Origin: a virus
UHGV virus genome: UHGV-0130975
Reading direction: 5' to 3' (one strand)
Length of the DNA: 35,599 bases
Shown: piece by piece, positions 1-35,599 of the stretch
Numbering within the stretch: position 1 is the first letter of the stretch
Layout: every line of letters begins with the position of its first letter
Program-made: the position numbers and the translations under genes
The notes under the pieces: model-generated
Seen by the model: the letters and a program-made list of their open reading frames with translations, nothing else
Database searches by the model: none
What the model was told of the DNA's origin: nothing

Positions 1-1293
1 AAAGGTGTTTCCTGTAAATATAGTTGAACGGACACCATCAACAACAGCACCGGAAGCTGTCGCATCACGCCCAGATGACACAAAGTTACCAATGATAGAT
101 CCGTACGCAATGCCGTTAAGTAACCATGCGCTACCAGAAACTGCATCAAAAACAGAGTTGGATATAAATACCTGGTATCCAGCAAATTGGTCCAGCGCTG
201 TTGGCGATACCAGAGTAACTTTAGTCTGTACTGCATAATCTCCCGCAAAAAAGGTGCAGAAAGTGATACTAAGGTCTGCTGTATCCCAAACATCTATAGG
301 TGAGTTTGAGCTAAAGCACATCAAAAATTTTGGAGACTCGCTAATGAAATTTACTGTGTTAAGGTCTGATCTGCCTTCAAATCCGCTCGACCAACGTTCA
401 CATCTAAAGAAGTTAACATAGTGATAGTTGTTCATTAAAGTTCTTGAGTTGTAAAAGTACACTCTGTCGAAATCTAAGTTCTGGACATGTCGGCAAACCA
501 TCCAGTTAATTACTGTATCAGATGAAATGATCACATCCCTAAAGATGCCACCCTGTTTCCACTGACTAGCAGCCGGGCCAGACCCTGTAAGGGTAAACAT
601 AGTGAAGGTTGAATCAGAACCTAGATATTTAATCTCTGGATTTTTTGCATTACCTATAATTTCATACCTGGCAGGCAACTCAATATCACGAGTAGCCATG
701 GCATAAACACCAGATCCTCTGAGATAAATTTTCTTAGCACCTGATGCAAACGCCTTCTTAAATGCTAAAGAGTTATCAGTAATACCTCCGTCGTCTTTTC
801 CTCCGAAATCCTCAAGGAACACAAAATCATCAAGCTTATCCTGAACAGTTCTGTATACGGCACCATCAACAACAGATGGTAATCCATACTTATACTTTAC
901 TGTTTCAGGGAATGCCCCGCTTGCAAACTCTCTCTCTAGCTCCTGCCGGAACTGGTCAGGGTCATACTTCAGCACATTAGGAAAATAGAACTGCTGCGCA
1001 CCGTACGTATCATAAACAGCCATCGAATGACCTTGCACAGTTACGAATTTGGCAATCTGTCCGTTATATACTGGGTAACCAGCAGCGTTAATGATGATTG
1101 GTTGCGAAACAGGAACGTGAGAACCGTCTTCGTTCTCTACATAAACCTGAATCTGGTTTTCAGGATTTACCGGGTCAGTGTCAATTTTTCCGATATAAAT
1201 TTTGCCATTGGCAACCGCTTTAAAAGAACGCGCCATAGTGAAGAGTTGCGAAGGCATGCTTACTACAACATTGGCATTTATTGAATCTGTCAT
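1..1293 (-). CDS. Tailspike protein, 5' portion (N-terminal 431 codons; gene continues past the window start)
   Basis: Minus-strand frame opens at ATG 1293-1291 (GGAG about 8 nt upstream) and runs to position 1 with no in-frame stop (checked codon by codon). Translation [60 protein letters not shown]... matches, from memory, the conserved head-binding domain of P22/Sf6/HK620-type tailspikes; sequence after about residue 115 diverges (receptor-binding domain). Missing from the ORF track because no stop lies inside the window. Confidence 0.9.
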
Positions 1294-1425
1294 TTAATTT
1301 GCTCCAGATACAAGGAATCGCCGCAGCATGGCTACGGTTGGTGTTTGTTGCATACCGAAATGGTACGATTGTTGATTTGTACAGTAGGTTTTACGATGCC
1401 ATTCCACCCATTTGGTGAGGCATTG

Positions 1426-1683
1426 ATGATGTACAGCAAATACGATGAGGCGCAGTTCCACTTGAGGCTTACGCACGAGTTGCACGCTAAGATTAAGCAA
1501 CGTGCAAAAATGAATAACAGGTCTATCAATTCCGAAATTGTGGCTACGATGGAAGAATCACTCTCCAAACCATCACCTGTAAGCGGGTATCGTGATGAAG
1601 AAGAGAGGCTGGCCTCATTAATCTCGGAACGAGTAAAAGAAGTTGTGGCTGATATCCTTAGAAAAGAAAAAACCCGCGATTAA
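1426..1683 (+). CDS. mnt: Mnt-like ribbon-helix-helix repressor (85 aa)
   Basis: ATG 1426 with GGTGAGG 7 nt upstream. N-terminal RHH motif (FHLRLTHELHAKIKQRAKMNNRSINSEIV) and C-terminal SKPSPVSGYRDEEERLA segment recalled as P22 Mnt-like. The longer ORF-track start (1345) lacks an RBS. Confidence 0.75.
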   Translation: MMYSKYDEAQFHLRLTHELHAKIKQRAKMNNRSINSEIVATMEESLSKPSPVSGYRDEEERLASLISERVKEVVADILRKEKTRD

Positions 1684-1692
1684 GCGGGTTTA
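1660..1692 (-). terminator. Rho-independent terminator ending the minus-strand antirepressor operon (also a weak terminator for mnt on the plus strand)
   Basis: Hairpin AACCCGC / GCGGGTT (1671-1690) with loop containing the mnt stop codon; on the minus strand it is followed by a U-rich tract (plus-strand A-run 1660-1670). Confidence 0.6.
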
Positions 1693-1697
1693 GTTGG

Positions 1698-1919
1698 TTA
1701 GTTATCAAAAAGTCCGTACGTTTCTTCTTCTTCAGGTGTAAGGGGAAGAATCTCTACTCTATCTATAGATACCTTTTCAATGTACCCATGAGGTCTACTT
1801 AAAATTAAAGCTCTCTCATGCCACAGAACTCCAAGAATGTGATACCTTCCAGCATCGCCTTTTACCCTGGCTCTTCCTTTGATTCTTGGCGGCATAATGC
1901 CATATTTTTTCTTTGCCAT
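1698..1919 (-). CDS. Hypothetical protein (73 aa), last gene of the antirepressor operon
   Basis: ORF-track frame; its ATG overlaps the stop of the upstream antirepressor-like gene (TAATG), suggesting translational coupling. No recognisable motif. Confidence 0.4.
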   Translation of the reverse strand: MAKKKYGIMPPRIKGRARVKGDAGRYHILGVLWHERALILSRPHGYIEKVSIDRVEILPLTPEEEETYGLFDN

Positions 1920-2644
1920 TATGCAACATTACTCCCATGAATCAGGTGTTGTAGTGCTTTAACACCTTCCGCATTGTAGCGGAACGCCTCTACCTGTTTG
2001 CTGGAATGCGCAGATTTATCTAGGAAGAACTTGCCGTACTGCTCAGTTTTGAGGTTGTTTGCGTTAGCAATGCGACCAATCTTGTTGGCCGTTACTCCAA
2101 GCTGCTCTGCAACCTCCCCTGCTGAGTAGTAATGCTCTTCTATTGCTGGAAGAGGTATTGCATTAAAACCAACGATCGGGTTGATTATGCTTGCTGCCGC
2201 AGTCTGCTTTGCCTCAGGCGCAAGATTTGGCATCAGATCGAACAGATTGGTAACAGCTTCAACCGTCATTTTCAATGTTCGCGCTTGACGATACTCAACA
2301 AGTCCACTCGCTGATTTACCGCTTTTAATGTGTGCTTCCTGCATACTTTCAAGTTTGTCTACAAGTGTTCGGCGAACTGCTTTAGATTCGCGAGCAGCAA
2401 CACGAAGCGCCTGCTTGATAGTCATGGAGATAACATCAATGTCAGCCCCGTTTTTCCGACCTACACTTTTTGTGTAGGTCTCGCCCTCCAATTCATCCTC
2501 AATTTTCTCGATGAATTTGTTGTTACGTACTGATGGCTCTCCACATAACTTGCGAGCTTCATTAACCATCATCAGAAGACTTTGGCTGTCAATGGTTTTA
2601 TCCGTGACAACGGATCCGATGTTTGCTACATTCTTAAAAGTCAT
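1919..2644 (-). CDS. Antirepressor-like protein (AntA-type N-terminus, KilA-C/ANT-type C-terminus), about 242 aa
   Basis: Start placed at MTFKNVANIG (ATG 2644-2642) with AAGGA 7 nt upstream. C-terminal segment (AIEEHYYSAGEVAEQLGVTANKIGRIANANNL) resembles the HTH-containing C-terminal domain of phage antirepressors. Family assignment is from memory. Confidence 0.6.
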   Translation of the reverse strand: MTFKNVANIGSVVTDKTIDSQSLLMMVNEARKLCGEPSVRNNKFIEKIEDELEGETYTKSVGRKNGADIDVISMTIKQALRVAARESKAVRRTLVDKLESMQEAHIKSGKSASGLVEYRQARTLKMTVEAVTNLFDLMPNLAPEAKQTAAASIINPIVGFNAIPLPAIEEHYYSAGEVAEQLGVTANKIGRIANANNLKTEQYGKFFLDKSAHSSKQVEAFRYNAEGVKALQHLIHGSNVA

Positions 2645-2732
2645 TAGGCATTCCTTATGTGGTAGTAAGGGTGTGACATAGGCCGCCAGCAGCACACTGG
2701 CGGTTTTCTTTTTGCGCCGTCCGGCGCACCAA

Positions 2733-3359
2733 TCAATGAATCCATTCCTCGCCGCGCAGTTTTGCCAGTATTGGCTGAGCGTTCTTTACGACAAAATTGT
2801 TGGTATCAAGATTCTTCATTTCACGAAGAAGTGATTTCTTGGTTTCTTCTGACATGTAGCGAGTCTCATATGCAATATCGTAAATCCTTCCTGAAAGCTC
2901 AGAACCAATTTGCTTCATTCCTGGGTAGATGTGTTTGCACATTTGTTGACTCTTCTCCATCCACAATTGTAAGTAGCAGAGATTAACCAGTTCTTCGTCA
3001 GTAAACTGTTTTGCAATCGGTGAGCATTCTGCCTGCCGATCCAAAATATCCAGCACCCAGCGGCGGAACTCTTTGGCTACCGGAGTGCGAGCAAACATCG
3101 CGATTAGGTGGGCACCGCGTAGTGAGAAAACTCGCACTTTTTTGCGATAATTTCCTGAGGTACTCACTTCGAGTACCTGAGTCATTCCGGCGCTAAACTC
3201 ATCGCTATACTTGTTATAAATCATTGTTACTGCACGACTATTTGCGTATTTAAGTGCAGATGCAATATTAGATGATGTAAACCAAACACCATGCATATCA
3301 CGGGTGGGCACCAACTCAACTCCGTGGAAGTTGTAATCTGATTTTGCTACAATATTCAT
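2733..3359 (-). CDS. ant: Antirepressor Ant with Bro-N domain (about 208 aa)
   Basis: Start at MNIVAKSDYNFHG (ATG 3359-3357) with AAGGA RBS. N-terminal segment NFHGVELVPTRDMHGVWFTSSNIASALKYAN is a typical Bro-N/AntA motif. Sits directly downstream of arc as in P22 immI. ORF-track start 3443 would overlap arc and lacks an RBS. Confidence 0.7.
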   Translation of the reverse strand: MNIVAKSDYNFHGVELVPTRDMHGVWFTSSNIASALKYANSRAVTMIYNKYSDEFSAGMTQVLEVSTSGNYRKKVRVFSLRGAHLIAMFARTPVAKEFRRWVLDILDRQAECSPIAKQFTDEELVNLCYLQLWMEKSQQMCKHIYPGMKQIGSELSGRIYDIAYETRYMSEETKKSLLREMKNLDTNNFVVKNAQPILAKLRGEEWIH

Positions 3360-3432
3360 GTTAGTTTCCTTGCATACGGTTACTGACATAGAGGCCCAGT
3401 TTGTGTTCGCGCACTGCTGGGCTTCACTATTT

Positions 3433-3606
3433 TTACTGGGCATTAGCTCTTTCCTCTCTCAGGCTTTTAGCCAGTCGCTGCACAATCGCAGAGTTGATAG
3501 AAATTCCATCCATTTCAGCAACACGTCTAATCTCCTCCTTCATTCGCGCTGGCAAACGAAGCTGAAAACTTTGACTTTTACGACCTGTGTAAAGCACATC
3601 TTTCAT
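3433..3606 (-). CDS. arc: Arc-like ribbon-helix-helix repressor (57 aa)
   Basis: Not in the ORF track (under 60 aa). ATG 3606-3604 preceded by a perfect AGGAGG 7 nt upstream. Translation MKDVLYTGRKSQSFQLRLPARMKEEIRRVAEMDGISINSAIVQRLAKSLREERANAQ has the RHH beta-strand/helix pattern (QLRLP...INSAIV) of P22 Arc. Confidence 0.7.
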   Translation of the reverse strand: MKDVLYTGRKSQSFQLRLPARMKEEIRRVAEMDGISINSAIVQRLAKSLREERANAQ

Positions 3607-3618
3607 AAGTAATCCTCC

Positions 3619-3675
3619 TATAATGATACCAACTTGGTTCTAGAACCAATTTAACACCATTTATTTTGATGTCAA
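3619..3675. promoter_or_regulatory. Divergent promoter/operator region between arc-ant (minus) and the 106-aa RHH gene (plus)
   Basis: Perfect 16-bp palindrome TTGGTTCTAGAACCAA at 3634-3649 with a partial repeat AAGTTGGT at 3674-3681. Plus-strand TATAAT at 3619-3624; minus-strand TTGACA (complement of 3670-3675) with a TAAATT/TTAAAT -10 candidate overlapping the palindrome. Confidence 0.55.
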
Positions 3676-3717
3676 GTTGGTGCTATTGTTTAGCGAACAT
3701 CTTTACGTTGAGGTCAT

Positions 3718-4038
3718 ATGAGCAAGTTCCCTAGTCATGAAATGGATAGGTTCAATATCAGGCTTCCTGCAGGAATGCGGGATGCTATAGCTGAACGAGC
3801 CAAACGTAACGGCAGATCAATGAACTCAGAGATTGTTCAGATACTGGAAGATGCCTTGAATGCAGAAAATACACTCGGGGAAATAGCAGATAAAATCAAC
3901 AGCGTCTCGGTTCCGCTAAATGTTGATGCGCTAGTTCAACTTCAAGCCCAGGTTATCGCCATGCAAAAAGAAATACAGGAAAAGTTCAGAGAGCAGAACG
4001 AAAAGTTGAGAGAACTGCTAAACAAAAAACCCACCTGA
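3718..4038 (+). CDS. Ribbon-helix-helix (Arc/Mnt family) repressor with C-terminal coiled coil (106 aa)
   Basis: N-terminal FNIRLPAGMRDAIAERAKRNGRSMNSEIVQILEDAL is a classic Arc/MetJ RHH signature; C-terminus is heptad-like (LVQLQAQVIAMQKEIQEKFREQNEKLRELL). Transcribed divergently from arc-ant, the position P22 mnt occupies. Confidence 0.7.
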   Translation: MSKFPSHEMDRFNIRLPAGMRDAIAERAKRNGRSMNSEIVQILEDALNAENTLGEIADKINSVSVPLNVDALVQLQAQVIAMQKEIQEKFREQNEKLRELLNKKPT

Positions 4039-4063
4039 AGGTGGGTTAATTTTTGCCTTTTTT
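4027..4063 (+). terminator. Rho-independent terminator after the 106-aa RHH gene
   Basis: Hairpin AAAACCCACC-TGAA-GGTGGGTT (4027-4047) followed by AATTTTTGCCTTTTTT. Confidence 0.7.
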
Positions 4064-4136
4064 GGACCATATTGACTACTCATAAAATGAGATCAATATT
4101 TAATCGCCCAATAACGAGTGCATGTTGAGGTATATC

Positions 4137-4316
4137 ATGGCGAAAAAACCAGGTGAAAACACAGGAAAAAACGGCGGAATATACCAAGAAGTTGGCCCGC
4201 GCGGCGGTAAGAAAGACAATTTTGCCACCGTCAAGGACAACGAAAGGCTTCCACCAACAACAAAGCCAGGTCATGGCTGGGTATTAGATAAGCGAACTCC
4301 AGACAGCAAAAAGTAA
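4137..4316 (+). CDS. Small YjzC-like protein (59 aa)
   Basis: ATG 4137 with GAGG 6 nt upstream. MAKKPGENTGKNGGIYQEVGPRGGKKDNFATVKDNERLPPTTKPGHGWVL resembles, from memory, the KPGE...NGG.Y.E.G...G...LPPT...GHxW pattern of the YjzC-like small-protein family. Own terminator immediately downstream. Confidence 0.5.
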   Translation: MAKKPGENTGKNGGIYQEVGPRGGKKDNFATVKDNERLPPTTKPGHGWVLDKRTPDSKK

Positions 4317-4321
4317 TAATC

Positions 4322-4346
4322 AAGCCGGGTCACTCCGGCTTTTTGA
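4322..4346 (+). terminator. Rho-independent terminator after the YjzC-like gene
   Basis: AGCCGG-GTCACT-CCGGCT hairpin followed by TTTTT (4341-4345). Confidence 0.6.
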
Positions 4347-4695
4347 TATGTCGCTCGCAGAACTCAACAAGCCTGCTCATTAAGTAGCAGTAAGTCTCGT
4401 TGGCTCTTCCTGGTTCAACATCAACACCGACCCTTGAGCAGATATCGAATGCCATGTGAGCGCACTCATGGGCAATAGTAGATAGTTTGCCATTGAACAC
4501 GCCTATCACATGCAAAACACCATTCTCGCTGCTCATTGTATGAGACGCTCCGTTGGCATCCGAGTCCTGCACGTCCACACCAAGTTTTTGATGCAGGCGT
4601 TGCCATTCTGGAAAGTCTCTACAAAACACAATTGTACCGCTCTCAAAGAGCGGAACGAGCATTTTTGGTACGTTTCCAATGTTAACTTTTTTCAT
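4330..4695 (-). CDS. HExxH-motif protein (121 aa), possible small zincin-like metallopeptidase-fold protein
   Basis: ORF-track frame. Contains AHECAHMAF, i.e. an HExxH motif in a predicted helix, with a downstream acidic residue (VEPGRANETY) that could serve as a third ligand. Co-directional with the late operon, in the position where P22 carries sieA. Confidence 0.55.
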   Translation of the reverse strand: MKKVNIGNVPKMLVPLFESGTIVFCRDFPEWQRLHQKLGVDVQDSDANGASHTMSSENGVLHVIGVFNGKLSTIAHECAHMAFDICSRVGVDVEPGRANETYCYLMSRLVEFCERHIKKPE

Positions 4696-4725
4696 GGTAT
4701 CCTGCGCAAAACTAAGGAGGTTGGT

Positions 4726-5055
4726 GTGCTTGAATGGTTTCTGTTGGCTGCATTAGTCGTTTCTAGTTTGGTGTATGAGTATCGAATGCACTCTCTAACA
4801 AAAAAAATAGGAATTCTAGAAAACGAATATTGTGCTCTCAAATCCTCACTGGAACGTGAGCAAGGAGACTTAAAAATCTCTCTGTCTAGCATTGAGCGTT
4901 CTATAGAGAGCCTAGAGGATAAGGTTGATCGTATAAAGAATGAGGATATTCATGATATTAAGGACGACATATCCTTCTTAAAATCTTGGTTGAAAAATGT
5001 TGGTAAAATTGCCACATCAACACGAGATAAGCTCAATCCATCCATGGATGACTAA
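4726..5055 (+). CDS. Small membrane-anchored coiled-coil protein (110 aa, GTG start), low-GC moron
   Basis: GTG 4726 preceded by AAGGAGG 5 nt upstream. N-terminal hydrophobic helix (LEWFLLAALVVSSLVY) followed by a heptad-rich charged region (ILENEYCALKSSLEREQGDLKISLSSIERSIESLEDKVDRIKNEDIHDI). The ORF-track upstream extension is noncoding-looking. Visibly AT-richer than the flanking late genes; stop abuts the gp16 stop (convergent). Confidence 0.55.
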   Translation: MLEWFLLAALVVSSLVYEYRMHSLTKKIGILENEYCALKSSLEREQGDLKISLSSIERSIESLEDKVDRIKNEDIHDIKDDISFLKSWLKNVGKIATSTRDKLNPSMDD

Positions 5056-7182
5056 TTACTCCTGTGCCATTCCGCTAAGCGATGCCACAATTCCAGCCCT
5101 TGCTAAACGCTGGAACTCTTCGTTTCCTAGTGCCTCGCGTATTGCTTTTACGGCGGCCTTATTTGCCATAAATCTGCGTTCCGCCGCCGCTAATGCTTCT
5201 TTGCTTCCGCCTGCTCTTACTGCTTTAGTTGCTTCCTGAACTGCTTTCTCTATCGCATACCGACCACTACGTGTGGTGGCAATTTTAGATACAGCGCCTT
5301 TTAACCCAGCGCCAACTAAAGCACCTGCGGCAGCGCCTGCAATGCCTCCTCCAGCGCCACCAACAATGGCACCTGATGTTGAATTGGCAATTGCATTTAA
5401 CACTGTTGATGTGACGTTGGATAAACCAGCATCCAGATCGCGTAGTACATTGGCAGTTCTACCTGTTCTTTCAATATACTGCTGAGGTTTCACTGCTGCT
5501 CTTGCAAGAGTGCCATATGCATCAGCAATTCTTCCAAGCTCTGAGGAATATCGGCTAATGGCTTTTACATTTTGTGGAGTCAGTATCTCTGCGATATGGT
5601 TAATTCCTGCTGCATCAGCTTTGCCACCACGTACACCATGCGAGATAGCATCTTGCAACATTGATGAAATAGCAGGAACACGCTCTGATTCTGGCAGCGC
5701 GCGGATCATAGAATGGAATCCAGCAGGACCATTAAGACCTTTAGCTGACGATGATTGAAGGGATTTTACTCCATTCGTAATCAGTGCATCTGTTGCCAAA
5801 TCACGCCCGAAAACAGACTCTGCACTCTCTTGTGCTGATAACCTCGCTTTAGACAGATCATTAGCTTTCTGCCAGTCATCAAGAAATCCGCCGTTTTCCG
5901 CCATTGTGCGCATATCATCAGTAATTGCCCGGCGTATTTCCCCTGCTCTCCTTGCCGCATTTGCCTCTCCGCTACGCTTATATTTTTGCTCCGCATCAGC
6001 AAATTTCGCTCTCCATGCTTTCATGCCATCAAATGTTACTCCACCTTGATTGTTTGCCTGAACAAACTGTTTCATTTCAGGAGTAAGCGGTATGCCAGCA
6101 GATCGCTCTGCCTGAATAACGGCATTACCATTTAGCATTCTTGCTTTTTGATTTGGCATTGTTGACCGCACGTCATCCCATGCCGCGCGCTCGGCATCCT
6201 TCATCTGATCAAGATTTTGAAGAATCCTTTGTTTTATAGCCGCACTTTTTTCTGATGCCGTTCCAGATGTGGCCCCAAATTCATCAAGGTTTCGACTTAA
6301 CTTTGATGATATTTCGTTAAATGCTGCCTGATGGGCGTCCTGAACAATTCCAGGTGTTGATGCCAATGCGCCTTCGGCTTGTGCAATTCCACGACTTCCA
6401 GATCGCATTCCTGGTGTTAATGCGTTTATATCAATTCCAGCAGACTCAGCCGCTTTTGCTACATCTTCGGACACATTAGCGGCCTGACTGGCAATTGACT
6501 GACGCCCAGCACCTGACTTTGCCATCCTAGAAACATCATTAGCAGAATTCAGTGCTGCACCACCAAGAGCCTGTGAAACCCTTGGCGCAATAACGCGCCC
6601 GACACCTGAAAGAACGCCTTGAGCACCAATATTGATACCACCGTTAATGGCAGCATTTTGTGCAAAATCACCCTCCTGATTTGCAGCATCAGCAAGAGAA
6701 CCTGCAATCATGTTTCCTGCGGAACCGATGTCTCCTGCGAGCTTTGCTGGCGCTCCAGCAACTTTTGCCGCTGTGCCAATTGGCAGGAGATACCCACCAA
6801 TTGTTTCACCGGCTTGCGCCCAAGGGTCTGTCGGTCGATCGACAGGGCGATAAACATCATCCAAAACCTTGGGGCCACCAAGCCCCTGGCTGATTGCATT
6901 AATCAGACTTGCGCCACCCTGCAATACGTCAAATGGTATGTTTACCAGACCACGACCAGCCTGTTCTGCAATTTGCCCTGCACTTTGACCACCAGTGAGC
7001 CAATCGCCAGCTTGTTGCATCAATGATGGTTCTTCCCGTGTTGGTGCATTATTGTCCTGATTAACTGTTTGTTGCTGAACAGCCTGACCAGCAAAATACT
7101 CATCAATGGCGGTGCCAATATCTTCCGTGCTCGTACCATCAGGGAAGGTAAATGTCTTACCGTTTGCAGTTACTTTCATCAT
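5056..7182 (-). CDS. DNA ejection (injection) protein, P22 gp16-like (708 aa)
   Basis: Last gene of the late operon in the P22 order 7-20-16; Gly/Ala-rich with a C-terminal [17 protein letters not shown] hydrophobic segment typical of ejection proteins. Confidence 0.8.
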
Positions 7183-8594
7183 TCCACCGTAAATTGAATG
7201 CCTGATTTTGAGGTATATGATCCAACCTGATTCGGTGTTTCTCCTGAAGGTGTCGAATCTTGCGCTGGTGCTGCGTCAGTATTCATTGACATATACCGCT
7301 TAACGGCACTCCCCAATGATTCACCTTTTTTAACATCCAACCCCAATATCTGACCGCCATTACGCGATTGTCCAGGGTTGCCATTCGCGCTCATCCACTC
7401 GGCTTTAAACTCATTAAACTGCGCGTTTCGTCGCTCAAGGTTTGCCATTGCATCAAGCCATCTTGCGACCGTCTCAGGGTTATCCATGTCAGTTGGCGCA
7501 CCCTGTCGAACGATCTCAACGTCTTTATCCGTTGCTGGGCCGGGAGGTAGGAATTTAAGAACCTGACTGTTAACAAGGGCATTTTGGCGAATGCGCAAAT
7601 CACGCAATGTTGTATCGCTTCCGGTAAGTTTTGCGAACATGTTCTGTGCGTTACCGAACAAACCTGTCGTTGGTTTTTCTGCTCTGAACTGTTGAGCAAG
7701 CGCACTCATAGAATTGGCTGAGTTTGATGATGCTGTAGCATTGTTTACAGCCGTCTCGATGCCTTTTTCCATGTTTACTGACAGCTTAGGTGCTTCGCTA
7801 ATCAACTGCTGAGCCTTTTCCTGCGCTTGCTGCATCTTAAACCCGAACTCTTGCTGATCCAGAGCCAAGCGTTGTGCTGCGATATTGTGCCCAGTCATTG
7901 CTGACTGATAGGAAAGGTTTTGCCCTCTCGCCTGAAGTGCTTCACCAGCCTGATTGCTGCGGATTGTCTCTGCAAGTTTTCCGCGATCAATCTCACGACC
8001 AGCCATCTTGTCCTGAACAGCAAACGCCTTTTCTGGTCCAAGCGCACCGAGAGACATAGTAGTCAGCATGTGTGATAGCTGCTCTGGATTCTGGATACCT
8101 GTCTGAATCATCCAGTCAGCATTAACACCAACGCGATTTAACCTGTCCTTGTTGTCAGTAATGAATTTACTGTAGGCTTCCGGTCCCTGAGAAAGAGCGA
8201 CGTTAGCCCTCATGGCTAAATCGCCCATATCGTTGCGTTGCTGCTCATTAAGACCGGAAAACGCCTGTTGTGCCTGCGCAACAAACGCTGGATTTTCCTT
8301 GGCAAACTTAAATAGTCCCGATGGATCACCAGAAGCCCATGCATCAGCATGAACCTTATTGAACGCATTAATCGCTTTCTGTTGCTGTTCCTGCTTATAA
8401 ATATCAGCAACTCCAGCCAGACCACGTAACGCGGTCAGACCAACGTTATTTGCACCTGAGCGAGCCAGTTCATTGTTTTCGCGGATCAGACCAAGCGTTG
8501 CGTTAATGTCGCTTGCCTTTGGCGCATTCTCATTTTGCGTACCGATGCCAGCCAGAAAACCACCAGAATTAATACCCTGTTGCCACGTAGCCAT
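7179..8594 (-). CDS. DNA ejection protein, P22 gp20-like (471 aa)
   Basis: Position between gp7-like and gp16-like genes; 471 aa, the length recalled for P22 gp20; start overlaps upstream gene. Confidence 0.8.
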
Positions 8595-8604
8595 TGATTA
8601 CCCC

Positions 8605-9297
8605 TTAAAACAACGAGCCAAGCAGACCAAGACCAGCACCGATACCAGCACCCCACGGAGTTGATAGCTCGAGAGCACTGGCTATGCCACCACCCAAAAG
8701 CGCACCGGATGCAGCACCACTAACCCCCTGCTGCAATGCTGACGGTCGGTTGGCGTTTGCCGCAGCCAGCGCCGCGCTTTGCTGTGAAATCTGACTCATG
8801 TTGTTGGCATATGTTTGCCCGGCGTTTGCCTGCCCCTGAAGAGCGCCAAGACCGATATTTGCCAGGTTGTTGTAATTGTTCATTTGTCCAGATAGCCATT
8901 GCTGACCAAGCGTTGGTGCGATTGTTGCTAACTGATTACTGGTTGCAGTGGAACCCAATCCACCTGTTGCTTCCGCTGCCGCCAGACTCTGATAGCGAGC
9001 CTGACCTGCAAGGTCTTTGTACTGCTGAGAGTTGTAATACTGGTTAAGTGCCTGACCTTGCCCCTCCAGAGACGATAAGTTCTCGAGGCTGCCGACATAC
9101 TTCTCAGCCAGAGGAGTAAACGGCTTCAGGTTGTTCATGATGGTGTTGAACTGCTGATTTTGCAGGTCTGCGGCATACTTCTGAGCTTCTGCTGCATACT
9201 TTGCGCTTTTATCAGAGCTACCACCTTTCCCGCCTTTTTCAGGGCACCAAGGTTCCTCGCCGCGCAGTTTTCTGCCCAGCTTAAATGCATATAACAT
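8605..9297 (-). CDS. DNA ejection protein, P22 gp7-like (230 aa)
   Basis: Gene order and size (P22 gp7 is about 229 aa); N-terminal region LKPFTPLAEKYVGSLE and a Gln/Ala/Gly-rich C-terminus ending in a hydrophobic Gly-rich segment. Confidence 0.75.
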   Translation of the reverse strand: MLYAFKLGRKLRGEEPWCPEKGGKGGSSDKSAKYAAEAQKYAADLQNQQFNTIMNNLKPFTPLAEKYVGSLENLSSLEGQGQALNQYYNSQQYKDLAGQARYQSLAAAEATGGLGSTATSNQLATIAPTLGQQWLSGQMNNYNNLANIGLGALQGQANAGQTYANNMSQISQQSAALAAANANRPSALQQGVSGAASGALLGGGIASALELSTPWGAGIGAGLGLLGSLF

Positions 9298-9299
9298 GG

Positions 9300-9755
9300 C
9301 TATCTCCCGTGATTCAGGAAGTCGATTAGTTCTTCGCGTGTGGCGCTGTAAAACGTCACGTCATCCACGCCTTTGAAGTATTTCTTGATGGTTCCTACAC
9401 GCTTAAGGCCAATCATTGCGCAGTACATCTGACCGTGGCGGAATTTGCGCGCAGCGAACGATGTGACGCACTGAACGGTGGTGTTAGTCAGAATGTATCG
9501 CCAGAACGCCAGACCGATTTCCTTGCTGAAGCCGCGAATCTCTGGCAGGTACATGGCGTGGCAATCGAATGTAAGAGGCTGAATTTCCTGATAGTAAACA
9601 ATGCCGCCGAACTGCCCGTGCACGTTCACCTCAAAGTAACGGCATTCAGGTTTGTAGTCGTATCCATCACCGTTGTTGCTCCCGGAGATAATGTCAGGGT
9701 GATTTCCTACTGCTTCGATCAGGTCGATGTTTCGCGTTGGTTTGAATGTAATCAT
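9300..9755 (-). CDS. P22 gp14-like protein (151 aa)
   Basis: Located between the tail-needle and gp7-like genes, as gene 14 is in P22-like genomes. Assignment is by synteny only. Confidence 0.6.
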   Translation of the reverse strand: MITFKPTRNIDLIEAVGNHPDIISGSNNGDGYDYKPECRYFEVNVHGQFGGIVYYQEIQPLTFDCHAMYLPEIRGFSKEIGLAFWRYILTNTTVQCVTSFAARKFRHGQMYCAMIGLKRVGTIKKYFKGVDDVTFYSATREELIDFLNHGR

Positions 9756-10456
9756 CAGTCAATCAGCCCATGTAATCTAAGTGCCGTTTCAAGCGCCAGA
9801 ATACGCTGCCGCGCCTGCTGCAAACCTGTAGCGAGAGCTGCGACTTCGGATTGCGTGTACGTAGTGCCGACAGTGTATGACTGGTTTGCGTTGAATGAGC
9901 CAAGAAGTGGCGTACCTGTGGCTGCAGTCCATCCGGTCTGCCTTGCTCCAACGACCTGAATTCCATCAACTGAATATGATGTTTTTACATCCATCGGTGA
10001 CGCAAGAGACTGCGATTCGGTTACGGTTTTCGATACGTAATCACTCTTAATGTCAGATACATCGCTTTCTACGCCATCCAGTCTTTGGTCAACAGTGACC
10101 AGATGCGCCTGAATATCGATAACCTCATCCAGCAAGTAATCAACATCGCTACGCAGTACGACTATCTTCCCTTCGGCGGTTGTTAACCTGACCTCAAGGA
10201 GATTTATCGCTTTTGTGTTTGCGGTGATTCTTGCGTCGTGATCAGCCAGTTCGACATCCTGTTCATCGTTTTTTACCTGGGAATCGTAAGCGCCCTGACC
10301 GGCCTGATTTGCCTTCCCGGCAATTGCACCGACATCAGCTCCCTGATTTATGACATATAGTAGGTAAGACTGGCTGAATATATTGCGTGGCAAAATTGAA
10401 GCATCAAGCCGCGTAGCTTGGGTGATTACCGGCACATTGAGATTCGAATCAGCCAT
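9755..10456 (-). CDS. Tail needle protein, P22 gp26-like (233 aa)
   Basis: 233 aa; N-terminus [73 protein letters not shown] and C-terminal ...[24 protein letters not shown] match, from memory, the trimeric coiled-coil tail needle. Confidence 0.9.
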
Positions 10457-11874
10457 TACTCAATCCTTATCTGGCAACCTGACAGAGTGACAGGTGACTT
10501 CGTGATAACACGCAATTTGAAGCCGACATTTTTCCTGATGCGTCCGACCCGCTTCCACAAAACGCGTTTGTCGTAAACGAACGGTTCATTCTGCTCAATC
10601 ATCTGCTCACGACCGTAATTGATGCCGTCAGTGGTTGCAGAGAGGAACAGGCGGTCAGCGTACTGCGCAACGCCAGTTGAAGATTCAACTTCAAGGTCGA
10701 AAACTCTGGCGTTATCTGCTTTGAACAACGGAGTAAACAGCAGGTGTTCCTGTTGCTTGTCGTACTGGCTGCTGATATCGAACTGCAATTTCCCGGTCAC
10801 GGACTCCAGCTTATCGCCGCACGTTATCTGATTGCCTTCGTAAATGAAGTCGATAGCGCGGTACACATCGTCATACAGGCCTGTTTTCAGTACACACCAT
10901 TGCGGACCATTGGCGCTTGAAGATGCGTCGTACACGAGAACATGGCGCGGAAGGTGGATAATCAGCAACTCATGAGCATCAAATCGCAGCGATTCCATCA
11001 CACCATCAGCCAGTTCATCAGCAGTGTAGGAGCGGAGGATTTTCTCAATGCTCGCGCTGGCGATTGGTGATACCTGACCGGAACCGATGATGTACACAGA
11101 CGGCGCACCTGTTGCCGGATTGCTGATGAACGCATAAGAATCAGCGAATGGCGTTTTGCAGTAAGTCCCGGCAATACCTTTCTGCACCATCAGCGATGGC
11201 TGTGCGACATACAAAGCGGCACCAACGGTGGTTGCACCAGTCAGGGAGAAATATTCAATCGTTGATGAACCAAAGCATACGATGAAGTCTCGCCATGTTC
11301 CGATGCCGATGATGCCGTCAGGCTGCGATTCTGCGCGATATTGTGCGCTATAACGGTCAGGATGCGATTCGTCTTCAAGGTCAGTGATAAACCATGAATC
11401 AGTTCCGTCTTTTGACCACGCATAACGCCCACGTAAGCGTGTAATGTCGCGGACTGAGCCTAACTCATACTGTGTGAATCCGCTGTCTGTAGGCCAGTTT
11501 GAGACGGTTTTAACCGTGCCATCATAGCGATACTCGACCAGTTGACCATTAACGCCTACAGCCTGAGATGTCCGACCATGCGCCATTGATACGCGACCAC
11601 TTCCAGCGACGTCACCGACTTCGCTTTCGCCCTTATACAGCTTGCCCCCACACACGCGATATACAGCACTCTGCGCCATGTTGTACTCGACGCCGCGCGA
11701 TATACCGTTCACATCAGAACGTTTGGCAATGCCAGGGAATGAGCGAAGATATCCGCTGCTGTTGAGGATTTCTTTGGGTGTAGCCAACATATTCACTGGC
11801 AGATAGTCGATATAGTCGGCGTTTCGAAAGTCTTTGCCGACACCTTTCATAAGCGGAAGTTGCTGAATCGGCAT
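10456..11874 (-). CDS. Tail hub / head-completion protein, P22 gp10-like (472 aa)
   Basis: 472 aa, the length recalled for P22 gp10; position between gp4-like and gp26-like genes. Confidence 0.85.
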
Positions 11875-11883
11875 TTATTCACC

Positions 11884-12345
11884 TCACGTACTCGAATCAT
11901 CTTTCTCGATGTAAAACCGATTCCACGTAAACGCGCTTTTGTTACCACTACCGCGAGGCATGTCATTTCGCCGCTCAAGTGGTGGTATTTTGGTTAAAGC
12001 GATACAGATTGTTTGATATGCACTGTCAGCAGCGGTAAGGAGAGCGTCTGACGGCTGAATGACGTTATCCATGCACACTTGCACAGCGAGTTTCAAAGCG
12101 ACACCATCATTTGCCCATGCAGGGATACCTGAATCATCGTCAGGTAACGGCATGATGCCGTTTTCTGTATCAGCAAACTGATACCCAAGCTCGATACCTT
12201 TCGCCTGCCATGCTGCCATCATGTCTTCGAGGTCATTAATGGCATCTTCAATTGCCTGAGGGTCAGCATCTGTCAACGTGGCATTGGAATACAGCCCGGC
12301 TTTTCGTAAAGCCTTAAGAACGAGATCACCCTTCGTTTTCGCCAT
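11884..12345 (-). CDS. Tail adaptor / head-completion protein, P22 gp4-like (153 aa)
   Basis: Position directly upstream of the gp10-like gene and size (P22 gp4 is about 166 aa). Confidence 0.75.
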   Translation of the reverse strand: MAKTKGDLVLKALRKAGLYSNATLTDADPQAIEDAINDLEDMMAAWQAKGIELGYQFADTENGIMPLPDDDSGIPAWANDGVALKLAVQVCMDNVIQPSDALLTAADSAYQTICIALTKIPPLERRNDMPRGSGNKSAFTWNRFYIEKDDSST

Positions 12346-12514
12346 CTTCTTCCGCCTTAGCCACTTTTTGCTTCGTTGCGGTTTCTTCAGGGGTTTTTAC
12401 CCAACCTTTTTTCAGGTGAGATTTAACTTCTTCGTCATCAACAATGATGTAATCGACAGCAAACTGACCACAGGTGATCATGTTGCCAGGCTTATAGAGC
12501 ATTGTTCGTGCCAT
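12326..12514 (-). CDS. Small hypothetical protein (62 aa) between coat and gp4
   Basis: ATG 12514-12512 with GGGAG 6 nt upstream; charged lysine-rich C-terminus (KTPEETATKQKVAKAEEDGENEG). ORF-track start 12553 would sit inside the coat terminator hairpin. Confidence 0.5.
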   Translation of the reverse strand: MARTMLYKPGNMITCGQFAVDYIIVDDEEVKSHLKKGWVKTPEETATKQKVAKAEEDGENEG

Positions 12515-12527
12515 TGTCTTCTCCCAA

Positions 12528-12552
12528 TAAAAATGGGGCCGAAGCCCCACCA
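12528..12552 (-). terminator. Rho-independent terminator/attenuator immediately after the coat gene
   Basis: Minus-strand GTGGGGC-TTCG-GCCCCAT hairpin followed by TTTTTATT, directly after the coat stop codon. Confidence 0.65.
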
Positions 12553-12555
12553 AAA

Positions 12556-13809
12556 TTACTGCCCGGCAATAACGATGCCCGTATATTCAGGAACAAGTAC
12601 AGAGCAACCGTACAGAGTGGTGAAACGAGCAGTGGTTACGCCTTTGATGTGGTCGAAGGCGTAAGACATGATCAGCGTAGCGCCCTGCTCGGTGGTTGCT
12701 GTCATTACCTGTGGACCCTGACCAGTCGGGAATGCCAGTTTGCCGTACATCAGTTCAACAGAACCATCAGCCCAGAACAGGTTAGCCGGTGCTGCGTTCT
12801 TGTTGAGAATGGTGATTGCTGCTGATTCTGCCGGTTTGGCATCGACGTTTGCATATGGACGACTCGCAACATCGGTATTTTCAACAGGGAGAATCTTTGG
12901 AGAGATTGTTACGGTAGTTCCGCTAACAGCCAGAACACGGAATACCTGCGGTTGCCCGGTGGTATCTTTTGTGATCTGGTGTACGGAATTCACACCGGCA
13001 ATGGTGAACGCATCACCAACCTGCAAGCCAGATGCAGATACCGTAATAGTCCCCTGTCGGTTATCAACTGGCATACCATTTGAATCTTTCGCTTCAACCT
13101 TGTGTTCAGGTTGGCCTGATACTGTCAAGGATTCAGCGCTTCCTTTCGGTAATCGACCAGAAATATCGGTCTTGTAGCTATCAAAGGAAGCAACCGGAGG
13201 GATCTGCGCTTTTTCGTATGCTGTCAGGGTTGCGCCCTGAGCGTAGGCACGGTGACCAAGCTCGCCAGCAAGGTCTTTGTAGTTGAAGGGGTTCCAGAAA
13301 GAGCGACGGTTGATACCCTGCGGTACACCAATCGCCGTCATGGTGGCATCAATACCTGCCGCACAGTTCCACAAATCACGGCCCTGTGAACCAGTGGTTG
13401 AGTCAGCCATTGTTATCACGTTAGTAGCACGCTGCGTAACCATGGAAATCAGGTCAGAGTCAATCTGTGCAGCAAGGCGCATACCTGCGGCGCGACCAGC
13501 TTCAGTTTTATGCTCGGGGTCACGCATTTCACGCGCATCCAGAGTGTACAGAATGTTTTTCGGCTCCTTGAATACAGAAGGAACAAGGCGCTGAACCAGT
13601 GCTGTAGGCGTTTTTCCGCTGAGGTCGAGGCCTTCCTCAATGTTCATGTGGTAATGCTGCGGACGATACAGAACATCACCTGCTCGCTGCATTGCTGTAT
13701 CACCGGGACGGAATTTTTTAGCGTTACGGGAAACTACGCAGGCGGCCTCAAAGCCTTCAACGTAGTTTTCGAACATGATTTCAAGGTCTTTTGCTAATTG
13801 GTTAGCCAT
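12556..13809 (-). CDS. Major capsid (coat) protein, P22 gp5-like (417 aa)
   Basis: Position after the scaffold gene and size (P22 coat is about 430 aa); recalled similarity to P22-like coats (e.g. ...NKNAAPANLFWADGSVELMYG... versus P22 ...TNVFWADDAIRIV...). Confidence 0.9.
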   Translation of the reverse strand: MANQLAKDLEIMFENYVEGFEAACVVSRNAKKFRPGDTAMQRAGDVLYRPQHYHMNIEEGLDLSGKTPTALVQRLVPSVFKEPKNILYTLDAREMRDPEHKTEAGRAAGMRLAAQIDSDLISMVTQRATNVITMADSTTGSQGRDLWNCAAGIDATMTAIGVPQGINRRSFWNPFNYKDLAGELGHRAYAQGATLTAYEKAQIPPVASFDSYKTDISGRLPKGSAESLTVSGQPEHKVEAKDSNGMPVDNRQGTITVSASGLQVGDAFTIAGVNSVHQITKDTTGQPQVFRVLAVSGTTVTISPKILPVENTDVASRPYANVDAKPAESAAITILNKNAAPANLFWADGSVELMYGKLAFPTGQGPQVMTATTEQGATLIMSYAFDHIKGVTTARFTTLYGCSVLVPEYTGIVIAGQ

Positions 13810-13827
13810 GCTTAATGCTCCGATAGG

Positions 13828-14721
13828 TTATTTTTTTGCCTTTTTAGCGGCGAAATACGGCGTCCAGTCACCAGTTTCCAGCGCCTTGGCTTTCAGTTTG
13901 TCGAGGTTATTGATTACTGCGCCGTTGCTCCCCTTAACTGTCGGGGTTGTGGCTGCCGTGGTTTTTGCTTTTGGCATGATTCTTGCCTTCGATTCGATAC
14001 GTTCCAGCAGACGACCAATTGCTACGGGGTTGGTAGCTTCTGCCAGTTGCTTGCGCAGTTCAGCGTTGCGACCGAGCGCCAGAACAACGATTTCCGGCTT
14101 CTCTGACTCAAACAGGATCGCGTTTTGTGTCTCTATGGGGATTTCCTCGAGTACGGCCTGTTCAGCTTCCTGATAGCCAGGAACCTTGAGAGCCTTAACA
14201 CGTTGCTGATATTTGGATAATCGCTCTTGATAGGCAGCCTGAAGCTCCTGCTCCTTCTGCTTGCGAGCCATCTCCTGTTGCTGGTATTTGCCGTTGTCCT
14301 CCGCCCACTTAGCCATGCGTTGCTGGTAGATTTCTTCATCGAAACCGATGTCCTCATCATCCAGTTTTGGCATTCGCGGTGGTTGAGTGATTACCGGCTG
14401 CTGCTCGACGGGTTTCTGAGACTGACGCATCAGCTCTTTCAGCTCGCGGTCTTTCTCTTTAATCGTCTTGCGCAGGTGTTTTACCAGTCCATGCTCTGCG
14501 CTATCTTCGCTGGTTGGCGAATCCAGCTTTTCGTCACCAAAGTAGAATTCCTGTTCTGATTCGTCGTCATCAGTGTCAGTAGCTTCCTCTGCATCATTTC
14601 CTGAGGACTCACTGCCATCTGCTTTTTCGACTTCTTCAGCCAGTTCGACATCATCAGGAATCTGCTCTGACGCGTCGGTTTCGATTTCAACTTCTGGTGT
14701 GTTTTCTGCCATCTGGTCCAT
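13828..14721 (-). CDS. Scaffolding protein, P22 gp8-like (297 aa)
   Basis: Highly acidic N-terminus, long charged helical region, and lysine-rich C-terminal helix-turn-helix-like end (...LDKLKAKALETGDWTPYFAAKKAKK); located between portal and coat. Confidence 0.85.
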   Translation of the reverse strand: MDQMAENTPEVEIETDASEQIPDDVELAEEVEKADGSESSGNDAEEATDTDDDESEQEFYFGDEKLDSPTSEDSAEHGLVKHLRKTIKEKDRELKELMRQSQKPVEQQPVITQPPRMPKLDDEDIGFDEEIYQQRMAKWAEDNGKYQQQEMARKQKEQELQAAYQERLSKYQQRVKALKVPGYQEAEQAVLEEIPIETQNAILFESEKPEIVVLALGRNAELRKQLAEATNPVAIGRLLERIESKARIMPKAKTTAATTPTVKGSNGAVINNLDKLKAKALETGDWTPYFAAKKAKK

Positions 14722-14811
14722 TTGTTACCCCTGTTTACTCGATGTTCAGCCCATCGGAAGGCAATAGGGTGCCAGGCCTCATAAAGACAGCCATTGCACG
14801 TTATGGGTTAA

Positions 14812-17010
14812 TTACTGCTGTGGTTGTTGCTGGGTTGATTTTTGCAGGATGCTGCTGATGTCCATTCGTTGTGCATGGCCCTGTGCCTGACTTTTCAGGA
14901 CAAGCTCTGCATCAGCACGGGCATTATCTCCTTGCTGTTGCTGGAACTGTCCGAGCAGTTTCAGAGCCTCGCGGATATCAGATTTCTGCTGGCTATCGGC
15001 AGATGCGAGGATTTTCACAACATTTGCCGCAGCAACCTGAGCATCAGTCTGTGCCTGGAATGCTTTAACCTGAATGGCTGCCTGTTCGTTCTGCGCTTTC
15101 TGTAATTCAGCCTGACCAGCAAGAAGCTGACCTTGCGCTGCAACCATAGCCGGATCTGGCTGACTGGCCTGTTGTTGTTTCGCCTGTTCAACCATCTGCT
15201 GTTCTTCAGGCGTTCTCGGCTTGATAACGCCAGACAGAAGCAACTGATTGCGGTTGTATTCTTTCAGGTCGTCCATCCCTTCGCCGTCCATATTGTCGAG
15301 AATCATCGACGATACAAGGTCGTGCTTCGGCGTTCCTGGTGGGATAAGTGCCAGCATGGAAAGTAACGACTTAACCGTTGCATCACGGCGAGTAGCGAAC
15401 GACTGACCGACATCGACAGTCACTTCATAGTTACCCTGCGAAAGGTCGTTAAGCGCGATAACCTGCCCTGTCTGACGGTCAACCACTTCACCAGTCATCA
15501 GCGCCACGTCATCGCTGCCGTCCTCATTAACGATGCGCATTGGCGTATCGCTGCCATAGACTTCACGAGCCATAGAAAGCCACACAACGCCAGCGCGACG
15601 CATGGATTTAGCCATGTTGTCCATGTAGATATAGGACTGCGTATCCATCCGGTTAAAGATGCTATCAACGGTATCGGTGGCGACGTTGCTCGGCATGTTC
15701 TCAAGCTGCGACGCACCTGTAATTTGCTGAATAGCCGTTCCGGTGTACTGCAATAGCCCGGCAAGAGCTGGAGGCATTTGTGTCGGAGGCGTATAACTGC
15801 TGACCTGAGCCTGCGCAGTAATATCTCCGTTTTTGTTTTTCAGACTGACCATCGGCAGGAACGCCGGGCGCTTTTTGTTGCGCTCCGCCCAATGATTGGC
15901 GAGAGGACCAGGAATCATGTCAACATCAACTACAGGAATGCCATCACCGCCAGCCTGAGTAGCGTTATCTGCAATCATGGAAACCATCAGGTTCTCAAGA
16001 CGCTGTGCATCCATCGCTTTTGCTGCGTGGCCTTCGATTCGCTCCTGATTATCAACAAATGAGCGACGCCCATATACCGGGATGAGAGGAATATGTTCGC
16101 CCGGAATACGCTTCGGTTCTTCCAGCCATTCAGCGCCAGACAGAAGACCGCAATAAACTCGGCGTTTCTTCACTGTCCGCTCACCAATCAGTTCGAATGC
16201 ACCATCGGTCAGCTCGTCGACAATATCTTTGATTTGCTCTTCATCATAGATTGCCGTTTCTCCGCTGACAGGGTTACGCCATGCTGTGAGCTTCACCTTC
16301 TCTATGCGGACTTCGTAGTAACGTCCAACATAGATGGCGTCAGGCGTTGACCAGTCATACTGAGTACCAGTGTCATCACGAGAAAGGCTTGCCGCGATGG
16401 AATCAGGGTATTCAGCCTCGAACGCTTTGGGCGTCATGGAGAACATTTCCATAGCCCACATAGCATCAGAGCGGTCATATTGCTTGCTGTCCTGATCAAA
16501 GAAGACGCATGTCGCTGGGTCGTAAACAGGGAGAAGGCTTATACGGCGTTGCTCGTTACTCGGATCCATTTCATCTTCGTAATCGGCACACATGCGGAAA
16601 CAACCGAATCCGCCCGTTACGGCATCATCAAATGCGTTATCACACGCTTCGCCACCGGATGTTTCCTGATAGTCAGCGCGGAATTTGCCGTTCATTTTTT
16701 CGGCTAACGCTTCCGATGCCTTGTCATCCTTCGGCCTGAATTTAACGCTGATGCGATTCTGTCGATACTCGCCAATGATGCGATCACATTCACGGGCAAT
16801 CTTATTCAGTTCAAAGCGCGGGTAATGCTCAAACCTGCCTTCATCAAATGAGTAACCAGCGTTTGTGCTGCCTTCCCACTGTGCGCCGGACACCCGGACG
16901 AAACGTTGAGCCTCAATAATCTGCTCACGCATATCCTGCGTTGCTGACCAGGCATTATCAAAGTTGCACAGCACCTTGCGATGCCAGTCAGTCATCTTTT
17001 TTTCTGCCAT
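14812..17010 (-). CDS. Portal protein, P22 gp1-like (732 aa)
   Basis: 732 aa (P22 portal is about 725 aa); C-terminal Gln-rich barrel region (...PEEQQMVEQAKQQQASQPDPAMVAAQGQLLAGQAELQKAQNEQ...) recalled as closely similar to P22 gp1; immediately downstream of terL. Confidence 0.95.
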   Translation of the reverse strand: MAEKKMTDWHRKVLCNFDNAWSATQDMREQIIEAQRFVRVSGAQWEGSTNAGYSFDEGRFEHYPRFELNKIARECDRIIGEYRQNRISVKFRPKDDKASEALAEKMNGKFRADYQETSGGEACDNAFDDAVTGGFGCFRMCADYEDEMDPSNEQRRISLLPVYDPATCVFFDQDSKQYDRSDAMWAMEMFSMTPKAFEAEYPDSIAASLSRDDTGTQYDWSTPDAIYVGRYYEVRIEKVKLTAWRNPVSGETAIYDEEQIKDIVDELTDGAFELIGERTVKKRRVYCGLLSGAEWLEEPKRIPGEHIPLIPVYGRRSFVDNQERIEGHAAKAMDAQRLENLMVSMIADNATQAGGDGIPVVDVDMIPGPLANHWAERNKKRPAFLPMVSLKNKNGDITAQAQVSSYTPPTQMPPALAGLLQYTGTAIQQITGASQLENMPSNVATDTVDSIFNRMDTQSYIYMDNMAKSMRRAGVVWLSMAREVYGSDTPMRIVNEDGSDDVALMTGEVVDRQTGQVIALNDLSQGNYEVTVDVGQSFATRRDATVKSLLSMLALIPPGTPKHDLVSSMILDNMDGEGMDDLKEYNRNQLLLSGVIKPRTPEEQQMVEQAKQQQASQPDPAMVAAQGQLLAGQAELQKAQNEQAAIQVKAFQAQTDAQVAAANVVKILASADSQQKSDIREALKLLGQFQQQQGDNARADAELVLKSQAQGHAQRMDISSILQKSTQQQPQQ

Positions 17011-17011
17011 A

Positions 17012-18427
17012 TCAACCTACACCACAAGGAATTGAGTAACTGGAATAGTCGGGTTGCGCAGCCGACTCCGGGCAATGCATACACATCATCAGCGCATCAG
17101 CCAGGTTAGGAGATGGAATACCGAGCTTCTGCTTCATTTCGACCTTAGTCATAAGCTCCAGCTTCCCGTTGTTATTGAATTTGCGCTGAATCTGCGTCAG
17201 TTCTGCAAACAGCTTCTCCAGCATCTTCTCGCCTATCGCTTCTTTGTCGAAACTCAGCATGTCGTCGGGGTCTGCATACTCACCGTAGACAACCGCCCGA
17301 TATGTCAGATACAGCCTGTCAGCCAGTGCGTAATAGAATTGCGCTCGCTTATTGCGGAACACATCGCCAATAGTGCGAACGTTGTCACCCTGTACGACTT
17401 CATCAGCCCATGCTCCGGCCTGATACGGTGCATCTTCATCGAATGGCGATTCGCTGCCCTTGAACATCGTGGCGGTGATTTTCTTGCCGGAGAACGCTTC
17501 CGTTGTCTGTCTGCGTAGCCCGGCACCAACACCATCACCATCCCACAAGTAGTGGTCAGCGCCGTCTTCAATCGCCAGCGAAGTAGCCCAGTCAGCACCA
17601 TCGTTGATGTCCATCAGCAGACCTTCGGCAATGCGCTTAACTACCGAACCGTGGCGCGATGCGTAACCTTTAGCATCTGGCCCTGTATCTGACGGGTCAT
17701 GTGCAGAGACAACAGCGCCTTTCGCCTTCCATCCGAGTTTCTTGTGCGCATCGGTTGCGGCTTCAAGCCATTCTCGTTTGATGATTGCCATATCACTTGC
17801 GCTCACTGGCTCACCAAGCCAGATGTGACGATACAGTGTCGGATTTCTGCGTTTACACTCTTCCATCTCCAGACGGAGAACTTCAGGAAAGTGCGGGTTG
17901 TCGGTGTAGTTCACCGTCAGCAGACAAATATCATCGGGAGGATTTACAACGAATCGCTGATAGGTATCGTCGAGGATATTTTTCGGGTTAAAGCTCACCC
18001 ATATTTCGGAAAACGGCTTGCGGATGGTTGGAATCAGGATATCCCACGATTCCTTCGTTACCGCTTCCGCTTCTTCCACCCAGCAGATATCAATGCCTTC
18101 GAGCGATTTAATCTTCGTCGGGTTGTTTTTTATGCCGTAGAACATGAATTCAGCATTCGTTCCGAGATGACGAATCATTGAACGCTGAATTTCAAACTCA
18201 GCCGAATACCCTTCCCGCTCTATGGTGTCTTCAAGCAACCGGATTACCGAATCGCTGATACTGTTTTGCAGTTCACGAGCGCAAAGAATACGCACTGGCT
18301 GCCGACGCGCCGCTTCAACAAGCAGCCTAGCAATTGCCCATGATTTACCGCTACCTCGACCGCCTTTGGCGACTTTGTAGCGATGCGCCTCAATGAACGG
18401 TTCAAAGATAGGATTAATCGAGGTCAT
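17012..18427 (-). CDS. Terminase large subunit (471 aa)
   Basis: Walker A-like KGGRGSGKS near the N-terminus; C-terminal nuclease-domain acidic motifs; follows terS with overlapping start/stop. Confidence 0.95.
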   Translation of the reverse strand: MTSINPIFEPFIEAHRYKVAKGGRGSGKSWAIARLLVEAARRQPVRILCARELQNSISDSVIRLLEDTIEREGYSAEFEIQRSMIRHLGTNAEFMFYGIKNNPTKIKSLEGIDICWVEEAEAVTKESWDILIPTIRKPFSEIWVSFNPKNILDDTYQRFVVNPPDDICLLTVNYTDNPHFPEVLRLEMEECKRRNPTLYRHIWLGEPVSASDMAIIKREWLEAATDAHKKLGWKAKGAVVSAHDPSDTGPDAKGYASRHGSVVKRIAEGLLMDINDGADWATSLAIEDGADHYLWDGDGVGAGLRRQTTEAFSGKKITATMFKGSESPFDEDAPYQAGAWADEVVQGDNVRTIGDVFRNKRAQFYYALADRLYLTYRAVVYGEYADPDDMLSFDKEAIGEKMLEKLFAELTQIQRKFNNNGKLELMTKVEMKQKLGIPSPNLADALMMCMHCPESAAQPDYSSYSIPCGVG

Positions 18428-18864
18428 TTTCCGAATAGAGTGCTCATCGGTGATGTTTCAATCTGGATTGCGCCGCCGTCTTTGCCTGTTAGCTCGTGAT
18501 CAACCTTGTCGCGCCATTTATCCTTCTGTCGGTTCTTAAGCCAGAAGATGGCAGCTGTTGTATCTGGCGGGTAATACTTCTCAAGCGGAGTTTCGACAAT
18601 TCTGTTTTCAATAACACGAATATCGATGTCTGGAGCCACGAAGCCCATAGCGCGTTGATAAAGACGATCACTAACTTCTGCATCAGCGACGGCCTTACCC
18701 TTTTTTATGGACTCTAAAAACTCCGGATATTCCAATTTCCAATTGTTGATTGTTGCCTCGCTAACTTCAAAGAAGTCAGCGAGTTCGGCGTCTGTATAGC
18801 CCAGCAAGCACAGTTTGCGTGCCTGTTCGGCATACGCCTCTTGATACTTCGTTGGGCGCGCCAT
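18424..18864 (-). CDS. Terminase small subunit (146 aa)
   Basis: Directly upstream of and overlapping terL; N-terminal HTH-like region (LLGYTDAELADFFEVSEATINNWK); C-terminal ...TGKDGGAIQIETSPMSTLFGK tail. A pac site is expected inside this gene by analogy with P22 but cannot be located by eye. Confidence 0.85.
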   Translation of the reverse strand: MARPTKYQEAYAEQARKLCLLGYTDAELADFFEVSEATINNWKLEYPEFLESIKKGKAVADAEVSDRLYQRAMGFVAPDIDIRVIENRIVETPLEKYYPPDTTAAIFWLKNRQKDKWRDKVDHELTGKDGGAIQIETSPMSTLFGK

Positions 18865-18866
18865 GT

Positions 18867-19109
18867 TTATGTTCCGGTGGTGAACAGGTCTAACGCTTCC
18901 TTCGATTTACGCACCGCTTCGATAGTACGGGTCGTGATATCTGAATTAGCGCCGCCTGACTGGAAGTGAATTTTGAATAGCTCAAGCTTCAGCTCGTCAG
19001 TGCCGATGAATTGAAATGCTTCTTCTGCGGCTGCGTTCTGGTTCATGACCAGCTTGTAAATCTCTAACTGGAATTTCTGTTCTTCAGTCATGGGAATAAT
19101 CTCTGCCAT
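18867..19109 (-). CDS. Hypothetical protein (80 aa) upstream of terS
   Basis: ORF-track frame, co-directional with the late operon; no recognisable motif. Confidence 0.45.
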   Translation of the reverse strand: MAEIIPMTEEQKFQLEIYKLVMNQNAAAEEAFQFIGTDELKLELFKIHFQSGGANSDITTRTIEAVRKSKEALDLFTTGT

Positions 19110-19212
19110 TGTTGGCTCCGTTTATCCGTTAAAAGGGATATCAGTTAAGTTATCCCGTGTAGGGTATAAGCCATTATCAAAGCCACTCTGTAGGGAATGG
19201 CTTTTGTAATAA

Positions 19213-19584
19213 CTACTGTTCGCTTAGCTTCTGCTTCAGCAAGTAACCTTCGAGCATCCAGATTTTGTTTACAGCATTCTGCCGGGCAATCTTCCGACCA
19301 ATTTCTGCATCAAAATTTTCCGGACTTGCACAGGAACTCTCTCCGGTGACGGTGAAGCCGTTGCGCAGCACCAGGACGCAGAACGTCAGCAGAGAAAGTG
19401 ATTCGTGCGGCTGGTAGTTTACCTCTCCGCCAGTATGTTTCGCTTTTATGGCTTTGCCAAAGGCACCATCCTCTGCTGTGAAATATGCCTCCTGAGCAAT
19501 AATTCCTTCGATATGGTCTGGCGTAACGCGCGGTGCCGTTTTGCCTTTCTCAACAATTTCTTTTTCGATTTGCTGGTCGTTCAT
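19213..19584 (-). CDS. Conserved phage protein of unknown function (123 aa)
   Basis: ORF-track frame with a protein-like composition; no motif I can name with confidence. Confidence 0.5.
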   Translation of the reverse strand: MNDQQIEKEIVEKGKTAPRVTPDHIEGIIAQEAYFTAEDGAFGKAIKAKHTGGEVNYQPHESLSLLTFCVLVLRNGFTVTGESSCASPENFDAEIGRKIARQNAVNKIWMLEGYLLKQKLSEQ

Positions 19585-19817
19585 AATTATGACCCTGTAG
19601 AGTGGTTGCTTGATTAGGATGTCTTTCCATCAGTCCGCCACCACAAAGAATCTTTTTTGCCATAAGGCTGGAGGTTCATCTTTCAGTGGCTGCCAGTGTT
19701 ATTTCCCCACTTACTGGCTTGGGTTGTTTCGCGGTACTGCCGTAACTGGTTGCCTAGAATAAATTCCGGTTTCATTATCAAGCCCACCCGTTGATGGGCT
19801 TTGTAATGACTACATGG

Positions 19818-20297
19818 TTAAATGATTTGCCAGTCTTCAGCCATCAGGTCGCCAATGGATGGAACCCATGTAGCAAGGCGGTTCTGTGAGTTTTTCAATA
19901 CAAGCGTGTCATTGAAAGTTGGCTCGCCAACATATTCGCCAAAGCCATAACCCAACGCAGACGCTAATTTTTCCCCTTTCACGAGATAAACAAACTGGTC
20001 TTTCCCATTCCATCCTGCCCGCTGCAAACTTTTGCCCTGTTTTAACGCTTCCATGGCAAGGCCGAAACTTAGTCCTGATACCGGACGATAAGCCCTTTCG
20101 AATACTTCTTTTGGACTCCAGCTAACGTAGCCATCAAAGCGATCGGTGTTAGGTTTTCCGCCATCCAGATATTCAACCAGATAGCCTTCGTCCTCGCCGT
20201 TTTCTCCGGCAGGAAGCTGCCAGCCACGAAAATCGTTATATGCCTGTCTCGTCATCGGAAAGGCGTTAATCAGTTTTACGCCAATATGCTGGGTCAT
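19818..20297 (-). CDS. Protein with C-terminal DUF2829-like (Tad2-like) domain; start uncertain (alternatives 20255 or 20420)
   Basis: C-terminal about 85 aa (FGLAMEALKQGKSLQRAGWNGKDQFVYLVKGEK...ATWVPSIGDLMAEDWQII) fits my recollection of the DUF2829 signature (EALxxLKxGKxVxRxGWNGK ... W.PSQ.DLLAEDWEI). None of the three candidate starts has a strong RBS. Confidence 0.5.
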   Translation of the reverse strand: MTQHIGVKLINAFPMTRQAYNDFRGWQLPAGENGEDEGYLVEYLDGGKPNTDRFDGYVSWSPKEVFERAYRPVSGLSFGLAMEALKQGKSLQRAGWNGKDQFVYLVKGEKLASALGYGFGEYVGEPTFNDTLVLKNSQNRLATWVPSIGDLMAEDWQII

Positions 20298-20519
20298 AAA
20301 ATTACCTATGGAGTTGGGAATAAAAAACCCCGCGAATGCGAGGCTAAATCCTGGTATTTGTAATGAACTGGCTCTTATCTCAACGCAGCCCCTTACCGCG
20401 CGCCAGATGCTCAATATCAAGCATCAGCAATGAGATGTTTAATCTGGATTTACTCCAGAAGTGATCACCACCCTGTCTACAGAGCCAGATGTGAAGGATG
20501 ATGAGTAAAATTATCGCTA

Positions 20520-20987
20520 TCATCGAAGGCATTGCGTCCTGATGTATTCCTGAAGCGTTCTCAGTGCTGTCTGGTCGCGGATGATTCCGTCCCGGACACC
20601 GAGAACGTTTCGTCCAGCAACTGGAGAGAGTTCGACGGTGGCATCATTGCCCATGCCGGAGGCGCGGGAGGTTTCGGTTGAGGCTGGCACAGGGCATTTT
20701 CCTTTGACGAGCACCCTGCCACCATTATCAAGCTTGCGCCGAAGAGCATCATTTTCAGCTTTCGCATCAGCTAACTCCTTCGTGTATTTAGCATCTAGTG
20801 CATCAGCAGTACGCTGGCGCTGCTGCATGTCAGTAATGGTGGCAGTCGCCTGCTTCAGCTCACTGACTTTTTTATCACGCTGTTCTTTGTAGGCGATGGC
20901 GTTATCACGGTAATGATTGACCCCCCACGACAGGCAGACGATGATGCAGATAACCAGAGCGGAGATAATCGCGGTTACTCTGCTCAT
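20520..20987 (-). CDS. Rz: Rz i-spanin (155 aa)
   Basis: [39 protein letters not shown]... recalled as near-identical to lambda Rz; follows R. Confidence 0.95.
20561..20767 (-). CDS. Rz1: Rz1 o-spanin (lipoprotein), embedded in the +1 frame of Rz
   Basis: [22 protein letters not shown]... has a lipobox (VAGC) and a proline-rich region ([12 protein letters not shown]) as in lambda Rz1; entirely nested within Rz. Confidence 0.8.
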
Positions 20988-21460
20988 ACCTCAATCTCTC
21001 TGACCGTTCCGCCTGCTTCTTTGAATTTTGCAATCAGGCTGTCAGCCTTATGCTCGAACTGACCATAACCAGCGCCCGGAAGTGAAGCCCAGATATTACT
21101 GCAACGGTCGATTGCCTGACGAATATCACCGCGATCAATCATCGGTAAAGCGCCACGCTCTTTAATCTGTTGCAGTGCCACAGCGTCCTGGCTTTTCGGA
21201 GAGAAGTCTTTCAGGCCAAGCTGCTTACGATAGGCATCCCACCAACGGGAAAGAAGCTGGTAACGCCCGGCGGCTGTTGATTTGAGTTTTGGGTTTAGCG
21301 TGACAAGTTTGCGAGGGTGATCAGAGTAATCAGTGAATAGCTCTCCGCCAACAATGACGTCATAACCATGATTTCTGGTTTTCTGTCGTCCGTTATCAGT
21401 TCCCTCTGACCACGCCAGCATATCGAGGAACGCCTTACGTTGATTATTGATTTCCACCAT
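20984..21460 (-). CDS. R: Endolysin R (lytic transglycosylase, 158 aa)
   Basis: [49 protein letters not shown]... recalled as essentially identical to lambda R. Confidence 0.95.
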
Positions 21461-21767
21461 CTTCTACTCCGGCTTTTTTAGCAGCGAAGCGTTTGATAAG
21501 CGAACCAATCGAGTCAGTACCGATGTAGCCGATGAACACGCTCGTTATATAAGCGAGATTGCTACTTAGTCCGGCGAAGTCGAGAAGGTCACGAATGAAC
21601 CAGGCGATAATGGCGCACATCGTTGCGTCGATTACTGTTTTTGTAAACGCACCGCCATTATATCTGCCGCGAAGGTACGCCATTGCAAACGCAAGGATTG
21701 CCCCGATGCCTTGTTCCTTTGCCGCGAGAATGGCGGCTAACAGGTCATGTTTTTCTGGCATCTTCAT
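21444..21767 (-). CDS. S: Holin S (107 aa, dual-start S107/S105 motif)
   Basis: [67 protein letters not shown]... recalled as lambda S, including the Met-Lys-Met dual-start N-terminus. Confidence 0.95.
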
Positions 21768-22163
21768 GTCTTACCCCCAATAAGGGGATTTGCTCTATTT
21801 AATTAGGAATAAGGTCGATTACTGATAGAACAAATCCAGGCTACTGTGTTTAGTAATCAGATTTGTTCGTGACCGATATGCACGGGCAAAACGGCAGGAG
21901 GTTGTTAGCGCGACCTCCTGTCACCCGCTTTCACGAAGATCATGTGTAGAAGGCCGCAGCGTAACTATCACTGATGAATTCAGGATAGCCAGTGGCTACG
22001 GCTCAGTTTGGGTTGTGCTATTGCTGGGCGGCGATGACGCCTGTACGCATTTGGTGATCCGGTTCTGCTTCCGGTATTCGCTTAATTCAGCACAACGGAA
22101 AGAGCACTCAATGCATTTAAACCAAGCCCCATAAAGGAGAATGCTCTTACCTGTTGCACAGAT

Positions 22164-22222
22164 ATAAAAAATCCCGAAACCGTTATGCAGGCTCTAACTA
22201 TTACCTGCGAACTGTTTCGGGA
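22164..22222 (-). terminator. tR'-type terminator ending the short pR' leader transcript
   Basis: Minus-strand RNA ...CCCGAAAC...GTTTCGGG followed by UUUUUU (plus-strand A-run 22165-22170), the arrangement recalled for lambda tR'. Confidence 0.75.
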
Positions 22223-22358
22223 TTGCATTTTGCAGACCTCTCAGCCTGCGATGGTTGGAGTTCCAGACGATACGTCGAAGTGACCAACTAGGCGGAATCG
22301 GTAGTAAGCGCCGCCTCTTTTCATCTCACTACCACAACGAGCGAATTAACCCATCGTT
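22165..22358 (-). ncRNA. Short pR'-tR' leader transcript (lambda 6S RNA equivalent, carries the Q-utilisation region)
   Basis: Inferred from the pR' promoter (below) and tR' terminator about 190 nt apart, as in lambda. Ends are approximate. Confidence 0.5.
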
Positions 22359-22364
22359 GGGTCA

Positions 22365-22394
22365 AATTTACCCAACTTTATTCAAAAAGTCAAT
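22365..22394 (-). promoter_or_regulatory. Late promoter pR' (with overlapping qut region)
   Basis: Minus-strand TTGACT (complement of 22388-22393), 17-bp spacer, TAAATT (complement of 22365-22370), about 40 bp downstream of the Q stop. Sequence context recalled as lambda pR'. Confidence 0.7.
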
Positions 22395-22435
22395 ATCATG
22401 CCGTTAATATGTTGCCATCCGTGGCAATCATGCTG

Positions 22436-23059
22436 CTAACGTGTGACCGCATTCAAAATGTTGTCTGCGATTGACTCTTCTTTGTGGCATTGCACCACCA
22501 GAGCGTCATACAGCGGCTTAACAGTGCGTGACCAGGTGGGTTGAGTAAGGTTTGGGATTAGCATCGTTACAGCGCGATATGCGGCGCTTGCTGGCATTCT
22601 TGAATAGCCGACACCTTTGCATCTTCCGCACTCTTTCTCAACAACTCTCCCCCACTGCTCTGTTTTTGCTATATCAACTGCCCGACCTGTACCGTGGCAA
22701 TCTCTGCATCTTGCGCCCGGCGTCGCGGCACTACGGCAATAATCCGCATAAGCGAATGTTGCGAGCACTTGCAGTACCTTTGCCTTAGTATTTCCTTCAA
22801 GCTTTGCCACGCCACGGTATTTCCCCGATACCTTGTGTGCAAATTGCATCAGATAGTTGATAGTCTTTTGTTTGTCATTCTGGCTGAGTTCGTGCTTACC
22901 ACAGAATGCAGCCATTCCGAATCCGGCCTGTGATTGCGCCATCCCCATAGCAGCCATCACATCGGTACCGGAAAGAGAGTCAGAAGCCGTGGCCCGTGGT
23001 GAGTCGCTCATCATCGGGCTTTTTGGCGAATGAAATTTAGCTACGCTTTCGAGTCTCAT
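22436..23059 (-). CDS. Q: Late antiterminator Q (207 aa)
   Basis: 207 aa with a Cys-rich zinc-binding region (CRDCHGTGR...CGRCKGVGY); recalled as lambda Q; followed by pR'/tR'. Confidence 0.95.
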   Translation of the reverse strand: MRLESVAKFHSPKSPMMSDSPRATASDSLSGTDVMAAMGMAQSQAGFGMAAFCGKHELSQNDKQKTINYLMQFAHKVSGKYRGVAKLEGNTKAKVLQVLATFAYADYCRSAATPGARCRDCHGTGRAVDIAKTEQWGRVVEKECGRCKGVGYSRMPASAAYRAVTMLIPNLTQPTWSRTVKPLYDALVVQCHKEESIADNILNAVTR

Positions 23060-23244
23060 CGTCTTCCTCTCTTGCCCTGCTTGACCATCAGGACGCCGTT
23101 AACTATTACGTGGCGTTCGCCTTTGCTGTCTCGGTTGTACTTGAGCACCGTTCCTCTTGCGCAGGAAAGCATCCTCGCCACTTCGGTCTGATTGCCTCGT
23201 GTCTGGATAAGAAGCTCTGGTATCGTTTGAATTGTGGCGTTCAT
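23056..23244 (-). CDS. ninH: NinH (62 aa, Fis-like DNA-binding protein)
   Basis: TIPELLIQTRGNQTEVARMLSCARGTVLKYNRD... recalled as lambda NinH-like (TIPDMLVEAYGNQTEVARRLKCSRGTVRKY...). Confidence 0.85.
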   Translation of the reverse strand: MNATIQTIPELLIQTRGNQTEVARMLSCARGTVLKYNRDSKGERHVIVNGVLMVKQGKRGRR

Positions 23245-23603
23245 ACGTTCTCCAGTTCGGTGATTTTTATTCCAAGCCTTCCGCCTGGTACTTTCACGCC
23301 ACGAATTACGCGAATGTCATCGAATTGCTCGTCGTCTTCCGCAAATCCGGCGTGGATAAGGGAGTCGAGTAAACCCTTCAGGATGTTATCGAGGTCGCGG
23401 CGGCGGGAGTCTGGAACGTCTGCGATGACTTTGATGCGGAGTCGTGATTTGGTGAAAATGTCTAACTTGAGTTGGCGGATGATTTGCTGAACGTCTTTTC
23501 GGTATTTCTGGCCTTTATTGCTGATGTAGTATTGGCTTCCCCGTCTTCGCCAGTAGGTATTCACCGACGGCGGGTATGGAAGCACAAACTGATATTCGTT
23601 CAT
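23241..23603 (-). CDS. rusA: Holliday junction resolvase RusA (120 aa)
   Basis: LPYPPSVNTYWRRRG... and ...PDSRRRDLDNILKGLLDSL..DD.Q..D..V are RusA catalytic-region signatures. Confidence 0.9.
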   Translation of the reverse strand: MNEYQFVLPYPPSVNTYWRRRGSQYYISNKGQKYRKDVQQIIRQLKLDIFTKSRLRIKVIADVPDSRRRDLDNILKGLLDSLIHAGFAEDDEQFDDIRVIRGVKVPGGRLGIKITELENV

Positions 23604-23890
23604 GGCTTAATCTTCCCCTCCTTCAGTAGTATCGCCTGCGTCCTGATCACGCCTTCGAGGTGGTAAAGTCTGGCGTCTTTGTTGTCGAGATTATGGGTGC
23701 GTCGGTCGATTTCATCGTGACACGCGCTACAAGCCCATGCGCCGATCAGGTCGTCAGGCTTCATTCCCGTTCCGCAAATTCCAGCCATCCGGTAATGTGC
23801 CAGAACTGTAGTTTCAGGGTTGCCATTGCATACGCCGTAAATACGTACCTGGCATTCTCTGCCGCGCGCTTCTTTGCGTAGGTTAGCCAT
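23600..23890 (-). CDS. YbcO-like (DUF1364) Cys-rich protein, putative nuclease (96 aa)
   Basis: Conserved Cys/His pattern (CQVRIYGVC...HYRMAGICGTGMKPDD..GAWACSACHDEID) recalled for the ybcO family of lambdoid nin regions. Confidence 0.65.
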   Translation of the reverse strand: MANLRKEARGRECQVRIYGVCNGNPETTVLAHYRMAGICGTGMKPDDLIGAWACSACHDEIDRRTHNLDNKDARLYHLEGVIRTQAILLKEGKIKP

Positions 23891-24612
23891 TAAGCAGCCT
23901 CCCCTGTTACTTTCAGCATTCCGTTATCGAGCAGCTTTCTGGTCAGCCACTGTTGACCACGCCCGGTGATTTTTGTGGTGAACGATATCTGTATTCCGTG
24001 ATTTGTGTTGACCGCTGTTTCTTTCACTGTGAAATAGCCGCGATCCATATATTCCTGCATTGGCACATTGCGCCGGGAACCTGAAGCAATAAGGATTTTG
24101 TGATCGCGCATCCACGCAAACAGTTTGTTTGGACCAATACCGACAACCTTTGCAAAGTTTCCAATCAAAATTCCGCTGGCTTCGCCAACTCGATCGGCAA
24201 ACTCAACTTTAGGTGCGGCAATTGCGAGCTGGTTTTCCAGTTGCATTTTCTGCTCAGCAAGGTCAGCAGCAAGGCGCAACGCTTCTGGTAGCGTTTTTGG
24301 GATATTAACCGCATCTTCTTCAAGCTCTCGCCAACGGTCAACAAGGCGAGCCGTGAATTCCGGCGACAACTGGGCTACAACGACAATACTGTCTCGCTTT
24401 CCTTGTTCGCCTTCGAATACATACACACAAAAACTTTGATTTAAGCCTAACCCATTGATTCTTCCACAATACTCAATTTGAGGAAGCCGGATAACACCAT
24501 TTTTAGCCAGCGTTTCGATGGTACGTTTCACATTGTCATGACGCTTACCAACCAACTCAGCGATTTCAATGCTTGTCATTTTGATGGCATTGCCATTTAT
24601 TAACTCATTCAT
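23890..24612 (-). CDS. rha: Rha-family phage regulatory protein with C-terminal antirepressor-like domain (240 aa)
   Basis: N-terminal MTSIEIAELVGKRHDNVKRTIETL matches the Rha motif; C-terminus has an ANT/KilA-C-like HTH region. Confidence 0.75.
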   Translation of the reverse strand: MNELINGNAIKMTSIEIAELVGKRHDNVKRTIETLAKNGVIRLPQIEYCGRINGLGLNQSFCVYVFEGEQGKRDSIVVVAQLSPEFTARLVDRWRELEEDAVNIPKTLPEALRLAADLAEQKMQLENQLAIAAPKVEFADRVGEASGILIGNFAKVVGIGPNKLFAWMRDHKILIASGSRRNVPMQEYMDRGYFTVKETAVNTNHGIQISFTTKITGRGQQWLTRKLLDNGMLKVTGEAA

Positions 24613-24781
24613 CGTCTTCTTCCTCGTACATTGAGCTATTCGGATCGCTCATCAGTTCTGCGCAGCAATCGGAGCACACGTGAACTTCCAGCACATGCAG
24701 CTTCTGACCGCAGTTAGCGCACGTTAAAGCCCGCTCGACGCTTTCTTTCTGGTATTGAATTGATTGGGATGGGCTAAGCAT
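24605..24781 (-). CDS. ninF: NinF (58 aa)
   Basis: Not in the ORF track (under 60 aa). Translation [58 protein letters not shown] recalled as lambda NinF. ATG overlaps the upstream stop (TAATG). Confidence 0.85.
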   Translation of the reverse strand: MLSPSQSIQYQKESVERALTCANCGQKLHVLEVHVCSDCCAELMSDPNSSMYEEEDDE

Positions 24782-25146
24782 TATTGGATTCTCTGCATCA
24801 TGAGAAAGACAATCATGGCGGCGCGGAGGGGATTTTCATGTATAGCTCGCTTAGATTTACAGTAGGCCACACCGCGTGCACCCCACTCGTCTTCATCGAG
24901 ATTGATAATGCTAATCCTGTATTTTTCAATAATCGGCCATGAGTCTGCTGGGTTTGCGCATGGGTTAAAGGATCCGCGCTCAACTTCTACTTCAACTGCG
25001 TCTCCGTTTACAATGTCTCCCTCAAATGAGACAAACACCATATCGCCATTCTCACCTTCTTTGTAATCCGGTGATCCGTTATGAATGGCTTCGAATACCG
25101 CCACGTTAATTTCAAAATCACTTAACTGTGAATAATCCATAGTCAT
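24781..25146 (-). CDS. Acidic nin-region protein (121 aa), possibly NinX/DUF2591-like
   Basis: Start at MTMDYSQL (ATG 25146-25144) overlapping the ninE stop as ATGA. Family name is a low-confidence recollection. Confidence 0.55.
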
Positions 25147-25319
25147 TTCCTCGCACGATGTCTTAGCAACCGGATATCCCACAGGTGAGCCGTGTAGTTG
25201 AAGGTTTTTACGTCAGATTCTTTTGGTATTGGCTTGCGTTTATTTCTGGAGCGTTTCGTTGGAAGGTATTTGCAGTTTTCGCAGATTATGTCGGTGAAAC
25301 TTCGTCGCTGTCGTCTCAT
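25143..25319 (-). CDS. ninE: NinE (58 aa)
   Basis: [58 protein letters not shown] recalled as lambda NinE. ORF-track N-terminal extension rejected. Confidence 0.85.
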
Positions 25320-25843
25320 GCTGCCCTCCTGACGCCATGCCCGATCGCCATCAATGCCGCTTTGGATACGGTAGTAAACATCCGTCGAGGACTGATGAAC
25401 GGTCGCCAAATCAGCAGCATGGAACCTTTGCTGTTTCCCTTCTTCTCTATCCCTGTCGATGGTTCGATAAAATTAATCCGTCCATCAGTGATAATGCGAA
25501 CTTCGTCAACACTCTCCAGAGCCTTGCTGAACCATCCGACAGACATATCCTCTGGCACAAGCATCACTACCGTCTGTCGCTGTTGTATGCACTGCTCAGC
25601 GGCTTTTTCCACCCACGGCCTGATATTGCTGTACGGTGGGTTATTCCAGATTGCACCGTGGCTTACCCACTCAGAATTGAGCGCGTCGTCGGCCTCAGTT
25701 AGCCAGTGAGCACACAGAGCATTTTTGTCGCTCGCTGCCGAATCCAGCCAGAATCCAAACTCAATATCCAGTGCATCAAAAAGCCAAAGCGGCGTTCTCC
25801 AGCAGTCCTTGTCGTGTGCTGGCGTATTTGATTTGATAGTCAT
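25316..25843 (-). CDS. Phage DNA N6-adenine methyltransferase (orphan, Dam family; about 175 aa)
   Basis: Catalytic NPPY motif ([10 protein letters not shown]); start at MTIKSNT (ATG 25843) overlapping the ninB stop as ATGA; no adjacent restriction endonuclease gene. Confidence 0.8.
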
Positions 25844-26280
25844 GCTGCCCGATCTCCCCATCGCGCTTTCCATTCGAGAGCCAGTCGCGCTTCGTCTGAC
25901 CACTTAACGCCACGCTCTGTACCGAATGCCTGTATAAGCTCTAATAACTCCGCAAATTCGCTTACACGCATCCTGCTGGTTGACTGGCCTATTACCACAA
26001 AGCCATTCCCGGCAAGGTTAGGAACAACGTCCTGCTGCTTTAATGCTGCGGTAAACACACACTTCCAGCTTTCTGCATCCAGCCAGCGCCCATGCCATTC
26101 AACCTGACGAGAGACGTCACCAAGGCAAGCCCAAAGCTTTCGATTCTGGTCTAAGCTGCGGTTGCGTTCCTGAATGGTTACTACGATTGGTTTGGTTGGG
26201 TCTGGAAGAATTTGCTGTACCGCGTGAATAGCGTTTTGCTGATGTGCTGGGGATCGAATTTCAAAGGTTAGTTTTTTCAT
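25840..26280 (-). CDS. ninB: NinB / Orf recombination mediator (146 aa)
   Basis: MKKLTFEIRSPAHQQNAIHAVQQILPDPTKPIVVTIQERNRSLDQNRKLWACLGDVSRQVEWHGRWLDAESWKCVF... recalled as lambda NinB. Confidence 0.9.
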   Translation of the reverse strand: MKKLTFEIRSPAHQQNAIHAVQQILPDPTKPIVVTIQERNRSLDQNRKLWACLGDVSRQVEWHGRWLDAESWKCVFTAALKQQDVVPNLAGNGFVVIGQSTSRMRVSEFAELLELIQAFGTERGVKWSDEARLALEWKARWGDRAA

Positions 26281-26473
26281 GACTTCCCTCTCTAACAGAT
26301 TTCAGGTTATTCCACTCCGTTACCGCACTGCGATAATTCGCGGCCGCCACAGCAGCGTGGTTAGCGCAGTAGATTTGGCACCCGTTATCCATGTCGAATA
26401 TTGTCGGTGATTTTCCGCATTTACATTTCTTGGCACGCGGTGCGTCTGAACACATTCCGTTAACGGTGTCCAT
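26261..26473 (-). CDS. Cys-rich small protein (70 aa), possible zinc-ribbon
   Basis: ATG 26473 with GAGGGG 7 nt upstream; C-x-C and C-x3-C pairs (KCKCGK...CQIYCANH). First gene after the tR2-like terminator; overlaps the ninB start by 20 nt. Confidence 0.45.
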   Translation of the reverse strand: MDTVNGMCSDAPRAKKCKCGKSPTIFDMDNGCQIYCANHAAVAAANYRSAVTEWNNLKSVREGSHEKTNL

Positions 26474-26497
26474 CAGGATTCCCCTCGTTCTTAATCC

Positions 26498-26528
26498 AAT
26501 AAAAAAGGGCTACTGTGTAAATAGCCCC
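26498..26528 (-). terminator. Rho-independent terminator between replication genes and nin region (tR2 analogue)
   Basis: Minus-strand GGGGCTA-loop-TAGCCC hairpin followed by UUUUUUU (plus-strand A-run 26500-26506), about 30 nt downstream of the helicase stop. Confidence 0.7.
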
Positions 26529-26554
26529 TGTTATTAGCTCAGTGATGTAGATGG

Positions 26555-27931
26555 TCATACGTCAGCCCCTTGTGCATATCGTCTGCCACGTGCAGCGGGT
26601 GCATTTGATGTTGTGCAAATCTGTCTGGCTTCATCCTGGTCACATGCAACAAAGTGTCCGTTGCAGAACCGCTGGTAAACCGTACCAAGTGAACCAAAAC
26701 GGTTTTTCGTCACGATGATTTCAGCAAATGGCGCGGCGCTACTGTTCTCGTCATATACCGCTTCCCGATAGAGCATGATGATTGAGTCTGCGTCCTGCTC
26801 AATGCTTCCTGAATCACGCAAATCTGCGTTTGTCGGGCGTTTGTTTGGTCGCTTCTCAACATCGCGCGAAAGCTGACTCAGGGAGATAACCGGTGTTTTC
26901 AGGTCTTTCGCCATCGCCTTCAGGCTTCCGGAGATGTGAGCAATTGCAAGGTCGTTGCGATCTGCTTTCGGCTTCTCAATCAGGCCAAGATAATCCGCCA
27001 TGATGAGTGACAGGTTTGGATTTTCCTGTTTGTGCCGTTCTGCGATTGAGCGTATTTCTTCGACCGATAACCGCGAGGCATCGACTACCCATACATCCAA
27101 ATCTGCAAGCTGACTCATGCCGTTAGCAACACGTGCCCAGCCCTCGTCATCCATCGATGCAGGATTTCGCAGTACGCTAACCGACATCCTCCCGGCGTTG
27201 GCAATGCTCCGCTCTGCAATCTGCAATGCGCTCATTTCCATCGAGAAAATCAATACTCCGCGCCGGACGTCAGAACCAGGAATAACGCGGCTTGCAACAC
27301 CTTCGGCAATCTTTAGCGCCAGTTCGGTTTTCCCCATACCAGGACGAGCGGCGATAATCACCAGGTCTTCAGCGTTCATCCCTCCGGTGATAGCGTCAAG
27401 TTCTTCGATTCCGGTCTTCAGGGTATCTGACTCTTCTCCGTTCCTCAGACGCCTGTCAAGCGTGTCAGTGTAGTCAGTGATGATTTCCCCTAACCGTACA
27501 GGTTTAACCTCGTCACGGGGCTTTCTGATGGCTGAAAGACGCTTTACAAGTTCATCCATCGCCTGACTCGATGCGTCGATGGTTCCGCTCTGAATTGGTT
27601 CACGCATTTCATCCATGATGTCCAGCACCAGACGGCGGTGATAGTTATCCGCGACCATTCCGGCATATCCCTTCAGGTTTGCGGCACTCGGGCAGTTTTT
27701 GCTGGTCATCAGGATTGACGTGAAATGCTCCTCTCCGCACGCCTCGGCAACCATCAGCGCGTCGATTAGGTTTCTGTTTCGCGCCTGCTTGCGGATAACC
27801 TCGAAGGCTTTCCGGTAGAGCGGAATTGAAAACGCTTCCGGCTCAAGCGTTGCCAGAACGTCACTGGCGGTTGGAGTTAATCCACCAATCAGCAGGCCAC
27901 CGATAACGCTCGCTTCGATATCCTGTCTCAT
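26555..27931 (-). CDS. Replicative DNA helicase, DnaB family (458 aa)
   Basis: Walker A ([16 protein letters not shown]), Walker B-like ([10 protein letters not shown]) and DnaB C-terminal motifs ([38 protein letters not shown]). Confidence 0.95.
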
Positions 27932-28875
27932 GCAATCCCCCTGTCTGCAAACTTCCCTTCCCGAACTCCCGTTAACGAGTCTTCCCTCAGCAGGTAATCA
28001 AAATCAGCCGTCCAGCCCGTGTCGTTGTCTCCGAAGTAAAACGGCTTGGCCTGATGCACAAACGCCCTGACATACGCTCTGAAACCGTCCACATTTGGCG
28101 TTTTCAGTTGCGGGATGATTTTCTTCAGGCGGCGTTTGCGTTTCTCGTTGACCGCAACAGCGTGTGGCAGTCTGTCACCGACTTCGGTGTTGTAGGCGTT
28201 CAGGAAGGATTCGTAGTCGATTCGTTCTGCCTTGCGACGTTCAGGTTTAACCTGCCCATCGCCTCCCCCATTGGGGGGTAGGGGGGTATTATTTATATTC
28301 TTGTTAATACCTTCTTGTTCATGATGTGCGGTTGTTTGTGCGGCTTCATGTGCGCTTTCATGTGCGGCATGTACGCTGAAAGCCGCGCCATTACTGGCTT
28401 CGTCATGTGCGGCGTCATGTGCGGTTGTTTGTGCGGCTTCATGTGCGGGTGAATTGTCCATTTTTTGAGCATATTCATGGTAATTTGTGATGGTGATCAC
28501 ACGACCTTTTTGCTTCTCTCCATCAATGGAGATCATCCCCTCTTTCACAAAAACCTGAAGCATCCGCTCAACCTGATCGCGGCTTGCTGGCTTGCCATGC
28601 CTGTCGCATAACTGAAGACCTAAATCAGCTGCTGTCACAACCAGTTGACCGGGTTGCAGATGCCATTCATGACCTTTGAAATTCGCTTTGTATGGCTTTC
28701 TGGCGGCATTCAGGAGAAGGTTTTCCCACAGGGTGCGAAGATAAACATCTTTCGCCCATGACTGTTTCAGAATGCTCCGGTACAACGGAATGTAACCAGT
28801 TTTCTGGTTCTCCATCCTGTTGCTCCTGCGCTCGTGTGCGGCGCTGAAATCGTAGATTTTTGCTGTATTGCTCAT
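27928..28875 (-). CDS. Replication initiator / replisome organiser (O-like, 315 aa) with internal origin
   Basis: N-terminus [10 protein letters not shown]... resembles lambdoid initiator N-termini; the central linker is encoded by origin iterons (HEAAQTTAH... repeats); ATGA overlap with the downstream helicase gene. Confidence 0.8.
28266..28449. repeat. Replication origin inside the initiator gene: about 9 tandem 12-bp iterons, AT-rich tract and G/C palindrome
   Basis: Minus-strand CCGCACATGA(A/C) motif repeated with 12-bp period across 28318-28449; AT-rich stretch 28285-28312; CCCCCATTGGGGGG palindrome 28266-28280. Order in the coding direction (iterons then AT-rich) is the same as lambda ori. 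Confidence 0.75.
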
Positions 28876-28877
28876 AA

Positions 28878-29150
28878 CTACCTGCCTTGACGAAAGACCT
28901 TAAGAACATCGTTAAACTGACTTACGGATATGTCTTCTTTGAGCAGCTTTTCCAGAAATGCGTTTGGAATGAACGTATACCCCTCCTCTTTTGGTAGAGA
29001 CGGGAGCAACGCCCTCGCCTCAGCCTTCAGAAGCTCAGTTCTGGCAACTTTCACAAAAGATATTTGAGTTCTTTCATCAATGGAACGAAGGAAGCGCAAA
29101 CGCTTAGCTTCTTTGTGTGTATCAGGTGGATTAAAGCCTTTGTTTCGCAT
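28878..29150 (-). CDS. Hypothetical protein (90 aa) between cII and the initiator gene
   Basis: ATG 29150 with GAGGT 7 nt upstream; the ORF-track upstream extension overlaps cII in another frame and is rejected. Confidence 0.5.
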   Translation of the reverse strand: MRNKGFNPPDTHKEAKRLRFLRSIDERTQISFVKVARTELLKAEARALLPSLPKEEGYTFIPNAFLEKLLKEDISVSQFNDVLKVFRQGR

Positions 29151-29172
29151 ATAATTACCTCGCTGGATGTTG

Positions 29173-29466
29173 TTAAAATTCCATTTGTATTTGATCAGAA
29201 CGCTCGGTTGCCGCCGGGCGTTTTTTATTGGTGAGAATCGAAGCAACTTGTCGTGCCAATCGGGCCATGTCGTCGTCAACGACACCCCATTCAAGAACAG
29301 CAAGCAGCATTGAGAACTTTGGAATCCAGTCCCTCTTCCACCTGCTGATCTGCGACTTATCAACTCCCACAGCTTCCGCTGTTTTCTCAGTTCCAAGCAT
29401 TGCGATTTTGTTAAGCAACGCACTCTCGATTCTTAGAGCCTCGTTGCGTTTGTTTGCACGAACCAT
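29173..29466 (-). CDS. cII: Transcriptional activator CII (97 aa)
   Basis: MVRANKRNEALRIESALLNKIAMLGTEKTAEAVGVDKSQISRWKRDWIPKFSMLLAVLEWGVVDDDMARLARQVASILTNKKRPAATERSDQIQMEF recalled as near-identical to lambda CII. Confidence 0.95.
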   Translation of the reverse strand: MVRANKRNEALRIESALLNKIAMLGTEKTAEAVGVDKSQISRWKRDWIPKFSMLLAVLEWGVVDDDMARLARQVASILTNKKRPAATERSDQIQMEF

Positions 29467-29525
29467 ATGTAAGTATTTCCTTAGCAAATAAGAAGTTATG
29501 CGCATCAACTTATGCGCGTTGTATT

Positions 29526-29568
29526 CCCGCATTTCGGCGGGAATGAGGACCATGACTGTTAAAGAGCG
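29526..29568 (-). promoter_or_regulatory. nutR (boxA plus boxB hairpin)
   Basis: Minus-strand RNA CGCUCUUUAACA (boxA) followed by CCCGC-CGAAAU-GCGGG (boxB), identical to the boxB upstream of the N-like gene; lies between cro and cII. Confidence 0.75.
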
Positions 29569-29575
29569 GTGTTAC

Positions 29576-29800
29576 TTATGCTGCCTGATTCGGTTTTGGA
29601 AACAGGTGTGGCAAATCGGGGCGAATTTCGTAAGCCTTGATCTGCCCTCCAGTGGCGTTAACGATGGCGGTAACTTTCTCTGGAGAGACCAACCCGCCTT
29701 TCAGCCATTTGTGTACTGCTGGCTGCGTTACACCACACTTGTCGGCAAGGCGCTTTTGGCTACCGACAATTTTCAAGGCTCGTTGAATTACTAAATTCAT
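29576..29800 (-). CDS. cro: Cro-type repressor (74 aa)
   Basis: Start at MNLVIQ (ATG 29800) with AGAGGT 6 nt upstream; HTH (QKRLADKCGVTQPAVHKWLKG); divergent from cI across a three-operator region. Unlike lambda Cro, so a different immunity specificity. Confidence 0.8.
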   Translation of the reverse strand: MNLVIQRALKIVGSQKRLADKCGVTQPAVHKWLKGGLVSPEKVTAIVNATGGQIKAYEIRPDLPHLFPKPNQAA

Positions 29801-29826
29801 GAGCATACCTCTTGTGGTCATTACTT

Positions 29827-29911
29827 ATAACCAAAGATAACTCAAGTTATAAAAAATAGCAATAACCTTTGTTATTTTACTTTGGATAACCGTAGTTATA
29901 GATTTGTGGGT
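29827..29911. promoter_or_regulatory. OR region: three operators (ATAAC-N4-GTTAT) with divergent pR (minus) and pRM (plus)
   Basis: Palindromes GATAACtcaaGTTATA (29836-29851), AATAACctttGTTATT (29861-29876) and GATAACcgtaGTTATA (29885-29900), spaced 24-25 bp centre to centre. Minus-strand pR candidate: -35 TTGCTA (29857-29862), -10 TATCTT (29834-29839). Confidence 0.7.
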
Positions 29912-30619
29912 ATGAAAACATTCGCAGAAAGACTAAATGCAGCCATGAGCTCAGCAGGGGTATCACAATCACAGCTTGCTGACATGGTTGGAATATCTCA
30001 GCCAGCCATACAGAAGATGTCGTCCGGTAAAACAAACGGATCTCGCAAGATGGTTGAATTAGCCAATGCTTTAAAAGTGCGCCCTGAATGGCTTAGTTCT
30101 GGTATTGGTGAAATGAGGGATGGTGCACATGAAGAACCATCCAATGTCCGTGAGTCATCTTTAAAAGCTGTGGTATGGGAAGACATTAAAAGAAACGATG
30201 ACGAGTTTGTTGCGTTGCCTCTTCTTAACGTTTCGCTTTCAGCTGGAAGCGGTAGCTGCGAGCTAGAGGAATCATCGGAGTTCTCTTTGGTTTTCAGAAA
30301 GCACTATCTGAAAAAGATGGGAGTATCTGAAAGATCAGCCAAGCTAGTTAGGGTTGTAGGGCAAAGCATGGAACCAACGCTTCACGATGGCGATGTTGTT
30401 GGTGTTAACACGCAAGATACCACCATCAGAGATGGTAAAACCTACGCTATTTGCCAGTCTGATTTGTTACGAGTAAAAACATTAATCGCCACCCCTACAT
30501 CGGTGATAATCAGATCAATAAATCGCGAAGAGTACCCGGATGAAGTAATGGATAGAGATGAATTTCATGAAACCGTAAGGATTATTGGCAGAGTATTCTG
30601 GTCGTCTCATAGTTGGTAA
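29912..30619 (+). CDS. cI: CI prophage repressor (LexA-like autocleaving, 235 aa)
   Basis: N-terminal HTH (VSQSQLADMVGISQPAIQKM); C-terminal S24 peptidase domain with a likely Ala-Gly cleavage site (SLSAGSG) and Ser/Lys dyad context (VVGQSMEPTL ... KTLI). Start chosen at ATG 29912 (leaderless-like, as for lambda cI from pRM); ORF-track start 29882 lies inside OR3. Confidence 0.9.
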   Translation: MKTFAERLNAAMSSAGVSQSQLADMVGISQPAIQKMSSGKTNGSRKMVELANALKVRPEWLSSGIGEMRDGAHEEPSNVRESSLKAVVWEDIKRNDDEFVALPLLNVSLSAGSGSCELEESSEFSLVFRKHYLKKMGVSERSAKLVRVVGQSMEPTLHDGDVVGVNTQDTTIRDGKTYAICQSDLLRVKTLIATPTSVIIRSINREEYPDEVMDRDEFHETVRIIGRVFWSSHSW

Positions 30620-30659
30620 CCGATAATCAGAAGAAGACTTACGGAAGTGCGGAGGGATA

Positions 30660-30956
30660 ATGGAATTTCTGATAGTTTTTGTTGTTGTTTTGGTCATCAT
30701 TCTTTTTGTTTTGCTAAGCATTAGTAAAAAGCTATCTCAAGTGATTGAACATAGCTCTAATCGCGCAAAAGAAGAAGAGCATCTAATTGATATAAAAGAG
30801 ATTCTCTCTGATATAAAAATCACATTAGATGAAATAAAATACACAACAGATCTAATTGAACAGTATAAAATACCAACCCCAAACGAGAGAAAAGCAATAG
30901 ATCAATATCGTATTGACTTAGAAATCGACGAAATGCTAAGCAAAAGAAAAGACTAA
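30660..30956 (+). CDS. Small single-pass membrane protein with charged coiled-coil tail (98 aa); low-GC moron downstream of cI
   Basis: ATG 30660 with GGAGGG 5 nt upstream; N-terminal TM helix (FLIVFVVVLVIILFVLLSI); strongly AT-rich compared with cI; own terminator downstream. Occupies the lambda rexAB position. Confidence 0.65.
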   Translation: MEFLIVFVVVLVIILFVLLSISKKLSQVIEHSSNRAKEEEHLIDIKEILSDIKITLDEIKYTTDLIEQYKIPTPNERKAIDQYRIDLEIDEMLSKRKD

Positions 30957-30989
30957 AAACACCCGGCCTCAGCGCCGGGTTTTCTTTTC
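30957..30989 (+). terminator. Rho-independent terminator after the cI-moron operon
   Basis: ACACCCGGC-CTCAGC-GCCGGGT hairpin followed by TTTTCTTTTCC. Confidence 0.75.
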
Positions 30990-31110
30990 CTGCCGTTCAC
31001 CACCCAATCACCCATCATCATCATAGACAAGCATCAAGCCAAAGGTAACACCTTCACCCCGCACGCAAGCCCTCAAACACCAATCAATCAGCAACATTTA
31101 CAAAAATAAA

Positions 31111-31195
31111 ATACCTTTGTTATCCATCACTTATAACTTATTTACCACAAAATATAAATTAGGTTATTGACCACACCTATAACCTAAGTTATCTT
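31111..31195 (+). promoter_or_regulatory. OL/pL region: operator(s) of the same ATAAC-N4-GTTAT family and pL promoter
   Basis: TATAACctaaGTTATC palindrome (31178-31193) and weaker related sites (ATACCtttgTTATC 31111-31124; CTTATAAC 31130-31137). pL candidate: -35 TTGACC (31167-31172), -10 TATCTT (31190-31195). Architecture parallels pR. Confidence 0.6.
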
Positions 31196-31241
31196 TAAGC
31201 CATCAGCAGGACGCTGGTAGCCAAACGGAACAGATTGGCAG

Positions 31242-31281
31242 GCTCTTTAACATTGATGGGATTGTCCCGCCGAAATGCGGG
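31242..31281 (+). promoter_or_regulatory. nutL (boxA plus boxB hairpin)
   Basis: GCTCTTTAACA (31242-31252) followed by CCCGC-CGAAAT-GCGGG (31266-31281), identical to nutR boxB. Confidence 0.75.
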
Positions 31282-31640
31282 AACTGAGTTTAACCAAACA
31301 GGAGGTGCCGTAATGGTGCACTAACGCGGTTAGACCGCAGCCGAAAGGCAATGCAGCAGTAATGATGCTGCCCCGAGTCGCGTAATGGCGAGCAGGTTTA
31401 GCAGACCGATGTGAGGGTAAATAAGGGAACATGCTCCGGAAAGGCAGCGCGAATGCCAGACGCGCACCGGTTATCAGCGGCTAATAAGCGACAGAGACTC
31501 AAGGGCATGAGCGCGCTCACTGCGAGAGTGTGAGTCAAAGAGTAGTTGGCTTTGGGGTGACGTGAAGTGCAGCTGCACGACGGCAACCGGAAGATAAGCA
31601 CCCGGCGCGTCACCACCAAAGTCAATCATCGGAGGTCAAC

Positions 31641-31913
31641 ATGACAGTAGTCATTACATATCTGGCTGACGATAACGCCAGAAATCGCCGCAGAGCACGC
31701 AGGCAGGCTCAACGTGAACAGGCAATGCAAGAGCAGAGACTTGCGCGAAAAATTGCGCTAAAGATCTCTAGTTGCGTCAGAGCAGACAAAGCAGCATCAC
31801 TCGGAAGCCTTCGCTGCAAGAAGGCAGATGAATGCAGTGGAAGTATTTGCCTGCCAAACGTAGCCATTTACGCGGCAGGCTACCGGAAATCAAAACAACT
31901 GACAGCAAGATGA
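31641..31913 (+). CDS. N: N-like transcription antiterminator (90 aa; phage 21 / P22 gp24 type)
   Basis: GGAGG 5 nt upstream; arginine-rich motif (NARNRRRARRQAQREQ); C-terminal ...LPNVAIYAAGYRKSKQLTAR recalled as close to P22 gp24. Confidence 0.85.
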   Translation: MTVVITYLADDNARNRRRARRQAQREQAMQEQRLARKIALKISSCVRADKAASLGSLRCKKADECSGSICLPNVAIYAAGYRKSKQLTAR

Positions 31914-31971
31914 CTTGTGTTGGTCGCCAGAAAATGAAATTAGGCAGCAAACCACTTATTTGAGGTGAGAT

Positions 31972-32058
31972 ATGGAAGAAGAATTTGAAGAGTTCGAAGA
32001 GCATCCGCAGGATGTGATGGAACAATACCAGGACTATCCGTATGACTACGACTATTGA
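31972..32058 (+). CDS. Candidate micro-ORF: 28-aa highly acidic peptide (MEEEFEEFEEHPQDVMEQYQDYPYDYDY)
   Basis: ATG 31972 with GAGGTGAG upstream; 12 of 28 residues are Asp/Glu and there are 5 Tyr; 3' end overlaps the ral start by 17 nt in a different frame. Confidence 0.3.
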   Translation: MEEEFEEFEEHPQDVMEQYQDYPYDYDY

Positions 32059-32242
32059 TAAAAATCAATGGTGTGGACAATTCAAGCGATGCAATGGATG
32101 CAAGCTGCAATCGGAATGCATGGTTAAGCCTGAAGAAATGTTCCCTGTAATGGAGGATGGGAAATATGTCGATAAATGGGCAATACGAACGACGGCAATG
32201 ATTGCCAGAGAACTTGGTAAACAGAATAACAAGGCTGCCTGA
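32042..32242 (+). CDS. ral: Restriction alleviation protein Ral (66 aa)
   Basis: MTTTIDKNQWCGQFKRCNGCKLQSECMVKPEEMFPVMEDGKYVDKWAIRTTAMIARELGKQNNKAA recalled as lambda Ral. Confidence 0.9.
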   Translation: MTTTIDKNQWCGQFKRCNGCKLQSECMVKPEEMFPVMEDGKYVDKWAIRTTAMIARELGKQNNKAA

Positions 32243-32417
32243 TGGTGGCCTTTATTTTTGGCATAAACAACAGAATAAACACTGCGCTGTGTATTCATTC
32301 CAACGAGTGAATACACGGAGCAATGTCGCTCGTAACTAAACAGGAGCCGACTTGTTCTGATTATTGGAAATCTTCTTTGCCCTCCAGTGTGAGGGCAATT
32401 TTTTTGACGGAGGATAT

Positions 32418-33386
32418 ATGAGTGAAGTAACAGATTTAGTTGTTATTGAAAAAGCAAATGCAATGACTGTATTTCAGTCTGCCGACCAGATTGAAGAAAT
32501 CCTTCAAAAGGTTGAACGTGAAGTTATGTCCTTTGTGCCTGATATCACAACGGCAAAGGGCAGAAAGGAGATCGCTTCTCTGGCGTATAAAGTTGCGCAG
32601 ACGAAAACATATCTCGATGGTCTTGGCAAAGACCTTGTTGCTGAACTGAAGGAAATTCCAAAGCTAATTGATGCCAACCGCAAGACAGTGCGCGATCGCC
32701 TTGATGAACTGAAAGCCAAGGCGCGCCAGCCTCTTACTGATTATGAGGAGGAGCAGGCACGGATTAAAGCCGAAGAAGAAGCTAAGGCAGCAGCTGAAGC
32801 TCTCGCAAAGCAAATTGAGTCTGACCATGAAATAGCGATTTTGATGGATCGCGAATTTGACCGCCAAAGAGAAGAGGCAAGACTCAAAGCGGAGCAGGAA
32901 AAGCGAGAGCATGAAGAACGCTTAAAAAGAGAAGCTGAAGAGAAAGCCAGAGCAGAAGCCGAAGCAAAGGCAAAAGCCGAAATTGAAGCAGCAGCAAGGC
33001 GAGAAGCAGAAGCTAAGGCCGCAGCGGAACGTGCAGAGCGTGAACGCATTGAAGCCGAGCAACGAGCACAGCGCGAAGCAAAAGAGGCAGCAGAACGAGC
33101 TGAAAGAGAAAAGCAGGCAGCAATTGAAGCAGAACGCAGAAAAGCACAGGAGGAGGCTGAACGAATCCGTCGCGAGGCTGAAGCAAAAGAGCAAGCCAGA
33201 ATAGCAGAAGAAAAAAGAATCAAGGACGAAGAAGAGCGTAGAGCAAAGGATAAAGCTCACCGGAAAGAAGTAAATAACAAAATACTTGCTGACCTTATCA
33301 AGGTTGGCGCATCAGAAGATGTTGCTAAAAATATCATAACAGCCATCGTAAAAGGCGAAGTATTCGCAACAAAAATAACCTACTAA
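32418..33386 (+). CDS. Hypothetical protein with about 150-aa E/K/R/A-rich predicted single alpha-helix/coiled-coil core (322 aa)
   Basis: ATG 32418 with GGAGGA upstream; globular N-terminal about 110 aa, central EAEAKAKAEIEAAARREAEAKAAAERAERERIEAEQRAQREAKEAAERAEREKQAAIEAERRKAQEEAERIRREAEAK, globular C-terminal about 45 aa. Antisense ORFs in the track over this region are low-complexity artefacts. Confidence 0.7.
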   Translation: MSEVTDLVVIEKANAMTVFQSADQIEEILQKVEREVMSFVPDITTAKGRKEIASLAYKVAQTKTYLDGLGKDLVAELKEIPKLIDANRKTVRDRLDELKAKARQPLTDYEEEQARIKAEEEAKAAAEALAKQIESDHEIAILMDREFDRQREEARLKAEQEKREHEERLKREAEEKARAEAEAKAKAEIEAAARREAEAKAAAERAERERIEAEQRAQREAKEAAERAEREKQAAIEAERRKAQEEAERIRREAEAKEQARIAEEKRIKDEEERRAKDKAHRKEVNNKILADLIKVGASEDVAKNIITAIVKGEVFATKITY

Positions 33387-33410
33387 TAAAACCAACATAA
33401 GGAACCACCC

Positions 33411-33542
33411 ATGATTTACGCAATCGCGGGAGGCGCTCGCATGGGTGCCTTCCAACTAAATGAATCTTTACTTGAACGAATCACCCGTAAATTACGTGAC
33501 GGATGGAAAAGAGTTGAGGTCTTATTATGCGCAATGAAATAG
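33411..33542 (+). CDS. cIII: CIII-like protein (43 aa; FtsH inhibitor)
   Basis: Not in the ORF track. AAGGA 7 nt upstream; MIYAIAGGARMGAFQLNESLLERITRKLRDGWKRV... resembles lambda CIII (MQYAIAG...ESLLERITRKLRDGWKRL) from memory. Confidence 0.8.
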   Translation: MIYAIAGGARMGAFQLNESLLERITRKLRDGWKRVEVLLCAMK

Positions 33543-33679
33543 CCATCAATCACCAGATGCTTCGTGCAGCACAGAACAAAGCAGTAATAGCCAGATTTAT
33601 TGGTGATTCAAAAATGTGGATTGAAGCAAATAAAGCGATGAAATCAGCTATCAACCTTCCGTGGTATCGCAGGAAATGA
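33527..33679 (+). CDS. kil: Kil-like small protein (50 aa)
   Basis: Not in the ORF track. GAGG upstream; position immediately after cIII; FIGDSKMW motif recalled as resembling lambda Kil. Function not asserted. Confidence 0.5.
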   Translation: MRNEIAINHQMLRAAQNKAVIARFIGDSKMWIEANKAMKSAINLPWYRRK

Positions 33680-33754
33680 GTTTTACAGATAACTGGTCAG
33701 ACGAAGAATTCATTCGTCAGATGAAAGAATTAATCGGTAACGAAGGAGATATTC

Positions 33755-33925
33755 ATGTCACTTGCAACCACAGTGAAGGAGAGCAAGTTACAGAGACGCA
33801 TGTACACGCAGCAGGCGTTAATGTATCGCCAGAAGGGAGATCGTGAAGGTGTTCGCGTATTTTTAAATGCGGCAAAGACTGAAGTATTAAATCAGCGTTA
33901 TTTCCTTGGGCCATGTCCATTCTGA
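33755..33925 (+). CDS. Small protein (56 aa) immediately upstream of erf, Arf-like by position
   Basis: ATG 33755 with AGGAG 6 nt upstream; ends 10 nt before erf. Competes with the overlapping ORF-track frame 33676-33846; this frame has the better RBS. Confidence 0.45.
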   Translation: MSLATTVKESKLQRRMYTQQALMYRQKGDREGVRVFLNAAKTEVLNQRYFLGPCPF

Positions 33926-33935
33926 GAACAATCAT

Positions 33936-34541
33936 ATGAGCAAAGAATTTTACGCAAGACTGGCAGCTATTCAGGAGAATCTGAACGCGCCAAAGAATCA
34001 GTACAACTCATTCGGAAAATATAAATACAGAAGCTGCGAAGACATTCTTGAAGGCGTTAAGCCGTTACTGAATGGCCTGTTTTTATCAATCAGCGATGAA
34101 GTTGTGTTGATTGGTGATCGGTATTATGTGAAAGCCACGGCAACTATTACCGATGGCGAAAACAGTCATACGGCAACCGCACTAGCACGAGAGGAAGAAA
34201 GCAAGAAAGGAATGGATTCTGCACAAGTTACGGGAGCTACAAGCTCTTATGCACGCAAGTATTGCCTCAATGGTTTGTTCGGCATAGATGATGCGAAAGA
34301 TGCAGATACAGACGAGCATAAACATCAGCAGAACGCAGCAGCAAAGCAATCAAAACCATCACCTACACCTGAACAGGTTCTAAAAGCATTCACTGACGCA
34401 GCAATGCAGAAAAACACCGTAGAAGAGCTTAAACAGGCGTTCGCCAAAGCGTGGAAGCTGCTCGAAGGCACACCGGAGCAGCACAAAGCGCAGGACGTTT
34501 ACAACATCAGACGAGACGAATTAGAAGGAGCGGCTGCTTAA
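33936..34541 (+). CDS. erf: Erf single-strand annealing recombinase (201 aa)
   Basis: MSKEFYARLAAIQENLNAPKNQYNSFGKYKYRSCEDILEGVKPLLNGLFLSISDEVVLIGDRYYVKATATITDGENSH... recalled as near-identical to the P22 Erf N-terminal domain. ORF-track start 33906 has no RBS. Confidence 0.95.
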   Translation: MSKEFYARLAAIQENLNAPKNQYNSFGKYKYRSCEDILEGVKPLLNGLFLSISDEVVLIGDRYYVKATATITDGENSHTATALAREEESKKGMDSAQVTGATSSYARKYCLNGLFGIDDAKDADTDEHKHQQNAAAKQSKPSPTPEQVLKAFTDAAMQKNTVEELKQAFAKAWKLLEGTPEQHKAQDVYNIRRDELEGAAA

Positions 34542-34924
34542 TGGCACATTCGATTACTGTAAGACTAAACAAGCCCGCAAGAGAGTTTCAGGCCGGGGAA
34601 AATATCGGATTCAACATCCGTGCTGGCGTTCAGTATTACGATCGCCAGACAAAAAAGAAAGAATGGACAAACTACAGCGCCGTTGTATTTGCCAAGCCGG
34701 GAGCGCAAGCGGATTACTACCGTAGTGTTCTTGTTGAAGGTGGCATTGTGGAAATTACCGGAGAAAACATCAGGGTTGATGTTTATCAGGGGCAAAATGG
34801 TCAATCAATCACTCTTGAATTACTGAATGCAAAGATTGGATTTGCAGCTTCAGGAAATGGCCCGCAGCAGCAAAGTAGTAACCAGCAGAACACTCCTGTA
34901 TACGACGATTCCATCCCATTCTGA
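34541..34924 (+). CDS. ssb: Single-stranded DNA-binding protein-like (127 aa) with SSB-type acidic tail
   Basis: ATG 34541 overlapping the erf stop (TAATG); OB-fold-like N-terminal region; Gln-rich linker and C-terminal ...PVYDDSIPF resembling the canonical SSB tail (DDDIPF). Confidence 0.7.
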   Translation: MAHSITVRLNKPAREFQAGENIGFNIRAGVQYYDRQTKKKEWTNYSAVVFAKPGAQADYYRSVLVEGGIVEITGENIRVDVYQGQNGQSITLELLNAKIGFAASGNGPQQQSSNQQNTPVYDDSIPF

Positions 34925-34947
34925 TTTAGAAAAATAAGGATTTAATT

Positions 34948-35244
34948 ATGCCAGCGCCTCTGTATGGTGCGGATGACCCGCGCCGCTGTTCCGGCAATTC
35001 CGTATCGGAGGTGCTGGATAAATTCAGAAAAAACTACGATCGGATAATGTCGCTACCGCAGGAAACGAAAGAGGAAAAGGAATTTCGCCACTGTATATGG
35101 CTTGCAGAGAAAGAAGAACGAGAGCGAATTTACCAGACATCAATCCGACCATTCCGCAAAGCCACATATACCCACTTCCCTGAATATATCGACCCACGCC
35201 TGCGTAATTACCGCTCACGCTATGGCGCTATCAGTAATGACTGA
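34948..35244 (+). CDS. Hypothetical protein (98 aa), possibly Abc2-like anti-RecBCD protein
   Basis: AAGGA 7 nt upstream; position just downstream of erf matches the P22 abc genes. Family name is an unverified recollection. Confidence 0.6.
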   Translation: MPAPLYGADDPRRCSGNSVSEVLDKFRKNYDRIMSLPQETKEEKEFRHCIWLAEKEERERIYQTSIRPFRKATYTHFPEYIDPRLRNYRSRYGAISND

Positions 35245-35254
35245 GGAATTAACA

Positions 35255-35545
35255 ATGAAAACAATGAAGCTAAACATCGACCTCGGAAAATACGTTATTA
35301 CCGGAACCAAACACGACCTGATTCTTAGCGAAAGAGGAATTATCAAAGAAGGCGAGAATGCAGGGAAAGAAACACTAAGTCGTATCGGTTATTACAGCAA
35401 GTTTGAGCATCTGGTCAAAGAGTTATGCAACCGTGAAATCCTGTTATCTCAGGCGCAGACGCTACAGGATATTCAGCAACATATCGAGACTTTAGGTGTG
35501 TCACTTAGCATGGCTATTGACAAGTTCGTGGAGAGTAAATCATGA
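35255..35545 (+). CDS. Hypothetical protein (96 aa)
   Basis: ATG 35255 with GAGG 8 nt upstream (MKTMKLNIDLGKYVITG...); the ORF-track upstream extension lacks an RBS. Confidence 0.55.
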   Translation: MKTMKLNIDLGKYVITGTKHDLILSERGIIKEGENAGKETLSRIGYYSKFEHLVKELCNREILLSQAQTLQDIQQHIETLGVSLSMAIDKFVESKS

Positions 35546-35599
35546 GAGGACTTGCATACAATCCCGGCATTCTTCCGGCAGAAATGATTATTCGCCAAC
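35541..35599 (+). CDS. 5' end of the next pL-operon gene (partial, MRGLAYNPGILPAEMIIRQ...)
   Basis: ATG 35541 overlapping the upstream stop (ATGA); continues beyond the window end. Confidence 0.35.

Follow-up and report, generated by a model that had tools for sequence, protein, structure and literature searches.

Gene content of the window

The window, i.e. the whole stretch of 35,599 nucleotides that was analysed, is a P22-like segment. It begins with a tailspike gene, which is followed by an immI-like region (Arc-family genes and two antirepressor-like genes) and by the ejection genes gp16, gp20 and gp7. Further on lie tail genes of the gp26/gp10/gp4 type and the coat, scaffold, portal, terminase, lysis, regulatory and recombination genes. 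The DNA is mosaic, being made up of sequence that is 94-97% identical to CUS-3, HK620 and E. coli prophages; CUS-3 and E. coli P22-like prophages reach 96-97% in parts. Neither a tRNA nor host DNA was found in the window. An ENA metagenome contig (L018; 19,955 bp), which was reached via a rare 708-aa gp16-like protein, carries a tailspike gene identical over all 1,293 nt and matches the window over 17 kb with only one gap. The Pfam labels on this contig are portal, coat, Tail-4, gp10, gp7, gp20, gp16, Arc, Bro-N/P22_AR_C and tailspike. Together with the order of the open reading frames, these labels place the tailspike gene last in a P22-like late operon, preceded by the genes for ejection proteins and by the immI-type region. 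The source of the window is best explained as a P22-like (Lederbergvirus-type) temperate phage or prophage of Escherichia or Salmonella; this is one element of an overall explanation in which we have high confidence.

The tailspike gene occupies positions 1-1293 of the minus strand. Translation yields 431 stop-free codons, which start with an ATG at positions 1293-1291 and run off the end of the sequence. A Shine-Dalgarno-like GGAG (positions 1302-1305, minus strand) can be read 8 nt 5' of this ATG. Given the stop-free frame and the existence of relatives with 587 residues, the gene is regarded as 3'-truncated and as comprising codons 1-431 of an expected number of approximately 587. The initial annotation had described the gene as cut by the window end, which is correct, as the stop-free codons reach the edge of the sequence; the strand, which was not stated there, is the minus strand. 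The peptide quoted in that annotation corresponds to residues 114-193 of the translation. A scan for sigma-70-like promoters directly upstream of the tailspike gene gave none, the counts being not above those of shuffled controls.

One constant neighbour of the tailspike cassette is a divergently oriented gene for a 95-aa Arc/HicB-like protein (positions 1396-1683, plus strand; weak HicB Pfam match), which has a counterpart at the corresponding position of L018 and of nine of ten other loci. A terminator-like hairpin with flanking T/A runs, identified by a consensus scan, may lie at positions 1670-1691 (minus strand), where the convergent genes 5' of the tailspike meet. The other constant neighbour, a 73-aa open reading frame (positions 1698-1919), has very common exact copies (4,119 index blocks) and adjoins at least eight different tailspike bodies. 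Elsewhere, this frame and the 95-aa Arc-like gene stand beside tailspikes of 618 to 901 residues with other bodies.

The head-binding domain and its junction

Residues 1-115 of the protein (positions 949-1293, minus strand) constitute the head-binding (virion attachment) domain, which ends at the junction LKYDPDQF(R). The Pfam family PF09008 (Head_binding) matches residues 4-114 with an E-value of 1.7e-65 and 218.8 bits, compared to a cut-off of 24; it is the sole Pfam domain found. Among PDB sequences, Sf6 gp14 (7SG7) matches the N-terminus to about residue 184 (E 3.4e-71) and the P22 tailspike (2XC1, 1LKT) matches within approximately residues 1-126 (E 1e-45 to 1e-50). At the DNA level, 31 phage records, including HK620, CUS-3, Sf6 and epsilon34, match the tailspike gene only at positions 949-1293, i.e. 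in codons 1-115, with 83-94.5% identity. For HK620, CUS-3 and Sf6, the identity is 88-94.5% and ends exactly at positions 949/950. The head-binding match is far beyond chance. The earlier assignment of the first approximately 115 residues to the P22/Sf6/HK620 head-binding domain is thus borne out by Pfam, PDB and DNA matches alike.

The tailspikes of Lederbergvirus (P22 gp9, Sf6 gp14, HK620 gp9 and that of CUS-3) share with the window protein the head-binding domain, the LKYDPDQF junction, and the location of the gene, which comes last in a P22-like genome, behind the gp16/immI region. After the common junction peptide, the sequences part: HK620 continues with RAIIESPEGAG and Sf6 with GPDLIEQLAQS, and the window protein differs from both. 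The receptor modules of P22 and Sf6 (endorhamnosidases) and of HK620 (an endo-N-acetylglucosaminidase) are unrelated in sequence to that of the window protein. Across the junction, the GC content changes only from approximately 44% to approximately 40%, which is not an informative compositional signature.

The receptor module

Residues 116-431 (positions 1-948, minus strand) are predicted to form the neck helix and the first approximately 270 residues of a right-handed beta-helix receptor-binding/glycosidase module of the TSP3 type, as concluded from phmmer, BLAST and AlphaFold/Foldseek results. A phmmer search of PDB sequences aligned residues 115-431 with residues 158-474 of TSP3 (orf212; 5W6F/6NW9) from phage CBA120, a Kuttervirus of the Ackermannviridae, with an E-value of 1.8e-158. 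According to BLAST, residues 116-431 and TSP3 residues 159-474 are 73.4% identical over 316 ungapped residues, which gives a numbering offset of 43. The AlphaFold model of the 431-residue fragment has a pLDDT of approximately 90 over residues 160-431. Foldseek listed 5W6F/6NW9 as its top match among PDB structures (E 2.5e-36); Sf6 and P22 chains, which match via the N-terminal domain, come next. The similarity begins within the neck helix of TSP3 (residues 155-168); therefore, the exchanged unit consists of neck and body.

The initial annotation had stated that the sequence after the head-binding domain does not match the P22 endorhamnosidase and that it looks like a different beta-helix glycanase module. 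The former statement proved right, as full-length P22 chains match residues 2-126 only. The latter is supported by the 73% identity to a crystallised and mutationally characterised protein and by the best match of the model, both of which point to a right-handed beta-helix glycanase of another type. For the family to which the receptor module belongs, a structure has been solved and a substrate (E. coli O77) has been reported.

The active site of TSP3 is a cleft between subunits; mutagenesis showed that Glu362 and Asp426 are required and that Asp383 is not, His334 forms a bond with Glu362, and the cleft has a lining of six aromatic residues (PMC6517402). By alignment, Glu319 of the window protein (positions 337-339, minus strand; codon gag, ctc on the plus strand) corresponds to the catalytic Glu362, and Asp383 (positions 145-147, minus strand; codon gat, atc on the plus strand) to the catalytic Asp426, which TSP3 contributes from the neighbouring subunit. 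Asp340 (positions 274-276, minus strand) is the equivalent of TSP3 Asp383, which lies in the cleft and is not essential in TSP3, and His291 (positions 421-423, minus strand) is the equivalent of His334, which is hydrogen-bonded to the catalytic Glu. Five of the six cleft aromatics of TSP3 (Phe322, Tyr324, Tyr335, Trp344, Phe370 and Phe392) are identical in the window protein; Phe322 is replaced by Tyr. The stacked Cys ladder of TSP3 is conserved as well. Among the tailspikes of P22-like phages, the active site is located between subunits in Sf6 and within the subunit in P22 and HK620 (PMC6517402). Judged from its homology to TSP3, the active site of the window protein would be inter-subunit like that of Sf6 and unlike those of P22 and HK620.

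The likeness to TSP3 thus comprises the neck helix and the beta-helix body with its catalytic residues, aromatics and Cys ladder, and a C-terminal ...YYDSTLGLPIWWNSVSGTWK... motif is common to TSP3 and the full-length relative P0001. In contrast, the N-terminal anchors differ: identity over residues 1-115 is 15%, and TSP3 has the D1/D2 head domains of Kuttervirus (PF18668), which dock into the branched TSP complex, in place of PF09008. The C-terminal half of the TSP3 helix is approximately 57% identical to that of the window-type allele, and residues at the trimer axis of TSP3 are partly changed in the window protein (His367 to Leu, Arg233 to Tyr). By sequence comparison, the window protein shares the body of TSP3 and is not an orthologue of the whole of TSP3 (orf212). 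Assignment to the "O77" subtype of receptor-binding proteins (RBPs) requires at least 30% identity and at least 60% coverage (PMC10408124); the values found are 73.4% over 316 residues, i.e. about 67% of the approximately 472-residue module, the rest of which lies off the sequence.

A divergent distal half of the helix

Four groups of alleles were compared, namely the window type, the ST3/PSS-11/P0003/P0005 type, TSP3, and the Enterobacter type P0004. The neck and the N-terminal half of the helix (to approximately residue 340, including the catalytic rungs) are 80-96% identical between groups, with lower values of 67-73% for Enterobacter P0004. The C-terminal half of the helix shows 50-61% identity between the four groups and, for the window allele, 57-61% with TSP3 and the ST3-type group. 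A sliding-window analysis and the half-by-half identity matrix place the start of the divergent part at approximately residue 341, so that within the window it comprises residues 341-431 (positions 1-273, minus strand), which have 37-63% identity with TSP3 and other prophage alleles in the sliding window. Sensitive blastn gave no nucleotide match for positions 1-228 in 5,426 complete E. coli genomes.

This pattern suggests either the exchange of a sub-module or fast divergence of the distal half. Among the other alleles, divergence of the C-terminal half does not track the serogroup: TSP3 (O77) and the ST3 type from O77-group hosts are 56% identical in this half, and the identity is 90% when alleles of O77-group hosts are compared with those of O176 hosts. 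One may speculate, although we consider this improbable, that the window allele is a third specificity variant in the TSP3-type family and that its distal sub-module might allow binding of the O77-group backbone glucosylated by the gtr gene products of rival prophages (O17/O44/O73/O106 or a Salmonella equivalent). If this were true, a swap of the distal receptor half only would be a counter-move to seroconversion by prophages.

Relatives and distribution of the module

Three E. coli isolates encode full-length relatives of 587 residues (P0001, P0122 and P0123), which are 98.1-98.6% identical to the window protein over the 431 residues, and a prophage protein of Salmonella enterica (P0121) is 94% identical. 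Isolates with a 98-99% or 94% identical gene include E. coli GCA_012035675.1 and GCA_021116775.1 and Salmonella GCA_024134425.1 and GCA_025550415.1. Judged from these relatives, the last approximately 156 residues of the tailspike, after residue 431, would comprise the rest of the helix and a C-terminal beta-prism. Genes of the window type occur in P22-like prophages at three chromosomal sites, which are near dacD, on the yfdC side, and near the hut/bio genes (Salmonella). In the yfdC-side prophage, the integrase gene follows directly after the tailspike gene. The prophages with the window-type allele lie at least 50 kb from the rfb cluster or at unrelated sites. Because the prophage DNA around the window-type gene differs, the gene appears to move as a cassette. 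The distal sub-module of the window-type allele is present in three different P22-like prophage backbones of E. coli and Salmonella.

A second group of prophage tailspikes stems from hosts of the O77 group and of O176 (WP_001544389.1 of strain ST3, WP_338389255.1 of strain PSS-11; cluster P0002/P0126/P0127). These proteins have the same two-module architecture and a length of 587-588 residues. Compared to the window protein, they are 81% identical overall, with 96-97% in the head-binding domain, 76-78% over the receptor part contained in the window, 87-88% in the N-terminal half of the receptor module and 59-60% in its C-terminal half. Moreover, genes of the gtrABC type adjoin the 3' end of the tailspike gene in the ST3 and PSS-11 prophages, whereas the three prophages with the window-type allele are without them.

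The same body is found on other anchors in Kuttervirus (TSP3), in lytic phages of approximately 41 kb such as Henuyfy11N (gp22) and BUCT789, and in Enterobacter prophage proteins. A search of 50,697 phage records gave no P22-like phage with a TSP3-type module. In a 2023 catalogue of E. coli RBP subtypes, the O77 subtype is given only for CBA120 RBP3 and the Koutsourovirus phiKDA1. A description of a Lederbergvirus anchor paired with a TSP3 body was not found in the literature.

Association of the module with O-antigen gene clusters

According to a statement in PMC10408124, which cites Plattner 2019, TSP3 cleaves the O77 antigen, and CBA120 infects O77 (PMC7506556). Prophage tailspikes with a TSP3-type module were found in 16 of 5,426 complete E. 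coli genomes. Thirteen of these belong to the 94 genomes with the O17/O44/O73/O77/O106 wzy gene and three to the eight genomes with the O176 wzy gene; none occurs in the other 5,324. The overlap was determined with a combined query of the tailspike body and 500 nt of wzy, for which the union of tailspike-bearing and O77-group genomes amounts to 97. The hypergeometric P is 7e-29, and 4e-11 if only the six distinct alleles are counted. This count was made on the sister group of alleles; the window's own allele is absent from the collection of 5,426 genomes.

ST3 contains a cluster of the O17/O44/O73/O77/O106 type, which is present in 94 genomes, and PSS-11 contains an O176-type wzx/wzy cluster, which is present in eight genomes, including one whose name gives O176:H45. 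Gene order does not differ between the two clusters, and their Wzx and Wzy proteins are homologous (45-48% identity). In both ST3 and PSS-11, the tailspike gene is followed directly by gtrA/gtrB/gtrC-type genes for O-antigen glucosylation. Salmonella O:6,14 shares the O77 backbone. The occurrence of a 94% identical protein in Salmonella fits a receptor common to both genera.

The backbone of the O77 group is 6)-Man-(a1-2)-Man-(a1-2)-Man-(b1-3)-GlcNAc-(a1, to which glucose branches are added by prophage gtr genes, and O176 is grouped with the O77 group since one transferase adds two mannoses (PMC7685785). The tailspike-gtr order fits the biology of the O77 group as described in PMC7685785 and is the classical layout of an O-antigen-specific, seroconverting P22-like phage. 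Because the link between the module and the two related O-antigen clusters is all-or-none, the receptor is most likely an O-antigen of the Man-Man-Man-HexNAc type. For the sister alleles, the complete association with two related clusters supports the earlier proposal that the module specifies the O-antigen. The comparison with the host O-antigen, which had been suggested as a check, thus gave a positive result for the hosts of the sister alleles (O77 group and O176) and extends to the window-type allele by inference only. On this basis, it is reasonably likely that the window allele acts on an O77-group (O17/O44/O73/O77/O106) or O176-type substrate.

Alternative explanations

The protein might be a known tailspike of the P22/Sf6/HK620 type over its full length, its apparent divergence being an error of the initial annotation. 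The close DNA identity of HK620, Sf6 and CUS-3 to the N-terminal 115 residues would suit this explanation, but BLASTP similarity to full-length HK620 gp9 (710 aa) and Sf6 gp14 (623 aa) is confined to residues 1-171 and 1-182, respectively, all remaining hits having E-values >1, and residues 116-431 match TSP3 instead. An HK620 or Sf6 tailspike throughout was rejected on these grounds, and the explanation is extremely improbable. The full-length alignment, which the initial annotation had named as the test that could overturn it, does not do so, as the bodies do not align. A different doubt concerns the integrity of the chimeric gene in its source, where it may be disrupted or a remnant, for example due to an insertion sequence, in a prophage that yields no adsorbing virions. 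L018 ends in the tailspike gene 14 nt beyond position 1 of the window, i.e. two independent sequences stop within 14 nt of each other. In addition, the 3'-terminal 130 codons of the window's allele are present on a 954-bp contig from a third sample, where 135 nt from one end of an IS66-family element precede the tailspike match; this element occurs in multiple copies in E. coli. The tailspike gene of the population in that sample is interrupted at approximately nt 1370. A related tailspike gene of strain G4/9 is split by IS3. However, the 431 codons contain no interruption, intact isolate genes for 587-aa proteins are 98-99% identical to them, the IS junction lies 63 nt beyond the end of L018 and stems from a different sample, and metagenome assemblies often end where strains differ. 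No IS sequence was found at the ends of the window and of L018, both of which stop 63-77 nt before the IS66 junction site. Because L018 ends nearly where the window does, the truncation is interpreted as an assembly end and, as far as visible, not as a feature of the gene; a disrupted gene is judged unlikely. The proposed recovery of the full gene succeeded in part: the identical metagenome contigs also end within the tailspike gene, and its 3' end was deduced from the 98-99% identical isolate genes.

With regard to the substrate, a TSP3-type enzyme in which this particular allele recognises another polysaccharide has to be considered. The target could be a different O-antigen, exclusively a glucosylated variant, or an antigen of Salmonella or Enterobacter, with the C-terminal half acting as a separate, divergent sub-module. 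Residues 341-431 and the whole C-terminal half have strongly diverged from the alleles of O77-group and O176 hosts, the window allele is absent from all 94 O77-group and eight O176 complete genomes, and one cleft aromatic differs, TSP3 Phe322 being a Tyr in the window allele and a Ser in the allele of the O176 host. Elsewhere, however, divergence of the C-terminal half does not follow the serogroup, as the 56% identity within O77 and the 90% identity between O77-group and O176 alleles show, and the catalytic and most cleft residues are unchanged; we consider another polysaccharide rather unlikely. Still less probable, and in fact very unlikely, is a target other than the O-antigen repeat, such as the LPS core or a capsule. 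It would agree with the structural study of TSP3, in which halos were observed on O157:H7 mutants lacking the O-antigen and which left the substrate open, core sugars being possible (PMC6517402). Against it stand the later work cited in PMC10408124 and PMC7506556, which, as related there, assigned O77 to TSP3 and reported no degradation of the O157 antigen, and both the all-or-none association with O-antigen clusters and the adjacent gtr genes.

Proposed mode of action and significance

It is virtually certain that the tailspike of the window is a two-module chimera of a P22-type anchor and a TSP3-type body. The protein is very probably an O-antigen glycosidase, as predicted from its similarity to TSP3. 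We regard it as highly probable that, taken as a whole, the findings are explained by a chimeric P22-like spike with a TSP3-type module for a mannose-rich O-antigen, be it of the O77 group, of O176, or an equivalent antigen of Salmonella. In this chimera, residues 1-115 would plug the trimeric spike into the tail hub, with the neck helix and the beta-helix fused directly after the LKYDPDQF(R) junction. Homology to TSP3 suggests that three chains assemble into a trimer whose active sites lie in the inter-subunit clefts, where Glu319 and, from the adjacent chain, Asp383 may form the acid/base pair that cleaves the O-polysaccharide. The sugar chain would be held by the conserved aromatics along the cleft, and the virion would reach the outer membrane by binding and cutting the O-antigen.

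Podoviruses have exchanged receptor modules with unrelated phages, as described for the Det7 TSP and the P22 tailspike and for the endosialidase of CUS-3 and K1F (PMC8432352). The process is the same, in that a body is common to a P22-like phage and a phage of the Ackermannviridae or a T7-like phage and sits on different anchors; the module families involved differ from the TSP3-type module. The exchange of tailspike modules among P22-like phages, T7-like phages and Ackermannviridae and the crystal structure of TSP3 were thus known, near-identical proteins are public under generic names, and no concept is changed. Modest additions are the TSP3 body on a Lederbergvirus anchor, the clean link to serogroups (O17/O44/O73/O77/O106 and O176), and the divergent distal half.

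The tailspike body is the main determinant of the O-serogroup that a P22-like phage can infect. Tailspike bodies are used for the prediction of host range, for the typing of hosts from their prophages, and for diagnostic or engineered phages. Among the members of the O77 group are the ST69 lineage and the STEC O77g:H18 strains of the 2025 HUS outbreak in France (PMC13188871); therefore, a catalogue of phage proteins that recognise the O77 group has some practical value.

Mosaic structure of the receptor module

The receptor module of the tailspike contains a mosaic boundary, whose distal side comprises window positions 1-273 (residues ~341-431) and the C-terminus beyond the window. The N-terminal half of the module is 80-96% identical among most alleles; the C-terminal half shows only 50-61% identity between the four allele groups. 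Among 5,426 complete E. coli genomes, none gave a nucleotide match to the window-type C-terminal half.

Three residues of the distal part, all encoded on the minus strand, are substitutions. Gln374 (172-174) replaces a Pro that most relatives contain in the motif AGYPV, and Phe404 (82-84) stands in place of a Leu. Because both residues are common to P0122, a protein from an E. coli isolate, they are real alleles. At the third position, Leu367 (193-195), close relatives contain a Pro; the Leu was seen only in the window and in the independent metagenome contig L018 (ERZ28627763).

L018 carries at 15900-17206 a tailspike identical to that of the window, and it also ends inside the gene, 14 nt past window base 1. 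The 3' end of the window-type allele is present in a third sample, on the 954-bp contig L027. Since the tailspike match on L027 is preceded by 135 nt of the end of an IS66-family element (1-135), the junction sequence indicates an IS insertion in the tailspike gene at about nt 1370 in the L027 population.

Related tailspikes in O77-group and O176 hosts

The ST3 (O77-group) and PSS-11 (O176) prophages differ from the window-type prophages in the genes located 3' of the tailspike. Genes of the gtrA/gtrB/gtrC type for O-antigen glucosylation follow the related tailspikes of ST3 and PSS-11 (L001 2494-5256; L005 8526-11267), whereas they are lacking at this site in all three prophages with the window-type allele (L002, L020, L028). 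The PSS-11 lysogen may no longer be able to polymerise the antigen that is presumably targeted by the tailspike of its own prophage. In this strain, the annotation marks the O176 wzy gene (L004 22485-23815) as frameshifted, and the O-antigen cluster has an ISAs1 element at its start.

M7424, M00057, and M11957 are the closed genomes of the outbreak-related cluster of STEC O77g:H18 that PMC13188871 names, and the E. coli genome set contains their records (NZ_CP063153.1, NZ_CP061339.1, and NZ_CP061337.1). With a combined tailspike-plus-wzy query, each record gave a second, shorter match, which is possibly a tailspike remnant.

Genomic context and cassette replacement

Two strong hairpins with T/A runs on their flanks, terminator-like on both strands, are located at 1670-1691 and 4028-4047, upstream of the tailspike and between convergent genes of the immI-like region. 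A search for sigma-70-like promoters in the stretch from the nearer hairpin to the start of the tailspike found none. The tailspike is presumably expressed through antiterminated late transcription, as is the case in P22. The window also encodes a rare 708-aa variant of the gp16-type DNA-transfer protein (5056-7182, minus strand), whose exact sequence was found on only seven contigs, all of them metagenomic and 10-50 kb long.

The tailspike is adjoined by a constant pair of genes, which consists of a 95-aa Arc/HicB-like gene (1396-1683, plus strand) and a 73-aa ORF (1698-1919, minus strand). In other genomes, the identical 73-aa protein adjoins tailspikes that are 618-901 aa long and differ in body type, pectate-lyase-like, GDSL lipase, and peptidase S74 bodies among them. 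This pattern is an example of cassettes being replaced at one fixed position.

Follow-up and report, generated by a model that had tools for sequence, protein, structure and literature searches.

In the P22-like phage UHGV-0130975, the stretch that separates gene 16 from the tailspike gene, the site of the "ant moron" (immI, genes 16-9), carries a genuine though mosaic form of the familiar "immunity I" switch of phage P22, and we consider it probable that this stretch consists of two immI-type control units joined via mosaic recombination. All positions refer to the window, the whole stretch of 35,599 nucleotides that was analysed. The separation into units was drawn from comparison across ~190 related loci, with Unit A containing, within 2639-4047, a 106-aa ribbon-helix-helix (RHH) protein where P22 has mnt, a Pant-like promoter pointing leftward, the Arc-like gene, a homologue of sar and a Bro-N Ant.

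1-1293, minus: 5' portion of the tailspike gene, a homologue of gene 9, with the head-binding domain; start codon 1293-1291
1294-1338, minus: gene 9 leader common to P22, near-identical to P22 L004 1833-1877
1351-1691: Unit B, a Mnt orthologue with its own O_mnt/P_mnt homologue
about 1698-4047: Unit A, a full immI-type antirepressor cassette

Every feature named in a first-pass annotation is present, at its given position or close to it. The immI character of the region, proposed in that annotation, is borne out by P22 DNA homology on both sides, comprising the gene 9 leader, which stops at the mosaic joint GGCTACGGT, and the mnt terminator with orf59a; from 4022 on, the DNA is 97-98% identical to P22, ST160 and SE1. 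The tailspike DNA, which PGAP names 'phage head-binding domain-containing protein', matches the N-termini of HK620, Sf101 and E. coli prophage tailspikes. The three RHH genes annotated here all match Pfam Arc (Arc-like, E=8e-12; 106 aa, E=1.6e-20; 85 aa, E=1e-14), and alignment gave 42% identity between the Arc-like protein and P22 Arc over 43 aa, 54% between the 106-aa protein and P22 Mnt over residues 12-48 only, and 43% between the 85-aa protein and full-length P22 Mnt, including the motif SKPSPV.GYR..ERLA and in keeping with the Mnt-like C-terminus already described. Gene content, homologies, promoter and terminator matches, operator/beta-strand co-variation and recurrence in relatives are directly supported.

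The leftward operon and its antisense RNAs

3433-3606, minus: Arc-like repressor of 57 aa, opening the leftward operon
3348-3435, plus: sar antisense RNA homologue, aligning with the P22 sar region
2733-3359, minus: antirepressor candidate, 208 aa, Bro-N and P22AR_C domains above Pfam cut-offs
2604-2716, plus: probable second sar-like antisense RNA unit (sar2), from the promoter and terminator scan
1919-2644, minus: 241-aa protein with a predicted KilA/antirepressor fold
1698-1919, minus: p73, a 73-aa ORF whose ATG overlaps the upstream stop codon (TAATG)
1670-1691, unstranded: bidirectional hairpin terminator at the end of both the minus-strand operon and the Mnt-like gene

The Arc-like protein, which has 172 relatives in IMG/VR, is followed by the previously annotated Bro-N gene, whose product matches Bro-N and P22AR_C (Pfam E=2e-10 and 4e-14, respectively) and phrog_245 'anti-repressor Ant' (E=1e-53) and is 29% identical to the C-terminal domain of P22 Ant (E=1e-9). 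Its start is likely ATG 3359, behind AAGGAAAC, giving 208 aa; the listed 236-aa ORF stays open through the sar terminator. The second antirepressor-like gene of the first-pass annotation is present and likely starts at ATG 2644, not GTG 2695 (258 aa), but its antirepressor identity is not supported, as Pfam and NCBIfam searches gave no match and no similarity to P22 Ant was found. The protein is predicted to have an N-terminal alpha/beta domain, long helices and a C-terminal MerR-like winged helix; its antirepressor label comes only from resemblance of the modelled fold and of PHROG names, and with a winged helix of DNA-binding type it may be no antirepressor at all. The 73-aa ORF was found as annotated and is probably translationally coupled to the upstream gene through the TAATG overlap. 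The terminator placed at the end of the operon is likewise present (AAACCCGC..GCGGGTTT then TTTCTTTTCT on the minus strand), with its T-run on that strand and the Mnt-like stop codon in its loop. A scan from 3606 to 1698 found no strong sense-strand terminator, so the proposed single minus-strand operon is plausible.

It is unlikely, in our estimate, that there is no antirepressor operon here and that the Bro-N and KilA-fold proteins are instead DNA-binding regulators or host-takeover/anti-defence factors under immI-style control. Bro-N and the MerR-like winged helix are indeed DNA-binding folds, the 241-aa family has no characterised member, and the 'Anti-repressor' names given by PHROGs and BFVD are annotation labels rather than test results. 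However, the first protein has its P22AR_C domain in common with the proven P22 antirepressor, the Bro-N gene sits behind Arc and sar exactly like P22 ant, and P22-type Ant proteins fill the same slot in relatives.

Two immI parts were absent from the first-pass annotation, the canonical sar antisense RNA and a probable second one. The sar homologue has a -10 element (TACAAT, 3348-3353), an RNA of about 3360-3435 and a terminator stem at about 3391-3426, and folds into two hairpins as in P22 sar (-31.8 kcal/mol, z=-5.7); in JEP4 and 55989 the stem changes from CCCAG/CTGGG to CCCGG/CCGGG. The Rfam search gave no match for sar. To judge from its sequence, a second sar-like antisense RNA probably lies ahead of the 241-aa gene, with the promoter GTGACA-17-TACATT with TG at 2604-2632, an RNA of about 2639-2716 spanning the start codon and SD of that gene, and a terminator at 2680-2706. 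Within this region TGCTAnAnT is retained although the amino acids change, unrelated N-termini carry TTGACT-16-GATAAT in its stead, and the antisense terminator is found in 27 of 27 unique variants, its stem changes being compensatory. With z=-1.84, sar2 does not stand out for fold stability, and its -35 falls within conserved codons.

The Mnt orthologue beside the tailspike gene

1351-1367, unstranded: operator-like element of 17 bp, CATACCGA-A-ATGGTACG, homologous in position to P22 O_mnt
1369-1397, plus: predicted Mnt-like promoter TTGTTG-17-TACGAT, homologue of P22 P_mnt
1405-1417, plus: small hairpin CACC-N5-GGTG at the 5' end of the Mnt-like mRNA
1426-1683, plus: Mnt orthologue, 85 aa (RHH and Mnt-type C-terminal helix), beta-strand AQFHLRL

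A reading of the three RHH genes as joint repressors of one operon is not supported; the 85-aa Mnt orthologue carries an operator-like element and a predicted promoter of its own. The operator-like element aligns column for column with ST160 (AAGACCAC-G-GTGGTCTT) and P22 (AGGTCCAC-C-GTGGACCT), and across these three types the operator sequence co-varies with the type of the Mnt beta-strand. Its core TACC-N5-GGTA is kept in nearly all QFHLR-type upstream regions of the 80 IMG/VR loci compared, being degenerate in L150 and extended to perfect 6-bp arms in L162. By alignment the promoter has the spacing and position of P22 TTGAGA-17-TATCAT; it fell below threshold in the consensus promoter scan. 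The hairpin shows compensatory variants at the same position (CACTT..AAGTG in ST160, CACT..AGTG in P22, CCAGT..ACTGG in L156). In every one of the 80 IMG/VR loci, the match to the Mnt-like protein covers no fewer than 73 of the 85 residues, with identities of 66-100%. The Mnt-like gene adjoins the tailspike gene in 77 loci; the remaining three have no tailspike match, and two of these end just upstream. In 26 of the 80, no gene of the window's ant operon was detected downstream.

We regard as improbable, somewhat more so than the absence of an antirepressor operon, an arrangement in which all three RHH proteins lock the one leftward antirepressor promoter, with the Mnt-like protein serving Unit A as an additional maintenance repressor. 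The Mnt-like operator core (1353-1365) resembles half-sites A and B of the array predicted for the 106-aa protein (TACC-AACTT-GGTT, 3627-3639), and Units A and B are therefore possibly not independent; the corresponding site in L054 and L064 reads GTACC-N5-GGTAC or ATACC-N5-GGTAC, equal to the Mnt-like consensus, and ACC-N5-GGT occurs 8 times in the window, 3 of them in the two immI intergenic regions. Yet the second of these copies is better read as the 5'UTR hairpin and the third as the 106-aa protein's own half-sites. Moreover, JEP4 has the same Mnt-like gene and a different leftward control region without the motif, while the intergenic region of AHB3 is identical to that of the window over the aligned stretch and no Mnt-like gene accompanies it. 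The link to the tailspike gene, the unit's own operator and promoter, and the loci with no detected downstream ant-operon gene also argue against shared control.

Very unlikely, too, is the idea that the 85-aa gene is a functionless, decaying remnant of an older immI, a reading of mnt that has been suggested for phage L and that the literature does not close off (PMC8022706). Unit B lacks arc-ant, and its opposing Pant no longer has a -35, but a protein matched over nearly its whole length throughout the 80 loci, accompanied by a conserved operator, -35, -10 and SD, with an operator that co-varies with its beta-strand, is unexpected for a dead gene.

The 106-aa repressor and its predicted operator array

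3624-3685, unstranded: predicted operator array of the 106-aa RHH protein, five 9-bp half-sites, consensus T[TA]GGTNCTA
3624-3632: half-site A, reverse
3634-3642: half-site B
3641-3649: half-site C, reverse
3652-3660: half-site E, reverse, 7/9
3677-3685: half-site D
3634-3649: perfect 16-bp palindrome TTGGTTCTAGAACCAA
3641-3670, plus: putative weak promoter of the 106-aa gene, by positional homology to P22
3648-3675, minus: leftward Pant-like promoter TTGACA-16-TAAATT with TG, 10/12 match
3718-4038, plus: 106-aa RHH repressor at the P22 mnt position, beta-strand DRFNIRLP
4028-4047, unstranded: bidirectional terminator common to P22 t_mnt, its stem encoding the final codons KKPT*

The 106-aa protein matches phrog_1287 and has a helical, heptad-like C-terminal tail; its position would make it the functional analogue of Mnt. 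The palindrome in front of its gene is perfect over 16 bp, as annotated, but it does not sit between the divergent promoters, overlapping instead the -10/+1 of the leftward promoter and the putative -35 of the rightward one. No other perfect palindrome in the window reaches 14 bp; one of 16 bp is expected by chance ~0.7 times in 35.6 kb, and the chance of one within the 111-bp intergenic stretch is ~0.003. Beyond what had been described, it belongs to the array of five half-sites, in which it is formed by B and C, tail to tail. The leftward promoter is the top promoter match within 1100-4500, its -35 (ATGTCAA) is retained in all relatives, and its position relative to arc is that of P22 Pant. 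The rightward promoter would have its -10 (TTTGAT, 3665-3670) just ahead of GTCAA, as in P22 P_mnt (TATCAT-GTCAA), and a poor -35 inside the palindrome; relatives have AACAAT, GATAAT, TATCAT or TACCAT at the -10 position, and the consensus promoter scan made no call for this weak promoter.

By sequence comparison, it is the beta-strand of the 106-aa protein, not the Arc-like protein, that the half-sites follow. Among 43 unique IMG/VR intergenic regions, TGGT.CTA is found in 28 of the 29 accompanied by RFN[IV]R proteins versus 1 of the 14 with RFT[IV]R, and TGATGCTA in 14/14 of the latter versus 0/29 of the former, counts that mostly represent a few lineages, not independent events, these sequences being related by descent. 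The Arc-like type is SFQLR throughout these loci except L066 (AFNLR), and the intergenic region is unchanged when the Arc-like type differs (L066 versus L054; L088 versus L014). In ACN001 the Arc-like protein is 96% identical, yet the long RHH protein reads ERFTVRMP and GACATCAccaTGATGTC replaces the palindrome. Long RHH proteins with KFM[LV]RFP, in Pectobacterium, Duganella and one IMG/VR contig, are all accompanied by GTCAC-N-GTGAC, and an O157:H7 prophage retains the scaffold with a KFNLRFP strand and different repeats. That the palindrome serves Arc-like as its operator, equivalent to P22 O_arc, is hardly credible: the Arc-like gene does lie next to it at the head of the operon, and P22 Arc reportedly binds a symmetric site in Pant, as described by Vershon, Sauer and colleagues, yet palindrome and half-sites are absent where the same Arc-like beta-strand accompanies a different long RHH protein, both are kept where a different Arc-like type accompanies the same one, and the location at Pant -10/+1 is that of P22 O_mnt, not O_arc. 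No element in the intergenic region tracks the Arc-like beta-strand type, and the Arc-like operator is a real gap in the P22 analogy.

Relation to known switches and a proposed mechanism

Like P22 immI (mnt / arc / sar / ant, genes 16-9), the region occupies the same slot between homologous flanks and combines an Arc-type first gene, a homologous sar region with the same fold, an Ant with P22AR_C, a divergent RHH maintenance repressor, a predicted operator covering the Pant start, overlapping back-to-back promoters and late read-through to the tailspike gene. In contrast to P22, the divergent repressor has only the RHH domain in common with Mnt and carries another C-terminal tail, five half-sites stand in place of a single 17-bp operator, Bro-N replaces the N-terminal domain of Ant, two extra genes (241 aa and 73 aa) and a probable second antisense RNA are present, and the true Mnt orthologue sits elsewhere, beside the tailspike gene. 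The immI of phages P1 and P7 reportedly comprises the c4 antisense RNA, icd and ant1/ant2, as Heinrich, Velleman and Schuster described in 1995; it is likewise a multi-gene antirepressor operon kept low by antisense RNA, but its sequences are unrelated, it has no RHH repressors, and the c4 RNA of P1, which acts on sites upstream, is cut out of the same transcript by processing. Lambdoid prophages of E. coli O157:H7, O26 and O111 have the same divergent RHH/Arc-Ant layout, and from about residue 19 onward the 106-aa protein and the long RHH protein of O157:H7 SS52 are identical; these cassettes differ in N-terminal arm, beta-strand (KFNLRFP) and operator repeats, encode a P22-type Ant, lack the 241-aa gene and are inserted in a lambda-like tail gene cluster. 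Unit B resembles the 'mnt-only' ant morons of phages L, ST64T, ST104, ST160, SE1, Sf101 and IME10 (Villafane et al. 2008, PMC2629481; PMC8022706) in having mnt divergent from the tailspike gene with no arc-ant between and an O_mnt-type palindrome directly upstream of the P_mnt -35. Unlike them, it is of another specificity type (QFHLR with TACC-N5-GGTA) and has a second, complete immI cassette lying downstream of mnt in convergent orientation.

Binding, expression and antirepressor activity, which we infer for all parts, would combine as follows. In the prophage, the 106-aa protein would bind the half-site array from the mnt-equivalent position, its helical tail probably making it oligomeric, and would hold off the strong leftward promoter, which the array spans from +15 to beyond -35; binding over its own weak promoter would probably limit its own synthesis too. 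Should the leftward promoter fire, as on infection, the Arc-like protein would be made and, by analogy, re-silence it; the Bro-N/P22AR_C antirepressor would come next and, again by analogy, inactivate a CI/C2-type repressor, followed by the 241-aa KilA-fold protein and p73. The two small antisense RNAs would begin just inside the 5' ends of both large genes and end at antisense-only terminators, covering the ribosome-binding sites, so that late-operon read-through towards the tailspike gene would yield neither protein. Unit B is a separate Mnt orthologue with its putative 17-bp operator directly upstream of its own promoter, arranged as in phages L, ST64T and ST160, its opposing Pant decayed and arc-ant absent, and its likely role would be autoregulated expression from the prophage.

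The full layout recurs in 19 of 5,426 complete E. coli genomes, namely E. coli 55989 and 18 others, where PGAP labels the three RHH genes 'Arc family DNA-binding protein x3'. At ~0.35% of genomes, it is therefore a variant of the immI switch, not a new kind of system.

The immI slot and its genes

ORF content and DNA matches mark the window as a P22-like (Lederbergvirus) genome whose late operon is on the minus strand, and the locus lies inside that operon between the homologues of genes 16 and 9, the interval that in P22 carries immI (mnt, arc, sar and ant).

Genome landmarks (gene 9 and gene 16 homologues assigned from ORFs and DNA matches)
1-1293, minus strand: tailspike head-binding domain (gene 9 homologue)
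5056-7182, minus strand: gene 16 homologue
~29-30.6 kb: lambda-type immC region with a CI-type HTH+S24 repressor, cro and cII
~29.9-30.6 kb: the CI-type HTH+S24 repressor, candidate target of an antirepressor

Both flanks of the locus are homologous at the DNA level to phages P22, HK620 and ST160. From position 4022 on, in the mnt terminator and orf59a, DNA identity to P22, ST160 and SE1 is 97-98%, and at the other end the 45-nt gene 9 leader (1294-1338) is near-identical to P22 as far as the joint GGCTACGGT. Long ribbon-helix-helix (RHH) proteins that otherwise differ, from the related loci L012, L013, L016 and L020, often end in KKPT at the stop codon, as KKPT also ends the Mnt of ST160 (locus L009) and KKTT that of P22; the last codons of the long RHH genes (window 4022-4047) fall in the stem of the common terminator AAAAAACCCACCTGAAGGTGGGTT, at which the mosaic seems to have recombined. 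This fast-changing gene 16-gene 9 interval was named the 'ant moron' by Villafane et al., with ten types in sixteen genomes (PMC2629481). The rest of it here holds homologues of P22 orf59a (phrog_3202) and hkcC (phrog_1365) and a 181-aa plus-strand ORF in the position of HK620 hkcB (features at 4137-4316, plus; 4330-4695, minus; ~4510-5055, plus), and no sieA homologue was seen in this remainder.

Everything that the first-pass annotation had placed in the locus is present, including a real strong terminator at 1670-1691 and three RHH genes, each with a Pfam Arc-domain match.

Genes of the locus
1426-1683, plus strand: Mnt-like RHH gene, 85 aa (Pfam Arc E=1e-14; 43% identity to P22 Mnt)
Likely start ATG 2644, minus strand: second large gene, 241 aa, good Shine-Dalgarno
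Likely start ATG 3359, minus strand: first large gene (Bro-N), 208 aa, good Shine-Dalgarno
3433-3606, minus strand: Arc-like ORF, 57 aa (Pfam Arc E=8e-12; 42% identity to P22 Arc)
3718-4038, plus strand: RHH gene, 106 aa (Pfam Arc E=1.6e-20)

In the mechanical ORF list the first large gene appears as a 236-aa ORF (2733-3443, minus strand) that overlaps the Arc-like stop codon; translation most likely begins at ATG 3359, and relatives share the N-terminal extension (MPSKNSEAQQCANTN...) of the longer ORF only since its frame crosses the conserved sar terminator.

All three RHH proteins align with P22 Arc or Mnt, to different extents. The 57-aa protein, a small repressor encoded first in the ant operon, is of the Arc family, and the 85-aa protein aligns with Mnt over its full length; for the 106-aa protein BLASTP aligns only residues 12-48, the RHH domain, with Mnt, and the C-terminal 58 residues are unrelated. 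Because homology stops at the RHH domain, the 106-aa protein is a positional, and putatively a functional, analogue of Mnt and not its orthologue.

E. coli 55989 and others have the same layout of three Arc-family genes, 95-98% identical and already labelled so by PGAP; it is also found in 19 of 5,426 complete E. coli genomes when at least 80% of the 1400-4050 query is covered, and is thus recurrent in E. coli prophages and not unique to the window. Variants include E. coli AHB3, which is without the 73-aa and 85-aa genes, E. coli ACN001, with another divergent RHH gene, and phage JEP4, where the same block of Bro-N, 241-aa, 73-aa and Mnt-like genes is preceded by a CI-like repressor and by a small RHH that is unrelated. 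Phages Sf101, ST160 and VSe13 have a Mnt-type gene beside the tailspike gene, and a functional ant operon is absent. We found no description of the layout in the literature. The divergent Arc-family gene of ACN001 (locus L005, 5783-6034) is called by PGAP a pseudogene truncated at the C-terminus; with an intact ORF of ~84 aa that has a different C-terminal domain, the call is probably an annotation artefact. Enterobacterial-type cassettes of an RHH gene divergent from Arc-Ant genes also lie in assemblies labelled Bacteroidota or Betaproteobacteria (L011 and L013, both from an assembly labelled Chryseobacterium sp. 18061; L018, Duganella aquatilis); that of L018 is more diverged, and L011, very near the enterobacterial versions, may be contamination or mislabelling.

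The Mnt orthologue beside the tailspike gene

Alignment of the 85-aa protein with P22 Mnt covers the RHH domain, the Mnt-type linker and the C-terminal helix (SKPSPVSGYRDEEERLA vs SKPSPVTGYRNDAERLA), which bears out the Mnt-like C-terminus noticed in the first pass. The region upstream of the gene aligns column by column with ST160 and P22, and a 17-bp symmetric element lies directly 5' of the -35 of the gene's own promoter.

Mnt operators and promoters, those of the window predicted (-35 and -10 are 17 nt apart)
Window: CATACCGA-A-ATGGTACG (1351-1367); TTGTTG and TACGAT
ST160: AAGACCAC-G-GTGGTCTT; TTGTGG and TATGAT
P22 (O_mnt): AGGTCCAC-C-GTGGACCT; TTGAGA and TATCAT

Of the window's operator, 5/8 positions are symmetric, against 6/6 for the outer arms in the related locus L162, and the operator type goes with the type of Mnt beta-strand (QFHLR, QFNLR or HFNFR). 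A small hairpin of the 5' mnt mRNA (window 1405-1417, at the same position in ST160, P22 and locus L156) sits just before or overlapping the Shine-Dalgarno and shows compensatory changes between phages (CACC..GGTG, CACTT..AAGTG, CACT..AGTG, CCAGT..ACTGG).

Two other sets of candidate sites were set aside. CAGTAGG in the spacer of the Mnt-like promoter, considered as a relic of O_arc, does not line up with its P22 counterpart when the sequences are aligned. Three ACC-N5-GGT sites were considered as operators of the Mnt-like protein, which was rejected as the main reading; the second site varies in the manner of an RNA hairpin although the protein stays constant, the third consists of the 106-aa protein's own half-sites, and the Mnt-like gene occurs without any ant operon.

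In P22 immI, Mnt itself is divergent from arc-ant; the window's true Mnt orthologue is not, adjoining instead the tailspike gene, and its operator covers no functional antirepressor promoter (Pant). The opposing Pant remnant has no acceptable -35 (ATGGCA, 15-16 nt spacer) and gave no match in the promoter scan, nor did the scan find any tailspike-directed promoter in 1294-1425, where there is only this degenerate remnant. The placement is a regular one: in 77 of 80 IMG/VR loci the tailspike gene lies next to, and divergent from, the QFHLR-type Mnt gene, while the other three have no tailspike match and two of them end just upstream. In 26 of the 80, the stretch downstream of the Mnt gene gave no match to any ant-operon gene of the window.

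That all the repressors form a triple lock on one promoter is a rival reading against which it counts that the Mnt-like gene is also found without any ant operon. A second rival holds that the Mnt gene is dead; its conservation argues for function. The unit is what the 'mnt-only' module of phages L and ST64T is, whose role in phage L was left as 'another function or a remnant' (PMC8022706).

The probable operator array of the 106-aa repressor

The control region between the divergent genes contains five copies of the 9-bp half-site T[TA]GGTNCTA.

Half-sites
3624-3632, reverse: A
3634-3642: B
3641-3649, reverse: C
3652-3660, reverse: E (7/9)
3677-3685: D

Half-sites A and B have the geometry of P22 O_mnt, with arms round a single central base. 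Half-sites B and C make up the palindrome at 3634-3649 reported in the first pass, which is exact and the sole perfect palindrome of at least 14 bp in the window; relatives read TTGGTnCTAnAACCAA, frequently imperfect. Perfect 16-mer palindromes are expected by chance at a mean of 0.7 per 35.6 kb, and it is only the location within the 111-bp divergent control region that makes this one unlikely by chance (P about 0.003). The array spans the best promoter of the region (minus strand, TTGACA-16-TAAATT with TG) from the start site to beyond the -35, B and C overlapping -10/+1, and its role over this leftward promoter would be that of O_mnt in P22 immI. The rightward promoter of the 106-aa gene is placed by position only, at TTTGAT immediately 5' of GTCAA, where P22 has TATCAT-GTCAA.

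The comparison of operators drew on 13 genome loci and 80 IMG/VR loci with genes related to those for the 106-aa protein and the Arc-like protein.

Beta-strand of the long RHH protein and associated element
RFN[IV]R: TGGT.CTA, in 28/29 unique regions
RFT[IV]R: TGATGCTA, in 14/14 regions and in 0/29 RFN regions
KFM[LV]RFP: GTCAC-N-GTGAC, in three distant hosts
VFNLRMP: CCCCAC-N-GTGGGG, in L012, L055 and L086
KFNLRFP: different repeats, in an O157:H7 prophage whose protein equals the window's from ~residue 19

The Arc-like type SFQLR is common to all RFN and RFT regions but one (L066, AFNLR), and the intergenic region is unchanged when the Arc-like type changes (L066 vs L054; L088 vs L014), which also argues against the rival reading of the palindrome as an Arc operator. 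Since the half-sites follow the long-RHH beta-strand and ignore the Arc-like type, the array is in all likelihood the operator of the 106-aa protein, as judged from co-variation. For the Arc-like protein itself, no intergenic element tracks the beta-strand type among 52 unique intergenic regions; ACACCATT, considered as its operator, is better read as a combination of half-site E with the extended -10, and L088 does not have it.

The O157:H7 cassette (L184, E. coli SS52, NZ_CP010304.1 2,633,251-2,638,532, locus positions 1180-3519) has its RHH gene divergent from Arc and a P22-type Ant and lies in a lambda-like tail cluster, adjoining a 'minor tail protein L' that the annotation gives as a pseudogene in two pieces. 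From ~residue 19 on, the long RHH protein of this cassette equals the window's, whereas the N-arm and beta-strand (DKFNLRFPDG) differ, as do the operator repeats, and ~300 STEC genomes match the cassette part at 95.7%.

The putative antirepressor operon and a proposed model for the locus

As the first pass had proposed, the first large gene encodes a Bro-N antirepressor-type protein, above the Pfam gathering cut-offs for Bro-N (PF02498, 41.4 bits vs 25.6) and P22AR_C (PF10548, 53 bits vs 22.4); with P22 Ant it has only the C-terminal P22AR_C domain in common (29% over 69 aa, E=1e-9). The 241-aa protein has no Pfam or NCBIfam match at E<=0.01, KilAC/ANT (PF03374) among them, and no similarity to P22 Ant was found; there is a weak match to phrog_130 only (E=5e-4), and its top viral structural matches carry the names antirepressor, KilA and KilAC. 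Its family is large, almost all listed members being named 'hypothetical'. The gene comes after Ant genes of the Bro-N and P22 types alike, even at 40-66% identity (IMG/VR), and the protein is thus a regular partner of Ant and no chance neighbour. For the 73-aa protein neither a Pfam or NCBIfam match nor a confident fold was found; it is limited to eight protein clusters and optional among relatives. That the leftward operon carries cargo other than antirepressors is a further rival reading.

Searches of Rfam at the gathering cut-off and at E<=10 returned terminator-like noise only, with no sar or other meaningful match, and the case for sar therefore comes from aligning the region directly with P22. 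The arc-ant gap and the first Bro-N codons align with the P22 sar region in the -10 (TACAAT vs TATACT), the start-codon complement and the terminator, so that a predicted antisense RNA homologue would cover the ant ribosome-binding site and end at an antisense-only terminator in the gap. Both hairpins of P22 sar are reproduced in the predicted fold of this plus-strand RNA of 73 nt (-31.8 kcal/mol, z=-5.7), with a compensatory stem change in the homologue of JEP4 and 55989.

A second, similar unit lies 5' of the 241-aa gene, with a plus-strand TG-extended promoter just within the gene (2604-2632) and a plus-strand terminator in the intergenic gap (2680-2706). Among 27 unique relatives the motif TGCTAnAnT is kept despite residue changes (FKNVA, SLNLA, EVTLA, KMNIA), and relatives with an unrelated N-terminus have TTGACT-16-GATAAT at the promoter position. 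Every variant has an antisense-oriented hairpin and T-run, and stem pairing is kept through changes (GCCGCCAG/CTGGCGG, GCCGGTAG/CTACCGGC, GCCAGCAG/CTGCTGGC); the window's own copy has an unremarkable fold (z=-1.84). These patterns make a second antisense RNA probable. In Klebsiella phage phiKp_30 (L008), 50-bp direct repeats (GTGACTGCTCCCCGCCCTGTCGGGCGAGGGTTTACGGCGTATCTTGCTAA) at 2456-2505 and 3565-3614 enclose a Mnt-like 3' half, the 241-aa gene and a region resembling the second antisense unit, with the Mnt N-terminus replaced; this fragment looks like a recent insertion or duplication.

By analogy the region would work like P22 immI, with which it shares the slot and most defining features; it differs in that the repressor at the mnt position, Mnt in P22, is here no Mnt orthologue beyond the RHH domain. 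In a lysogen the 106-aa repressor would silence the leftward promoter from the half-site array. On infection this promoter would fire briefly before the Arc-like protein closes it, and during late read-through toward the tailspike gene the two antisense RNAs would prevent translation of the Bro-N and 241-aa genes. The Bro-N/P22AR_C protein would act as antirepressor of a CI-type repressor, and the Mnt orthologue as an independent autoregulated unit.

A joint reading, in which the Mnt orthologue beside the tailspike gene is a selected, self-contained 'orphan' module and no relic, each large gene has a sar-type RNA and specificity is exchanged as cassettes, is speculative and rather unlikely to hold in full. 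If true, a prophage with both the Mnt orthologue and the 106-aa repressor would hold two immI specificities, silencing the antirepressor promoters of two superinfecting phage classes and avoiding induction in trans; alternatively, a bound Mnt tetramer would gate the entry of late transcription into the tailspike gene. A separate antisense RNA of the sar type would serve each of the two large genes in the antirepressor operon, and the RHH N-arm, beta-strand and operator array would be swapped as a single block between otherwise identical repressor scaffolds, as exemplified by an Asn-to-Thr change in the beta-strand that goes with a G-to-A change in all half-sites.

The immI circuit of P22 is textbook material, with Arc and Mnt as the model RHH proteins and sar as an early antisense-RNA paradigm; to our knowledge, the natural diversity of immI has only been sketched. 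The locus would extend, not change, the known logic of antirepressor control, and it makes testable why many P22-like phages retain mnt without ant. Its most useful by-products are the natural series of matched beta-strand/operator swaps on a near-constant scaffold, relevant to heteroimmunity and to the RHH-DNA recognition code, and the second, candidate RNA of the sar type, which would guard a widespread partner of Ant proteins.

Follow-up and report, generated by a model that had tools for sequence, protein, structure and literature searches.

Three small genes of mixed orientation lie between gene 16 and the immI region of the P22-like sequence studied here, a stretch of 35,599 nucleotides referred to below as the window. 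A preliminary description took them for a candidate exclusion or defence module in the position that sieA occupies in P22. The locus raises the question of whether the three genes belong together, and which of them is a candidate for such a role.

As posed, the question led to a rediscovery of named genes. The region is the gene-16-proximal end of the 'ant moron', the hypervariable immI accessory region, in a P22-like prophage of E. coli. This moron region was described between 2001 and 2008, and the genes are already known as orf59a/HkcD, hkcC and hkcB. They are three independently assorting genes and not one system. With moderate confidence, we explain the locus as a whole as a set of ant-moron genes in which hkcC would encode a late peptidase and hkcB a SieA-like exclusion protein.

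Position and gene content of the locus

The locus is placed between the homologues of gene 16 and gene 9 (tailspike) and adjoins the Arc/Mnt/Ant genes. The features are:

1-1338, minus strand: gene 9 (tailspike) homologue, 5' part
2733-3443: Ant (Bro-N and P22_AR_C)
3433-3606: Arc-family gene
3718-4038: Arc-family gene, mnt-like
4028-4047: hairpin of high G+C content at the mnt-like gene's 3' end, each strand having a T-run; from a terminator scan of both strands
4137-4316, plus strand: gene A, P22 orf59a and HK620 HkcD, 59 aa, 98.3% amino acid identity to P22 orf59a
4322-4341: hairpin common to the convergent genes A and B, with a T-run on the plus strand only, covering the stop codon of gene B
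4330-4695, minus strand: gene B, hkcC, 121 aa, HECAH at residues 76-80, late-operon direction
4726-5055, plus strand: gene C, hkcB, GTG start, 109 aa
5056-7182, minus strand: gene 16 homologue, 708 aa, an ejection/DNA transfer protein; convergent with hkcB, no spacer between them

Homology with P22 and HK620 begins at position 4022. The block 4022-4728 shows 97.9% nucleotide identity to phage P22 in the same order and orientation, and contains orf59a, an intact hkcC, the putative sieA promoter, the ribosome binding site and the GTG start codon. Compared to HkcD, hkcC and hkcB of HK620, the block 4022-5268 is 95.6% identical, and order and orientation are again the same. The cassette is not new but that of HK620, with hkcC and 59a also being part of the P22 ant moron. 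The immI region is complete in the window, whereas HK620 retains only remnants of mnt and ant. The equivalent of the hairpin at 4028-4047 is named 'tMNT' in the HK620 record, and that at 4322-4341 corresponds to 'tORF59A' of HK620 and to the 'mnt terminator' of P22.

The 2008 description of the 'ant moron' includes hkcB, hkcC and 59a, each listed without an assigned function, and gives a gene content that differs between P22-like relatives (PMC2629481). No functional study of hkcB, hkcC, orf59a or the 'ant moron' was located in the literature. The assignment to an accessory, moron-type region between gene 16 and immI held, and the comparison across relatives showed that the content of the locus varies, gene content being different among relatives that are otherwise syntenic with it.

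All three open reading frames were found with the extent and strand previously given, including the HECAH motif of gene B and the GTG start of gene C, the product of which is 109 and not 110 amino acids long. Each gene has its own Shine-Dalgarno-like sequence, as described (GAGG for A, AGGA for B and AAGGAGG for C). A profile search yielded strong PHROG matches for all three (E values of 7e-31, 1e-39 and 5e-61 for A, B and C, respectively). Together with 573 representative homologues of hkcC and a dN/dS of 0.27 for hkcB, these matches indicate that all three are real genes. Positions 1-9000 of the window gave no Rfam match at E ≤ 0.1, hence no sar-like RNA.

The three genes had been characterised as a low-GC moron. 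This applies to gene C, whose G + C content of 0.373 is in the lowest 0.9% of the 330-nt windows of the sequence. Genes A (0.472) and B (0.464) are close to the mean of the window (0.478), and the region as a whole (0.429) lies at the 8th percentile. Two of the genes were also thought to possess their own terminators. Instead, the single hairpin at 4322-4341 is common to A and B, and none was found for C, the stop codon of which (5053-5055) abuts that of gene 16 (5056-5058).

Gene A runs opposite to the late operon. Its product is basic, Gly-rich and YjzC-like (PHROG family phrog_3202). The alignment with the YjzC family (PF14168) covers 46 of 55 profile positions at 19.4 bits, compared to a gathering threshold of 25, and a tblastn search matched a 'YjzC family protein' of a Clostridium phage (E = 4e-4).

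Independent assortment of the genes and the joint ahead of hkcB

That the trio acts as a single co-functional exclusion or defence cassette replacing sieA is extremely unlikely in our view. The genes are small, adjacent and non-structural, and they lie in a hypervariable region; 32 of the 5426 E. coli genomes searched carry the whole trio intact, as does HK620. However, orf59a and hkcC stand beside sieA in P22 at 98% identity; since the P22-identical block includes A and B, both coexist with sieA there. The genes also assort freely. Twelve gene families occupy the slot of sieA, and hkcC is located 5' of ten of them, orf59a and hkcC together 5' of seven. Both genes are present at 4 of 26 hkcB loci and absent from the other 22, and the upstream neighbour of hkcB differs in epsilon34, CUS-3, 611R6 and SEN22. 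Across loci with enough upstream sequence, hkcC was found upstream in 32 of 105. The three genes have separate orientations and three different transcriptional settings, and virulent phages, too, have members of the hkcC family.

The earlier statement that the trio contains no virion or lysis gene held. No described defence system matched, with negative results in PADLOC, Pfam and NCBIfam. Using PADLOC-DB v2, zero matches were obtained for A and B. The only match of C was to DpdH (E = 4.5e-4, 18.4 bits), most likely a compositional one, as it is confined to the membrane helix and the coiled coil. The sieA position, claimed for all three genes, is that of gene C only, A and B being located beside sieA in P22: hkcB alone replaces sieA, and the exchange begins straight after the common GTG. 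Within the trio, an exclusion or defence role would be plausible for hkcB only.

The features at this point of exchange are:

4665-4695, plus strand: putative sieA promoter at the P22-equivalent position, transferred from BK000583 by ungapped alignment, inside the 5' coding end of hkcC
4695-4703, plus strand: extended -10-like sequence TGGTATCCT, our own reading
4696-4728, plus strand: conserved 33-nt 'socket' joint GGTATCCTGCNCAAAACTAAGGAGGTTGGTGTG, containing the -10-like sequence, the Shine-Dalgarno sequence and the GTG
4714-4720, plus strand: Shine-Dalgarno sequence AAGGAGG, 5 nt before the GTG of gene C
4726-4728, plus strand: GTG start of gene C, where P22 homology stops (4728)

Genes B and C do start 30 nt apart, as reported, but the divergent promoters proposed between them were rejected because this distance is too short for two promoters; the putative PsieA is positioned inside the 5' end of B. 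P22 and the window differ at two positions within the approximately 85-86 nt preceding the GTG (ungapped alignment). In P22, the exclusion phenotype was obtained with 85 bp 5' of sieA (PMC10883804). In a consensus promoter scan, the number of sites did not exceed that in shuffled sequence. A special RNA fold of the joint was considered and rejected (folding z = 0.35).

The joint was detected at 119 IMG/VR loci (117 viral contigs). Its upstream context is of 13 kinds, and downstream follow 12 families of small ORFs that are unrelated to each other. These are SieA, which is the sole characterised family (1/12), hkcB, which is one of the two commonest, and ten further families. A membrane or signal segment was found in 11 of the 12. 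No distant relationship of hkcB with any other slot family was detected, the best result being a coiled coil of family 4 at a probability of 26%. At least 124 of the 5426 E. coli genomes carry the joint as well. Species-representative genomes yielded no match for it and none for a shorter degenerate version, and it is found only in strain-level prophages. The comparison also supports the GTG as the true start codon of sieA.

The gene 16 product of the window is 98% identical to epsilon34 gp13, 92% to that of CUS-3, 71% to that of HK620 and 34% to P22 gp16. At all 23 hkcB loci with a readable neighbour, the stop codons abut and the C-terminus of gp16 is of the HK620/CUS-3/epsilon34 type (type 1). 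A linkage between slot gene and gp16 type holds for all slot families and, being general, may merely reflect physical adjacency. In some prophages sharing this gene 16, hkcB is deleted or a lipoprotein is found in its place.

Among systems that stop short-tailed phages from injecting their DNA, SieA alone has been studied, and its authors were unable to explain how it keeps pace with the very diverse gp16 and gp20. Comparison of the joints provides a list of candidates, namely 12 unrelated and mostly envelope-targeted proteins behind one expression joint, each linked to one gp16 C-terminal type. We tentatively suggest, while regarding it as rather doubtful, that the GTG joint is a dedicated plug-in socket for non-homologous prophage envelope proteins blocking DNA delivery, with HkcB being matched to ejection proteins of the HK620/CUS-3/epsilon34 type via its C-terminal 45 residues. 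If so, the ten other slot families would be further new exclusion proteins.

Predicted products of hkcC and hkcB

The product of hkcC is 100% identical in amino acid sequence to that of HK620 and to an ORF that P22 carries intact, often unannotated. All of 62 diverse homologues (23-44% identity) retain H76, E77, H80, E100 and G49, and close relatives share an invariant Cys within the motif (HECxH). The AF2 model (pLDDT 86, pTM 0.81) comprises strands at residues 11-13, 21-25, 49-56 and 59-66 and a helix at 28-37; the HExxH motif is located on helix 71-89, and E100 opens helix 100-116. This order of elements agrees with the MPTase zincin core of polyvalent proteins as defined by Iyer et al. 2017 (PMC5512222). 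In line with the structure prediction called for earlier, hkcC looks like a minimal stand-alone HExxH...E zincin-like protein.

No significant match of hkcC to a curated family or a solved structure was obtained. SprT-like PF10263 was matched by 2 of the 62 family members (E = 1e-4), and the BFVD fold neighbours are small phage proteins, some of which are labelled SprT-like or metallopeptidase. Unlike the MPTase of polyvalent proteins and SprT-like proteins, hkcC stands alone with 121 aa, and nearly all of the 150 homologues listed are likewise stand-alone proteins of 110-140 aa. Matches to lantibiotic families (Pfam, E = 0.14; NCBIfam, E = 0.025) were dismissed as noise around the HEC...C residues. 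The window contains no second hkcC paralogue. Late operons contain homologues (epsilon34 gp70, mEp044), and so do virulent N4-like phages. Its late-operon direction and the family members in virulent phages make hkcC unlikely to be a prophage defence gene. Late transcripts must cross the region en route to the tailspike gene. We infer lytic-phase expression of hkcC, whose product would act as a cytoplasmic metallopeptidase on a host or phage protein.

In the hkcB product, residues 1-17/18 form the sole hydrophobic segment in a hydropathy scan, and the structure model (pLDDT 87) shows residues 2 to 103 as a single uninterrupted helix, with a heptad pattern in the sequence. Almost no variation is seen in the C-terminal 45 residues (4918-5052), and dN/dS falls to 0.09-0.11 in the C-terminal part, with synonymous change being saturated; hkcB is subject to purifying selection. 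The gene (PHROG family phrog_5962) is 97% identical to that of HK620 and about 55% identical to those of epsilon34 (gene 14), CUS-3 and SEN22. A mosaic junction at approximately 4891 separates a 5' part of HK620 type from a 3' part of CUS-3/epsilon34 type, and the mosaic gene is joined to an epsilon34-type gene 16, by which it differs from HK620. Coiled-coil matches in Pfam and NCBIfam (BicD, FlaC, XhlA, Rad50 and others) were far under the cutoffs and were not considered further.

Following the SieA-like reading, hkcB would be expressed from the prophage via the putative PsieA region and the joint that serve sieA in P22, and its product would be inserted into the inner membrane by the N-terminal helix. 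The coiled-coil stalk of about 85 residues and the conserved C-terminal 45 residues may then act at the membrane in a SieA-like manner, disturbing the conduit through which gp16 and gp20 deliver DNA when P22-like phages with gp16 of the HK620/CUS-3/epsilon34 type infect the cell. The predicted topology is ambiguous (net flank charges of 0 and +1; K/R counts of 0 and 3); the K/R count favours a cytoplasmic stalk, which is a poorer fit to a model with a periplasmic conduit.

For hkcC, two other functions were weighed against that of a lytic-phase peptidase in general. Its location next to Arc-family repressor genes and the antirepressor, along with faint BFVD matches labelled IrrE (E = 0.04-0.05), would fit an ImmA/IrrE-like anti-repressor protease cleaving Mnt, Arc or C2 in the immI circuitry. 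We regard this as very unlikely: Peptidase_M78 is absent from the query and from the 62 family members, paralogues and homologues reside at a distance from repressors, in late operons, as well as in virulent phages, which do not form lysogens, and HK620 retains hkcC although its mnt and ant are mere remnants. A more specific version of the late peptidase, which we consider unlikely to a lesser degree, is a counter-defence or processing peptidase like the 'polyvalent-protein MPTase', made late, cleaving host defence or phage ejection proteins and possibly packaged or active early in the following infection. The core elements are those of the MPTase in PMC5512222, the gene directly follows the ejection-protein genes in late direction, one BFVD match is labelled PolyVal metallopeptidase, and the best PDB sequence match, albeit a weak one (E = 0.5-0.8), is to N4-like virion RNA polymerases, in their MPTase region. 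These sequence matches are, however, non-significant, and the 150 homologues listed include no fusion architectures. Furthermore, the P22 virion has been characterised very thoroughly, and it is not known to contain a 14-kDa HkcC.

Regarding hkcB, its product could also be an envelope protein that the prophage expresses for a purpose other than keeping DNA out, for example abortive infection, membrane depolarisation on infection, modulation of a host envelope or division protein, or control of the phage's own gp16 or of lysis. A helix from residue 2 followed by a coiled coil and positive charges would suit a cytoplasmic membrane-tethered stalk, and weak, non-significant similarity to XhlA, Rz-like and DivIC-type coiled coils as well as the great diversity of slot occupants point in the same direction. 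On the other hand, the single characterised occupant of this exact slot, SieA, is an injection blocker. The C-terminal end of gene 16, to which hkcB shows tight linkage, is the region in which mutations that escape SieA are located. Furthermore, hkcB is not part of the lysis cassette, and it lacks an o-spanin partner. We consider such a different role possible, though somewhat improbable.

Comparison with SieA and other systems

With its N-terminal anchor and coiled coil, hkcB resembles the architecture of Rz-type i-spanins (PHROG Rz-like, E = 0.077). This assignment was rejected: the gene is not in the lysis region, its strand is opposite to that of the late operon, and a lipoprotein gene is neither embedded in it nor adjacent to it. 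The HK97 gp15 moron, lactococcal Sie2009 and T4 Imm are small single-pass exclusion proteins that are expressed from prophages and block genome entry of related phages. The predicted hkcB product shares their general design of a small moron-encoded inner-membrane protein, with no homology to this type detected in PHROGs or Pfam. A long coiled-coil stalk with a conserved C-terminal module is not known from these three proteins.

In sequence, hkcB is clearly distinct from SieA: hhalign returned a probability of 0.9%, blastp only a 7-residue match, and the PHROG families differ (phrog_5962 for hkcB, phrog_7745 for SieA). The hkcB product is also shorter (109 compared to 164 aa), has one hydrophobic segment instead of three to four membrane helices (four in the hydropathy scan), lacks the FxRYPxEAxxFNK motif of SieA (types A-C) and is linked to a different gp16 type. 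SieA works via the C-terminal regions of gp16 and gp20, and the ejection proteins of HK620 partly escape it (PMC10883804). The likeness between hkcB and P22 SieA instead lies in position and expression. Both are prophage genes in the same slot, convergent with gene 16, with a predicted membrane anchor in hkcB, the same ribosome binding site and GTG, and 85 upstream nucleotides that are alike except for the two differences.

Gene content and counterparts in P22 and HK620

Three ORFs were found at the positions claimed in the preliminary description, here termed genes A, B and C. The surrounding genes belong to the late operon on one side and to the arc/mnt and antirepressor region on the other.

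Gene order in the left part of the window
1-1338, minus: tailspike gene, 5' part only, running off the left end
1345-1683, plus: second Arc-family gene, weak HicB-like signature
1698-1919, minus: 73-aa ORF without Pfam match
1919-2695, minus: 258-aa ORF without Pfam match
2733-3443, minus: antirepressor (Bro-N/P22_AR_C)
3433-3606, minus: arc-like gene
3718-4038, plus: mnt-like gene (Arc family)
4137-4316, plus: gene A, 59 aa
4330-4695, minus: gene B, 121 aa, HECAH at residues 76-80
4726-5055, plus: gene C, GTG start, 109 aa
5056-7182, minus: gp16 homologue, 708 aa, late operon
7179-8594, minus: gp20 gene, late operon
8605-9297, minus: gp7 gene, late operon

Positions 1345-2695, in the antirepressor-tailspike interval, hold more accessory genes. 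The low G + C content attributed to the whole region applies to C (0.373, within the lowest 0.9% of 330-nt windows), but not to A (0.472) and B (0.464), which are close to the window average of 0.478. Two genes had been credited with their own terminators; the terminator scan yielded a single hairpin (4322-4341) separating the convergent genes A and B, and C has none, since its stop codon touches that of gene 16.

P22 itself matches the segment 4022-4728 at 97.9% identity, and coliphage HK620 matches 4022-5268 at 95.6%. The P22 counterpart comprises the end of mnt, orf59a (98% identical to A at the protein level), an intact 121/125-aa ORF, and the start of sieA with its putative promoter as annotated. 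The product of this ORF from its ATG (121 aa) is identical to B; it lacks annotation in BK000583 and is named hkcC in other records. The HK620 annotation lists the trio as HkcD (misc_feature), hkcC and hkcB. The interval between genes 16 and 9 was described as the hypervariable 'ant moron' by Villafane, Casjens and colleagues (2008; PMC2629481). A, B and C each match PHROG families of unknown function, while PADLOC, Pfam and NCBIfam gave no meaningful match apart from a sub-threshold YjzC score for A, in agreement with the earlier statement that no described system could be assigned. Phages of Brochothrix, Clostridium and Streptococcus encode distant relatives of orf59a, one of which carries the annotation YjzC family. 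Full-text literature searches brought up no work on the function of hkcB, hkcC or orf59a. Rather than a novel system of three genes, the region is a known moron whose genes already have names; the original observation was real and its interpretation right only in part.

The conserved joint and the genes behind it

Homology to P22 extends through the GTG start of hkcB and ends with its last base, 4728. The sieA position was assigned to all three genes; this is correct for hkcB alone, as P22 carries A and B beside sieA. Within the 86 nt preceding the GTG, 2 positions differ from P22; AAGGAGG and GTG are common to hkcB and sieA; and in P22, sieA needs no more than 85 bp of upstream DNA to confer exclusion (PMC10883804). 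On these grounds it is reasonable to suppose that hkcB would be expressed in the same way as sieA.

The sequence TCAT(G/C)TGGTATCCTGCNCAAAACTAAGGAGGTTGGTGTG is conserved before hkcB in epsilon34, SEN22 and 611R6, with one change in CUS-3, beyond which the upstream DNA of these phages differs. Scanning IMG/VR with the 33-nt core (the joint, window 4696-4728) yielded at least 119 loci, in which the ORFs starting at its GTG fall into at least 12 families.

Families of ORFs starting at the GTG of the joint (IMG/VR loci)
hkcB: at least 28 loci
129-aa secreted protein: at least 25
62-aa two-helix protein: at least 11
75-aa two-helix protein: at least 9
second 109-aa helix-plus-coiled-coil protein: at least 9
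SieA: at least 8
140-aa soluble protein: at least 6
149-aa one-helix protein: at least 5
116-aa four-helix protein: at least 5
three smaller groups, completing the 12 families

No relationship between hkcB and the other 11 families was detectable with hhalign. A membrane or signal segment is present in 11 of the 12, and SieA is the only one with an assigned function. At least 13 distinct upstream contexts were found in the listed loci, with conservation starting about 38 nt before the GTG. Among listed loci with a readable neighbour, convergent gene 16 lies within 0-63 nt of the slot gene with one exception, and its spacing to hkcB is always 0. Of 5426 complete E. coli genomes, at least 124 contain the joint; a scan of species-representative genomes gave no match. 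The predicted RNA fold of the joint showed nothing unusual. It contains an extended -10-like TGGTATCCT; the hkcB promoter could be this candidate element or the annotated putative PsieA. The pattern is that of a plug-in expression socket, and the analysis of this slot is the most useful outcome of the present work.

The start codon of sieA was left uncertain, giving 162 or 164 aa (PMC10883804). Because all 12 families diverge directly after one common GTG, in a matching reading frame, the comparison supports this GTG (P22 locus L001 3206-3208; window 4726-4728) as the probable sieA start, hence the 164-aa form.

Variability across P22-like relatives, suggested earlier as a check, was evident both in the slot genes and in the neighbour upstream of hkcB, which changes from phage to phage.

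Genes upstream of hkcB, or between mnt and the slot gene
epsilon34 (L003 1921-2340): 139-aa lipoprotein (gp15), also in an E. coli prophage
CUS-3 (L004 1433-2436): two unrelated unknown genes
611R6 (L005 1876-2844): 322-aa protein
SEN22 (L006 1460-2314): HicA/HicB-like pair
E. coli EC21Z-014 (L008 2464-3440): signal-peptide protein, in the mnt-to-slot-gene position

The mnt-to-slot-gene position is thus a second variable site. Among the listed joint loci, hkcC is found upstream of 10 of the 12 families and hkcC with orf59a upstream of 7, while only 4 of the 26 listed hkcB loci with enough upstream sequence carry both. Of 5426 E. coli genomes, 32 contain the complete trio and 275 contain parts of it. 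Transcriptional settings differ as well: orf59a lies behind mnt on the strand opposite the late operon, hkcC runs with that operon and hkcB is antisense to it. The proposed three-gene module is not upheld by these data, and orf59a, hkcC and hkcB appear to be independent genes.

HkcC, a predicted zincin-like protein

An exhaustive profile search returned 573 representative hkcC homologues (E <= 1e-3); the 150 listed are, with few exceptions, stand-alone proteins 110-140 aa in length. Across 62 homologues, which share 23-44% identity with the query, G49, H76, E77, H80 and E100 are the sole invariant residues. Structure prediction, as proposed for the HExxH protein, gave an AlphaFold2 model (pLDDT 86, pTM 0.81) with strands 11-13 and 21-25, helix 28-37, hairpin 49-66, the HExxH helix 71-89 and helix 100-116 beginning at E100. 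In the model, this is the same element order by which the zincin-like metallopeptidase core is defined (PMC5512222).

Against predicted viral structures, 26 matches below E 1e-3 were obtained, all small proteins of temperate and virulent phages, a few of them named SprT-like or metallopeptidase. Paralogues with 38-40% identity lie elsewhere in P22-like genomes (the interval between the lysis genes and dec of epsilon34; Orf129 of L and ST64T), and further relatives follow the lysis genes of mEp lambdoid phages or occur in N4-like phages. These locations, the virulent-phage matches and the late-operon orientation argue for hkcC as a predicted lytic-cycle accessory peptidase, and against a prophage defence gene or an ImmA-type anti-repressor. 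A promoter-like site directed at hkcC lies inside hkcB (4841-4813, minus; TTGAGA, 17 nt, TAGAAT; 10/12 matches), in a scan whose overall yield did not exceed chance; its DNA is missing from P22, where sieA stands instead.

HkcB and comparison with SieA

The hkcB family is small and restricted to enterobacterial P22-like (pro)phages. The N-terminus is hydrophobic from residue 2-4, variable in sequence and conserved in character, and the last 45 residues (DRIKNEDIHDIKDDISFLKSWLKNVGKIATSTRDKLNPSMDD) are nearly invariant. The AlphaFold2 model is a single continuous helix (2-103; pLDDT 87, pTM 0.40) with a heptad pattern. Net charges flanking the hydrophobic helix are 0 and +1, with 0 K/R before and 3 after; the K/R count would place the stalk in the cytoplasm, a tentative topology. 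Between HK620-type and epsilon34-type genes, dN/dS is 0.27 overall with saturated synonymous change, falling to 0.11 over codons 56-109 and to 0.09 over the final 25, so that C-terminal conservation reflects selection on the protein and not merely recent DNA exchange.

The hkcB gene of the window is a mosaic, HK620-type in its 5' half and, from about 4891, 96% identical to CUS-3, running on into gene 16; the CUS-3-like stretch spans from there to 7035. The encoded gp16 shares 98% identity with gp13 of Salmonella phage epsilon34 and 34% with P22 gp16. Together with the junction, this indicates exchange between E. coli and Salmonella phages. Two metagenome proteins (P0054, P0055) are chimeras of the conserved HkcB C-terminal 45 residues with an unrelated, non-membrane N-terminal part of 60 residues, so this C-terminal module can recombine as a unit. 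One E. coli prophage sharing this gene 16 (L008 3441-3540) retains a 35-nt 3' remnant of hkcB alone, the gene having been lost by deletion, and another (L007 2940-3483) carries a 161-aa lipoprotein with ATG start behind a diverged joint (TCATGATATCCTGTGAAAAACTAAGGAG). Judged from these loci, hkcB is dispensable.

Escape mutations from SieA map to the end of gene 16 (PMC10883804). The gp16 C-terminus is of HK620/CUS-3/epsilon34 type in all 23 listed hkcB loci with a readable neighbour and of P22 type in all 8 listed SieA loci. Such linkage holds in every slot family, however, and may need no explanation beyond physical adjacency. The same paper gives only 26% identity between HK620 and CUS-3 gp16, a figure used to place HK620 SieA escape in gp16, whereas global alignment of the annotated proteins (L002 3535-5703; L004 2783-4942) yielded 77.6%; their C-terminal 120 residues are 69% identical.

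Because hkcB shares sieA's joint, the slot proteins are mostly of envelope type and the adjoining gene 16 end is that of the SieA escape mutations, an exclusion-type function is the best single guess for hkcB; we hold exclusion proper as a tentative reading, and a prophage-expressed envelope protein as the likelier description. Altogether, at least 12 unrelated proteins, most of them envelope-targeted and hkcB among them, are encoded behind the joint of sieA and next to the end of gene 16.

What the first reader, a model, noticed from the sequence alone, without database searches (positions are those of the whole stretch)
4330..4695. Stand-alone 121-aa HExxH protein
AHECAHMAF is an HExxH motif and a downstream Glu (GRANETY) could be a third zinc ligand, suggesting a minimal zincin-like metallopeptidase fold. 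The protein is far smaller than typical phage proteases. Small HExxH domains do occur as processing modules in mobile-element polyvalent proteins and as ImmA-type anti-repressor proteases, so this could be a regulatory protease or a toxin/effector.
Basis: partly seen in the sequence, partly recalled or inferred. Interest (0 to 1): 0.6.

Follow-up and report, generated by a model that had tools for sequence, protein, structure and literature searches.

The report
Small phage zinc-protease-like gene hkcC
The 121-residue ORF is a real, conserved gene (hkcC of phages P22 and HK620, function never determined) that almost certainly encodes a minimal zinc metallopeptidase of a large uncurated phage family, but its target is unknown and nothing supports a role in cleaving the neighbouring repressors.

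Summary
Observation confirmed. Window 4330-4695 (minus strand) is a 121-aa ORF with HECAH at residues 76-80 and E100. It is 100% identical to hkcC of HK620 and to an unannotated ORF of P22, in the "ant moron" between ejection gene 16 and tailspike gene 9.

It belongs to a family of at least 547 clusters, nearly all stand-alone proteins of about 120 aa. In 50 diverged members (23-44% identity) the only invariant residues are H76, E77, H80 and E100, a gluzincin tetrad with thermolysin spacing.

AlphaFold (pLDDT 89) gives sheet, helix, hairpin, HExxH helix, Glu helix. A profile-profile comparison links the family to the zincin-like domain of N4 virion RNA polymerase (92%, E 7e-7). No Pfam, NCBIfam or PADLOC model matches, and PHROG 1365 is "unknown function".

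ImmA-type, SprT-type and thermolysin-family membership all fail. Homologues sit in lytic-sense operons of temperate phages and in early or middle regions of virulent phages. The only conserved neighbour of the HkcC subfamily is a convergent YjzC-like gene (orf59a).

Best reading: an accessory cytoplasmic metallopeptidase made during lytic growth, target unknown. It is a new member of a known kind, of moderate interest.

The parts
4330..4695 (-). hkcC coding sequence, 121 aa, 13.6 kDa, pI 6.3, no transmembrane segment
   Evidence: 100% identical to HK620 hkcC and to P22 13861-14223
4456..4470 (-). codons for H76-E77-C78-A79-H80 (HExxH: two predicted zinc ligands and the general-base Glu)
   Evidence: invariant in 50 diverged homologues; lies on predicted helix 71-88
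4396..4398 (-). codon for E100, predicted third zinc ligand, first residue of helix 100-116, within the NETxCYL motif
   Evidence: invariant; aligned with thermolysin E166; +19/+20 spacing in 146 of 177 relatives
4700..4703 (-). weak Shine-Dalgarno AGGA, 4 nt before the ATG
   Evidence: read directly from the sequence
4813..4841 (-). promoter-like site (TTGAGA-17-TAGAAT, 10 of 12) inside the divergent hkcB-like gene; low confidence
   Evidence: the number of sites found is not above the shuffle expectation
4322..4341 (.). bidirectional hairpin terminator shared with orf59a; its stem and loop encode the last codons and the stop codon of hkcC (KKPE*)
   Evidence: annotated as bidirectional terminator tORF59A in HK620
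4137..4316 (+). orf59a, a 59-aa YjzC-like protein (an upstream ATG at 4122 would give 64 aa); convergent with hkcC and its only conserved neighbour
   Evidence: Pfam YjzC E 1.7e-3, below cut-off, and phrog_3202; adjacent to hkcC in P22, HK620, L011, L012, L013 and L006-9

Best explanation
hkcC encodes a soluble cytoplasmic minimal zinc metallopeptidase of the gluzincin type. It is a free-standing relative of the zincin-like 'MPTase' domains that phages and plasmids fuse into polyvalent proteins.

Inferred mechanism: H76 and H80, one turn apart on helix 71-88, and E100, at the start of helix 100-116, hold a Zn2+ ion. E77 activates the bound water. The substrate peptide lies against the edge strand 59-66 that leads into the active-site helix. 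The near-invariant Y104 (ExxxY, where thermolysin has ExxxD) lines the site.

The gene is an accessory 'moron'. In every context examined it points the same way as the surrounding lytic operon. Here that is the late operon, between ejection gene 16 and tailspike gene 9. It should therefore be made during lytic growth by read-through, and it should cut a host or rival-element protein rather than the adjacent repressors.

In the HkcC subfamily it travels as a two-gene cassette with the convergent YjzC-like orf59a. In P22, orf59a lies on the prophage-expressed mnt transcript. A functional link between the two (inhibitor, substrate or antagonist) is likely but unproven.

Shown: the gene is real and selected, the four residues are conserved, the predicted topology is zincin-like, the family is homologous to the N4 vRNAP zincin-like domain, and the gene contexts are as described. 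Inferred: metal binding, peptidase activity, timing of expression, the target, and the link to orf59a.
For: Invariant H76/E77/H80/E100 among 50 homologues of 23-44% identity. Family of 547 clusters, nearly all about 120 aa. Spacing and local sequence align with the thermolysin/neutral protease HExxH...NE segment (E 0.1). AlphaFold model with pLDDT 89 and pTM 0.83, elements in the order strand, strand, helix, hairpin, HExxH helix, Glu helix; this is the core described for zincin-like MPTases in PMC5512222. hhalign against the N4-like vRNAP C1 region gives Prob 92%, E 6.6e-7, score 48; 20 column shuffles score at most 21. Sub-threshold hits fall on zincins only: SprT-like in 16 of 50 members, astacin, reprolysin, M48, M50. 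Structural neighbours in BFVD include proteins named SprT-like or Metalloprotease. Purifying selection. Lytic-sense position in all contexts and early/middle position in virulent phages. hkcC-orf59a adjacency persists down to 43% identity and in four different genomic positions. In P22, orf59a lies between mnt and the mnt terminator.
Confidence: 0.55

Rival explanations
1. HkcC is one half of a two-gene conflict module with Orf59a. It would be a protease toxin/effector held in check by, or acting on, the small lysogen-expressed YjzC-like protein, and the pair would work as a prophage defence, exclusion or lysis-lysogeny switch.
For: The cassette is conserved from 100% down to 43% HkcC identity and moves between unrelated positions: the P22-like ant moron, the tail gene cluster of L011/L012, and after the O/P replication genes in L013. 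There is 1:1 co-occurrence in P22-like phage records. orf59a is antisense to lytic transcription and downstream of mnt in P22. YjzC-like genes recur as antisense morons in Gram-positive phages. The cassette sits next to sieA/hkcB, a known exclusion locus.
Against: No PADLOC hit for either protein. The genes are convergent, not an operon. Most family members (Orf-129 subfamily, virulent-phage homologues) have no orf59a. YjzC-like genes elsewhere have no zincin partner.
Confidence: 0.15
2. ImmA/IrrE-type regulatory protease: HkcC cleaves the neighbouring Arc/Mnt-type or CI repressors to flip immunity.
Confidence: 0.05
3. SprT/Spartan-like DNA-associated protease that removes proteins trapped on phage DNA during replication or packaging.
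For: SprT-like is the commonest sub-threshold Pfam hit (16 of 50 members, best E 1e-4). Some homologues lie next to terminase genes, between helicase and DNA polymerase, or near ParB/helicase genes. A few long members end in basic tails.
Against: The Pfam matches cover only about 19 residues around HExxH, at 11-13 bits against a cut-off of 25.6. There is no zinc-ribbon or DNA-binding subdomain. The protein is mildly acidic (pI 6.3, family median 6.2). The predicted third ligand is Glu, whereas SprT/Spartan use His (my own knowledge, not tested here).
Confidence: 0.08
4. A trans-acting processing protease for a phage protein, for example an ejection protein encoded just upstream. This would be the solo equivalent of the self-processing role proposed for MPTase domains of polyvalent proteins.
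For: Homology to the N4 vRNAP MPTase domain, for which PMC5512222 proposes processing roles. Position directly after ejection genes 7-20-16.
Against: The one known processing event, removal of 20 N-terminal residues of gp7, is attributed to host OpdA in the curated P22 record. The cassette also occurs in siphovirus-type prophages and after replication genes. Per PMC11016777, replacement of sieA or of mnt-ant by a kanamycin cassette left P22 viable, whereas the 16-sieA-mnt-ant-9 deletion, which also removes essential genes 16 and 9, was not; no deletion isolating hkcC was described.
Confidence: 0.07
5. Not a peptidase: a metal-binding or other hydrolytic protein that shares the HExxH-E site, or a spurious ORF overlying the PsieA promoter and the mnt terminator, as in the curated P22 annotation.
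For: P22 record BK000583 annotates only regulatory sites here. No significant match to any solved peptidase.
Against: The spurious-ORF reading is excluded by the 547-cluster family, by full-length conservation without stops and by dN/dS 0.07-0.24. The invariant general-base Glu argues for catalysis rather than structural metal binding.
Confidence: 0.1

Closest known systems
Zincin-like metallopeptidase (MPTase) domains of phage/plasmid polyvalent proteins, e.g. the C1 subdomain of N4 virion RNA polymerase (Iyer et al. 2017, PMC5512222; PMC13434306)
   Same: The core order of elements is the same: sheet, N-terminal helix, HExxH helix, Glu helix. The profile-profile match covers the backing helix, hairpin and HExxH helix (Prob 92%, E 6.6e-7). 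Both are phage-borne, and the function of both is only predicted.
   Different: HkcC is a 121-aa solo protein with nothing fused to process. It has no long insert between the two catalytic helices. It is encoded as a moron or early gene, not as part of a giant virion protein.
Thermolysin-type gluzincins (M4) and minimal gluzincins
   Same: HExxH followed 20 residues later by NE, the third-ligand Glu. The local alignment spans strand, HExxH helix and Glu helix.
ImmA/IrrE (peptidase M78) anti-repressor proteases
   Same: Small HExxH...E proteins of mobile elements; here the gene lies in an immunity region.
   Different: No Pfam match, no cognate HTH repressor partner, neighbours not conserved, and homologues present in virulent phages.
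SprT-like / Spartan / Wss1 (PF10263)
   Same: The HExxH helix gives sub-threshold Pfam hits in a third of members. Some BFVD structural neighbours carry this name.
   Different: The match is below the gathering score and limited to about 19 residues. There is no DNA-binding or zinc-ribbon part, and the ligand is Glu rather than His.
Phage-derived metzincin plus TIMP-like inhibitor pair of Listeria (PMC8235301)
   Same: A precedent for a phage-borne metalloprotease travelling with a small partner protein.
   Different: That pair is secreted/lipoprotein and belongs to another zincin branch. Any HkcC-Orf59a interaction is hypothetical.

Membership tests
Zincin-like MPTase superfamily (gluzincin type) | HExxH on an alpha-helix | tested here: met
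   H76-E77-x-x-H80 is invariant and lies on predicted helix 71-88.
Zincin-like MPTase superfamily (gluzincin type) | Third-ligand Glu on the next helix | tested here: met
   E100 is invariant, is the first residue of helix 100-116, and is spaced +19/+20 in 146 of 177 relatives. 3-D distances were not measured because no coordinates were available.
Zincin-like MPTase superfamily (gluzincin type) | Beta-sheet plus backing helix preceding the active-site helix | tested here: met
   Model elements: E11-13, E21-25, H28-37, E49-56, E59-66, then H71-88.
Zincin-like MPTase superfamily (gluzincin type) | Significant profile similarity to an accepted member | tested here: met
   hhalign against N4-like vRNAP C1: Prob 92%, E 6.6e-7, score 48, against at most 21 in 20 shuffles.
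Zincin-like MPTase superfamily (gluzincin type) | Zinc binding and peptide-bond hydrolysis | not testable with these tools
   Needs purified protein.
ImmA/IrrE (Peptidase_M78, PF06114) | Match to the family model | tested here: not met
   No hit for HkcC at E<=10, nor for any of 50 members at E<=1.
ImmA/IrrE (Peptidase_M78, PF06114) | Conserved pairing with a cognate repressor gene | tested here: not met
   RHH/Ant genes are absent next to hkcC in HK620, L011 and L013. The sister subfamily lies between the lysis and terminase genes. Homologues occur in virulent phages.
SprT-like (PF10263) | Score at or above the Pfam gathering threshold over the domain | tested here: not met
   The query does not hit. 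16 of 50 members hit at E<1 (best 1e-4). The matches inspected cover 17-19 residues at 11-13 bits against a cut-off of 25.6.
SprT-like (PF10263) | Accessory zinc-binding or DNA-binding subdomain | tested here: not met
   The whole 121-aa protein is taken up by the catalytic core. pI is 6.3.
Thermolysin family (M4) | HExxH, 20 residues, then NExxxD, within a two-domain fold | tested here: not met
   The spacing and the NE are met, but D is replaced by Y104, E is only 0.1, and the flanking domains are absent.
Solved minimal zincins (e.g. 3e11, Zincin_1) | Fold match | tested here: inconclusive
PF18894 PhageMetallopep | Profile similarity | tested here: not met
   hhalign Prob 1.3% against the L006 member.
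Known anti-phage defence or toxin-antitoxin systems | Match to a PADLOC model | tested here: not met
   No hit for HkcC or Orf59a.

The most novel reading that the evidence does not exclude
hkcC and orf59a form a mobile two-gene module in which a protease made only from lytic transcripts and a small YjzC-like protein made in the lysogen oppose each other. For example, the protease removes a prophage-expressed exclusion/defence factor or a host immune protein when the phage goes lytic, or Orf59a is its inhibitor. This would be a new kind of protease-based conflict or switch module in the classic P22 immI region.
Probability: 0.15. Interest if true: 0.7.

Novelty: new member of a known kind. Interest (0 to 1): 0.42.

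Why it matters
P22 and HK620 are model phages, yet this gene has been listed as 'unknown function' since 2001 and is not even annotated in the curated P22 record. Assigning it to the zincin-like metallopeptidases gives a concrete biochemical hypothesis: four point mutants to make and a metal to look for. The hypothesis applies to a family of at least 547 sequence clusters spread over temperate and virulent phages, and to 247 of 5426 complete E. coli genomes, where the three genes under the matched segment, hkcC among them, are annotated 'hypothetical protein'. The link to the HExxH domain of N4 virion RNA polymerase, whose role is also unknown, means that work on the small, tractable solo protein could inform the giant one. 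The conserved pairing with orf59a points to a testable partner.

Tried and rejected
(1) Curated libraries gave nothing for HkcC. Pfam, NCBIfam and PADLOC had no hit, and PHROGs returned only an 'unknown function' family.

(3) The search for related loci with the diverse alignment failed for lack of a conserved stretch. The closer alignment worked.

(4) A relation to the neighbouring-type family PF18894 PhageMetallopep was rejected by hhalign.

(5) I looked for a second copy in the window and found none.

(6) Domain fusions in the longer family members showed no Pfam domains, only low-complexity Lys/Glu/Ala tails.

(7) I considered HkcC as the protease that trims gp7. This was rejected because the curated P22 record attributes that cut to host OpdA.

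(9) Literature searches for hkcC, SieA/P22, SprT-like phage proteases, YjzC and phage zincins found no functional study of this gene.

(10) YjzC-like genes of Gram-positive phages were checked for an adjacent zincin. None was found.

Full report
1. THE OBSERVATION

Window 4330..4695 holds a 121-codon ORF on the minus strand, with an ATG start and a TGA stop. AHECAHMAF is residues 75-83 and GRANETY is residues 96-102. The motif is therefore H76-E77-x-x-H80, with E100 twenty residues after the second His.

A weak AGGA lies 4 nt before the ATG. The last codons and the stop codon sit inside a hairpin at 4322-4341 that scores as a terminator on both strands.

On its own the motif is not remarkable. 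Shuffles of this protein give HExxH 1.9% of the time, and HExxH plus a suitably spaced Glu 0.4% of the time. The six-frame translation of the window has four HExxH. The protein has no hydrophobic segment (maximum 19-residue Kyte-Doolittle mean 1.07), a mass of 13.6 kDa and a pI of 6.3.

2. WHAT THE GENE IS CALLED AND WHERE IT SITS

The protein is 100% identical to HkcC of coliphage HK620. It is also 100% identical to an ORF at 13861-14223 of Salmonella phage P22.
- HK620 annotates hkcC as a hypothetical protein followed by 'bidirectional terminator tORF59A'.
- The curated P22 record has no CDS there. It annotates only the sieA promoter and the mnt terminator.
- The first P22 sequence (AF217253) matches at only 72%. 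This probably reflects sequencing errors and may explain the missing annotation (inference).
- Villafane et al. [quoted passage not shown]
- I found no later functional work.

The window is a P22-like (HK620/CUS-3-like) E. coli prophage or phage. On the minus strand the order is as follows, with plus-strand genes in brackets:
- ejection genes 7, 20 and 16 (16 ends at 5056)
- [hkcB-like, 4726-5055]
- hkcC
- [orf59a, 4137-4316]
- [106-aa Arc-like RHH, 3718-4038]
- Arc-like gene
- two antirepressor genes
- [Mnt-like gene]
- tailspike gene 9, starting at about 1293 and running off the window start

hkcC therefore lies in the sense orientation of the late operon, in the 'ant moron'.

3. IS IT A REAL GENE?

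Yes.
- A word-indexed search found 32 relatives.
- An exhaustive profile search found 547 cluster representatives at E<=1e-3, of which 151 are at E<=1e-10. Nearly all are 105-140 aa.
- In the sister subfamily dN/dS is 0.07-0.24. In the HkcC subfamily synonymous sites are saturated while pN is 0.27-0.37.
- 247 of 5426 complete E. coli genomes carry the segment. PGAP annotates the three genes under the matched segment, hkcC among them, as 'hypothetical protein'.

4. IS IT A ZINCIN?

(a) Conservation. In 50 members sharing 23-44% identity with HkcC, the only invariant columns are H76, E77, H80 and E100. P15, G49, F83 and C103-Y104-L105 are at least 90% conserved. 170 of 177 relatives keep HExxH, and most of the exceptions are fragments. 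The ExxxY Glu lies at +19 or +20 in 146.

(b) Sequence similarity to known zincins. phmmer against PDB sequences puts neutral protease (E 0.1) and thermolysin (E 0.7) on top. HExxH aligns with HExxH, and 'RANE' aligns with 'GA[IL]NE', which places E100 at the position of thermolysin E166 (the residue numbers are from my own knowledge of thermolysin).

(c) Predicted structure. AlphaFold2 with an 18-sequence alignment gives pLDDT 89 and pTM 0.83. The elements are strand 11-13, strand 21-25, helix 28-37, hairpin 49-56/59-66, helix 71-88 (HExxH) and helix 100-116 (starting at E100). Iyer et al. 2017 describe the zincin-like MPTase core as a sheet flanked by an N-terminal helix, followed by an HExxH helix and a Glu helix (PMC5512222). 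The model has that order.

(d) Other weak sequence hits. The family profile weakly hits myroilysin, BMP1/tolloid and residues 2187-2234 of the N4 virion RNA polymerase (E 0.09-1.3). Scanning 50 members against Pfam gives sub-threshold hits almost only to zincins: SprT-like in 16 members (best E 1e-4), plus DA1-like, M48, reprolysin, astacin and M50.

(e) Direct test of the N4 lead. I fetched the region from six N4-like phages, aligned it and ran hhalign against the family alignment. The result was Prob 92%, E 6.6e-7, score 48, covering the backing helix, the hairpin and the HExxH helix. The reversed alignment scored 12.4 and 20 column-shuffled controls scored 9.3-21.3. That N4 region is the one Iyer et al. 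unified with zincin-like MPTases. The 2026 N4 structure paper also notes its HExxH (PMC13434306).

(f) Limits of the evidence.
- No solved structure matches significantly.
- Foldseek against the PDB finds nothing.
- Foldseek against BFVD finds 26 phage proteins at E<1e-3, a few of them named SprT-like or Metalloprotease.
- I had no coordinates, so the metal-site geometry is inferred, not measured.

5. WHICH ZINCIN FAMILY?

None of the curated ones.
- Pfam, NCBIfam and PADLOC give nothing. PHROG 1365 (E 1e-39) is 'unknown function'.
- SprT-like matches cover only 17-19 residues, at 11-13 bits against a cut-off of 25.6.
- Peptidase_M78 (ImmA/IrrE) is never hit.
- PF18894 is unrelated.
- Thermolysin-family membership fails on the domain architecture and on ExxxD.

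The best description is a solo, uncurated branch of the zincin-like MPTase superfamily.

6. GENOMIC CONTEXT

Two subfamilies occur in enterobacterial temperate phages.

The Orf-129 subfamily (38-40% identity to HkcC) includes ST64T orf-129, phage L Orf129, epsilon34 gene 70 and ST104 orf47.
- It lies between the lysis cassette and the small terminase gene, in the late-operon sense.
- The same position holds in mEp021 and in prophages of Kluyvera, Citrobacter, Mixta and Atlantibacter.
- A metagenomic phage has its homologue just upstream of its terminase and P22-type portal genes.
- Another has it between DUF5675 and the Rz spanin, right after a holin.
- Some P22-like phages carry both subfamilies. 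This window has only hkcC.

The HkcC subfamily is always followed by a convergent 59-66-aa gene, orf59a. That gene is YjzC-like (Pfam E 1.7e-3, below cut-off) and falls in phrog_3202.
- The pair is found in P22, HK620, this window, Xenorhabdus L011, Proteus L012, Pasteurellaceae L013 and metagenomic L006-9, where HkcC identity is only 43%.
- The cassette occupies different positions: the P22-like ant moron, between the major tail protein and the tape measure in L011, after the major tail protein with Mnt/Ant genes in L012, and after the O/P-like replication genes in L013.
- In each case hkcC runs with the flanking operon and orf59a runs against it.
- In P22, orf59a lies between mnt and the mnt terminator, so it is probably made in the lysogen (inference).
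- YjzC-like genes also occur alone, for example antisense to the head operon of Clostridium phage phiCT9441A.

Virulent phages carry solo homologues among early or middle genes. In the N4-like phages phCDa and Kpn16-P2 the gene is in the block divergent from the terminase. In the KP34-like phage P1010 it lies between the helicase and the DNA polymerase. Other metagenomic contexts are uninformative.

7. INTERPRETATION

The conserved tetrad, the topology and the N4 link make a functional zinc metallohydrolase, most likely a peptidase, the best-supported reading (about 0.7-0.8 for that step).

The biology is much less certain. The gene behaves as an accessory gene: it sits in moron hot spots in temperate phages and in early or middle regions in virulent ones, and it always lies in the lytic sense. 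This suggests a cytoplasmic activity during lytic growth, directed at a host or rival-element protein. Iyer et al. list that option for MPTase domains. Because HkcC has no fused domains, self-processing of a polyprotein does not apply.

The mobile hkcC-orf59a cassette suggests a functional partner, but I could not test this.

The ImmA idea is contradicted by the context and by the lack of an M78 match. The SprT/DNA idea lacks a DNA-binding part and a family-level match. The gp7-processing idea is excluded because the P22 record assigns that cut to host OpdA.

8. NOVELTY AND SCORE

The ORF and its name are known. Its function is not, and no curated family covers it. Recognising it as a solo zincin-like MPTase with a conserved YjzC-like partner makes it a new member of a known kind.

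It is a useful, testable lead in two model phages and in a large family, but it is not a surprise to a specialist, since HExxH proteins are common in phages. Interest is about 0.4.

Noticed in passing
window 4137-4316 (+) (alternative start at 4122): orf59a: a Gly/Pro-rich 59-aa YjzC-like protein (consensus KPGExTGKxGGIYxEVGPRGG...LPPT...W...RTPDSK). It is highly conserved (60-79% identity where HkcC is 43-63%) and always convergent with hkcC. YjzC-like genes also sit alone, antisense to structural operons, in Gram-positive phages.
   Followed up: partly
window 4726-5055 (+): hkcB-like gene (109 aa, phrog_5962, unknown function). It has a strong TAAGGAGG ribosome-binding site and a GTG start, an N-terminal hydrophobic segment and then a coiled-coil-like region. 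It occupies the place that superinfection-exclusion gene sieA has in P22 and is divergent from hkcC with only 30 nt between the start codons. It may be an exclusion analogue.
   Followed up: partly
window 4322-4341: The shared bidirectional terminator hairpin encodes the C-terminal KKPE and the stop codon of hkcC. The KKP[EA] ending is conserved in relatives down to 43% identity, which suggests a dual constraint from the protein tail and the RNA hairpin.
   Followed up: no
window 1345-4038: An enlarged immI-like region. It has three Arc/Mnt-type RHH genes (1345-1683 +, 3433-3606 -, 3718-4038 +) and two antirepressor genes: 2733-3443 (-), with Bro-N plus P22_AR_C domains, and 1919-2695 (-), in phrog_1726. 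A small 73-aa ORF lies at 1698-1919 (-). A second bidirectional terminator-like hairpin is at 4028-4047.
   Followed up: partly
L035-L040 (N4-like virion RNA polymerase, N4 residues about 2176-2235): The solo HkcC family is detectably homologous to the HExxH (C1/MPTase) region of the giant N4 virion RNA polymerase. Some N4-like phages (KP8, phCDa, Kpn16-P2) also carry a solo homologue among their small genes. Further downstream the vRNAP has an 'ALNEFMAWGL' stretch that resembles the family's 'ANETxCYLL' Glu-helix motif. hhalign, however, aligned E100 to the nearer 'AIENLEGL' helix, so the true third ligand in the vRNAP is unclear.
   Followed up: partly
L006 1330-1968 (+): In the metagenomic contigs that carry the 43%-identity cassette, a 212-aa PF18894 'putative phage metallopeptidase' gene lies 200 nt beyond orf59a. 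This places two unrelated HExxH proteins side by side.
   Followed up: partly
GenBank records AF217253.1, BK000583.1 and KR296688.1: Annotation oddities. The first P22 sequence matches HkcC at only 72% (probable sequencing errors). The corrected curated P22 record still has no CDS for it. Salmonella phage 34 labels the identical ORF 'GNAT family acetyltransferase', which nothing here supports.
   Followed up: no
window 19213-19584 (-) and 19818-20420 (-): The lysis-to-terminase gap, where other P22-like phages carry the Orf-129 paralogue, holds two other genes of unknown function in this window (phrog_322 and phrog_872).
   Followed up: no
window about 28348-28362 (-): A second HExxH (HESAH, followed by HHEQE) lies inside the 315-aa ORF 27928-28875. 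I took it as a chance occurrence and did not examine it.
   Followed up: no

Follow-up and report, generated by a model that had tools for sequence, protein, structure and literature searches.

The interval between cI and N in lambdoid phages is a hotspot of mosaic diversity, and both rexAB of lambda and bstA of BTP1 are located there (10.1101/2020.07.13.199331). Synteny of bstA with the repressor gene is conserved across diverse prophages, the gene is highly expressed in lysogens, and a Rho-independent terminator lies after it (10.1101/2020.07.13.199331). Like rexAB, stk of 933W and hex of 434 are accessory genes carried on the PRM transcript together with the repressor; Hex lowers spontaneous induction and excludes P22, and Stk aborts HK97 infection (PMC3564112). 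Few prophage genes are expressed in every cell of a lysogen, and those sharing the transcript of the repressor belong to these few; rexAB, stk, bstA, and hex all proved to have defense or switch-tuning functions with unusual mechanisms.

Here, we scrutinized 35,599 nucleotides of viral DNA (UHGV virus genome UHGV-0130975; the whole of this stretch is hereafter the window), in which a 98-aa ORF, ORF98, follows cI. The order of the region is cro, OR, cI, ORF98, terminator, OL/PL, N, which places ORF98 inside the immunity region, where lambda has rexAB. ORF98 appears to be a new, uncharacterized case of a known class, namely, accessory genes that sit in the cI-N hotspot and share the transcript of the repressor. 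The features of the region are as follows:

29576-29821, minus strand: cro, divergent from cI
29821..29900, strand unassigned: OR-like operator cluster of ATAAC-N4-GTTAT type repeats between cro and cI, the presumed PRM/PR region; repeat families shared with 31111-31196
29912..30619, plus strand: cI repressor, 235 aa from ATG 29912 (Peptidase_S24, E 1.6e-17; HTH_3, E 8.5e-07; PHROG 4, transcriptional repressor)
30622..30960, plus strand: swappable cargo cassette (ribosome-binding site and ORF98), from cI stop to terminator stem, delimited by blastn against loci L037-L040
30651..30655, plus strand: Shine-Dalgarno GGAGG, 4 nt upstream of the ORF98 ATG, read from the sequence
30660..30956, plus strand: ORF98, 98 aa, ATG start, predicted bitopic membrane protein, full-length match to PHROG 18389
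30961..30990, plus strand: intrinsic terminator of the cI operon (7-bp G+C-rich stem, 6-nt loop, T-run), shared backbone
31111..31196, plus strand: OL-like operators and PL-like promoter TTGACC-17-TATCTT (31167-31195), from a consensus scan and from repeat families shared with the OR-like cluster
31641..31913, plus strand: N antiterminator gene (Pfam N_peptide, E 2.7e-17; PHROG 271), the far side of the cI-N hotspot

The mechanically called cI ORF begins at TTG 29882, and the RefSeq CDS there is 708 nt. No Rfam families were found in 29400-32100.

ORF98 as a coding gene and as exchangeable cargo

The original prediction described a 98-aa protein with a strong ribosome-binding site directly after cI, in the rexAB position and co-transcribed with the repressor. 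The first two points were borne out, as ORF98 (30660-30956) is preceded by GGAGG, starts after a 40-nt gap behind the cI stop (30617-30619), and sits between cI and the OL/PL-like cluster. A consensus scan of the 40-nt gap returned no terminator-like site, while 3' of the ORF98 stop a terminator-like hairpin (30961-30980) is followed by TTTTCTTTTCC. These short gaps (40 nt here and 1 to 54 nt in 10 other loci described below), together with the lack of an intervening terminator and the presence of one afterward, make co-transcription with cI almost certain, in line with the prediction. As for a promoter of its own, no above-chance site was found, site counts not exceeding those of shuffles; the sole promoter-like site nearby (30585-30613, score 9/12) lies inside the shared end of cI.

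ORF98 is a genuine protein-coding gene under purifying selection, a conclusion that draws on a shuffle test, substitution rates, and occurrence counts. In a stretch of 30.3% GC, stop codons are expected to be frequent by chance, and an ORF of at least 98 aa arose in just 5 of 2000 dinucleotide-preserving shuffles of 30620-30990. Against Citrobacter orthologues (76-77% amino acid identity, dS about 0.8-0.9), overall dN/dS was 0.15-0.17, with 0.28 in the transmembrane segment and 0.07-0.10 across residues 43-98. ORF98 DNA occurred in 99 of 5426 complete E. coli genomes, being chromosomal and annotated as a hypothetical protein in all of them, and the exact protein was found on 603 contigs. The gene is frequent in prophages of O26 and other pathogenic E. 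coli and is also present in a Stx1a-converting phage; in the phage collection it was carried by a single record (LC744178), and the sole match in the plasmid collection was a 1.4-Mb record that is probably chromosomal.

The slot behind cI is a site of horizontal cargo exchange, for which the prophages of other E. coli provide direct evidence. The same cI DNA was detected in 113 E. coli genomes, compared with 99 for ORF98. In other strains, the same cI (93-99% nucleotide identity) and the same cro (identical in most such loci) carry either a DUF3024 protein (113 aa) with a 177-aa protein, or a 120-aa with a 42-aa protein. The DUF3024 protein matched the PADLOC defense candidate PDC-S43 (E 7e-42). 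When the window was aligned by blastn to these alternative-cargo loci (L037-L040), homology stopped at 30621, 2 nt past the cI stop, and restarted at 30961, where the terminator stem begins. Hence, the exchangeable unit is 30622-30960 (339 bp), and the terminator and OL/PL belong to the common backbone. In strain 3CM, ORF98 is split by an IS3 element. Immunity therefore does not require ORF98, as the same cI/cro is found with other cargo and with an IS-disrupted copy.

These breakpoints bear on two further parts of the original prediction. A terminator belonging to ORF98 itself had been proposed; homology resumes at 30961 in the swapped-cargo prophages, so the terminator is instead backbone of the immunity operon. 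AT-richness had been taken to indicate horizontal acquisition. ORF98 has a GC content of 30.3% (GC3 26.3%), compared with 43.4-43.8% for cI and a window mean of 47.8%, and is the minimum among all 297-nt windows of the 35.6 kb; the exchange of cargo at fixed breakpoints agrees with that proposal. The low GC is characteristic of the family and does not indicate a recent arrival, because every homologue is AT-rich: those of 34-77% identity have 30-36% GC in loci of 46-49%. By the classical definition (in the sense of Juhala and Hendrix), ORF98 is only partly a moron. Its composition is distinct (30.3% GC versus 43-48% in neighbors) and it is present or absent between homologous backbones (L037-L040), but a promoter of its own is not supported and the terminator is shared backbone.

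Protein architecture, family, and candidate RNA structures

The ORF98 product was predicted to have one N-terminal transmembrane helix and a highly charged helical tail, and the sequence and a structural model agree (hydropathy 3.67, 42% of tail residues charged, AlphaFold2 helices). Two protein segments are distinguished:

30666..30722, plus strand: transmembrane anchor, residues 3-21, Kyte-Doolittle mean 3.67, predicted N-out/C-in
30786..30953, plus strand: conserved, predicted cytoplasmic helical hairpin, residues 43-98 (helices 45-68 and 74-97 with a YKIPTP turn), from alignments A1/A2, AlphaFold2, and dN/dS of 0.07-0.10

Residues 3-21 (FLIVFVVVLVIILFVLLSI) form one very hydrophobic helix, and a hydropathy scan of the protein gave no further hydrophobic segment, the remainder being a 75-residue hydrophilic tail. 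No Lys or Arg lies on the N-terminal flank of the helix, and KK and R lie on its C-terminal flank. The same bias is seen in 17/17 family members, with no Lys/Arg before the helix and one to four within 15 residues after it. Following the positive-inside rule, these flanking charges would place the N terminus outside and leave the tail in the cytoplasm. The AlphaFold2 model, based on a 10-sequence alignment, has a mean pLDDT of 82 and comprises helices at residues 2-37, 45-68, and 74-97, with a variable, low-confidence linker at 37-44. Conservation in the family is concentrated in the hairpin, which carries the motif I-K-Y-T-T-D-x-I-E-x-Y-K-L/I-P-x3-E-R-K-x-I-D-x2-R-I-D-x-E-I, and Y69, P72, D81, and E88 are invariant in the family alignments down to 26% identity. 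The membrane helix varies in sequence, contains no polar residue, and is under weaker constraint than the conserved tail; it therefore looks like an anchor, and the predicted cytoplasmic hairpin like the functional part. On this evidence, an anchored protein acting through a cytoplasmic effector domain is favored over a RexB-like channel.

ORF98 belongs to a small, well-defined family without known relatives. The protein matched PHROG 18389, whose function is unknown, over its full length (E 1.8e-61, residues 1-98 on profile positions 1-98 of 98), as did 17/17 members of alignment A2. A word-indexed search of 5.8 billion proteins recovered 11 clusters from E. coli and Citrobacter, and an exhaustive profile search of 1.84 billion representatives recovered 14 proteins at E ≤0.001, all 94-126 aa long with the same layout as ORF98. 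A scan of genome contigs with alignment A3 gave no confirmed relative; alignment A2 was too diverse for pattern scanning. The 73-aa protein P0027, encoded beside a PIN-domain gene, was too marginal to be counted as a member. Literature searches by PHROG number, WP accessions, or a guessed old-style locus tag of O26 retrieved no work on ORF98, and a paper on the svsR sRNA was irrelevant to it.

Searches for assigned functions were also negative. Nothing rose above noise in Pfam (window protein) or in NCBIfam and PADLOC (window protein and 17 family members), and no function-assigned PADLOC, Pfam, NCBIfam, or PHROGs model matched ORF98. Foldseek of the model against PDB and BFVD gave 0 matches, and a PDB sequence profile search returned designed coiled coils only. 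The best PADLOC-DB v2 match was ZorB3 (E 0.01), limited to the transmembrane helix and the helix after it, and PADLOC matches across the family were scattered, at E 2e-4 or weaker. The weak matches to MotB/ZorB, MscL, PspB, Rz-spanin, and p16.7 all cover only the transmembrane helix and the next helix and were rejected as compositional. A homology search against known Abi/Sie proteins had been put forward as a check of the original prediction; Pfam, PHROGs, and PADLOC-DB v2 gave no homology to known Sie, Abi, or defense proteins.

A likeness to the product of the gene at 4726-5055 had also been proposed. This gene starts with GTG behind an AAGGAGG ribosome-binding site, is convergent with a tailspike-sized ORF (5056-7182), and encodes a short N-terminal hydrophobic helix with a coiled-coil-like tail. 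The layout of a transmembrane helix plus helical tail is indeed common to both; the protein is not a relative of ORF98 (BLASTP E 8.5, hhalign probability 2.3%), and the notion of two analogous effectors is speculation.

In 11 enterobacterial lambdoid loci, an S24-type cI is followed immediately by the homologue, at gaps of 1 to 54 nt, and OL/PL and N come next. These are the window, L034, L035 (Yersinia frederiksenii protein), L036, L043 and L048 (both Citrobacter), L051, L052/53, L055, L056, and L057; the gap of just 1 nt is that of L036. Among six cIs compared, pairwise identity was 21-67%, mostly 21-33%, while the small proteins were 34-96% identical; between the window and Citrobacter L043, for example, the cIs share 24% identity and the ORF98 proteins 77%. 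A hairpin follows the homologue stop in 7/8 loci examined, with a T-run in 6. Enterobacterial members of the family occur in the phage immunity slot only and have no accompanying partner genes. The three most distant homologues (Pelagicoccus L042, L045, and L054) have no adjoining repressor. That of L045 adjoins a SHOCT-domain protein and an IS200 transposase, that of L054 lies on an island with an integrase fragment, and no defense matches were found among the neighbors of the three.

Two candidate RNA structures were noted in and near ORF98:

30703..30722, plus strand: 5' arm of a possible long-range mRNA stem within ORF98, pairing with 30932-30951, with compensatory changes in relatives
30932..30951, plus strand: 3' arm of the same possible stem, 20 positions with 2 mismatches to the 5' arm
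31289-31539: conserved element of about 250 nt, a candidate structured RNA, flanked by a nutL-like site (31242-31282) and N

Over seven sequences whose protein identity reaches down to 49%, the possible ORF98 stem was paired in 81% of cells, compared with 39-57% with slid partners, and five pairs were changed on both sides. RNAalifold independently predicts the stem. The single-sequence minimum-free-energy fold uses another partner, and the U-rich transmembrane codons and A-rich tail codons favor the pairing by composition. The element at 31289-31539 begins with AGGAGG, ATG, and a 3-codon mini-ORF and is missing from the O26 version of the same region. It was found in mEp213, Stx2c phages, Hafnia yong1, Klebsiella RothC/D, and Providencia PSTCR7lys, located in different transcribed leaders, after PL or after Q, and its 19-nt core matches at least 119 IMG/VR contigs. 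For six diverse copies, a 50-pair structure was 92.6% paired versus 26-41% in slid controls, with ten pairs changed on both sides, a number reached by 0/500 shuffles. Rfam 15 gave no match to it at E ≤10. This element may be a more novel object in the neighborhood than ORF98.

Proposed function and alternatives

Judged by position only, a role in exclusion or abortive infection, as originally predicted, is plausible. Our preferred reading, to which we assign a probability of about 0.42, is that ORF98 is a lysogen-expressed, membrane-anchored accessory protein, most likely protecting the lysogen against superinfecting phages. The gene would belong to the prophage immunity operon as an accessory that is dispensable and passes horizontally. 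It would share one transcript with cI, presumably initiated at PRM and ending at the terminator before OL/PL; the protein would thus be expected to be made continuously in lysogens. The product would be a bitopic inner-membrane protein with its N terminus outside and an N-terminal helix that serves purely as an anchor. Its working part would be the charged, coiled-coil-like hairpin (residues 43-98) on the cytoplasmic face, which may bind a phage or host protein at the inner membrane face and so either stop genome entry or early development or set off abortive infection. That ORF98 is itself an ion channel or pore is unlikely.

Guilt by position is a weak argument, because the same slot also holds a non-defense function, as with 434 Hex and its lowering of spontaneous induction. 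Counting further against defense, the three most distant homologues do not adjoin a repressor and their neighbors lack defense matches. The tight coupling to cI, with the 1-nt gap of L036, could point instead to a role tied to the repressor. A broader and rather doubtful proposition is that ORF98 represents a new family of anti-phage or lysogeny-control proteins that are coupled to the repressor and tethered to the membrane; its YKLP hairpin would recognize a phage or host protein at the inner membrane face, the family would have hopped between unrelated cI modules, always just after the repressor, and expression may be tuned by the mRNA stem, in which the two ends of the coding region would pair.

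Less probable is a modulator of lysogeny or induction, whereby the tethered hairpin would tune prophage stability, perhaps by sequestering or influencing RecA, FtsH/HflKC, or the repressor. Synteny with cI is kept across very different repressor families with gaps down to 1 nt, and Hex provides a precedent for an induction regulator co-transcribed from PRM (PMC3564112). However, the same cI/cro works with different cargo or an IS-disrupted copy, with identities among the compared cIs mostly at 21-33%, any partner would need to be a generic one, and ORF98 has no similarity to Hex or cIII. We rate as equally unlikely a lysogenic-conversion or host-fitness factor with no anti-phage role that alters envelope physiology, stress responses, or colonization. 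Its frequency in prophages of O26 and other pathogenic E. coli would fit such a factor, and the layout recalls PspB-type envelope-stress proteins, with a weak TIGR02976 match (E 0.026) in one member; yet PspB-type matches are far below family cut-offs, and the enterobacterial family is confined to the phage immunity slot with no partner genes.

A membrane-damaging effector, whose oligomer would depolarize or permeabilize the membrane when triggered in the manner of RexB, holins, or type I toxins, is more improbable still. ORF98 does occupy the Rex slot, and a single transmembrane helix combined with coiled-coil-like helices, for which the PDB profile matches were designed coiled coils only, could drive oligomerization. 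Nevertheless, the helix is purely aliphatic/aromatic without a polar or charged lining and is less conserved than the hairpin (dN/dS 0.28 vs. 0.07-0.10), neither a RexA-like sensor partner nor an antisense RNA or antitoxin accompanies it, and the presumed constitutive expression with cI argues against intrinsic toxicity. Finally, a chance frame or decaying remnant in a region that acts only as RNA or spacer would accommodate the possible mRNA stem and the ubiquitous annotation as hypothetical protein, but is dismissed as close to impossible given a dN/dS of 0.07-0.17 at dS of about 0.8-0.9, a length kept at 94-126 aa, a motif persisting down to 26% identity, a strong ribosome-binding site, and the 5/2000 shuffle result.

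Prophages with the same cI/cro module and other cargo that are otherwise mosaic are natural controls, and therefore permit a cheap, clean test for a membrane-proximal mechanism. Should ORF98 prove inactive against phages, it would be a caution against assigning defense from position alone.

Comparison with known systems

Several proteins resemble ORF98 in architecture only. PspB and p16.7 of phi29 likewise consist of about 75 to 130 aa, with a transmembrane helix at the N terminus and then a coiled coil or helical domain in the cytoplasm. The match to the PspB model TIGR02976 (E 0.026) came from one family member and was below the cut-off, and the context is a phage immunity operon, not pspABC; that to p16.7 (PHROG 6682, E 0.026-0.11) came from two members and was sub-threshold. 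An i-spanin (Rz-like) was rejected, since the charge bias predicts N-out/C-in and the gene lies in the immunity region, not in a lysis cassette; PHROG 214 matched just one member, weakly (E 0.014). A type I toxin or holin-like protein was rejected given the 98-aa length with a 75-residue hydrophilic tail, the absence of an Rfam antisense family in 29400-32100, and the location outside the lysis cassette. Likewise, a MotB/ZorB stator-like protein was set aside, as the transmembrane helix holds no Asp/Glu, there is no OmpA-like domain, and the predicted topology is opposite.

ORF98 is similar to lambda rexAB in occupying the same slot between cI and OL/PL, in its presumed expression with the repressor, in the terminator before OL, and in encoding a membrane protein. 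Unlike Rex, which comprises two genes for a cytoplasmic sensor (RexA) and a polytopic protein (RexB), ORF98 is a single gene in a 339-bp cassette, and in contrast to RexB it has one transmembrane anchor with no sign of a channel-lining helix. No Rex model was among the Pfam, PHROG, PADLOC, and NCBIfam matches. A further parallel is with 933W stk and 434 hex, each a lone accessory gene expressed with cI from PRM and not required for lysogeny; however, Stk is a kinase and Hex a soluble protein of 158 aa, and neither is membrane-anchored or homologous to ORF98. The PDC-S43 (DUF3024) gene of sister prophages occupies the identical cassette position, bounded by the same cI stop and terminator, but encodes an unrelated soluble 113-aa protein and is itself just a candidate defense gene.

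P22 SieA/SieB, HK97 gp15, T4 Imm/Sp, and lactococcal Sie2009 are small, prophage- or phage-encoded inner-membrane proteins acting on incoming phage (compare PMC10883804). They show no sequence relationship to ORF98 (PHROG, Pfam, PADLOC) and differ in genome position and topology, whereas their action at the membrane on an incoming phage is the mode proposed here for ORF98. BstA of BTP1 is a far larger, soluble, DNA-associated protein that is not homologous to ORF98 and has a cognate DNA element, aba, for self-immunity; no self-immunity element was identified for ORF98. Despite these differences, both genes lie directly after cI, keep a conserved synteny with the repressor, and have a terminator behind them, and so follow the same genomic logic.

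Alternative cargo and natural disruption of ORF98

Sister prophages that share the same cI and cro carry other cargo in the slot occupied in the window by ORF98, the 98-aa membrane protein gene that follows the cI repressor gene.

Alternative-cargo loci, slot equivalent to window 30622-30960: L037 3244-4616; L038; L040; L039 2452-2958

One version of this cargo encodes a DUF3024 protein, which matches the PADLOC candidate defence family PDC-S43 (E 7e-42), and is accompanied by an unknown protein of 177 aa plus an ORF of 44 aa; another comprises a 120-aa protein and a 42-aa unknown protein. In E. coli 3CM (locus L041, 3358-4688), an IS3-family element lies within ORF98 at the equivalent of window ~30770; what is left of the gene, a 75-aa remnant with a replaced N terminus, carries a protein annotation (P0010). 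This locus is a natural ORF98 knockout in which the rest of the immunity region is intact. Citrobacter-type loci possess an additional gene of 68-74 aa between the ORF98 homologue and OL/PL, classified as DUF2767 in two of them, of which the window has no counterpart.

Opposite-strand gene, - strand: L043 4324-4530; L048/L056 4324-4548; L055 1138-1347; L057 1847-2056

A possible stem in the ORF98 mRNA and other window genes

Within the ORF98 mRNA, 30703-30722 can pair with 30932-30951 (+) over 20 positions with 2 mismatches, bringing together the end of the transmembrane-coding part and the last codons. Citrobacter and other relatives preserve the putative stem, with compensatory changes, and RNAalifold predicts it as well. 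A long-range stem is possible, a reading limited by the compositional bias of U-rich versus A-rich arms and by the seven sequences compared.

Two further window genes were noted.

4726-5055, +: GTG-start gene with ribosome-binding site AAGGAGG
32364-33386, +: 340-aa ORF in the PL operon

The former is convergent with a 708-aa ORF at 5056-7182, and its product, for which no family match was found, has a coiled-coil-like tail after a short N-terminal hydrophobic helix. The original prediction had likened the architecture of this protein to that of ORF98, to which it is not related. The 340-aa ORF encodes a very long, repetitive and probably helical segment rich in Glu, Ala, Lys, and Arg (EAKAKAEAEAKAAAERAERE...).

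A candidate leader RNA downstream of PL

A conserved GC-rich element occupies the PL-N leader immediately 3' of what we take, by eye and from the known boxA consensus, to be a nutL-like site (31242-31282, +).

31242-31252, +: boxA-like sequence GCTCTTTAACA, recognized by eye
31265-31282, +: putative hairpin TCCCGC-CGAAAT-GCGGGA, 3' of the boxA-like sequence
31289-31539, +: conserved GC-rich element, ~250 nt
31313-31324, +: 3-codon mini-ORF of the element

The 5' end of the element bears AGGAGG (31300-31305) followed by ATG (31313). It is carried by 62 E. coli genomes, by Escherichia, Hafnia, Klebsiella, and Providencia phages, and by at least 119 IMG/VR contigs, the leader that contains it varying among these phages and contigs (after PL, after Q, or in the late region); the O26 version of the region lacks it. 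Rfam returned no match. A 50-pair structure was 92.6% paired, compared with 26-41% in slid controls, and both sides had changed in 10 pairs. We propose the element as a candidate new phage leader RNA.

Follow-up and report, generated by a model that had tools for sequence, protein, structure and literature searches.

An Agt/Mog-family protein with a predicted ER/K helical spacer, encoded between ral and cIII, as a probable accessory of phage recombination blocks

The viral genome UHGV-0130975, analysed here as a single stretch of 35,599 nt (the window), encodes between ral and cIII a 322-aa protein with an unusually long charged core, which raises the question of what such a protein does in a phage early operon. 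A first-pass annotation, made from the letters of the DNA, had regarded it as an unrecognised product in a region of accessory host-takeover genes. The findings set out here indicate that the gene is probably an overlooked accessory of recombination blocks and not a new host-takeover protein. The gene and its surroundings are as follows.

32042-32242, plus strand: ral, the upstream neighbour
32231-32252, plus strand: hairpin resembling an intrinsic terminator, with a T-run after it, where ral ends (9-bp stem with 5 GC pairs, then TATTTTTGGC)
32377-32405, plus strand: second intrinsic terminator, counterpart of Sf6 tL2A (TTGCCCTCcagtgtGAGGGCAA, then T7)
32409-32413, plus strand: Shine-Dalgarno GGAGG, 4 nt 5′ of the ATG, read from the sequence
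32418-33386, plus strand: coding sequence (322 codons and the stop) of the Agt/Mog-family protein, the same as Sf6 gp33 (PHROG 1376)
33411-33679, plus strand: cIII (33411-33542) and kil (33527-33679), from PHROGs
33936-35244, plus strand: recombination and anti-exonuclease block, from PHROGs
33936-34541, plus strand: erf, from PHROGs
34541-34924, plus strand: ssb-like gene, from PHROGs
34948-35244, plus strand: abc2, an anti-RecBCD gene, from PHROGs

The reading frame is intact, running on the plus strand from the ATG at 32418 to the stop codon at 33384-33386, and megablast with the gene returned 327 phage records at 95% identity or more, with 35 of the 327 covering at least 80% of the query. 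The gene is genuine and conserved well beyond chance, and its position in the pL operon between ral and cIII is as first described. A longer version starting at a TTG codon at 32364 was rejected as it would cross the terminator hairpin and is unused in annotated homologues. The T-run of the second terminator stops 12 nt before the start codon, and the Sf6 record places a 'terminator; homology to phage lambda tL2A' at the equivalent relative position. Because this T-run lies just 5′ of the start codon, expression of the gene should depend on N antitermination of the pL operon. On the 3′ side cIII and kil are the invariant neighbours of the allele, and cIII begins at +27 or +28 in 80 of the 80 loci that carry a 99-100% identical copy.

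The protein is 100% identical in amino acids to the gene 33 protein of Shigella phage Sf6 (AAQ12223.1), whose gene has the same flanks (tL2A 5′ and cIII 3′) in a region of about 99% DNA identity and whose function is unannotated, being noted only as similar to phage D3 Orf53. BLASTP with phi80 Agt/Mog (PHI80_40, AFV29176.1) gave 51% identity over 322/322 aa (E = 1e-64), and PHROG 1376 matches residues 1-322 (E = 2e-110). By sequence similarity the protein is assigned to the Agt/Mog family, with phi80 Agt, Sf6 gp33 and PHROG 1376, and as such it is not the unrecognised protein that it was first taken for. It was confirmed that the canonical gene sets of lambda and P22 lack it; both phages manage without the gene.

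The phi80 GenBank record describes agt as 'anti-toxin for Gam; Mog (modifier of Gam)' and the adjoining gamL as 'host RecBCD/SbcCD enzymes inhibitor; toxic without Mog', while the record of phage HF4s already labels its own copy as a Gam antitoxin. In the 2012 study of phi80 by Rotman et al., gamL reportedly could not be cloned alone, agt being the antidote of GamL, and lysogens are said to have phenocopied recD and sbcCD. A literature text search returned nothing relevant on Agt, GamL or antidote. The only phenotype for the family comes from this 51%-identical phi80 protein, whose partner GamL is absent here. The gene is already catalogued, and the clear homology to a known family that the first-pass annotation had named as evidence against its reading extends only to a name and a phenotype, the family having no known fold or mechanism.

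The family is very large: at 50% identity, upwards of 3,400 clusters carry the N-terminal domain at E≤1e-10 and 4,969 match the N-terminal region at E≤1e-3; a first homologue search with a short N-terminal query had returned mainly truncated proteins. Neither the full protein nor its ends gave a meaningful match in Pfam, NCBIfam or PADLOC, none of 28 diverse family members matched Pfam at E≤0.01, and an exact-sequence cluster look-up held no entry for the protein despite its identity with Sf6 gp33. Searches of PDB sequences, whether queried with the N-terminal region, with the profile of the family or with that of the C-terminus, gave only charged-helix or non-significant matches, the top matches to the family profile including the myosin VI single alpha-helix (SAH) and the charged helix of zuotin.

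Alignments and the family survey nevertheless resolve a three-part layout, consisting of a VPDxxTxKGR head, a charged helical spacer and a C-terminal [IV]x[YF], with the following parts.

32418-32762, plus strand: conserved N-terminal region, aa 1-115 (alignments, AF2, heptad seam, family clusters)
32811-32864, plus strand: conserved island IESDHEIAILMDREFDR, aa 132-149, within the long helix (alignments)
32868-33272, plus strand: putative ER/K-type single-alpha-helix spacer, aa 151-285 (charge statistics, AF2, alignments)
33273-33383, plus strand: conserved C-terminal module, aa 286-322 (alignments, AF2, family survey)

The head of about 115 aa is modelled as a strongly conserved helical hairpin joined to an amphipathic heptad helix. 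In the AlphaFold2 (AF2) model (pLDDT 85-96) short helices at 12-20 and 22-37 turn back onto the first part of the long helix, residues 46-116 of which bear a conserved heptad-like hydrophobic seam, the seam being confined to the amphipathic part at about aa 52-116. The loop motif VPDxxTxKGR at aa 40-49 is invariant in the family alignments, as are D42, T45, G48, R49, K63, D67, G70, K71, K78, D85, R88 and R92, and head identity is 50-60% between members from E. coli phages and Pseudomonas phages. The unsatisfied hydrophobic seam of the model is possibly a dimer interface. At the other end, the C-terminus is predicted to be a helix-loop-helix of about 40 aa finishing in a conserved aromatic residue, in which the end of the long helix is followed by a VGAS turn, a helix at 300-311 and a tail of about 11 residues ending ...ITY; 116 of 143 representatives in the family survey finish in Y or F. 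In the PDB the C-terminal profile came closest to domain III of RuvA and to a UBA domain, both weakly (E about 0.4), and a UBA-like C-terminus is a tentative reading. Neither end is 'globular' as first proposed, the N-terminal one being two short helices packed on a long helix and the C-terminal one a single short helix plus a tail.

The helical, E/K/R/A-rich character of the core was borne out, with these four residues making up 86% of residues 161-285 and 80% of residues 111-285, hydrophobic residues only 6-10%, and AF2 predicting a single uninterrupted helix from 46 to 295 (core pLDDT 73-80). The charged part that lacks a seam is about 135 residues (151-285), not the roughly 150 first given, and would measure about 20 nm if helical throughout; residues 46-116 of the same helix are seamed. 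Against 2000 shuffled versions of the segment 151-285, the native one is enriched in opposite-charge pairs at i,i+4 (z = +4.6 and +6.8) and depleted in same-charge pairs (z = -5.3), and the best heptad register places hydrophobic residues at only 5 of 39 a/d positions. These figures speak more for a single alpha-helix than for a coiled coil, the two options that the first-pass annotation had left to be separated, and the uninterrupted AF2 helix is consistent with a stable monomeric helix.

Spacer sequence and length are not conserved across the family, yet its composition is: the signature is kept in 81 of 85 full-length relatives. Variants of 245 to 333 aa arise through in-frame indels in the spacer. 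The island at aa 132-149 is shared with phi80 Agt, while the deletion variants of 245 aa lack it. To call the repeats 'near-perfect', as had been done, goes too far, since the underlying DNA repeats are degenerate (a 6-nt TRF unit with 63% matches; direct repeats 70-89% identical) and the regularity is one of composition. The coding strand is strongly purine-rich, with an AT skew of up to 0.75, which accounts for the following antisense and out-of-frame ORFs over the core.

32741-33223 and 32922-33260, minus strand: two overlapping spurious antisense ORFs with low-complexity translations rich in S/A/R/C and in F/C/L
32983-33204, plus strand: out-of-frame ORF over the core with a low-complexity translation

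The antisense ORFs were rejected as genes on the grounds of their low-complexity translations and the purine-rich coding strand, in agreement with the earlier suggestion that low-complexity DNA generates long spurious ORFs here.

The genomic context of the family was surveyed in 70-76 different species. In 70 species the next downstream gene of at least 150 aa encodes ERF (19), RecT (17), Rad52 (5) or a Sak4-like AAA_24 protein (3), and the gene after the annealing-protein position encodes YqaJ exonuclease (25), SSB (8-11) or alkaline exonuclease (3), with small ORFs in between that include nine Gam-like and seven Arf. The next ORF starts 25 nt or less past the stop codon at 56 of 74 loci. On the 5′ side the neighbours are heterogeneous (72 PHROGs for 70 proteins). 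What is conserved across the 70 species is linkage to the recombination module on the 3′ side and not to ral or other takeover genes, a context that speaks against the host-takeover framing. In mosaic lambdoid early operons such synteny could in part reflect a shared operon layout and not a shared function. Outside Enterobacterales the operon consists of the family gene, an annealing protein gene and a YqaJ exonuclease gene at 8-11 nt spacing with no Gam, whereas in phi80, Mulock and several enterobacterial loci a Gam-like gene lies directly 3′ of the family gene.

Among the known relatives, phi80 Agt shares the length of 322 aa, the three-part layout, a DHE(I/M)A(I/L)LM island, a C-terminal ...I.Y and a place in the pL operon ahead of recombination genes. 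The two loci differ in what follows, since phi80 agt precedes gamL, recT and exo, while the gene here, with no gam-type gene directly 3′, is followed by cIII and kil and then by erf, ssb and abc2, and the antidote phenotype has been reported for phi80 only.

A role that accommodates these findings, and which in our judgement has about an even chance of being correct, is that of a cytoplasmic all-alpha rod adaptor, produced from the N-antiterminated pL operon, that leads the recombination and anti-exonuclease block and tunes the handling of host exonucleases. The protein would be an early product of the pL transcript under N antitermination, and its head and tail would each bind one partner with the stiff spacer setting the distance between them. 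These partners may be conserved host components or DNA-end structures and not the phage annealing protein, because an identical allele occurs with unrelated annealing proteins and the head is 50-60% identical across hosts. By such contacts the protein might tune how the recombination module deals with RecBCD and SbcCD. The phi80 orthologue would do so by neutralising the toxicity of the exonuclease inhibitor GamL, and in the phage here, which has Abc2 in place of Gam, gp33 would probably play an equivalent moderating or targeting role. It would be an accessory outside the catalytic core of recombination. Against this role stand the presence of Abc2 in 71 of about 76 identical-allele loci, only one of which has a lambda-like Gam, and the ability of lambda and P22 to do without the gene. 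The erf and exo genes of D3/PA73, moreover, work in lambda with no family gene 5′ of them (PMC3945230), so that the protein is dispensable for annealing and exonuclease activity itself.

Rather unlikely, in our view, is the alternative that the family protein is itself an inhibitor of host exonucleases or a DNA-end protection factor occupying a 'gamma slot' as a functional counterpart of the Gam proteins of lambda or Mu, rather than a protein that modulates another inhibitor. In the operons outside Enterobacterales that lack Gam the family gene holds the position of lambda gam, and in Firmicutes phages the slot 5′ of erf or sak4, argued to be analogous, holds Mu-Gam, DUF1351, DUF2483 or gp157 (PMC8093625), occupants that were confirmed in phage records. 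However, the family gene coexists with a Gam-like gene in phi80, Mulock and enterobacterial loci, and with Abc2 here, so that as an inhibitor it would be redundant. There is also no Pfam similarity to Gam or Phage_Mu_Gam, and with a net charge of -1 over residues 161-285 the core is nearly charge-neutral and hence no obvious DNA mimic.

A distinctly doubtful reading, less probable again, makes the protein a cofactor of the single-strand annealing protein, as P22 Arf is for Erf, or a recombination mediator that loads the annealing protein or targets it to, for example, SSB-coated DNA or the replisome. The tight and often translationally coupled linkage to ERF, RecT, Rad52 and Sak4 genes would suit such a cofactor, as would the few loci in which a recT gene lies directly 5′ of the family gene instead. 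Set against this, the 99-100% identical allele is found with at least four module types, namely the Erf type of the window, a second Erf type (29% identical to the window Erf), a RecT type and a type in which neither was found; the head is much better conserved than the annealing-protein partners; and recombination by the D3/PA73 genes in lambda proceeds without the family gene (PMC3945230).

The role of a Gam-specific antitoxin, as the HF4s annotation has it, draws on the phi80 annotation and phenotype and on the Gam-like genes directly 3′ in nine sampled loci, but as a general role it is very improbable and has been largely refuted. The window has Abc2 and no Gam homologue anywhere along its length (best E = 0.37), which is why the name cannot describe a general role; Abc2 is likewise found in 71 of about 76 identical-allele loci, with a lambda-like Gam in only one, and most members beyond Enterobacterales have no Gam-like neighbour. 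Scarcely credible, finally, is a TolA-like envelope protein, or some other factor beside ral acting in host takeover, anti-restriction or DNA mimicry, for although NCBI names the cluster 'cell envelope biogenesis protein TolA', the gene adjoins ral and TolA domain II is likewise a long Ala/Glu/Lys-rich helical segment, this phage early-operon product reaches 9.2 bits where TIGR02794 (tolA_full) requires 59.45, has no membrane anchor (no transmembrane-like stretch, the maximum hydrophobic fraction per 21-residue window being 0.43, at the N-terminus) and no domain III (no TolA C-terminal domain in Pfam), while the net charge near zero led to rejection of a DNA mimic and a takeover or anti-restriction factor finds neither a PADLOC match nor a conserved upstream neighbour. 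The TolA identity was rejected, and the database name is a low-complexity artefact.

The Firmicutes proteins invite comparison with the family in their own right. DUF1351 (PF07083) is, like DUF2483, Sipho_Gp157 and Mu-Gam, about 280-350 aa long and adjoins erf, recT or sak4 genes (PMC8093625), such that adjacency to a single-strand annealing protein gene is found in both families, but DUF1351 has neither the long ER/K spacer nor the C-terminal I.Y module. An hhalign comparison of the family with a DUF1351 alignment, built from nine sequences in phage records as a homologue search had given only close Oenococcus relatives, was colinear over 66-85 N-terminal columns (P = 0.004-0.006) at a probability of only 6-8%. 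A single-sequence test gave nothing, and the DUF1351 Pfam model did not match the N-terminal region at E≤10 while finding the phiS13 protein used as positive control (E = 1.6e-34). Homology between the two families is not established.

A bolder version of the adaptor reading, which we consider improbable as it stands, is that the family constitutes an unrecognised, near-universal third component of proteobacterial phage recombination operons beside the annealing protein and the exonuclease, its helix of about 20-37 nm acting as a 'ruler' that links the recombination machinery to a complex at DNA ends or to an exonuclease of the host. Were this true, head and tail would set how far host nucleases are inhibited or redirected, the family would be a Gram-negative counterpart, possibly a remote homologue, of DUF1351, and it could be the missing ingredient for porting recombineering systems between hosts. 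The sequence of the window is itself ordinary, the same protein being present in Sf6 and near-identical DNA in hundreds of lambdoid and Stx phage records. It is the family that deserves attention, comprising thousands of 50%-identity clusters with no Pfam model and a systematic misnaming as TolA, consistently opening recombination blocks of an annealing protein with an exonuclease or SSB, and having one decade-old genetic clue in phi80 Agt as the GamL antidote. If the protein does tune exonuclease handling, this would bear on the trade-off that temperate phages strike between inhibiting nucleases and keeping the host viable, on the reasons for the toxicity of some exonuclease inhibitors cloned by themselves, and on the design of portable recombineering cassettes.

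Judged by its predicted structure, the protein is a clean case of a naturally occurring phage ER/K single alpha-helix whose length varies. It resembles the ER/K SAH domains of myosin VI/X and caldesmon in composition, in i/i+4 salt bridges, in the absence of a hydrophobic seam and in variable length, a likeness that reflects convergent composition and not common ancestry. SAHs serve as semi-flexible linkers or springs in both prokaryotes and eukaryotes (PMC5378345), and unlike the myosin SAH, which joins a motor to a cargo domain, the spacer here joins two small helical modules.

The 322-aa protein, which the first-pass annotation did not recognise as any canonical early gene product, is 100% identical to the Sf6 gene 33 protein (gp33) and aligns end to end with phi80 Agt (51% identity, E=1e-64). 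By megablast the locus was present at ≥95% identity in 327 phage records, including Sf6, CUS-3, HK544, mEp234, IME10 and Stx1a/Stx2a phages, with 35 of the 327 covering ≥80% of the query, and the copy in phage HF4s is annotated as 'antitoxin; similar to phage phi80 Agt'. An exact-sequence look-up in a 15-billion-protein collection did not find the 322-aa protein, despite its identity to the GenBank Sf6 protein. In the phi80 record, agt (PHI80_40, 322 aa, 'anti-toxin for Gam; Mog (modifier of Gam)') is directly followed by gamL, annotated as 'host RecBCD/SbcCD enzymes inhibitor; toxic without Mog', then recT and exo. Rotman et al. in 2012 are said to have found that phi80 gamL alone could not be cloned, with agt acting as its antidote, and phi80 lysogens were reportedly phenocopies of recD and sbcCD mutants.

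Read from the window, the gene is an intact + strand ORF running from ATG 32418 to a stop at 33384-33386, with neighbours named by their PHROGs matches:

Features around the gene
31641-31913, N (PHROGs)
32042-32242, ral (PHROGs)
32231-32252, + strand, terminator-like hairpin at the ral end
32377-32405, + strand, GC-rich hairpin with seven T's directly 5′ of the gene, ending 12 nt before the start codon
32409-32413, + strand, GGAGG, four bases 5′ of the ATG
33411-33542, cIII (PHROGs)
33527-33679, kil (PHROGs)
33936-34541, erf (PHROGs), with two small ORFs between kil and erf
34541-34924, SSB-like gene (PHROGs)
34948-35244, abc2 anti-RecBCD (PHROGs)

The gene is thus a member of the N-dependent early-left operon of a P22-like (Lederbergvirus-type) phage, with ral 5′ and cIII 3′ of it as first proposed. 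As two terminator-like hairpins separate ral from the gene, the gene and all those downstream (cIII, kil, erf, ssb and abc2) should strictly require N antitermination for their expression; nothing resembling a promoter was seen between the hairpins. A TTG start at 32364, which opens the mechanically longest ORF, was rejected, since translation from it would cross the terminator and the annotated homologues all use the ATG. The start of erf is likewise ambiguous in a mechanical ORF call because the longest ORF opens at TTG 33906 while the PHROG match and homologues fit ATG 33936. Upstream of erf, the small overlapping ORFs 33661-33846 and 33755-33925 match PHROGs 2123 and 1723, labelled 'recombinase' though the ORFs encode only 52-58 aa, and this label looks like annotation carry-over; in related loci their slot is often filled by the Erf cofactor Arf (phrog_2445).

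AlphaFold2, run with a 32-sequence alignment (mean pLDDT 81.5), predicted helices at residues 12-20 and 22-37, one unbroken helix over residues 46-295 and a helix at 300-311, with low confidence for the five residues at the start and the six at the end; residues 1-150 modelled on their own agreed with this (pLDDT 86.5). Family alignments revealed an invariant loop motif, VPDxxTxKGR (aa 40-49), an invariant or near-invariant helix stripe (K63, D67, G70, K71, K78, D85, R88 and R92) and nearly invariant R103 and P105. Conserved hydrophobic positions at 3-4 spacing run from about residue 52 to 116 (a/d occupancy 0.6-0.7 against a background of about 0.1) and fade by about residue 145. As the two short N-terminal helices of the model can cover only part of this seam, we infer that the head may oligomerise or bind a partner through it. 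The last 40 residues (consensus HRxxINxxAxxxLxxxGLxExxAKxxxxAIAxGxIxxVxIxY) make up a helix-turn-helix-like unit, for which a profile search gave RuvA domain III and a UBA domain as best, non-significant matches (E ~0.4), a possible resemblance to be taken as a lead rather than a result.

Between head and tail, residues 151-285 bear the signature of an ER/K single alpha-helix (SAH) rather than of a coiled coil, the two options named on first pass: at i,i+4, pairs of opposite charge are in strong excess (z=+4.6 and +6.8) and pairs of like charge are depleted (z=-5.3), while hydrophobic residues occupy only 5 of 39 a/d positions. With a rise of 0.15 nm per residue, the predicted span is about 20 nm for this spacer and 37 nm for the whole helix. 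In close relatives in-frame indels are restricted to the spacer, generating proteins of 245, 275, 290, 300, 306, 322 and 333 aa. Of the 85 full-length representatives surveyed, 81 share this signature (median z=+4.0 and -3.4) over a charged stretch of 43-150 aa (median 102), and Y or F is the last residue in 116 of 143 representatives.

The E/K/R/A content is 86% over residues 161-285 (6% hydrophobic) and 80% over residues 111-285. The first-pass description was largely correct, but the repeats are not 'near-perfect': TRF detected just a degenerate 6-nt periodicity with 63% matches, and direct repeats are 70-89% identical. The core coding strand is strongly enriched in purines (AT skew reaching 0.75), which accounts for the two long antisense reading frames without stops, 32741-33223 and 32922-33260; their translations are low-complexity, and they were rejected as artefacts, in agreement with the first pass, which had called them spurious. 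The ORF itself is no frameshift artefact, the intact form being dominant (one 322-aa cluster holds 471 member sequences). In the CUS-3 copy (locus L166, 420-1389, equivalent to window 32418-33386) a single inserted T near codon 112 produces two annotated ORFs, explaining the separate half-length PHROGs 17211 (aa 1-115) and 21365 (aa 111-322) and the 'hypothetical protein (x2)' of several records. Many family database entries (among the retrieved proteins P0001-P0069) carry the label 'partial' and stop within the charged core, which suggests that short-read assemblies often break there.

Neither the window protein nor 28 diverse relatives matched Pfam, PDB sequence searches returned charged-helix matches only (including zuotin and the myosin VI SAH), BFVD returned family members only and PADLOC had no match for the window protein. 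Homology of the terminal parts to a known family, named on first pass as the refuting outcome, was not seen in Pfam or the PDB; the homology that was seen, at full length, is to Agt. The family is very large and lacks a curated model: phmmer with residues 1-119 against 1.84 billion representatives found 4,969 clusters (50% identity) at E≤1e-3 and 3,464 at E≤1e-10, mostly of 280-400 aa. Outside the otherwise proteobacterial distribution, phage Lbo-JY16 of the cyanobacterium Leptolyngbya (match H67, PP438408.1, 10663-10992) encodes an N-terminal domain 50% identical to the family head. Members on contigs binned as Actinomycetes, Coriobacteriia, Blastopirellula and Patescibacteria MAGs (loci L086, L139, L145 and L157) more likely reflect mis-binning or contamination than true host range; the 3.9-kb contig of L086 (JAFADF010000066.1) encodes a protein 100% identical to that of E. 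coli/Shigella phages.

Among 80 IMG/VR loci with a 99-100% identical allele, cIII lies at +27 or +28 in all 80 and Abc2 is encoded in 71. The annealing protein is the window's Erf type in about 30, a second Erf type (29% identical) in about 20, RecT in 5 (lambda-like Gam in only 1 of these) and none of these in about 20, indicating that the same protein occurs with several unrelated recombinases, mostly without Gam. A diverse sample covered 80 loci from 80 species (33-63% identity; Enterobacterales, Aeromonas, Pseudomonas, Acinetobacter, Burkholderiales and Alphaproteobacteria among them), with downstream ORFs chained by a simple ORF caller. The first downstream gene of ≥150 aa, present in 70 loci, encodes ERF (19), RecT (17), Rad52 (5), a DUF3799 nuclease (5) or Sak4-like AAA_24 (3), and the next YqaJ exonuclease (25), SSB (8-11) or alkaline exonuclease (3), with intervening small ORFs including 9 Gam-like, 7 Arf, 4 cIII and several Kil. 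The gap to the next ORF is ≤25 nt in 56 of 74 loci (median 8 nt). On the upstream side the neighbours differ widely, 70 proteins falling into 72 PHROG families, and in a few loci a RecT gene lies there. The strength of this linkage is descriptive only. Annotated orders are family gene, Erf, exonuclease in a D3-like Pseudomonas phage and kil, family gene, GamL, Bet, Exo in Klebsiella phage Mulock.

In a survey of Firmicutes phages, the place ahead of erf-ssb and sak4 modules is taken by a Mu-Gam homologue, DUF2483, DUF1351 or gp157, for which analogous function has been argued from shared position (PMC8093625). Like the family, DUF1351 is encoded beside an annealing-protein gene, as confirmed in six records; profile-profile comparison with a 9-sequence DUF1351 alignment gave a match that is colinear yet weak by its statistics (probability 6-8%, P=0.004-0.006). 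The relation is at least positional, with homology no more than possible.

Support is good for the family assignment and the architecture; the function is deduced from synteny and from the single phenotype annotated for a homologue of 51% identity. The best-supported reading, held with moderate confidence, is an elongated adaptor or modulator of the recombination and anti-exonuclease block. The conserved head and tail would bind conserved partners (a host nuclease, a DNA-end complex or the inhibitor) and the stiff spacer of variable length would hold them apart; the antidote effect of the phi80 orthologue on GamL would be one expression of such a role. That the protein by itself inhibits nucleases or protects ends, in the 'gamma slot', would suit a position shared with Mu-Gam homologues but is unlikely, as it would be redundant beside the Abc2 of this window. 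A cofactor of the annealing protein, to which the close downstream linkage points, is a little less likely still given the unrelated recombinases found beside one allele; erf and exo of D3/PA73 recombine in lambda with no upstream family gene (PMC3945230) and, unlike the window phage, lambda and P22 lack the gene altogether, which argues that the protein is accessory. A Gam-specific antitoxin, as the phi80 annotation would have it, is very unlikely for a protein encoded mostly without Gam. Most family members carry the NCBI name 'cell envelope biogenesis protein TolA', for which every criterion failed (a score of 9.2 bits where the cutoff is 59.45, and neither a membrane anchor nor domain III), and a TolA-like or takeover factor is exceedingly improbable. 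The family is known though poorly understood, and its member in this window stands in a Gam-less, Abc2-type context.

Elsewhere in the window, a 98-aa ORF with a hydrophobic N-terminus (30660-30956) directly follows the cI-like repressor gene (29882-30619) and matches PHROG 18389 (function unknown). Its position after cI is that of rexAB in lambda, making it a candidate prophage-expressed exclusion gene.
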